The notes: generated by a model not told the origin, from the sequence alone. A DNA stretch of 20,000 bases from an uncultured virus (IMG/VR IMGVR_UViG_3300006131_000009) (IMGVR_UViG_3300006131_000009); one strand, 5' to 3'. Shown: positions 1 through 20,000, counted from the stretch's first letter. Translations and numbers: made by a program.

Positions 1-1583
1 ATTTTGTGCAGGCTGTTTTCCTTCCAGCAGATGACGCCGCCGTAGCTGCAAATGCCGGTAAAATCGCCCTCGCTTGCCACAGCGACCTGGTAGCTGTCCG
101 TGTCGCGGCCGGAAAAATTGTAAAAGTTGGTAGGGTCCCCCAGGCTGCTTGCGTAGATGCACCGAGAGGTGTAGGTCTTGTACTGCCCCGCCTGCGGGTC
201 ATATATCTCATTGTTCTGGCGGTTGCTCACGCCCCACAGCCGGTTATTGCTTTCACACACATAGTCTAGGTCCGGAAAATCCCTAGAAATGGTAACGGTC
301 TGCTCCATCTGGGCATAGCTCTTTAGATGCAGCTTCCGAAAAGACGGCTGATACGTTTCCGTTTTGGAAATCTTGTGGCTGGCCACCGTCTTTTTTGTCT
401 CCGGGTCCCAGACGTAAACCTGGTCCCTTGGCCCAGGGTTCAGGTAGACCACCTGCCCTTTTTGCAGTGGCTGTTTCAGTGTGAAAAGGTAATAGGTGTC
501 GTATCCTGAAATGTCCATCTGATAAGGATATTCACTTGCCGCCGGCACCGTATAGTCTACCAGGCAGACATACTCCGGCGCCAAAAAGGTCCCTTCTACA
601 AAAGACAAGGTGTTTGTTTCGTCGTCAAGAGCCGTCACGATCCGGCGCTCCACATCGCAAAAGCCGTAGGCACTGCCGGAAATACTCAAGGCATCCCCCG
701 CTTTGAACGCTTCTGACAGGGCCGGCCCCTCTGTGCCAGCCTTGTAGACGTCCAGGTAAAAATGCACATGGTATCTGTTGTTGTCATCAATATTGTTGAA
801 AATGCTCGATAGCACACAGTAATACCCCTGCTGGTTGTATTTACTTTTATCGGGTAGCCCCCTATCCGTAAAGTTAGCCACAACACCAAAGCTGTTGCCG
901 CTGACCTCTGGGATAATGATGTAATCTTGATACTTTGTAAGTAAATTCACCTCTCCGACTGTTCCAAACACACCGCCGATGCTCTCCAACTTTTCCAGAG
1001 CCGCCATATCCCAGGCTCCATTTTTGTAGCAAGCACTGACCGCGTCCTTTTCTTTGCCGTAGACGTAGACGTAGAAATCGTAATCTACACCATCTCCAGC
1101 CCAGCCGCCTGATTGACGTGTATTCTCCATGAGCTTGGGATTTAAGGCTACCGTCATAGAGCTGTCTGTAAAAACAGCGCTTCCCGCCACATTCTGGGTC
1201 GTCATCTTGGCGTCCAGGGCGCCAAAGTGGCCGTTGGTCAAGTCTAAATACCGCTTGTCAGGAAAGACGCACAGCTTGGAGCCTACCACGCAAAACTGCT
1301 TTTCCCCCGATGATACGTTGTCCACCGGCTGGCCGTCGTAGTATAAAATGCCGTCGTCCACCACCACCAGTTTTCCATCCCAGCTGAATAGGTCCTCCGG
1401 CTGCGAGTAGCCCGTAATCGGTTGCCGCCCCTGCCGCTGGATCAGATTGGGATACTGTCGGGAAGATAATCCCAAGCTGTCGCGCAGCTCTCCCGGCCTG
1501 GTATTTTCGCCCATGTTCAGCCCCAGAAACGGGGAATTTTGCTGTCGCACCTTTTTTCTTGTATAGGGAAGTTTCGGTAGCAT
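1..1583 (-). CDS. Large phage structural protein, partial (>527 aa), possible podovirus-type tail nozzle/stabilisation beta-propeller; absent from the ORF track
   Basis: Manual translation from ATG 1583 (SD GGAGG) has no stop before the window edge: MLPKLPY…FLGLN…GELRD..GLSS..YP.L..R…VFPDKRY…PDLDYVCESNNRLWG…IYASSLGDPTNF…DSYQVAVASEGDFTG…WKENSLHK. Confidence 0.8.
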   Translation of the reverse strand, partial: MLPKLPYTRKKVRQQNSPFLGLNMGENTRPGELRDSLGLSSRQYPNLIQRQGRQPITGYSQPEDLFSWDGKLVVVDDGILYYDGQPVDNVSSGEKQFCVVGSKLCVFPDKRYLDLTNGHFGALDAKMTTQNVAGSAVFTDSSMTVALNPKLMENTRQSGGWAGDGVDYDFYVYVYGKEKDAVSACYKNGAWDMAALEKLESIGGVFGTVGEVNLLTKYQDYIIIPEVSGNSFGVVANFTDRGLPDKSKYNQQGYYCVLSSIFNNIDDNNRYHVHFYLDVYKAGTEGPALSEAFKAGDALSISGSAYGFCDVERRIVTALDDETNTLSFVEGTFLAPEYVCLVDYTVPAASEYPYQMDISGYDTYYLFTLKQPLQKGQVVYLNPGPRDQVYVWDPETKKTVASHKISKTETYQPSFRKLHLKSYAQMEQTVTISRDFPDLDYVCESNNRLWGVSNRQNNEIYDPQAGQYKTYTSRCIYASSLGDPTNFYNFSGRDTDSYQVAVASEGDFTGICSYGGVICWKENSLHK

Positions 1584-1927
1584 CAAGGAAGCCTCCAATC
1601 GCCGTGTCTTTCCGGCCGATTTTGGCGGATATAGTAAGACCTCGCCCGTTCAATGGCGCTGTTGGCCATCGCCATGTCGTTTGCATACAGGGTCGTCTCC
1701 TGGTTGGCATTGTCGATCATAGCCGCCAAATACAGCTCATATGCGTCGTCGTAGGGGTACGGCAGCAGCAGCTCTTTATCCTCTGGAAAGCAGTTTTCCG
1801 GTGCCGTAGTGCCCATCATTTCAGCAAACTCTCCTTCCAGGGTAAAGAGCCATTGCGCCTTTTGTCCCTGGGGTATGTCGTTAGGCCGCAGCTCGTCGGC
1901 CTGCCCAATCGCCTGTAGTAGCTTCAT
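1583..1927 (-). CDS. Hypothetical phage protein, possible podovirus-type head-tail adaptor (probable start ATG 1927, 114 aa)
   Basis: MKLLQAI..AD.LRPN…K..WL..LEG…LLLP.PYD..Y..YL.AMID..N.E…Y.N helical pattern; TGATG-coupled to the next gene. Confidence 0.6.
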   Translation of the reverse strand: MKLLQAIGQADELRPNDIPQGQKAQWLFTLEGEFAEMMGTTAPENCFPEDKELLLPYPYDDAYELYLAAMIDNANQETTLYANDMAMANSAIERARSYYIRQNRPERHGDWRLP

Positions 1928-1928
1928 A

Positions 1929-2200
1929 GTCCTCACAAACTCCATTCCCCTTCGCCCACCTGTCAGTGAGCATCCGGTCCATTCCGTGCTTGTCCATCTC
2001 CGCGCCAAGAGCCGCCGCTTCGCGTCGGTTGGCCTCCGAATCGCCCGCCTGCGGACAGGTGTCCTCTCCCCACAAGGCTACCCTCCTTGCGGGGTCCCCT
2101 TTTGCGCCTGCGGGTGGGTGTTTCCCCAACGAGCCATTCGGCTCGCCGGGGTCCTTTTTATATCTCTCACTCTTCTGCTCTTTCGACGGCGAAAGCCCCG
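1929..2200. repeat. Cluster of GC-rich palindromes (REP-like or structured intergenic element)
   Basis: Hairpins at 2124-2151 (12 bp), 2068-2094 (10 bp) and 2046-2061, each starting at a GGAC on the minus strand; CGCCTGCGG..GGTGT repeated at 2046 and 2105. Confidence 0.55.
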
Positions 2201-2208
2201 GCCTGCCT

Positions 2209-2901
2209 TTAGACCTGGTCCATCGCCCTGTGGAGCACGGCCGCCATTTCTTCCCTCGTCACAAAAGATTTATAGCGTTTGTTCCCGTTGGCATCGCCCT
2301 GGATAATCCCATTGGCCTCCGCCCAGTCTCGGTCCTCTTTCGACCATGCAGACGGTGCCAGCTTTGCCTTCTGTGCCAGCCATGTATCCATCATGGCATT
2401 AAACTTTTCTTGCGTCATATCGTCCTCTAACTCCTCCTTGAACGCTTTCCAGGCCCTTTCGTTCTCTACAAAGGGTGCTGGGCAGTTCTTCCCTGTCACA
2501 TCATAATGGCGAACGATGTTCTCTACCGGGACTCTGTACTGCTCCATCAGCTTCTTTACAAGCCGGACAGCATTTTCTACTGTTTCAGGCAGGAAATAAT
2601 ACTTGCCGTTGTCGTCTTTCCGGCTGCATAGCTCAATACCAAGGGAATTGCCGTTGCGGCAAGATGGATGCTTGTAGTTTGTAGCGCCGCAGTGCCAGGC
2701 TGTGTCTCCATCAGGTACCGACTGCTCCCAGCCTCTTTCATCTACAAAATAGTGGGCTGAAGCTGACAGGTTTGCATTGTTATGAAAATAGCTGCAGTTG
2801 CCTTTGGCCGTATCCCCATTGTTGGCTGTGTAATGAATCACAATATAGGAAATCGCTGCAGATCTGCCTTTCTGATAATTGCTCTTATGGCATAGAATCA
2901 T
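2209..2901 (-). CDS. Endolysin: N-acetylmuramoyl-L-alanine amidase (Amidase_2) with SLH-like C-terminal domain
   Basis: IVIHYTAN, SAHYFVD, AWHCG, NSLGIELC, RHYDVTGKNCP Zn-amidase motifs; C-terminal W…..WA..NGIIQG…….VTREEMA..L.R is SLH-like. Confidence 0.93.
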   Translation of the reverse strand: MILCHKSNYQKGRSAAISYIVIHYTANNGDTAKGNCSYFHNNANLSASAHYFVDERGWEQSVPDGDTAWHCGATNYKHPSCRNGNSLGIELCSRKDDNGKYYFLPETVENAVRLVKKLMEQYRVPVENIVRHYDVTGKNCPAPFVENERAWKAFKEELEDDMTQEKFNAMMDTWLAQKAKLAPSAWSKEDRDWAEANGIIQGDANGNKRYKSFVTREEMAAVLHRAMDQV

Positions 2902-3083
2902 TATTTTCTCTCGCCCTCTCTGCTGGCCTGTGTACCAAAATAAAAGGAAATGATGACGGTAAATACGGTCAGAAATTCCTGGCCGGAAACTCCCTCTGTA
3001 AGCGTCAGAACGGCAAATACAACCGTTAGGACCAATGTCACAAGGCTTTTCACCGTCAATAACTTTGATAGTCTCTCTTTCAT
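2901..3083 (-). CDS. Holin (two predicted TM helices, 60 aa; alternative start ATG 3122)
   Basis: SD AAGGAG; hydrophobic helices SLVTLVLTVVFAVLTL and FLTVFTVIISFYFGTQ; charged C-tail; TAATG overlap with the endolysin. Confidence 0.75.
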   Translation of the reverse strand: MKERLSKLLTVKSLVTLVLTVVFAVLTLTEGVSGQEFLTVFTVIISFYFGTQASREGERK

Positions 3084-3141
3084 TTGTATGTACTCCTTAT
3101 TGTCCTTGCAAGTCCGCTTCATTTCCGCCTCCGCGATATGT

Positions 3142-3348
3142 TTAGCCAGCAAAATATGCCTCGTAGTTTTCGCCGCCCAGGTCTGCTAAAAAGGTCTTAA
3201 ACTCCATGGCCTCTTTGCCCCAGTCTTCAAAGCCCTGATCCTGGGCCAAGATGGAGACGGCCGTGTCAATGTCTACATTTCTTTCCTTGCTAATCTTCGC
3301 CAGCTCTTTTCTCATAGTATGGAATCGGTTATTCTTTAGTTCTTTCAT
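3142..3348 (-). CDS. Hypothetical protein (68 aa; probable start ATG 3348)
   Basis: Fills the gap between the two holin-like genes; SD AAGGAG 7 nt before the second ATG. Confidence 0.65.
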   Translation of the reverse strand: MKELKNNRFHTMRKELAKISKERNVDIDTAVSILAQDQGFEDWGKEAMEFKTFLADLGGENYEAYFAG

Positions 3349-3364
3349 GTTCATTCTCCTTTTT

Positions 3365-3691
3365 TCATCTGATTGGTAATTTATTGACGTCTTCCATTAA
3401 CGTATCCAGATCGCCGTTACCGCCCAGGCCATGATAGCACTCATGCATGATATGTAGGCGTCGCCGGTCATCTACGTCGATGGATTGGTCCTCTATGTAA
3501 CTTTTGCACAGATACTGGATACGATCTAGCATCATCGCCATCATGCCGGCTTCCAGCTTGTCCATGCGGGTAATGCCTTGGTCGTCCAGTGCTGCCTTGC
3601 GCTGCCGTTTCCAGAGTAGGGCATTTCCCACCTGGTTTACAAAGGCTGCTAAAGCACTTCCACTAAGGATTGCGATCATAATTTCCAACAT
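3365..3691 (-). CDS. Holin-like / membrane-anchored lysis-cassette protein
   Basis: 108 aa; N-terminal hydrophobic helix followed by a basic patch; DRI..LC..YI…YH.LGGNG pattern common in phage lysis modules. Confidence 0.6.
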   Translation of the reverse strand: MLEIMIAILSGSALAAFVNQVGNALLWKRQRKAALDDQGITRMDKLEAGMMAMMLDRIQYLCKSYIEDQSIDVDDRRRLHIMHECYHGLGGNGDLDTLMEDVNKLPIR

Positions 3692-3703
3692 ATTATTTTC
3701 ACC

Positions 3704-4288
3704 TTATTTTCCAATTGCCATAACATAATAAGTAATACCAGAAGTATTAAATTGGTAATCAGATTTACTTGTATTATACCAATACAAAGTATTTCCAACT
3801 CTTTTCATATAACAAGATTGTACACTGCCATTACTGTTACTACTTGCATCAAACTCATAATTTTTAGAATAAGTTTCGGTTAAAAGTGTAAATAATGTTC
3901 GCGTATTTCTGTAACCATTAGGTCCATTAGGGAACATTTTACAACTAGTATTATCTGTATTATGATATGCTATAAGAGATACTAGGTATGGAGTGAAACT
4001 AAATGTAAGACTATTAGGATTAGATGAACCATATTGCCCATTTCCCAAATACGATAATATTTCCATTTTTACAGATGCTTGTTGTATCGTAGAAAATGCA
4101 TCACTGACTGTCGCATTGCTACTTAGGCCTAGCAAAGCTGCTGTATCATCTGAAAGAAGCGTCGCTTTGTTCAGCGGCGTTCCCTCTTCAATCGGCTCAT
4201 CTGCTCGAATTAGATCGTATGTATTTTCTTGTCCTTCTACCGGTGTCAATGTTACTCTTTTGGGATATCTCGATATTCTATCTTTTAT
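3704..4288 (-). CDS. Putative tail fibre/tail-tip protein (probable start ATA 4288, 194 aa; the track uses TTG 4249)
   Basis: SD GGGAGG 8 nt before ATA AAA GAT AGA; N-terminal KDR...YP.RV.LTPV…EGTPLNKATLL; C-terminal G.YGSSNPNSLTF…WY…QFN.SG.TYY..AIG. Confidence 0.65.
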   Translation of the reverse strand: MKDRISRYPKRVTLTPVEGQENTYDLIRADEPIEEGTPLNKATLLSDDTAALLGLSSNATVSDAFSTIQQASVKMEILSYLGNGQYGSSNPNSLTFSFTPYLVSLIAYHNTDNTSCKMFPNGPNGYRNTRTLFTLLTETYSKNYEFDASSNSNGSVQSCYMKRVGNTLYWYNTSKSDYQFNTSGITYYVMAIGK

Positions 4289-4291
4289 GTC

Positions 4292-4831
4292 TTAAACCTC
4301 CCCACTGAAAAGCTCCCCACTGTAATAATAGCCTCGCTGCATAAGTTGAAAATTCTTATACGCTTCCAGTAAATACTGCTCAATTTTATTCGCTGTCTCA
4401 AACCCAAGTCTGATAAGTGCACCAGGATGAAAACTACCTGTTGTTCCAGACATTGCCCTATTTATAGACATAGAATCAGACCGTATTTGTATCAGTTGCG
4501 GCAGATAAGGGAAATCTTCCATCTTCCAATCTGTTTTTGGTGTGACATTAACCGTGTACCCTGCCTCATGCAGCAGCTCGGCCAAATATTGCTCTGCTTG
4601 TCCAACTCTGTTCATATCGCTGGCATTATAAGCACCTTTGACTACGCCATTCCATTCTTTCTTCTGCTCTGGCGTCAAATCGTCGTACCGCTTTTTATTC
4701 AGCGTTGAAATCATCCTGACATCTTCTTCTGTTCTATCAACAATAACAGGGAAATCATTCGCCATCATATCACTGTGGGTGATAGTACCTAACCAATCAT
4801 TTGGATATATCTCAATGTCTTTGAAGCGCAT
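4292..4831 (-). CDS. Hypothetical phage tail-tip protein (probable start ATG 4831, 179 aa)
   Basis: SD GGAGG 9 nt before ATG 4831; DRT..DV, KGAYNASDMNRV, KTDW, AN.IEQ.L, YSGE..SGEV patterns resembling Firmicutes phage tail-region proteins. Confidence 0.7.
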   Translation of the reverse strand: MRFKDIEIYPNDWLGTITHSDMMANDFPVIVDRTEEDVRMISTLNKKRYDDLTPEQKKEWNGVVKGAYNASDMNRVGQAEQYLAELLHEAGYTVNVTPKTDWKMEDFPYLPQLIQIRSDSMSINRAMSGTTGSFHPGALIRLGFETANKIEQYLLEAYKNFQLMQRGYYYSGELFSGEV

Positions 4832-4890
4832 TGGTAATCGCCTCCAAGTGTTGTGCAATCAGTAGAAAATTTTGATTGCATATTGCAACA

Positions 4891-6162
4891 CTAAATTTCT
4901 CCATCGTTTGTAGTTTCAGCATTGGTATACTCCTCCCCAGAAAGTATGTAATACAATGTTGCAAAATCAAAAGTTGGATAGGAAAAATTGGGCTTCCCAA
5001 GTTCTTGCCAACGAGAATATGATGCATTTCTCACAGCATTACTTGATGTAGAAGGCGGGATTCCAAGTTGTCGAATTATTATAGCAGTAAATGCAGAAGT
5101 CCAAGAATTTGTAGAATCAAATCTACAAAAATCGTTGTAAATTGATGCCGCTGTACCATATTGAGAAAATGTCCCATTATCATAGACGTTTACCAATGCT
5201 GTAGTTTGAGCGGTCGCGCTATTCCTGATTTGCTTGCTTGTAAAAGTTGCAGAAAATGGGCCACAAAACCCTCTGCTACTTGATGATTGATAAGATGGAT
5301 AAGCAGAAAAAGGTGACTGAAAACTATCACGAAGATAGATTTGAACTCTATGCACCCCAGCAGCAACGGTTGATACGTTCTCTTCTGGCGTTTTCCCCGT
5401 GGCTGGTACAGCTGGATAGCAAGAGACTGTAACCTTAATTTGTTCTACGTCAGAACCACGTAGTTTTATCAAATCAGTATTCATAATGGTATTCGCGTAC
5501 TTATCACCAGTGGCGTTAATTCCATATGCAAAAAACTCTTCTGCAACCATAACTCCCATTACCATTCGGGGGACATTCTCCCTCCGAATAGTCGCATAGA
5601 CTGTAAAATATGAACTTGAAGAATACGTTCGTTCAAATCGGTCAACTGTTATGGAATACTCGCGTTCTGAAAGCGTTGGCCCCAAAACAATATTATCATT
5701 TGTGGTATATGCTGCTCGAACGACACAGCTCTCTGTCATACTGCCAAAATCTGCAATATCATCCGCATTTATCGTCAACTCCCTGATATCATTGACTAAA
5801 TCCGCATATTTCCCATACGACGTCGGTATGCTATTATCATCTTTCACCCATGCCAAAAAGTCATAGCCGGCATGACTGGTCAGCTTTGCCTGAATGGGTT
5901 CACTGCCAACAAACGCATCGATTGCCTTTTGCGCATTAGCTGCTTGAGTCTCTGGATCAGATGCCTTTACAAATGCAAAATTGCCCAATAATTCCCCATC
6001 CCAGTCATAGGCTGTGATGGAAATGATGCCATCTTGTGTTGAGTCCCAAACTGTATTCTGCATCAACTCTGCGTGGTTGACTGCATCTTCAACTGCCTTG
6101 AAGTTCCGGTTAAAAACCTCTATATCATATCGGTCTTCTGGATTCAAATACTCGATTGCCAT
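4891..6162 (-). CDS. Tail-associated protein, candidate receptor-binding/baseplate protein with an InlB-B-repeat-like segment
   Basis: 423 aa; N-terminal D.YDIEVFNRNF..V pattern like baseplate-anchoring N-termini; YDWDG…GYDF.AWV…F..MT….VRAAY segment; S/T/Y-rich C-terminal half. Confidence 0.5.
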   Translation of the reverse strand: MAIEYLNPEDRYDIEVFNRNFKAVEDAVNHAELMQNTVWDSTQDGIISITAYDWDGELLGNFAFVKASDPETQAANAQKAIDAFVGSEPIQAKLTSHAGYDFLAWVKDDNSIPTSYGKYADLVNDIRELTINADDIADFGSMTESCVVRAAYTTNDNIVLGPTLSEREYSITVDRFERTYSSSSYFTVYATIRRENVPRMVMGVMVAEEFFAYGINATGDKYANTIMNTDLIKLRGSDVEQIKVTVSCYPAVPATGKTPEENVSTVAAGVHRVQIYLRDSFQSPFSAYPSYQSSSSRGFCGPFSATFTSKQIRNSATAQTTALVNVYDNGTFSQYGTAASIYNDFCRFDSTNSWTSAFTAIIIRQLGIPPSTSSNAVRNASYSRWQELGKPNFSYPTFDFATLYYILSGEEYTNAETTNDGEI

Positions 6163-6172
6163 ATAAATCCCC

Positions 6173-7672
6173 CTAAAGCGTTGCTCCGATGGCCTTTGTA
6201 GTCTCTGTCAAGCCACCGTTAAACTCCATCGTATATTCATATACTACGGCATTACCCGGCTCGTCATAGGCATTGTAAATCGTAATCGTATCACCGATCT
6301 CGACTGCAGGATTTCCACGATTAATACAATCGTACTGCAATCGATATTGTTTTACCGCCAAAAGCCAGTCTGCAACAGCTTGTCCATTGTATGCGCATGG
6401 ATTTTGTATTGAAAATGTATTTTTCCCGGTACCGGATATAAATGTTTGGTCGCTCTTGGAAAATTCATTCCTCACTGTCAGCTCCACACGGTCGATTTTT
6501 TCTGACGTGCCGATTCCATCCATAGCTTCCATATTGTCTTCTGTCAGCGTATCAACAGGAATATCTGTCATGGAAAGCTCTCGAAAAGTAAATTTCCCAT
6601 TTCTATCAAACCAGCAAGAGCAGCAGGCTGCCTGTGCTAAAAGTCGCAATGCCTCACGTTTTGAAGTTTCGACCGGAATGCAGCGATTGACAATTTTAGA
6701 GGCAAGTGATGCCGGTAGATCTATCTCATATTGTGAATCTAAAACAGCAGCAAGTGCTTCTTGAAGCGTCCACTGCCCTGTAGTGCCACCGTCATAAGTT
6801 TCGTTATCAAGCCAATAAACCGGGTCATGGGCAGTGATTTCCGCCGTCAATGCGCCGTCTCTGGCTTCCGCCTTTGTGAAATAGTGTGTCCCCATGTCGA
6901 CTTCTTCGCCGCCGATCAACACTTTGGGACGAATCTCCTGGCCATCTTGCAGATATTTATAAATCCCTTTCGGATTTACAAAGTTATACTTTTTATCCTG
7001 GTTTTCAATTACAAAGACAAGCTCCCGCGCCGGTAGACTTTCTCCATCTATCGCACACCCAGCTTTGAATGTCGCCGTCACCAGATTGTCGGCACTATAC
7101 TGCTGCACGATACCAAACAGAAGCTCGTAGAGTTTGATCCTTCTGTAAGGCTTGTCTGTTTTCAGAAACTCAAAGACGACCTTGTCATAATTTTCAACCG
7201 GCATATCTGCCGCTAAAAAATCACCAGAGTTTGAAAATATCTTTTCTGCCAGCAGCGTCTCTCCTTGATAGGCCGTTATCTTGATCAGTGTCGGCCAGCA
7301 TTCTGCCAAATCATCAAATTGCAGAGAAAATCCAATGCTGGAAGCAGGCGCTGAAAGAGTCGCGGTCAGTTTCGGTGGTTCGGAAAACATACAGTCAGGT
7401 CCCGATAAAGCCGAACTCCAATATCCGATATTTCCGTTTGTACAGCTCCAGCTCCCATCCAGGATCCACAGGTTCTTTTCAAGTGTCTGTTTTTTGACAG
7501 AAGCGTGATGCTCTTCCTGTAAAATCGTCTCCACATTGCTGATAGATTCTACCCCATTGTGTGTGAGCGAAGCATTGTCGCTTGCATCTTTATCGAGCAG
7601 CCGGAACGATATTCTGACGTCGACTCTCCGGCTATCAGGGTATGCCTGATAAGAACTACTGGTCTGCTTCAC
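6173..7672 (-). CDS. Putative tail tip / baseplate hub (Tal-like) protein
   Basis: 499 aa after the Dit-like gene (ATGA overlap); REALRLLAQA…WFDR.G.F and RGNPAVEIGD.I patterns typical of siphophage tail hub proteins. Confidence 0.7.
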   Translation of the reverse strand: MKQTSSSYQAYPDSRRVDVRISFRLLDKDASDNASLTHNGVESISNVETILQEEHHASVKKQTLEKNLWILDGSWSCTNGNIGYWSSALSGPDCMFSEPPKLTATLSAPASSIGFSLQFDDLAECWPTLIKITAYQGETLLAEKIFSNSGDFLAADMPVENYDKVVFEFLKTDKPYRRIKLYELLFGIVQQYSADNLVTATFKAGCAIDGESLPARELVFVIENQDKKYNFVNPKGIYKYLQDGQEIRPKVLIGGEEVDMGTHYFTKAEARDGALTAEITAHDPVYWLDNETYDGGTTGQWTLQEALAAVLDSQYEIDLPASLASKIVNRCIPVETSKREALRLLAQAACCSCWFDRNGKFTFRELSMTDIPVDTLTEDNMEAMDGIGTSEKIDRVELTVRNEFSKSDQTFISGTGKNTFSIQNPCAYNGQAVADWLLAVKQYRLQYDCINRGNPAVEIGDTITIYNAYDEPGNAVVYEYTMEFNGGLTETTKAIGATL

Positions 7673-8040
7673 TCCGCCACCTGCCCTTCCATGGAAAGTG
7701 TGACATTATGCCAAACCGGGACACCACCAATGAAAGAAAATAGGCCCAAAGTGGGATATGTAACGGAAAATATGCCGTTTTCATCTCCGGTCGGTGCCGG
7801 ATAAAGCACCGTAAAAAAGCTGCCGCTGCGAAGCAGTGTCAGTAAATTGGTGATCGTATCGGCAGGGACAAAGTCCCAACTGGCTAAAATGGTTGGCCGG
7901 TAGCCCGTGACATCTTTGACGATTTTTCCGGATGCCATTTGCTTGGAAATTGCCACTTCTACAGCGCCGACTTCGACCGCTTTCACTTTTGGCATTTCTA
8001 CAGTTATAGTGCCGTTTGTTATAGCAATCGTTTGCCTCAT
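7669..8040 (-). CDS. Putative distal tail (Dit-like) protein
   Basis: 123 aa, beta-rich, starts immediately after the TMP stop; position-based call. Confidence 0.6.
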   Translation of the reverse strand: MRQTIAITNGTITVEMPKVKAVEVGAVEVAISKQMASGKIVKDVTGYRPTILASWDFVPADTITNLLTLLRSGSFFTVLYPAPTGDENGIFSVTYPTLGLFSFIGGVPVWHNVTLSMEGQVAE

Positions 8041-10984
8041 TTAATCACCTCTCTGTTTTTTCAAATCTTTTATCGGATCATAAACCACTGATGCAAGTTC
8101 TTTCCCATTTTCTAATACAAGTTTGATTTGTATCGGCGCTTTGGAAGGCTGTCCAGTCTGTGACATAACGCCTGCAATACCGTTGACCATAGCACTCACA
8201 GCTTCCTGCCCCTGGTTTCTGCCGGAGGCAACAGAAAAATCCGACGGAATGGATCGCGTAAGATATGCTTTTGCCTCTTCTGCCGTCAAAACTCGTTCTC
8301 CCTGGTGCAGCTCTGCCATATAGCCATCATACGGAACAAACGGAAGGCCGCCGGCATGGGAACCGTCGACCGTAGGTTCTTCCGGATATGCAGCTGACAA
8401 TAATCTGGAGATTTCATCAGCAATAGATCTCGCTTTGGCATAAATCTCTTGTTCTTTGGAAGATAATCCATCCAACAGCCCTTGCCCTGTCTTTTCACCA
8501 CTGGTAAAGGCCGTATCTTTCATTGTATCAAGCGAATTGCCTAATTTTTCATTGTACTCTTCTTCCAGAGTCTTAAGTTCATTGGCATAAAACCTAGCCG
8601 AGATTTCCTGTGCAGTTTTTTGCTTTTCTTCCCAAAGGCCATTGTACTTTTCAAAGTCTTCATCAGACATCTCCAAGAGCTTTTTGCCAAATGCCGTAGC
8701 CTCATCAACGTCCATTGAAAGAATTTCCTGGAGTATTCCGTCACTGACGCCCTTCTCTTTCAGCATATCCAGGACATCGCTGTATTCCTCGATAGCGTCT
8801 GTCTGCTCCTGCAGATCTCCTAATGTGACGCTACCGTCGTCTTCAATTTTGAACAGGTCGCCATAGTCTGACATTTTATCAGCCATGTCCTCCTGTTTAT
8901 CCTTAACGGCATTCAGTCTGTCCTCCAGTGTATCAATCAGCTCATCAGTCTGCTTCTCCCAGAGCTCATTTTCTTCATCTGACAGCTGTTTATCGTATTT
9001 GAATATTTCCTCTGTGATCTTCCGGTATTCGTCCAGATTTGAGTCATCTGTCAGATATTTATCGCGGTACTCTTGCAGCTTTTCATAATATTCTTTATCA
9101 CTCAGCAGGTCCATATTGCGCTGATGGTCCAAGTCCTTTTGGAGCTTCTTAAAGGTTTCGGCGTCCTTTTGAGCCTGGGTCGTCATTGCTTTGGAGGCAC
9201 CAGCGGCGGCAGACACTACCGGCGGATAATTGCCCAGCTGGTTTATCGTTTGCTCCAACACCGCTTTTTGCGCTCGCATTGCTGCAATCTCTTCTGTACT
9301 GGCACCTGCAAATACCGCTTTAGCTTCTGCTGCACCTATATATGAATTAGCTGCCATAGCAGCCTCATATGCTTCTTCCCGCAAGGTCAGCTGTGCCTCT
9401 TCGCTTGCTATCTTGGCATTGAGGGTGGCAATCTGCTCTTCAATTTTGGATTTTGCCAAATTCACATAGGCTCGCTGGTCAATGGTCACAGCTCCGGACT
9501 CTTCGTCAATAGCCAGAGCCGCCGCATATCCGGCGTCAATCAGTTGTAGCGTTGTGTCAAGACTGAGTGAACCGTTAGACTCCTGCTCTTTCAGTGCGCT
9601 GGACAGCATATCATTAGCTTTGGTAAGACTTTTGGTCTGTTCCTCCAGCTCTTTCTGGGCCTTTTCCAAAGCTTCAGCACTGTTTGCAACTTGTTCCGCT
9701 TGTTCAGAGTTGCTTTCCATGCTATTAGTTGATGTATCAAACGCTTCAATTATCTCATCTACTATCTCTTTCGCAGAGTCCATTTCTGCCTTTGCTGCTG
9801 CAACGGTTTCATTGGATTCATCTAATGCTTTTTGATACTTATCAACTGATTTGCTGGCTTCAAAAATTTCTAATTCATATTCAGAGATAGCATCTCCTAG
9901 CTCATAGTATTCATCTGCAACGGCACGTCCTTCTGCTTGAGCCTGCTCGTATAGCTCATTGCGTCGCTCAATGGCCGCATCCAATCCTTTTTCAGCTGCT
10001 TCTCTTTTCTGTTTTGCCTCTGTCAGCTTGATCTCATTTTCTGCCGCATCCTGCAAGGCCTCTCCATACTTCTCATACAACGTATTAAGATAATTCTGAT
10101 ACGCCTGCTGCTTTGCATTTTCTACCCATGCCGCAGTATTTTTCTCCAAGGCTTCGGTGCCACCATTGATCTTATCAGTCTGCAGGTCGATTTGATCCGC
10201 AAGCTCCGGAATAGTCCTTGTGAGCAGTACTAATGTATTGTGATATTCTTTCTGCTGCTCATCCGTTTTCAGACCTGTCGCTTCCAGTTCTTTCAGCTTA
10301 TCAATGTACTGCTCTGCTACGGCTGCGGTTGCCAGAGTTTTAGTTTGAGACTCCTCCAGTGTCTCTTGAGCTTTTTTTAATTCATCGTTAAAATCTTCTT
10401 GCGCACCTTTGGCTAATTTGCTTGAAGCAATCCAAGAAATGAGTGCCGCCGCTGCACTGCCTAACACAGAAATCAGTGCTGTAATGCCATTAGACTTAAT
10501 TGCTGCATTGAGGGCCAGCTGCCCAGTAGTCGCGCCGGCTTGTGCAGCTTTTAGTGAGAACAATGCCTTGATAGCACCGCCTAATGCATTTGTAAATCCA
10601 CCTGTAAGTTTCAGCGACGGTCCAAGTGCTGCCAAAAACAAGCCAACCTGTACAACAGCTTTTCTTGTTCCCTCGTCTAAATCCGTAAAAGACTGAATCA
10701 GCTTTCCAAGATTTTGAATAATTGGCGTCACGATTGGCAACAGCTCGCTGCCAAGGGTTGCCGCCGCCTCTTTTAAGGACTCCTGCAGAATGCGAAGCTG
10801 ATTTGCTGTGCCATCTGACGTCCGGGCAAAATCGCCTTGAGCATTGGCGGTCATCTCCATAACATACTGATACCGCAGCGCCACTTTTTCCGCCTGGTCC
10901 ATTTGAGAATAGGTTTCTTTGAAGCCTTGAGACATCGCATAGTTGCTCAAATTTGTCTCGGTCATTACGACTCCAAGATTCTTT
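8041..10984 (-). CDS. Tail tape measure protein, exon 2 (spliced product 1299 aa)
   Basis: In frame with exon 1 after intron removal (L-KNLGVVMTETNL); EKVALRYQYVM..T.NAQGDFART; hydrophobic segments; long coiled coil; C-terminal GSHAGGL..VPYDGY.AELH.GERVLT. Confidence 0.92.
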
Positions 10985-11286
10985 CAATTATGTACCCTCG
11001 GTTTCCCGATATTTATTAGGGGTTTAGACTATATCTTCCTCTCAAAGAGAGGTCTGGCGCTTCGGACAGTGCTAATCTCTGCCCTACTTCCTTTCGGAAT
11101 AGTCTTTACACCTTCCGGTCAAAGACCGGCTTGGCACGGTATTCTCATAGTTTGTCTTTCACTTATGAAACAACTAACTTTAGAGTCCACCGTTAGCAAC
11201 TATACAATTTGCATAGCCACACCGCTTTTGCTTGCGTTCACCAGATTGTTTTTGCTACAGCTCACGCTATAGCCGCCCAAAGATTC
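10985..11286 (-). ncRNA. Group I self-splicing intron (IA-type core, ORF-less, 302 nt) in the tape measure gene
   Basis: 5' exon ends in U (GCCU pairs with GGGC, U-G wobble = P1); intron ends in G. P2 GCTATAGC-GTGA-GCTGTAGC; P3 TCTGGTG/CGCCAGA; P4 CGGTG/TACCG (AATACCGTGCCAAG); P6a CCGGTC-TTT-GACCGG; P7 GACTA/TAGTC with J8/7 AAGATATAGTC; P7.1 TTCC-GAAA-GGAA; P7.2 GGGCAG/CTGTCC; P8 CCTCTC-TTT-GAGAGG; P9 TCGG-GAAA-CCGA; P10 TCTTT/AAAGA. Excision restores the reading frame. Confidence 0.93.
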
Positions 11287-12242
11287 AGGCTTTCAGTTTC
11301 GCCGGTAAAAATTGATTTTAGAGCCGTATTAGCTGTCTCTATGGAGATATTCTTAAAAGATGCCAGATCAGCAGCCAAGCTCACCAGTGACTTTGACATC
11401 TCCGCTGCTTTTTCATCGGTAAAGCCCATTGCTGTCGCCATATCGCCATACAAGGCGGCCATATCCAAGGCTGTACCCTTTGCCAGACCTAAAGATGTCA
11501 ACGTCGTATCTGACCACTGCTTAATTATATTTGCGGAATCTCCAAAGGCCACCTCGACCTTGTTGAGCGCCTCGTCGGTATTGCTGGCATAGGAAACGGC
11601 GGCAGTTCCAGCCGCAGTTAGAGGAGCTGTAAGTCCCACTGACAGCTTATTTCCCACGCTATTCAGATTGTCTGCTGCAGCAGAAAACTCTTTGAATCTG
11701 CTCTTGGCCTCTACCAACGCTTTATTAGTCTTTTCAATGCTGGACGTTAAATCATTCACATCACGTTCAGCACGATTGACTTTTGTCTGCCATTCCTCCA
11801 CACCACGAGCCGCCGCGTCCTGATAAGATTTCGCCTGGGCCTGTGCTTTTTTATACTCTTCCAGCTCCTGCGTCAGCTTCTTCTGCTCCTCCACCGTATC
11901 GCCGGTAGAATCTTTCAGTGCAGCCAGTTTTCGTTCTGCCTCTGAAACCTTTGCACTATATGAAGCATAAGAGTCCGCGTGCTGTTTCTGTGCTTTTTGT
12001 GCATTTTCCAGGGCCAGCTTCAGCTCTTTAAGTTTTTCTCGCTCTTTGTCCTGTATCTTCAAAAGAGCGTCTTGTTTTGCACGCAATGCCTCAACAGAGT
12101 TAGCATCATCCTGATACTGGCTTTCTACTTTTTGAAGTTCGGACTGCAGAGTTTTCAAGGATGAATTGATGTCGGCAATCGAGCGTTTATACTCTTGTTC
12201 TCCCTCAATGGCTAATTTTGTTGAAATTGTCCTTACTGCCAT
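11287..12242 (-). CDS. Tail tape measure protein, exon 1 (codons 1-319)
   Basis: MAVRTISTKLAIEGEQEYK start with SD AAGGAGG; coiled coil; LSVGLTAPL..AG and LAADLASF.N motifs; ends …IFTGETES-CT at the 5' splice site. Confidence 0.9.
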
Positions 12243-12388
12243 TGCTCCGGTCCCTCCTTTCTGATCTCTCGGTTTTTCAGCTCCAAAATATCAAATACAA
12301 TACCTGGTGCCAGCCACAGCGTCTCTGCTGCAGTCAAACCAAGTTTGATTCCGAGATTCAAATACTCGCTCTTTTTCAAACGCTCGTT
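12233..12388 (-). CDS. -1 frameshift extension of the tail assembly chaperone (gpT-like part of a ~177-aa gpGT product)
   Basis: The -1 frame after A9 (12387-12395) is open for 51 codons (NERLKKSEYLNLGIKLGLTAAETLWLAPGIVFDILELKNREIRKEGPEQWQ*), fills the gap to TMP and overlaps its start. Confidence 0.75.
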   Translation of the reverse strand, partial: NERLKKSEYLNLGIKLGLTAAETLWLAPGIVFDILELKNREIRKEGPEQWQ

Positions 12389-12765
12389 TTTTTTTGACTC
12401 AATTCCAACAAGACTAGGTCTACATCTTCGTCCGATTCTATTTCTCTGCCGTAGCCTGCCATGATTGCCTGCATTACAGCAGTACGCATCCCGATCACAT
12501 CTAACGGCCTCGCTACCGCTCTGATTTTTTCCAGTGTTGGAATCGGCTGCTTCTCATATCCAAGCGCCCGTCTTGCCAGCTCTCCCTGTTCTGCCAGAAT
12601 TGCCGTAGCTTTGCAAAGCAACTCAAAAGAGTTTTTCCCAACTGTCTGTACCGATTCCATCAAATGGCTGGCACCACTAAATTGTTCGTCAAACTCAAAC
12701 ATTGCAAAGCCATTAAAGACAAGATAGTACGCTGTGCCATCCAATTTGTACTCAATCGCTTTCAA
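12376..12765 (-). CDS. Tail assembly chaperone (lambda gpG-like)
   Basis: 129 aa between MTP and TMP; TTG start with SD AGGAGG; ends in an A9 slippery run (CAA AAA AAA ACG). Confidence 0.8.
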   Translation of the reverse strand: MKAIEYKLDGTAYYLVFNGFAMFEFDEQFSGASHLMESVQTVGKNSFELLCKATAILAEQGELARRALGYEKQPIPTLEKIRAVARPLDVIGMRTAVMQAIMAGYGREIESDEDVDLVLLELSQKKTSV

Positions 12766-12782
12766 GGAAACCTCCTAAACTA

Positions 12783-12804
12783 AAGAGGGCGTTTCCGCCC
12801 TCTT
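12783..12804 (-). terminator. Stem-loop after the major tail gene (probable weak/attenuating intrinsic terminator or mRNA stabiliser)
   Basis: Minus strand AAGAGGGCG-GAAA-CGCCCTCTT, a perfect 9-bp stem, right after the MTP stop and followed by an imperfect U tract (TAGTTT). Confidence 0.65.
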
Positions 12805-12805
12805 C

Positions 12806-13384
12806 TTAAGATGCATTTGTCGTTTTCCCTAGTTTTGTCTCACACCAAGTAACGGCAGCACTTTCTGTCTCCAGGATCTCGGTCTGCATCCATACCTCGC
12901 TGTTGCATTTCATAACAGTAAACGTGGTGCTGGCCGTCTGGAAACTGATAGAGCTACCTCGTGTAGAGGCATTGTCATTGCCCATCGCCGCCTGGACCTT
13001 GGGGAAGTAATATCCCTTATAGTAGGCCGTCCCAGTCTTATCCCGCATAGGGACGTAATATGTCAAGCCGCCATTAGGAGCCACATCCCCGGCAGAATAT
13101 GTCACGAGACCTTCTGCCGACGTTGCGCCGAAAATAACCGTCGCCACTTCATCGTCAAGGCCGTCTGTCTCCAGGGACAGAGAGCCGTTGGAAAAGTCCG
13201 TGACTTTAATATTCAGCGCATCGTCAGAGTACAACTCTCCGCTGGCCTGATTCACGGTCAAGTTGCCGGTAATCGCCTCGCCAATCGTCACGATCTCTGT
13301 GTCATAAGTCGGCAGAGCGTTGGCTGGCTCTGTTTTGATAACTGCAAATTTAGGCAGTTTCATGCCTGTTTTTACCTTGCTCAT
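12806..13384 (-). CDS. Major tail (tube) protein, phi13-family-like
   Basis: 192 aa; LYSDD, F..GSLSL….LD, YY.GYYFPKV, TRG.SISFQT; SD GGAGG upstream; lies before the chaperone and TMP genes. Confidence 0.85.
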   Translation of the reverse strand: MSKVKTGMKLPKFAVIKTEPANALPTYDTEIVTIGEAITGNLTVNQASGELYSDDALNIKVTDFSNGSLSLETDGLDDEVATVIFGATSAEGLVTYSAGDVAPNGGLTYYVPMRDKTGTAYYKGYYFPKVQAAMGNDNASTRGSSISFQTASTTFTVMKCNSEVWMQTEILETESAAVTWCETKLGKTTNAS

Positions 13385-13397
13385 TTAAGTACCTCCG

Positions 13398-13814
13398 TTA
13401 TAATTTTTTTGATGCCAGATAGCTGGCGTATACCTTGGCAGCTGCATCTACTGCCTCGTCTGCGCACGTCTCATTTGCCGTTTTGATAAAGGGACGTGCT
13501 TTTTGATTGGTTTTTCCAAATTCGTTGATAAAGGCAACTTCTGCATTTCTGATCCCTTTGGAATTAACTCCACGGGGATAGACGTAGAGAGCACGACCGC
13601 CGTTTGCTGTTTTTTTCAGTTTCCCATGCGAAATAGAGTCTAATGTGACGCCCGTGCGATGCACGCCCATTGCAAGGCCCGTCTGCTTCTGTGCTTTTTC
13701 CACGACAGCCGCCTCTGCAAGCAGCAACTGTTCTACCGTGTCGTCCGATAAGGCGGAAATCTCATGCAGCCCCGCCATAAGCTCTTCGATCCCGCTGAAG
13801 TCAAAGCTAGCCAT
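13398..13814 (-). CDS. HK97 gp10-like tail/neck component
   Basis: 138 aa; SGIEEL, TG.TLDSI, A..NEFG.T.Q.ARPFI motif typical of the gp10 family. Confidence 0.8.
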   Translation of the reverse strand: MASFDFSGIEELMAGLHEISALSDDTVEQLLLAEAAVVEKAQKQTGLAMGVHRTGVTLDSISHGKLKKTANGGRALYVYPRGVNSKGIRNAEVAFINEFGKTNQKARPFIKTANETCADEAVDAAAKVYASYLASKKL

Positions 13815-14175
13815 CTTGGTCTACTCCCTCGACAAATTCAAACTCAAAAACGTAATGCTGCGAAACTTCATCAGAAGCGTTTGTCACATCCGGGAAAGTA
13901 CAGCCCGCCTCAAACAATGCCTGTCGTATCTTCCTCTTCTTTCCCAGCGGATTGACAGCAGCGCCCTTTTTATCCGTCCAGGGCAAAAACCAATGAAGCT
14001 GGCCGAGATACCGTATAGACGCCGGAGCATCGTCGCCAAAGCAGGCCGGCAGCTCGGAATACTGAAATGTACAGTACTCTGAAGCTGCCGGCTTCCCTTG
14101 CGGCTTGTATAGATCAGGAACACAGATCGGCACCAGCGGTAAAATAGCTGTCCGTATCACTTGATTTAGGCTCAT
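13807..14175 (-). CDS. Putative tail completion/terminator protein
   Basis: 122 aa in the neck module; Y.TF.Y…FGDD…QLH.F and HYVFEFE patterns; position-based call. Confidence 0.65.
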   Translation of the reverse strand: MSLNQVIRTAILPLVPICVPDLYKPQGKPAASEYCTFQYSELPACFGDDAPASIRYLGQLHWFLPWTDKKGAAVNPLGKKRKIRQALFEAGCTFPDVTNASDEVSQHYVFEFEFVEGVDQDG

Positions 14176-14176
14176 G

Positions 14177-14515
14177 TCAGTCCTCCACGCTCAACTTCTC
14201 GCACCAAATCTCAATGTACTCGTGGCTGTCGTTGTAGTCATTGAGATAGAGTATTTCATACAGATCCTGCCGATACCGAACAATCATCCGCCGGTCCAGA
14301 GGCTTCTTTGTAAAGCGAATCAGAAACCGTGCTTTGATCTCCGAAAAATCTGTGTCGGCCTTTTGTATCTCTGTACCGCTTGTCCGGCTGAATTTTGCGC
14401 GGCACCGATGCACGACTGTCTCGATACATTTAACGCCATAGCCGTCCTGATCCGGGACCGTTTCCCGCTTCAGAATCTCAATTTTCTGTTTCAGCTCTCC
14501 GGGATTCACATTCAT
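14177..14515 (-). CDS. Head-tail adaptor / head closure protein (SPP1 gp16-like)
   Basis: 112 aa; MN.GEL...I.I, D.DGY, RFLIRF, M.V.Y….YEI; ATGA overlap with the connector gene. Confidence 0.85.
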   Translation of the reverse strand: MNVNPGELKQKIEILKRETVPDQDGYGVKCIETVVHRCRAKFSRTSGTEIQKADTDFSEIKARFLIRFTKKPLDRRMIVRYRQDLYEILYLNDYNDSHEYIEIWCEKLSVED

Positions 14516-14793
14516 ACCAGATTCCTCACATGAAGCCCCAAAATGCTCTCTACGACGCGGTTGACTGCCGTGTTCTCTACAGCAAGCGTGCGGTTGTCAA
14601 ACATATCCTGGCAGAGTACCAGATAGGCGATGGAAAAGTCCTCGTAATCATCCAGGTCGGAAATACCCGTATAGCTCAAAATAAACTTTTTCGCTGCATC
14701 CATAACGGCCTGCAGCAGACTGCTGTCATAGTCGCCTTCCTCCAGCCGCAGGTAGTTTGCCACATCTGTCTGCTGGATCTCACTGATCTTCAA
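14512..14793 (-). CDS. Head-tail connector (HK97 gp6 / SPP1 gp15-like)
   Basis: 93 aa, TTG start with SD GAAAGGAG; V.NYLRL…D..LL….AAK.FI..YTG, DMFDNR; follows the capsid gene. Confidence 0.85.
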   Translation of the reverse strand: MKISEIQQTDVANYLRLEEGDYDSSLLQAVMDAAKKFILSYTGISDLDDYEDFSIAYLVLCQDMFDNRTLAVENTAVNRVVESILGLHVRNLV

Positions 14794-14822
14794 ATGCGCA
14801 CGCTCCTTTCCGGCTTGTATTA

Positions 14823-15971
14823 TTAGGATGCTGCCTTCTGCACCAGCACAGCCAGCTTCTGATTGTCAGTTACCTTGCTGTCAAACTCAAACCAGGAAAC
14901 GACGCCAATCGCGTGCATAGTCGAGTATTTCTCGCGCAAAACCTCTACAGAGATGTTCTCCCGCATATTGACAGAAAGGCCGGAATAATCGCCGTAGAGC
15001 ACCGTCTTTGCACCTGCTGCCAGCGTCGGCATATTGTCAGAGAGATAGACAGGCTTTCCCAGCAGCCGGTACGGAAATTCTCCAGTGATGTCATCCTGGA
15101 GCAAATAACGGTTATTGCTGTCCTTCAGCTTTTTAATGGCCACAAAGGTATCAGGATGCATAGTCCAACAAGCATTGGCCTGGTAGACCTGCTTAACTTT
15201 AGACTGCAGATCGATGAGCTCATCTGCTGTAATAGCCGCTGCGCCAGCAGCAGTCAGGCTCGTAGTAGTGTCCAATGCGCCGGTCGCCTTATTGGCAGTA
15301 CCGACAAGCAGCTCTTTTTCCAGGAAGGAGGCGATCTCCTCTGCCATCTGATTGACAATAAAATTCACCACAGAGAAAGTACCGTTGTTCTCCACACTCT
15401 TGCCGATCAGTGTCAGAGCGCCTGCCAGATAACCGGACAGGTCTACAGAAGTAAACTTGCCTGCATCGGCTGTGATTTCTGTAAATTCGTTCTGATAGCC
15501 CACAGTGATGTCATGGGTATTGTTGGCCTTGCCCCAAACCGGCACCTTCAGCGTACCTTTGACATTATAAATCGTCGCCTTTGCCAAAATCGGGCAGCGG
15601 TCCTTGACGGCCTTGATAATGCGATTGGCAATGGACGTCGGGATAATAGCGCCGTTGTTGGCCATTGTCATATTCTGTTCGCCGGCACGCAGCTCCGATA
15701 CCTTACCCAGAATAAAGTTTGCAAAGTCGGCCTCTTCCTGAATTGCCCGCTCTTCGGCTGCGTCAGGGATCGCCTTCTTTTCTACATTCCTGGCCCGCTC
15801 TTCTCTTGCGACGGTCTCATCGATTGCCTTGATTTCCCGCTCTGCCGCGTCAAACTTGGCGACCTCTTCTTCCGTCATTGCTCTTGTCTCCTGATCTGCA
15901 GTGCTGACCAGCTCGTCCATAGACTGCTGCAGCTCCGCTCTTTTTTCCATCAGTGCTTTCAAATTCGTCAT
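14823..15971 (-). CDS. Major capsid protein, HK97 fold with N-terminal coiled-coil delta (scaffold) domain
   Basis: 382 aa; charged helical first ~95 aa, then NGAIIPTSIANRII, LKDSNNRYL, LLGKPVY.SD.MP, YGDYS. Confidence 0.95.
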   Translation of the reverse strand: MTNLKALMEKRAELQQSMDELVSTADQETRAMTEEEVAKFDAAEREIKAIDETVAREERARNVEKKAIPDAAEERAIQEEADFANFILGKVSELRAGEQNMTMANNGAIIPTSIANRIIKAVKDRCPILAKATIYNVKGTLKVPVWGKANNTHDITVGYQNEFTEITADAGKFTSVDLSGYLAGALTLIGKSVENNGTFSVVNFIVNQMAEEIASFLEKELLVGTANKATGALDTTTSLTAAGAAAITADELIDLQSKVKQVYQANACWTMHPDTFVAIKKLKDSNNRYLLQDDITGEFPYRLLGKPVYLSDNMPTLAAGAKTVLYGDYSGLSVNMRENISVEVLREKYSTMHAIGVVSWFEFDSKVTDNQKLAVLVQKAAS

Positions 15972-15991
15972 TGTATTTCTCCCTTCAATCT

Positions 15992-16588
15992 CTACTTTTT
16001 AATGGCTTCTACCCGGCTCCTAAAGGCCGAGTTATCAAAAAACGGAGCGCAGGGCGTCTCCGGCTCTGCCTCCGTAATTTGCGGGGTCTCTTCATTTGCT
16101 CTTGTCTCGATGTCTACCTCTTCATCCGCTCGCAGTTCCACCGACGTTGCCGAATAGCACGGCAGCTTTTTGACAACCAAGGTGATGTGGTCCAGGTCTA
16201 ATTCCTGAATCTTGCGCAGCGGCAGCTCCCCTGCTCGCTCTTCCAAGGTGTCAACTACGTTTCGCATACCAAAGGACAAGCCTCTGATTTTTCCGGCCCG
16301 TGCTTCTTCAATCGTCTGCTGGTCTGTGACGGTCGCGTCATAATGCAGGCCAATAGAGTCCTCATACAGGCTCAAGCTCCCAGAGCGCGTCTCTGCCAGC
16401 ACTAAATCCGGCTCGTGATCTTTGGTCAATGTCACATTGTCTGCCCGCTCCAGCGCCCGCTCAAAGGCCCTAGGCTCGATCTCTTCAACGACTTTGCCAT
16501 GTGGCGTGATGACCGGCCTGCTTTTTCTTTCCACTACATTTGCATAACCGGAAATATGAGCGCCGTCAGCTCTGATTTCTATTTTCAT
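15992..16588 (-). CDS. HK97-family prohead (maturation) protease (probable start ATG 16588, 198 aa)
   Basis: ISGYA, E.IEP.AF, DH (His), GLSFGM (catalytic Ser), P.Y.ATSVE.R; SD AAAGGAGGTG 6 nt before ATG 16588; lies between portal and capsid. Confidence 0.92.
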   Translation of the reverse strand: MKIEIRADGAHISGYANVVERKSRPVITPHGKVVEEIEPRAFERALERADNVTLTKDHEPDLVLAETRSGSLSLYEDSIGLHYDATVTDQQTIEEARAGKIRGLSFGMRNVVDTLEERAGELPLRKIQELDLDHITLVVKKLPCYSATSVELRADEEVDIETRANEETPQITEAEPETPCAPFFDNSAFRSRVEAIKK

Positions 16589-17816
16589 ATGTTTCACCTC
16601 CTTTCAAAAATGCTTCTCCTGTAGAAGTTTCAAAATTTGTTATATTTTTGACGTTAGGAGTGAAATAATTCCCAGATTTAGTATCTAAAATAACGTCGCC
16701 CAGGCTCATCGTGACAATGTCCAATCCTTTTATATACGGCATATCCTCTTGATAGCGAATTTCATTTTTGGATAACCACCCAGCTCTTACAGCTTCTGAA
16801 TACGCTGCGAACCGGCTCTGCATATCTCCTTTGAGTAACTCTTTGGTATCAAACGCCCAATAAAAAACCCCCTTCTCTTTTTCCAGAAGGAAGTCCTGAT
16901 TTAAGGCACATTGAATTGTCGTCATCAGCGGAATCGCCGCCAACTTGGCAAGATTGGCTGTATCTGCGTCTGCGGCTTTGCCGGACATCATGGCGGTCGA
17001 GACATGGAAAATCTTTGCAAACTCTTCAGCATTAGATGCCTTATTTTCGTTTAGCTGTAGCTCTGTCGGCGTATTGGAACATTCTTTGAAATCGATGCCA
17101 TTGTTTAAGACCATCATGTTATCAGATTGGTTACTGTACAAATTGGCAAACGCTCTGCGCAGTACCGTCAAAGATTCATCGTCGACTTTCTTTTCCGCCT
17201 TCAAAAAACCTTTTTTGTTTCCGCCCCGCTGTACCAAGCTCCGTTCAAACAAAAGTGACTCATAGGCCACCTCAATCAGTTTGCTATTCTCTTGGGTGAT
17301 TGGCATACCTGCAGCTCCGTCTTTTGTATTTCGGAGTATCTTCAAAAAGTCAAATGGCTTGCAGGACCGGTCCTGTACCAAAATGTCAAAATCCTTGAAA
17401 ATCGGGTCACTATTCTTCTGGATCGTGATTTGAGCCTCATCCACATAGTGAAGACTTTTTATCTTCCCTTTTTCCCGGTTAATGAACGCATAACCGCCTT
17501 TGCCGAGAAAATAATCCCTTGTGATAGCCCGCCAAAACTCATTGGCATTCAACGTATCCCCAGTCTCGTCATTTAGCAGCCGGAGCCTGGAGTCATTTTT
17601 TATCTCCTCGGTCTGCTCACCAGACTCCTTATACAGCTTGATAGGTGTACTGGCGATCACGTTAGCGATCAAATCGATGCCGGCGCTGACAGTCGGAATC
17701 TGCAGTGCCATCTCTTTTGTGACCGTGCCGCTTCCCAGCAGTGCTTTCAGCAGCGCATCATCAAATTGTATTTCACCCGTTCTTACTTCTGCTTTATTTT
17801 TTTGAAAGAGCCCCAT
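16566..17816 (-). CDS. Phage portal protein, HK97 family
   Basis: 416 aa after TerL; motifs ALQIPTV..GIDLIA..IA..PIKLY, GWLSKNEIR..EDM; SD AGGAGG upstream. Confidence 0.93.
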   Translation of the reverse strand: MGLFQKNKAEVRTGEIQFDDALLKALLGSGTVTKEMALQIPTVSAGIDLIANVIASTPIKLYKESGEQTEEIKNDSRLRLLNDETGDTLNANEFWRAITRDYFLGKGGYAFINREKGKIKSLHYVDEAQITIQKNSDPIFKDFDILVQDRSCKPFDFLKILRNTKDGAAGMPITQENSKLIEVAYESLLFERSLVQRGGNKKGFLKAEKKVDDESLTVLRRAFANLYSNQSDNMMVLNNGIDFKECSNTPTELQLNENKASNAEEFAKIFHVSTAMMSGKAADADTANLAKLAAIPLMTTIQCALNQDFLLEKEKGVFYWAFDTKELLKGDMQSRFAAYSEAVRAGWLSKNEIRYQEDMPYIKGLDIVTMSLGDVILDTKSGNYFTPNVKNITNFETSTGEAFLKGGETYENRNQS

Positions 17817-17826
17817 TTGCTTCCTC

Positions 17827-19503
17827 CTATGTTTGGACTACAAACTCATCTGCGCCGAACAGCATATCCTGCTGCAGCAGGTATACCGCATCTACTGTTG
17901 CCATCAACATATCGATTTTCCCTGTGCTTTTTTTCTTGCTTAAGTACATATTCAGATTTGTATCATACAACGCTCTTGCATTTTGAAAGTTGCCTTCATA
18001 CTGCATATCGGCATTATATTTGAAATTCCCGCCAAGGATACTGTCTCGAAGCAGCTTGATCGGCGGATGCAGGACGCTTGAATGCTGTTTGATCTCTATA
18101 CATTCAAATCCGGCAGCATCCAGTTTATTTGCTGTACTGATACAGTTATAGCGGTCGTAACCGATCTGCAGCACGTTCACGCTATACTTTTCCGGCAGCT
18201 CAACAATAAACTGTTCAATAAACTCATAGCTGACGACCTCATCGCCGCACGGAAAACAGGAGCCAGCTTGTATAAACCGTCTATAATCCGTTCTCTCCAG
18301 CTTGCTTTTGCTGTCAACTCTTTCTGCCGGTATGAATGACCATGCTTTTGCTATGATCTTATCTCCGTCTGCTGCAACCATCGCAACGGCGCAGTTATCA
18401 TTTGTCATCGCTAAATCAATCCCAACATACACATCGCGTCCCGTCCAATCGATTGCAGCATCACTGCGGCACTTTTTTACATCTTCGATTGCAATAAATG
18501 CCTCGCCGCTGTTGCTTGGCACAAAGTGATTCATATGCTTTGTAAGAAATTCTTCGCGTTCTGAAGGCTTTGCCAGAGCTTTTGCACGGCTTTCTTTTAT
18601 CTCATAATAGTTCTCCGGCACACGCAACGGATTTGCCATTTGCAGTCCTATATCATCCCACAGGTGCTCCTCCGGCGCATAATACAGCATTGCAAATAGG
18701 CGGTCATCTGCTTCTGTCTCCCCATAAATACGCCGCAGATAATCCAGCTCGTCCAACATGATGGATTTGTCTTCTGCATATGCCGTTGTCACTTTGAACA
18801 TTAGGGGATTCTTCACACTTAACTGGCCGGATTTCATGGCGGCAACATTTGAATTGTCTTTCATGGCACCGTATTCGTCAGCGACAAAAGCAGATGGTCT
18901 GATCGCATTATTTCTATTGGCCTCTGCTGTGCGCGGCTGGTAAAAGCTGTGGGTAAGCATACATTCTACCCGGCCTGATAGAGTTTTGGGGATGCGGAAA
19001 TATTCAATCAAAGCAGGACTCGCCTCAATGATCTGCCGGATGGCCTTTTTGACCTCGCCGGCCAGGTCCCGGTCCAAGCAAATGGAATAAAACTCACTGT
19101 AATTCTCTTCTGTCAACATGAGAATGATGATGACCAGCGCAACCAAAAACGTCTTTGCATTTTTTCGTGGAACAAATAGTATTCCTTCTCGGTATCGGAA
19201 TTTGTCTGAATCAGATTTGCACCGCCAGCCAAAAATGTTGGCAATAAAAAAAGCCTGGAAATCTTCCAGCGCATCGTATATCCGCTTTCCGACAACACCT
19301 ATGCCCGTTGCAAAGTTCATAATTTTCAGAAGATTCTCAACAATGCGCAATTTCTTGTGGTCAAAATAGTACGCATAAATTTCTTGATTTTGTTTATCCA
19401 GATCCTCAAGAAACCATTCACACTGCTTTTTCACTTCCAGTGTTGTGATTTCCTCACCAGAGATACATCTCTGCGCATAATCCATCGCTTTCTCATACAG
19501 CAT
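17827..19503 (-). CDS. terL: Terminase large subunit (probable start ATG 19503, 558 aa)
   Basis: Walker A-like VPRKNAKT, Walker B AFVADE, nuclease motif VYVGIDLA, YDRYN and C-terminal KIDMLMA. Start trimmed from the track's 19638 because the extension overlaps terS and GGGGTGG precedes ATG 19503. Confidence 0.95.
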   Translation of the reverse strand: MLYEKAMDYAQRCISGEEITTLEVKKQCEWFLEDLDKQNQEIYAYYFDHKKLRIVENLLKIMNFATGIGVVGKRIYDALEDFQAFFIANIFGWRCKSDSDKFRYREGILFVPRKNAKTFLVALVIIILMLTEENYSEFYSICLDRDLAGEVKKAIRQIIEASPALIEYFRIPKTLSGRVECMLTHSFYQPRTAEANRNNAIRPSAFVADEYGAMKDNSNVAAMKSGQLSVKNPLMFKVTTAYAEDKSIMLDELDYLRRIYGETEADDRLFAMLYYAPEEHLWDDIGLQMANPLRVPENYYEIKESRAKALAKPSEREEFLTKHMNHFVPSNSGEAFIAIEDVKKCRSDAAIDWTGRDVYVGIDLAMTNDNCAVAMVAADGDKIIAKAWSFIPAERVDSKSKLERTDYRRFIQAGSCFPCGDEVVSYEFIEQFIVELPEKYSVNVLQIGYDRYNCISTANKLDAAGFECIEIKQHSSVLHPPIKLLRDSILGGNFKYNADMQYEGNFQNARALYDTNLNMYLSKKKSTGKIDMLMATVDAVYLLQQDMLFGADEFVVQT

Positions 19504-19981
19504 CCGCGCCACCCCGTAACGCATCAAGTAATGGATCACTCTTAACTTCCGGCTTTTTCGGGATCGCCCGCAGTGCGCTTGCGATGGTGAAGCCGTTTTC
19601 CTTCTCAATGGCAAATCGCTTCGCCCTGTATGTCTCAATCCGGCTGTCGGCGTCCATGATCAGCTTGTACCTTTTACCGGAGTCAATGCTGTCATCATCC
19701 TGGATTGCCTCGCGCATCTCCATGTAGCGGAGAATATCGGCCTTATAGACGCAGTAGTCATTGATGACCGCCTCGTATAGTGCATCATTTTTTCCTGCAG
19801 CAGACAGCAGCTCTATCACCCGCTCGTACTCGCTATGCGCAACATTGCTCGATTTCACCTCTAACGACTCCCGAATGGGGATCCCCGTCAAGGCCGCCTT
19901 TTCTGCCGCCTTCCGGTGAGCAAGTTCTGCTTTCGTTGTATGATACTTCAAGTTTTCACTTGATTTGCTTGGCCTCGCCAT
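19493..19981 (-). CDS. terS: Terminase small subunit (P27-family-like)
   Basis: 162 aa directly upstream of and overlapping TerL; basic N-terminus MARPSKS…TKAE…R; C-terminal GFT..S..R pattern typical of cos-type small terminases. Confidence 0.8.
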   Translation of the reverse strand: MARPSKSSENLKYHTTKAELAHRKAAEKAALTGIPIRESLEVKSSNVAHSEYERVIELLSAAGKNDALYEAVINDYCVYKADILRYMEMREAIQDDDSIDSGKRYKLIMDADSRIETYRAKRFAIEKENGFTIASALRAIPKKPEVKSDPLLDALRGGADAV

Positions 19982-20000
19982 TCTTTCACCACTTTCATTT

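What the first reader, a model, noticed from the sequence alone, without database searches (positions are those of the whole stretch)
10985..11286. ORF-less group I ribozyme interrupts the tail tape measure gene, so tail assembly would depend on self-splicing
Seen in sequence: the two apparent TMP ORFs (326 and 974 aa) are separated by 302 nt that contain the full group I core. This includes P1 with a U-G pair at the 5' splice site, P3, P4, P6, P7 GACTA/TAGTC, J8/7 AAGATATAGTC, P8, P9 with a GAAA loop, P10 and a terminal G. Joining 11287 to 10984 gives AGC CT|A AAG AAT CTT GGA GTC GTA ATG (S-L-K-N-L-G-V-V-M) and a 1299-aa protein. The unspliced mRNA stops at a TGA in the P2 GTGA loop. Established: P7.1/P7.2 hairpins mark subgroup IA, and phage group I introns are best known from nucleotide-metabolism, polymerase, terminase and lysin genes, less so from TMP (I cannot claim none has been described). 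Inference: automated annotation would call this a split pseudogene, but it is probably functional, and splicing efficiency could gate virion production.
Basis: partly seen in the sequence, partly recalled or inferred. Interest (0 to 1): 0.9.

Follow-up and report, generated by a model that had tools for sequence, protein, structure and literature searches.

The report
Self-splicing intron in phage tape-measure gene
A 302-base self-splicing (group I) RNA intron without a gene of its own splits the tail-length ruler gene of a mouse-gut phage; it is real and precisely placed, but it is one more example of something already described in other phages.

Summary
Window 11286..10985 (minus strand, 302 nt) is a subgroup-IA group I intron that splits a siphovirus tape measure (TMP) gene into 956-nt and 2944-nt exons. 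Joining 11287 to 10984 gives one 1299-aa ORF reading ...TGETESL|KNLGVVM....

The boundaries are fixed to the base by two intron-less alleles: viral contig L005 and a 14-kb contig of a DNA metagenome that skips exactly these 302 nt. Flavonifractor phage Cormatin TMP aligns L377|K378 across the joint.

Rfam RF00028 matches full length but below its threshold (31.7 vs 50 bits). The fold is supported by the unconstrained MFE (z = -5.2) and by covariation in 13 related introns.

Relatives occupy the same TMP motif with a homing-endonuclease ORF (L075, L123 group) or without one (L100 group).

No RNA data bridge the joint, so splicing is inferred. TMP group I introns, ORF-less ones included, are published (Bacillus cereus-group prophages, 2008; Vibrio phage ICP1, 2023, spliced). 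This scan has noted them before on other DNA (84 notes). Verdict: real, well anchored, ordinary.

The parts
11287..12242 (-). TMP exon 1 (956 nt; ATG at 12242; last base U pairs with G9 of the intron)
   Evidence: ORF list. PHROG TMP families, e.g. phrog_1535 profile 16-294. Aligns to Cormatin TMP up to L377.
10985..11286 (-). Group I intron, 302 nt, no ORF (intron position n = window 11287-n)
   Evidence: RF00028 31.7 bits, full model 1-253. Exactly this stretch is missing in L005 and in a DNA-run contig. MFE z = -5.23.
8041..10984 (-). TMP exon 2 (2944 nt including the stop codon)
   Evidence: Aligns to Cormatin TMP from K378. phrog_1535 profile 305-401 continues from exon 1. The joined ORF is 1299 aa.
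11275..11290 (-). P1: exon GCCU plus intron GA pair with the internal guide UUGGGC; U(-1):G9 wobble at the 5' splice site
   Evidence: Pair list. Same guide in L075. The guide changes to GCGG with exon CCGU in L100.
11254..11273 (-). P2 hairpin (8 bp, GUGA loop) holding the in-frame stop TGA at 11264-11262
   Evidence: MFE fold; translation.
11239..11245 (-). P3 5' strand (intron 42-48, UCUGGUG)
   Evidence: Pairs with intron 228-234. Across 13 related introns there are 0 broken cells, and 4 of the 7 pairs change on both sides.
11196..11236 (-). Two extra hairpins (intron 51-64 and 67-91) between P3 and P4, that is, inside J3/4
   Evidence: MFE fold. Both helices covary in alignment A2. The same layout is in L075 and L014 with other sequences.
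11136..11193 (-). P4-P5-P5a (intron 94-151). The P5a loop is where relatives carry the endonuclease ORF.
   Evidence: MFE fold; P4 is invariant in the family; L075 sequence.
11110..11135 (-). P6/P6a (intron 152-177)
   Evidence: Three P6a pairs change on both sides.
11100..11104 (-). P7 5' strand GACUA (intron 183-187)
   Evidence: Rfam alignment; invariant in 13 of 13 sequences.
11064..11099 (-). P7.1 (UUCC-GAAA-GGAA) and P7.2 (GGGCAG...CUGUCC), the subgroup-IA extras
   Evidence: MFE fold. Of 15 relatives folded, 11 show two clean hairpins at this place, 2 more (L101, L120) show two in another form, and 2 (L100, L094) show P7.2 only.
11053..11059 (-). P3 3' strand (intron 228-234, CGCCAGA)
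11038..11052 (-). P8 hairpin (intron 235-249)
   Evidence: Five of 6 pairs change on both sides.
11027..11037 (-). J8/7 AAGAUA plus P7 3' strand UAGUC (intron 250-260)
   Evidence: Identical to the RF00028 consensus; invariant in the family.
10985..11022 (-). P9 region with the UCGG-GAAA-CCGA hairpin, 3' tail and terminal G at 10985
   Evidence: This stretch is 84-98% identical to the 3' ends of introns in Staphylococcus, Listeria, Enterococcus and Bacillus phages.
10980..10984 (-). P10 partner: exon 2 bases +1..+5 (AAAGA) pair with intron U8..U4
   Evidence: Pair list. Here G(+4):C5, against A(+4):U5 in L075.

Best explanation
The 302 nt are a functional subgroup-IA group I intron that lacks an endonuclease gene and sits inside the most conserved motif of a siphovirus tape measure gene (ALKSIFTGETESL|KNLGVVMT). 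The phage comes from mouse-gut metagenomes, and its nearest TMP relatives are in Oscillospiraceae. After late transcription the RNA folds into the P3-P9 core. The guide sequence UUGGGC pairs with the exon end GCCU (P1, U:G wobble). An external guanosine attacks after U11287. The freed exon end then attacks after the terminal G10985, aligned by P10 (UCUUU with AAAGA). The exons are ligated into an mRNA for one 1299-aa TMP. Ribosomes that read unspliced RNA stop 8 codons into the intron and give a 326-aa fragment. The intron is the endonuclease-less stage of a homing lineage. Relatives at the same motif carry a NUMOD or GIY-YIG homing-endonuclease ORF in the P5a loop, and close relatives of this phage have the empty site. 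Shown here: sequence anatomy, exact boundaries, restored reading frame, family covariation, and occupied and empty alleles. Inferred: that it splices in vivo, that it needs no protein helper, and the homing history.
For: Boundaries. L005 (89-93% DNA identity in the flanks) reads ...GAAAGCCT|AAAAAATCTTGGAGTC, and BLAST places the gap at exactly 11286..10985. A 14,138-nt contig of DNA run X12 joins 10984 to 11287, skipping 302 nt. Cormatin TMP aligns ...TGETESL377 to exon 1 and K378ELGVVMTQ to exon 2.

Frame. The join is 1299 aa with no internal stop. Both halves hit the same TMP profile in consecutive positions.

Ribozyme. RF00028 matches full length, E = 4.3e-6 on 901 nt and 9.5e-5 on the window, with J8/7 and P7 identical to the consensus. 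The unconstrained MFE reproduces P2, P3, P4, P5, P6, P6a, P7.1, P7.2 and P8, z = -5.23. In 13 related ORF-less introns, 94.3% of cells pair against 76.6% in shuffles, 27 of 52 pairs change on both sides, 0 of 500 shuffles reach any measure, and slid controls give 32-46%.

Splice-site pairings track the exons. Window has C5:G(+4), L075 has U5:A(+4), and L100 has guide GCGG with exon CCGU and a 7-bp P10.

Same site elsewhere. L075 carries a 1363-nt homologue with a 340-aa NUMOD1 ORF. L123, L124 and L162 carry a GIY-YIG ORF. Seven L100-type loci are ORF-less.

Homologues are single genes. The intron-bearing form is on several contigs: G001, L006, L007, L016.
Against: No RNA evidence. The three RNA-labelled runs that were laid gave only low-depth exon pieces and none crosses the joint. 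The Rfam score is 18 bits under the curated threshold, so the default search is blank. All intron-bearing copies of this phage are identical, and the runs that hold them belong to one study, so they do not show long-term maintenance on their own. The structure used was derived from the same alignment, which inflates the percentage paired, though not the two-sided changes. P7 and P4 never vary in the family and so give no covariation test. A Shine-Dalgarno-like GGAG lies 5 nt before ATG 10965, so separate translation of exon 2 cannot be excluded from sequence alone.
Confidence: 0.87

Rival explanations
1. It is a decayed, no longer splicing intron remnant. The TMP gene is broken and this phage or prophage is defective for tail assembly.
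For: No spliced RNA was seen. Rfam scores below threshold. The intron has lost its endonuclease ORF relative to L075 and the L123 group. The identical intron-bearing copies come from one study.
Against: Every core element is intact, and the pairs that differ from relatives are compensated: P3, P7.2 and P10 against L075 and the family-wide counts. Both exons are open and 98.7% identical in protein to the intron-less L005 over 300 aa. The rest of the structural module is intact. According to Tourasse & Kolsto, loss of the endonuclease gene with retention of splicing is the usual state of such introns (PMC2504315).
Confidence: 0.07
2. The TMP is made as two separate polypeptides: 326 aa ending in the intron, and 974 aa started at ATG 10965 behind a GGAG. 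The two assemble without RNA splicing.
For: Both ORFs have start codons. GGAG lies 5 nt upstream of ATG 10965.
Against: The break lies inside the best-conserved motif of the family (alignment A1). The GGAG is part of the conserved codons for L-G-V and is also present in the intron-less L005. No homologue is split at this place except by a homologous intron: 64 of 67 genome loci span it, as do all 60 listed phage rows and 15 of 15 plasmid rows.
Confidence: 0.04
3. The intron splices, but its rate is regulatory. Splicing efficiency, for example coupled to translation of exon 1 up to the stop in P2, sets how much TMP and hence how many virions are made.
For: The in-frame stop lies only 8 codons into the intron, inside P2, so ribosomes would pass through P1 and P2. 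That translation influences splicing of the T4 td intron is recalled from the literature and was not checked here.
Against: Nothing in the sequence distinguishes regulation from a neutral selfish insertion. Close relatives do without the intron, which argues that it is dispensable.
Confidence: 0.1

Closest known systems
Group I introns TMP-IVS1, -IVS2, -IVS3a/b in tape measure genes of Bacillus cereus-group prophages (Tourasse & Kolsto 2008, NAR 36:4529, PMC2504315; section 8 read in full)
   Same: Group I introns of subclass IA1/IA2 inside prophage TMP genes. Most lack an endonuclease gene; the paper says only TMP-IVS3a of KBAB4 and term-IVS1 encode one. Intron-plus and intron-minus alleles both occur. 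P1 and P10 are adapted to the site. The introns are related to introns of Gram-positive phages.
   Different: The host is different (Bacillus versus a probable Oscillospiraceae phage from mouse gut). The TMP family is also different: the pBWB404 TMP has no significant similarity to this one (best tblastn E = 1.2), and its break lies in another motif (...GAQIFGR). Rfam does not detect that intron either. Whether any of IVS1-3 is the homologous site could not be decided, because figures are not held.
Introns in the tape measure gene of Vibrio phage ICP1 (Barth et al. 2023, NAR Genom Bioinform, PMC10448857; passages read)
   Same: The TMP transcript is interrupted by introns, some without an endonuclease gene. 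The paper calls TMP a frequently interrupted gene.
   Different: Splicing there was shown by RNA-seq and RT-PCR, whereas here it is only inferred. That case is a Gram-negative host with four exons and an HNH endonuclease.
Group I introns of large Gram-positive myophages (Staphylococcus Twort/K-like, Listeria A511-like, Enterococcus, Bacillus SPO1-like)
   Same: The last 43-60 nt of this intron (P8 3' strand, J8/7, P7, P9) are 84-98% identical to theirs. The Enterococcus phage EH93P1 terL intron matches 158 nt at 74.8% (267 records).
   Different: No record covers 80% or more of the intron. The 5' half, with two hairpins in J3/4, and the host gene differ. That these relatives are classed IA2 is recalled, not tested.
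Endonuclease-bearing relatives at the same TMP motif found here (L075 in a Clostridia MAG; L123/L124/L162 in IMG/VR contigs)
   Same: L075 has the same insertion point, the same guide sequence, and the same core and 3' end. The L123 group is broken at the same TMP residue.
   Different: They carry a 340-aa NUMOD1 ORF or a 264-aa GIY-YIG ORF in the P5a loop. The window's intron has a 36-nt hairpin there. For the L123 group the exact junction, guide and core were not compared.

Membership tests
Group I intron (Rfam RF00028) | Score at or above the curated gathering threshold (50 bits) | tested here: not met
   The score is 31.7 bits. Nothing is found in default mode. It is found in E-value mode over the full model 1-253. 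The model mis-places the P3 5' strand because of the insert in J3/4. The same model also misses L075 and the published pBWB404 TMP intron.
Group I intron (Rfam RF00028) | Conserved core: P3-P4-P6-P7-P8 with the P3/P7 pseudoknot, and the J8/7 and P7 consensus | tested here: met
   MFE fold. RNAalifold and pair counts on 13 relatives. GAAGAUAUAGUCU and AAAGACUA are identical to the consensus.
Group I intron (Rfam RF00028) | 5' splice site after a U that forms a U:G wobble with the internal guide sequence (P1) | tested here: met
   U(-1):G9, C:G, C:G, G:C. The guide co-varies with the exon in L100.
Group I intron (Rfam RF00028) | Terminal G at the 3' end and P10 pairing with the 3' exon | tested here: met
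   G at 10985. The boundaries are unambiguous against the empty sites. P10 has 5 bp, with a compensated difference in L075.
Group I intron (Rfam RF00028) | Removal restores the host reading frame at a conserved site | tested here: met
   1299-aa ORF. Cormatin aligns L377|K378. L005 reads ESLKNLGVVM uninterrupted.
Group I intron (Rfam RF00028) | Guanosine-dependent self-splicing | not testable with these tools
   No RNA contig bridges the joint. This needs RT-PCR or in vitro splicing.
Subgroup IA | Extra helices P7.1 and P7.2 between P7 and the P3 3' strand (definition recalled from Michel & Westhof 1990) | tested here: met
   Two hairpins at intron 188-199 and 203-223. Of 15 relatives folded, 11 show two clean hairpins, 2 more (L101, L120) show two in another form, and 2 show P7.2 only. 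IA1 versus IA2 was not resolved.
Mobile (homing) group I intron | Intron-encoded homing endonuclease | tested here: not met
   No sense ORF fits in 302 nt. The only ORF of 60 aa or more is antisense (10943..11272, +) and has no PHROG hit. Relatives at the same site do carry one.
Phage tail tape measure protein | TMP profile match, position after the major tail protein and chaperone-sized ORFs, length of ~1000 aa or more | tested here: met
   13 and 12 PHROG families hit the two halves, most of them annotated as TMP. The gene order is terminase-portal-protease-capsid-...-major tail-TMP.

The most novel reading that the evidence does not exclude
The motif GETE(S/P)L|K of one widespread TMP family may be a dedicated landing site for a single lineage of IA introns. 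All three stages of the homing cycle (endonuclease-bearing, endonuclease-less, empty) coexist at this site among gut Clostridia phages. On this reading the ORF-less copy in the window still spreads, because the GIY-YIG or NUMOD endonucleases of co-infecting relatives cut empty sites in trans. The two conserved hairpins inserted in J3/4, seen in about half of the subfamily, would be a peripheral domain that has not been described.
Probability: 0.3. Interest if true: 0.4.

Novelty: new member of a known kind. Interest (0 to 1): 0.27.

Why it matters
The main value is for annotation. Gene callers will report this TMP as two genes or a pseudogene, and the default Rfam run stays silent. Gut-phage catalogues will therefore under-count intact tail modules and group I introns. 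The locus is also a clean natural series for studying intron homing in phages of anaerobic gut Clostridia: an empty site, an ORF-less intron and endonuclease-bearing introns at one motif. It does not open a new question. Introns in TMP genes, their ORF-less forms and their splicing are already in print.

Tried and rejected
1. RNA evidence. I laid X17, X18 and X20 together with one DNA run. The RNA-labelled runs gave only exon pieces at depth 2-4 and nothing across the joint, so they say nothing for or against splicing. Short pieces at 10993-11038 with loose ends are the conserved 3' ends of other introns in those samples.

2. Own genome. The window's assembly is not held. The nearest record, G001, is a 16.6-kb viral fragment with the identical intron.

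3. Wider search for near relatives. A 24-base core pattern found only 3 viral stretches, two of them this phage. A slightly shorter 23-base version found 2 metagenome records. A shorter 16-base pattern was needed to find more.

4. I first read P3 as including a GCU/AGC extension next to J3/4. RNAalifold instead pairs that GC with the GU before hairpin 2. The two readings are not separable, because those pairs never vary.

5. Same site as the Bacillus TMP introns? The pBWB404 TMP is not detectably related and Rfam sees no intron there, so this is undecided.

6. A literature search on insertions in J3/4 was not possible, because the term was rejected. I did not search further, so I make no claim that this feature is unpublished.

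7. Flank identity around the joint between the window and the X12 contig (no difference within 36 and 72 nt) could reflect co-conversion. It is equally expected from the strong protein conservation, so I do not use it.

8. A covariance model of my own was not built, because at 302 positions I expected calibration to run over the time limit. MAFFT plus RNAalifold was used instead. P7.1 and P7.2 are therefore misaligned in A2, and I checked them by folding each sequence.

Full report
**What is in the window.** The minus strand carries a siphovirus late module. In order it holds:
- small and large terminase (17827-19638), portal, prohead protease and capsid (14823-15971);
- head-tail connectors and major tail protein (12806-13384);
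- two ORFs of 326 aa (11262-12242) and 974 aa (8041-10965), both of which hit tape measure profiles;
- tail proteins and an amidase endolysin (2209-2901).

The two TMP ORFs hit the same PHROG profile in consecutive positions (phrog_1535: 16-294, then 305-401). They look like one gene cut in two.

**The insert is a group I intron.** With Rfam's curated thresholds the window gives no match at all. In E-value mode RF00028 matches 11278-11004 (minus strand) over the whole model (1-253). The score is 31.7 bits against a threshold of 50, with E = 4.3e-6 on 901 nt. On the whole window E is 9.5e-5, and it is the only match at or below 0.05. The J8/7-P7 stretch GAAGAUAUAGUCU and the P7 5' strand AAAGACUA equal the consensus. 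The model mis-places the P3 5' strand, which explains part of the low score.

An unconstrained MFE fold of the 302 nt (-99.8 kcal/mol; z = -5.23; 0 of 100 shuffles as stable) gives P2, P3, P4, P5/P5a, P6/P6a, P7.1, P7.2 and P8 in the canonical order. P7 is the usual pseudoknot and cannot appear in such a fold.

blastn of the intron against 50,697 phage records finds 267 records. None covers 80% or more of the intron. The last 43-60 nt are 84-98% identical to introns of Staphylococcus, Listeria, Enterococcus and Bacillus myophages. The terL intron of Enterococcus phage EH93P1 matches 158 nt at 74.8%.

**Boundaries, to the base.** Three independent comparisons agree.
- Viral contig L005 is 93% and 89% identical in the flanks. 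It reads ...GAAACTGAAAGCCT|AAAAAATCTTGGAGTCGTAATG... with no insert, and BLAST puts the gap at exactly 11286..10985.
- A 14,138-nt contig of a DNA metagenome run (X12, about 95% identical) joins 10984 to 11287, skipping 302 nt. Because the run is DNA, this is an empty allele and not spliced RNA.
- Flavonifractor phage Cormatin has an uninterrupted 1496-aa TMP. It aligns ...ALKSIFTGETESL377 with the end of exon 1 and K378ELGVVMTQ with the start of exon 2.

The first and last intron bases (G...G) differ from the neighbouring exon bases, so the cut cannot slide. The coordinate join is 3900 nt = 1299 aa without an internal stop, with the junction IFTGETESL-KNLGVVMTE.

**Splice-site pairings.** P1 consists of U(-1):G9, C:G10, C:G11 and G:C12, plus G1:U8 and A2:U7 on the intron side. 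P10 pairs exon 2 bases +1..+5 (AAAGA) with U8..U4. The unspliced frame runs into TGA 11264-11262 in the GUGA loop of P2.

**The gene is single in relatives.**
- tblastn of the junction-spanning 300 aa of L005 finds 279 phage records. All 60 listed rows are one piece across residue 150.
- All 15 plasmid hits are likewise one piece.
- Of 67 prophage TMP loci fetched from species-representative genomes, 64 span the joint. Two stop at contig ends (L082, L083). One, L075, is broken at precisely this residue.
- The closest of these loci are in Oscillospiraceae MAGs (64-72% identity). Together with Cormatin and the mouse-gut runs that hold the window, this suggests an Oscillospiraceae host. That is an inference.

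**Relatives at the same site.** L075 lies in an uncultured Clostridia MAG and carries a 1363-nt insert (637-1999).
- It has the same first bases and the same guide sequence (GAGAUUUUGGGC).
- It has the same Q/P6/P7 core and the same 3' end (...GGGUAGUAAUUG).
- It holds a 340-aa ORF in the P5a loop with a NUMOD1 domain (2.3e-9) and homing-endonuclease PHROG hits.
- Rfam does not see this intron.
- Differences from the window's intron are compensated. In P3, U44-A232 becomes C-G. In P7.1, UUCC/GGAA becomes ACCC/GGGU. In P7.2, A207-U219 becomes G-C (read). In P10, C5:G(+4) becomes U5:A(+4).

A 16-base core pattern found at least 109 stretches in IMG/VR, of which 80 were fetched. In 11 of these 80 the same TMP family is interrupted at the same residue:
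- Seven loci have a short ORF-less intron (L100, L104, L110, L147, L152, L159, L166). In L100 it is 267 nt, with the joint ...GETEP-L-KSLGIN..., one base upstream within the Leu codon, and with guide GCGG matching exon CCGU and a 7-bp P10.
- Three loci have an insert of about 1.06 kb (L123, L124, L162). The 264-aa ORF in L123 has a GIY-YIG domain (5.1e-6, above cut-off).
- In L093 only the exon 2 side matched.

The motif therefore carries endonuclease-bearing, endonuclease-less and empty alleles. This is the pattern expected from the homing cycle, which is established knowledge, and Tourasse & Kolsto discuss it for Bacillus.

**Covariation.** I picked 12 of the 22 non-duplicate short ORF-less 'type B' relatives by eye and aligned them with the window's intron (A2). 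RNAalifold, with no input from me, predicted P2, P3, both J3/4 hairpins, P4, P5, P6, P6a, P8 and the P9 hairpin. I added P7 as a pseudoknot and counted the pairs:
- 94.3% of 671 cells pair, against 76.6% in shuffles.
- 27 of 52 pairs change on both sides.
- 0 of 500 shuffles reach any of the five measures.
- Sliding one strand by 1-3 columns drops pairing to 32-46%.
- P3 (intron 42-48 with 228-234) has no broken cell, and 4 of its 7 pairs covary.
- P4, P6 and P7 never vary, so they are uninformative.

Caveats: the structure came from the same alignment, and the sequences are related. Between P7 and P3', 11 of 15 sequences folded singly give two clean hairpins. Two more (L101, L120) give two in another form, and L100 and L094 have P7.2 only.

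**What is not shown.** No RNA contig crosses the joint. Splicing, its independence of protein helpers, and any regulatory role remain inferences.

**Comparison with the literature.**
- Tourasse & Kolsto 2008 (PMC2504315; section 8 read in full, other passages via find) describe group I introns of classes IA1/IA2 at three sites in TMP genes of B. cereus-group prophages. By their statement only one of the TMP introns encodes an endonuclease.
- Barth et al. 2023 (PMC10448857; passages) call TMP a frequently interrupted gene. They show by RNA-seq and RT-PCR that the TMP transcript of Vibrio phage ICP1 has four exons and three introns.
- Pope et al. 2013 (PMC3706429; passages) show spliced introns in capsid and minor tail genes of mycobacteriophages.
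- This scan's own notes list 84 findings that hold these words, in at least 63 genomes. One earlier window shares 13 of 98 short words with this intron. These notes are unchecked leads and I do not use them as evidence.

**Verdict.** The element is a well-anchored new member of a known kind. I give about 0.87 that it splices to yield the 1299-aa TMP.

Noticed in passing
window 11196-11236 (-); also L075:686-723, L014, and many of L087-L166: Between the P3 5' strand and P4, where group I introns normally have a 3-4 nt J3/4, this intron has GUG-AA-[hairpin]-GUGU-[hairpin]-GCUAA-CGGUG. By a regex on 73 non-duplicate loci of the subfamily, 35 have this layout ('type B'), 20 have the plain GUG-AAAA-CGGUG, and 18 were unclassified. 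Both hairpins covary. I could not check whether this is described in print.
   Followed up: partly
L087-L166 (IMG/VR loci with the core AATACCGTGCCAAGCC): The subfamily sits in many essential phage genes. Of 74 non-duplicate loci, 58 gave a 5'-exon peptide (16 gave none) and I scanned 49 of those, leaving out 9 near-duplicates. The hits were: TMP 6, DNA polymerase 7, major head protein 6, terminase large subunit 2, UvsX-like recombinase 2, NrdD 2, RNR large subunit 1, DnaB helicase 1, endonuclease 1, unknown-function PHROG only 4, no hit 17.
   Followed up: partly
L100:1682-1948 and six near-identical loci: In a TMP only 35-46% identical to this one, a related ORF-less intron (267 nt) sits one base upstream in the same Leu codon (T|TA, against CT|A here). 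Its guide and P10 are re-matched to the local exon sequence.
   Followed up: yes
L075 (whole locus); L196:26500-31300 (pBWB404): RF00028 finds neither the endonuclease-bearing homologue in L075 nor the published TMP-IVS3b intron region of pBWB404, even in permissive mode. Rfam-based counts of phage group I introns are therefore likely to be too low.
   Followed up: partly
L014 / G002 (181-kb viral contig), about 95.8-96.5 kb; also G002:C1:34621-36816: A 181-kb phage carries a related type-B intron, with an ORF after P3', in a gene whose upstream exon looks by eye like a peptidoglycan-binding or lysin protein. It has two further sub-threshold RF00028 hits (35.7 and 30.9 bits) about 2 kb apart.
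   Followed up: no
window 10966-10976 (-): A GGAG 5 nt upstream of ATG 10965 could serve as a ribosome-binding site for exon 2 alone. It is part of the conserved L-G-V codons and is present in the intron-less L005 as well.
   Followed up: partly
window 10981 (-), exon 2 base +4: This base is G in the window and in the intron-less X12 contig, but A in the intron-less L005 and in the intron-bearing L075. In L075 the intron partner is U instead of C. The polymorphism is therefore not tied to intron presence, but where an intron is present P10 is kept.
   Followed up: yes
window 10943-11272 (+): A 109-aa antisense ORF spans the intron. It has no PHROG hit and is most likely spurious.
   Followed up: yes
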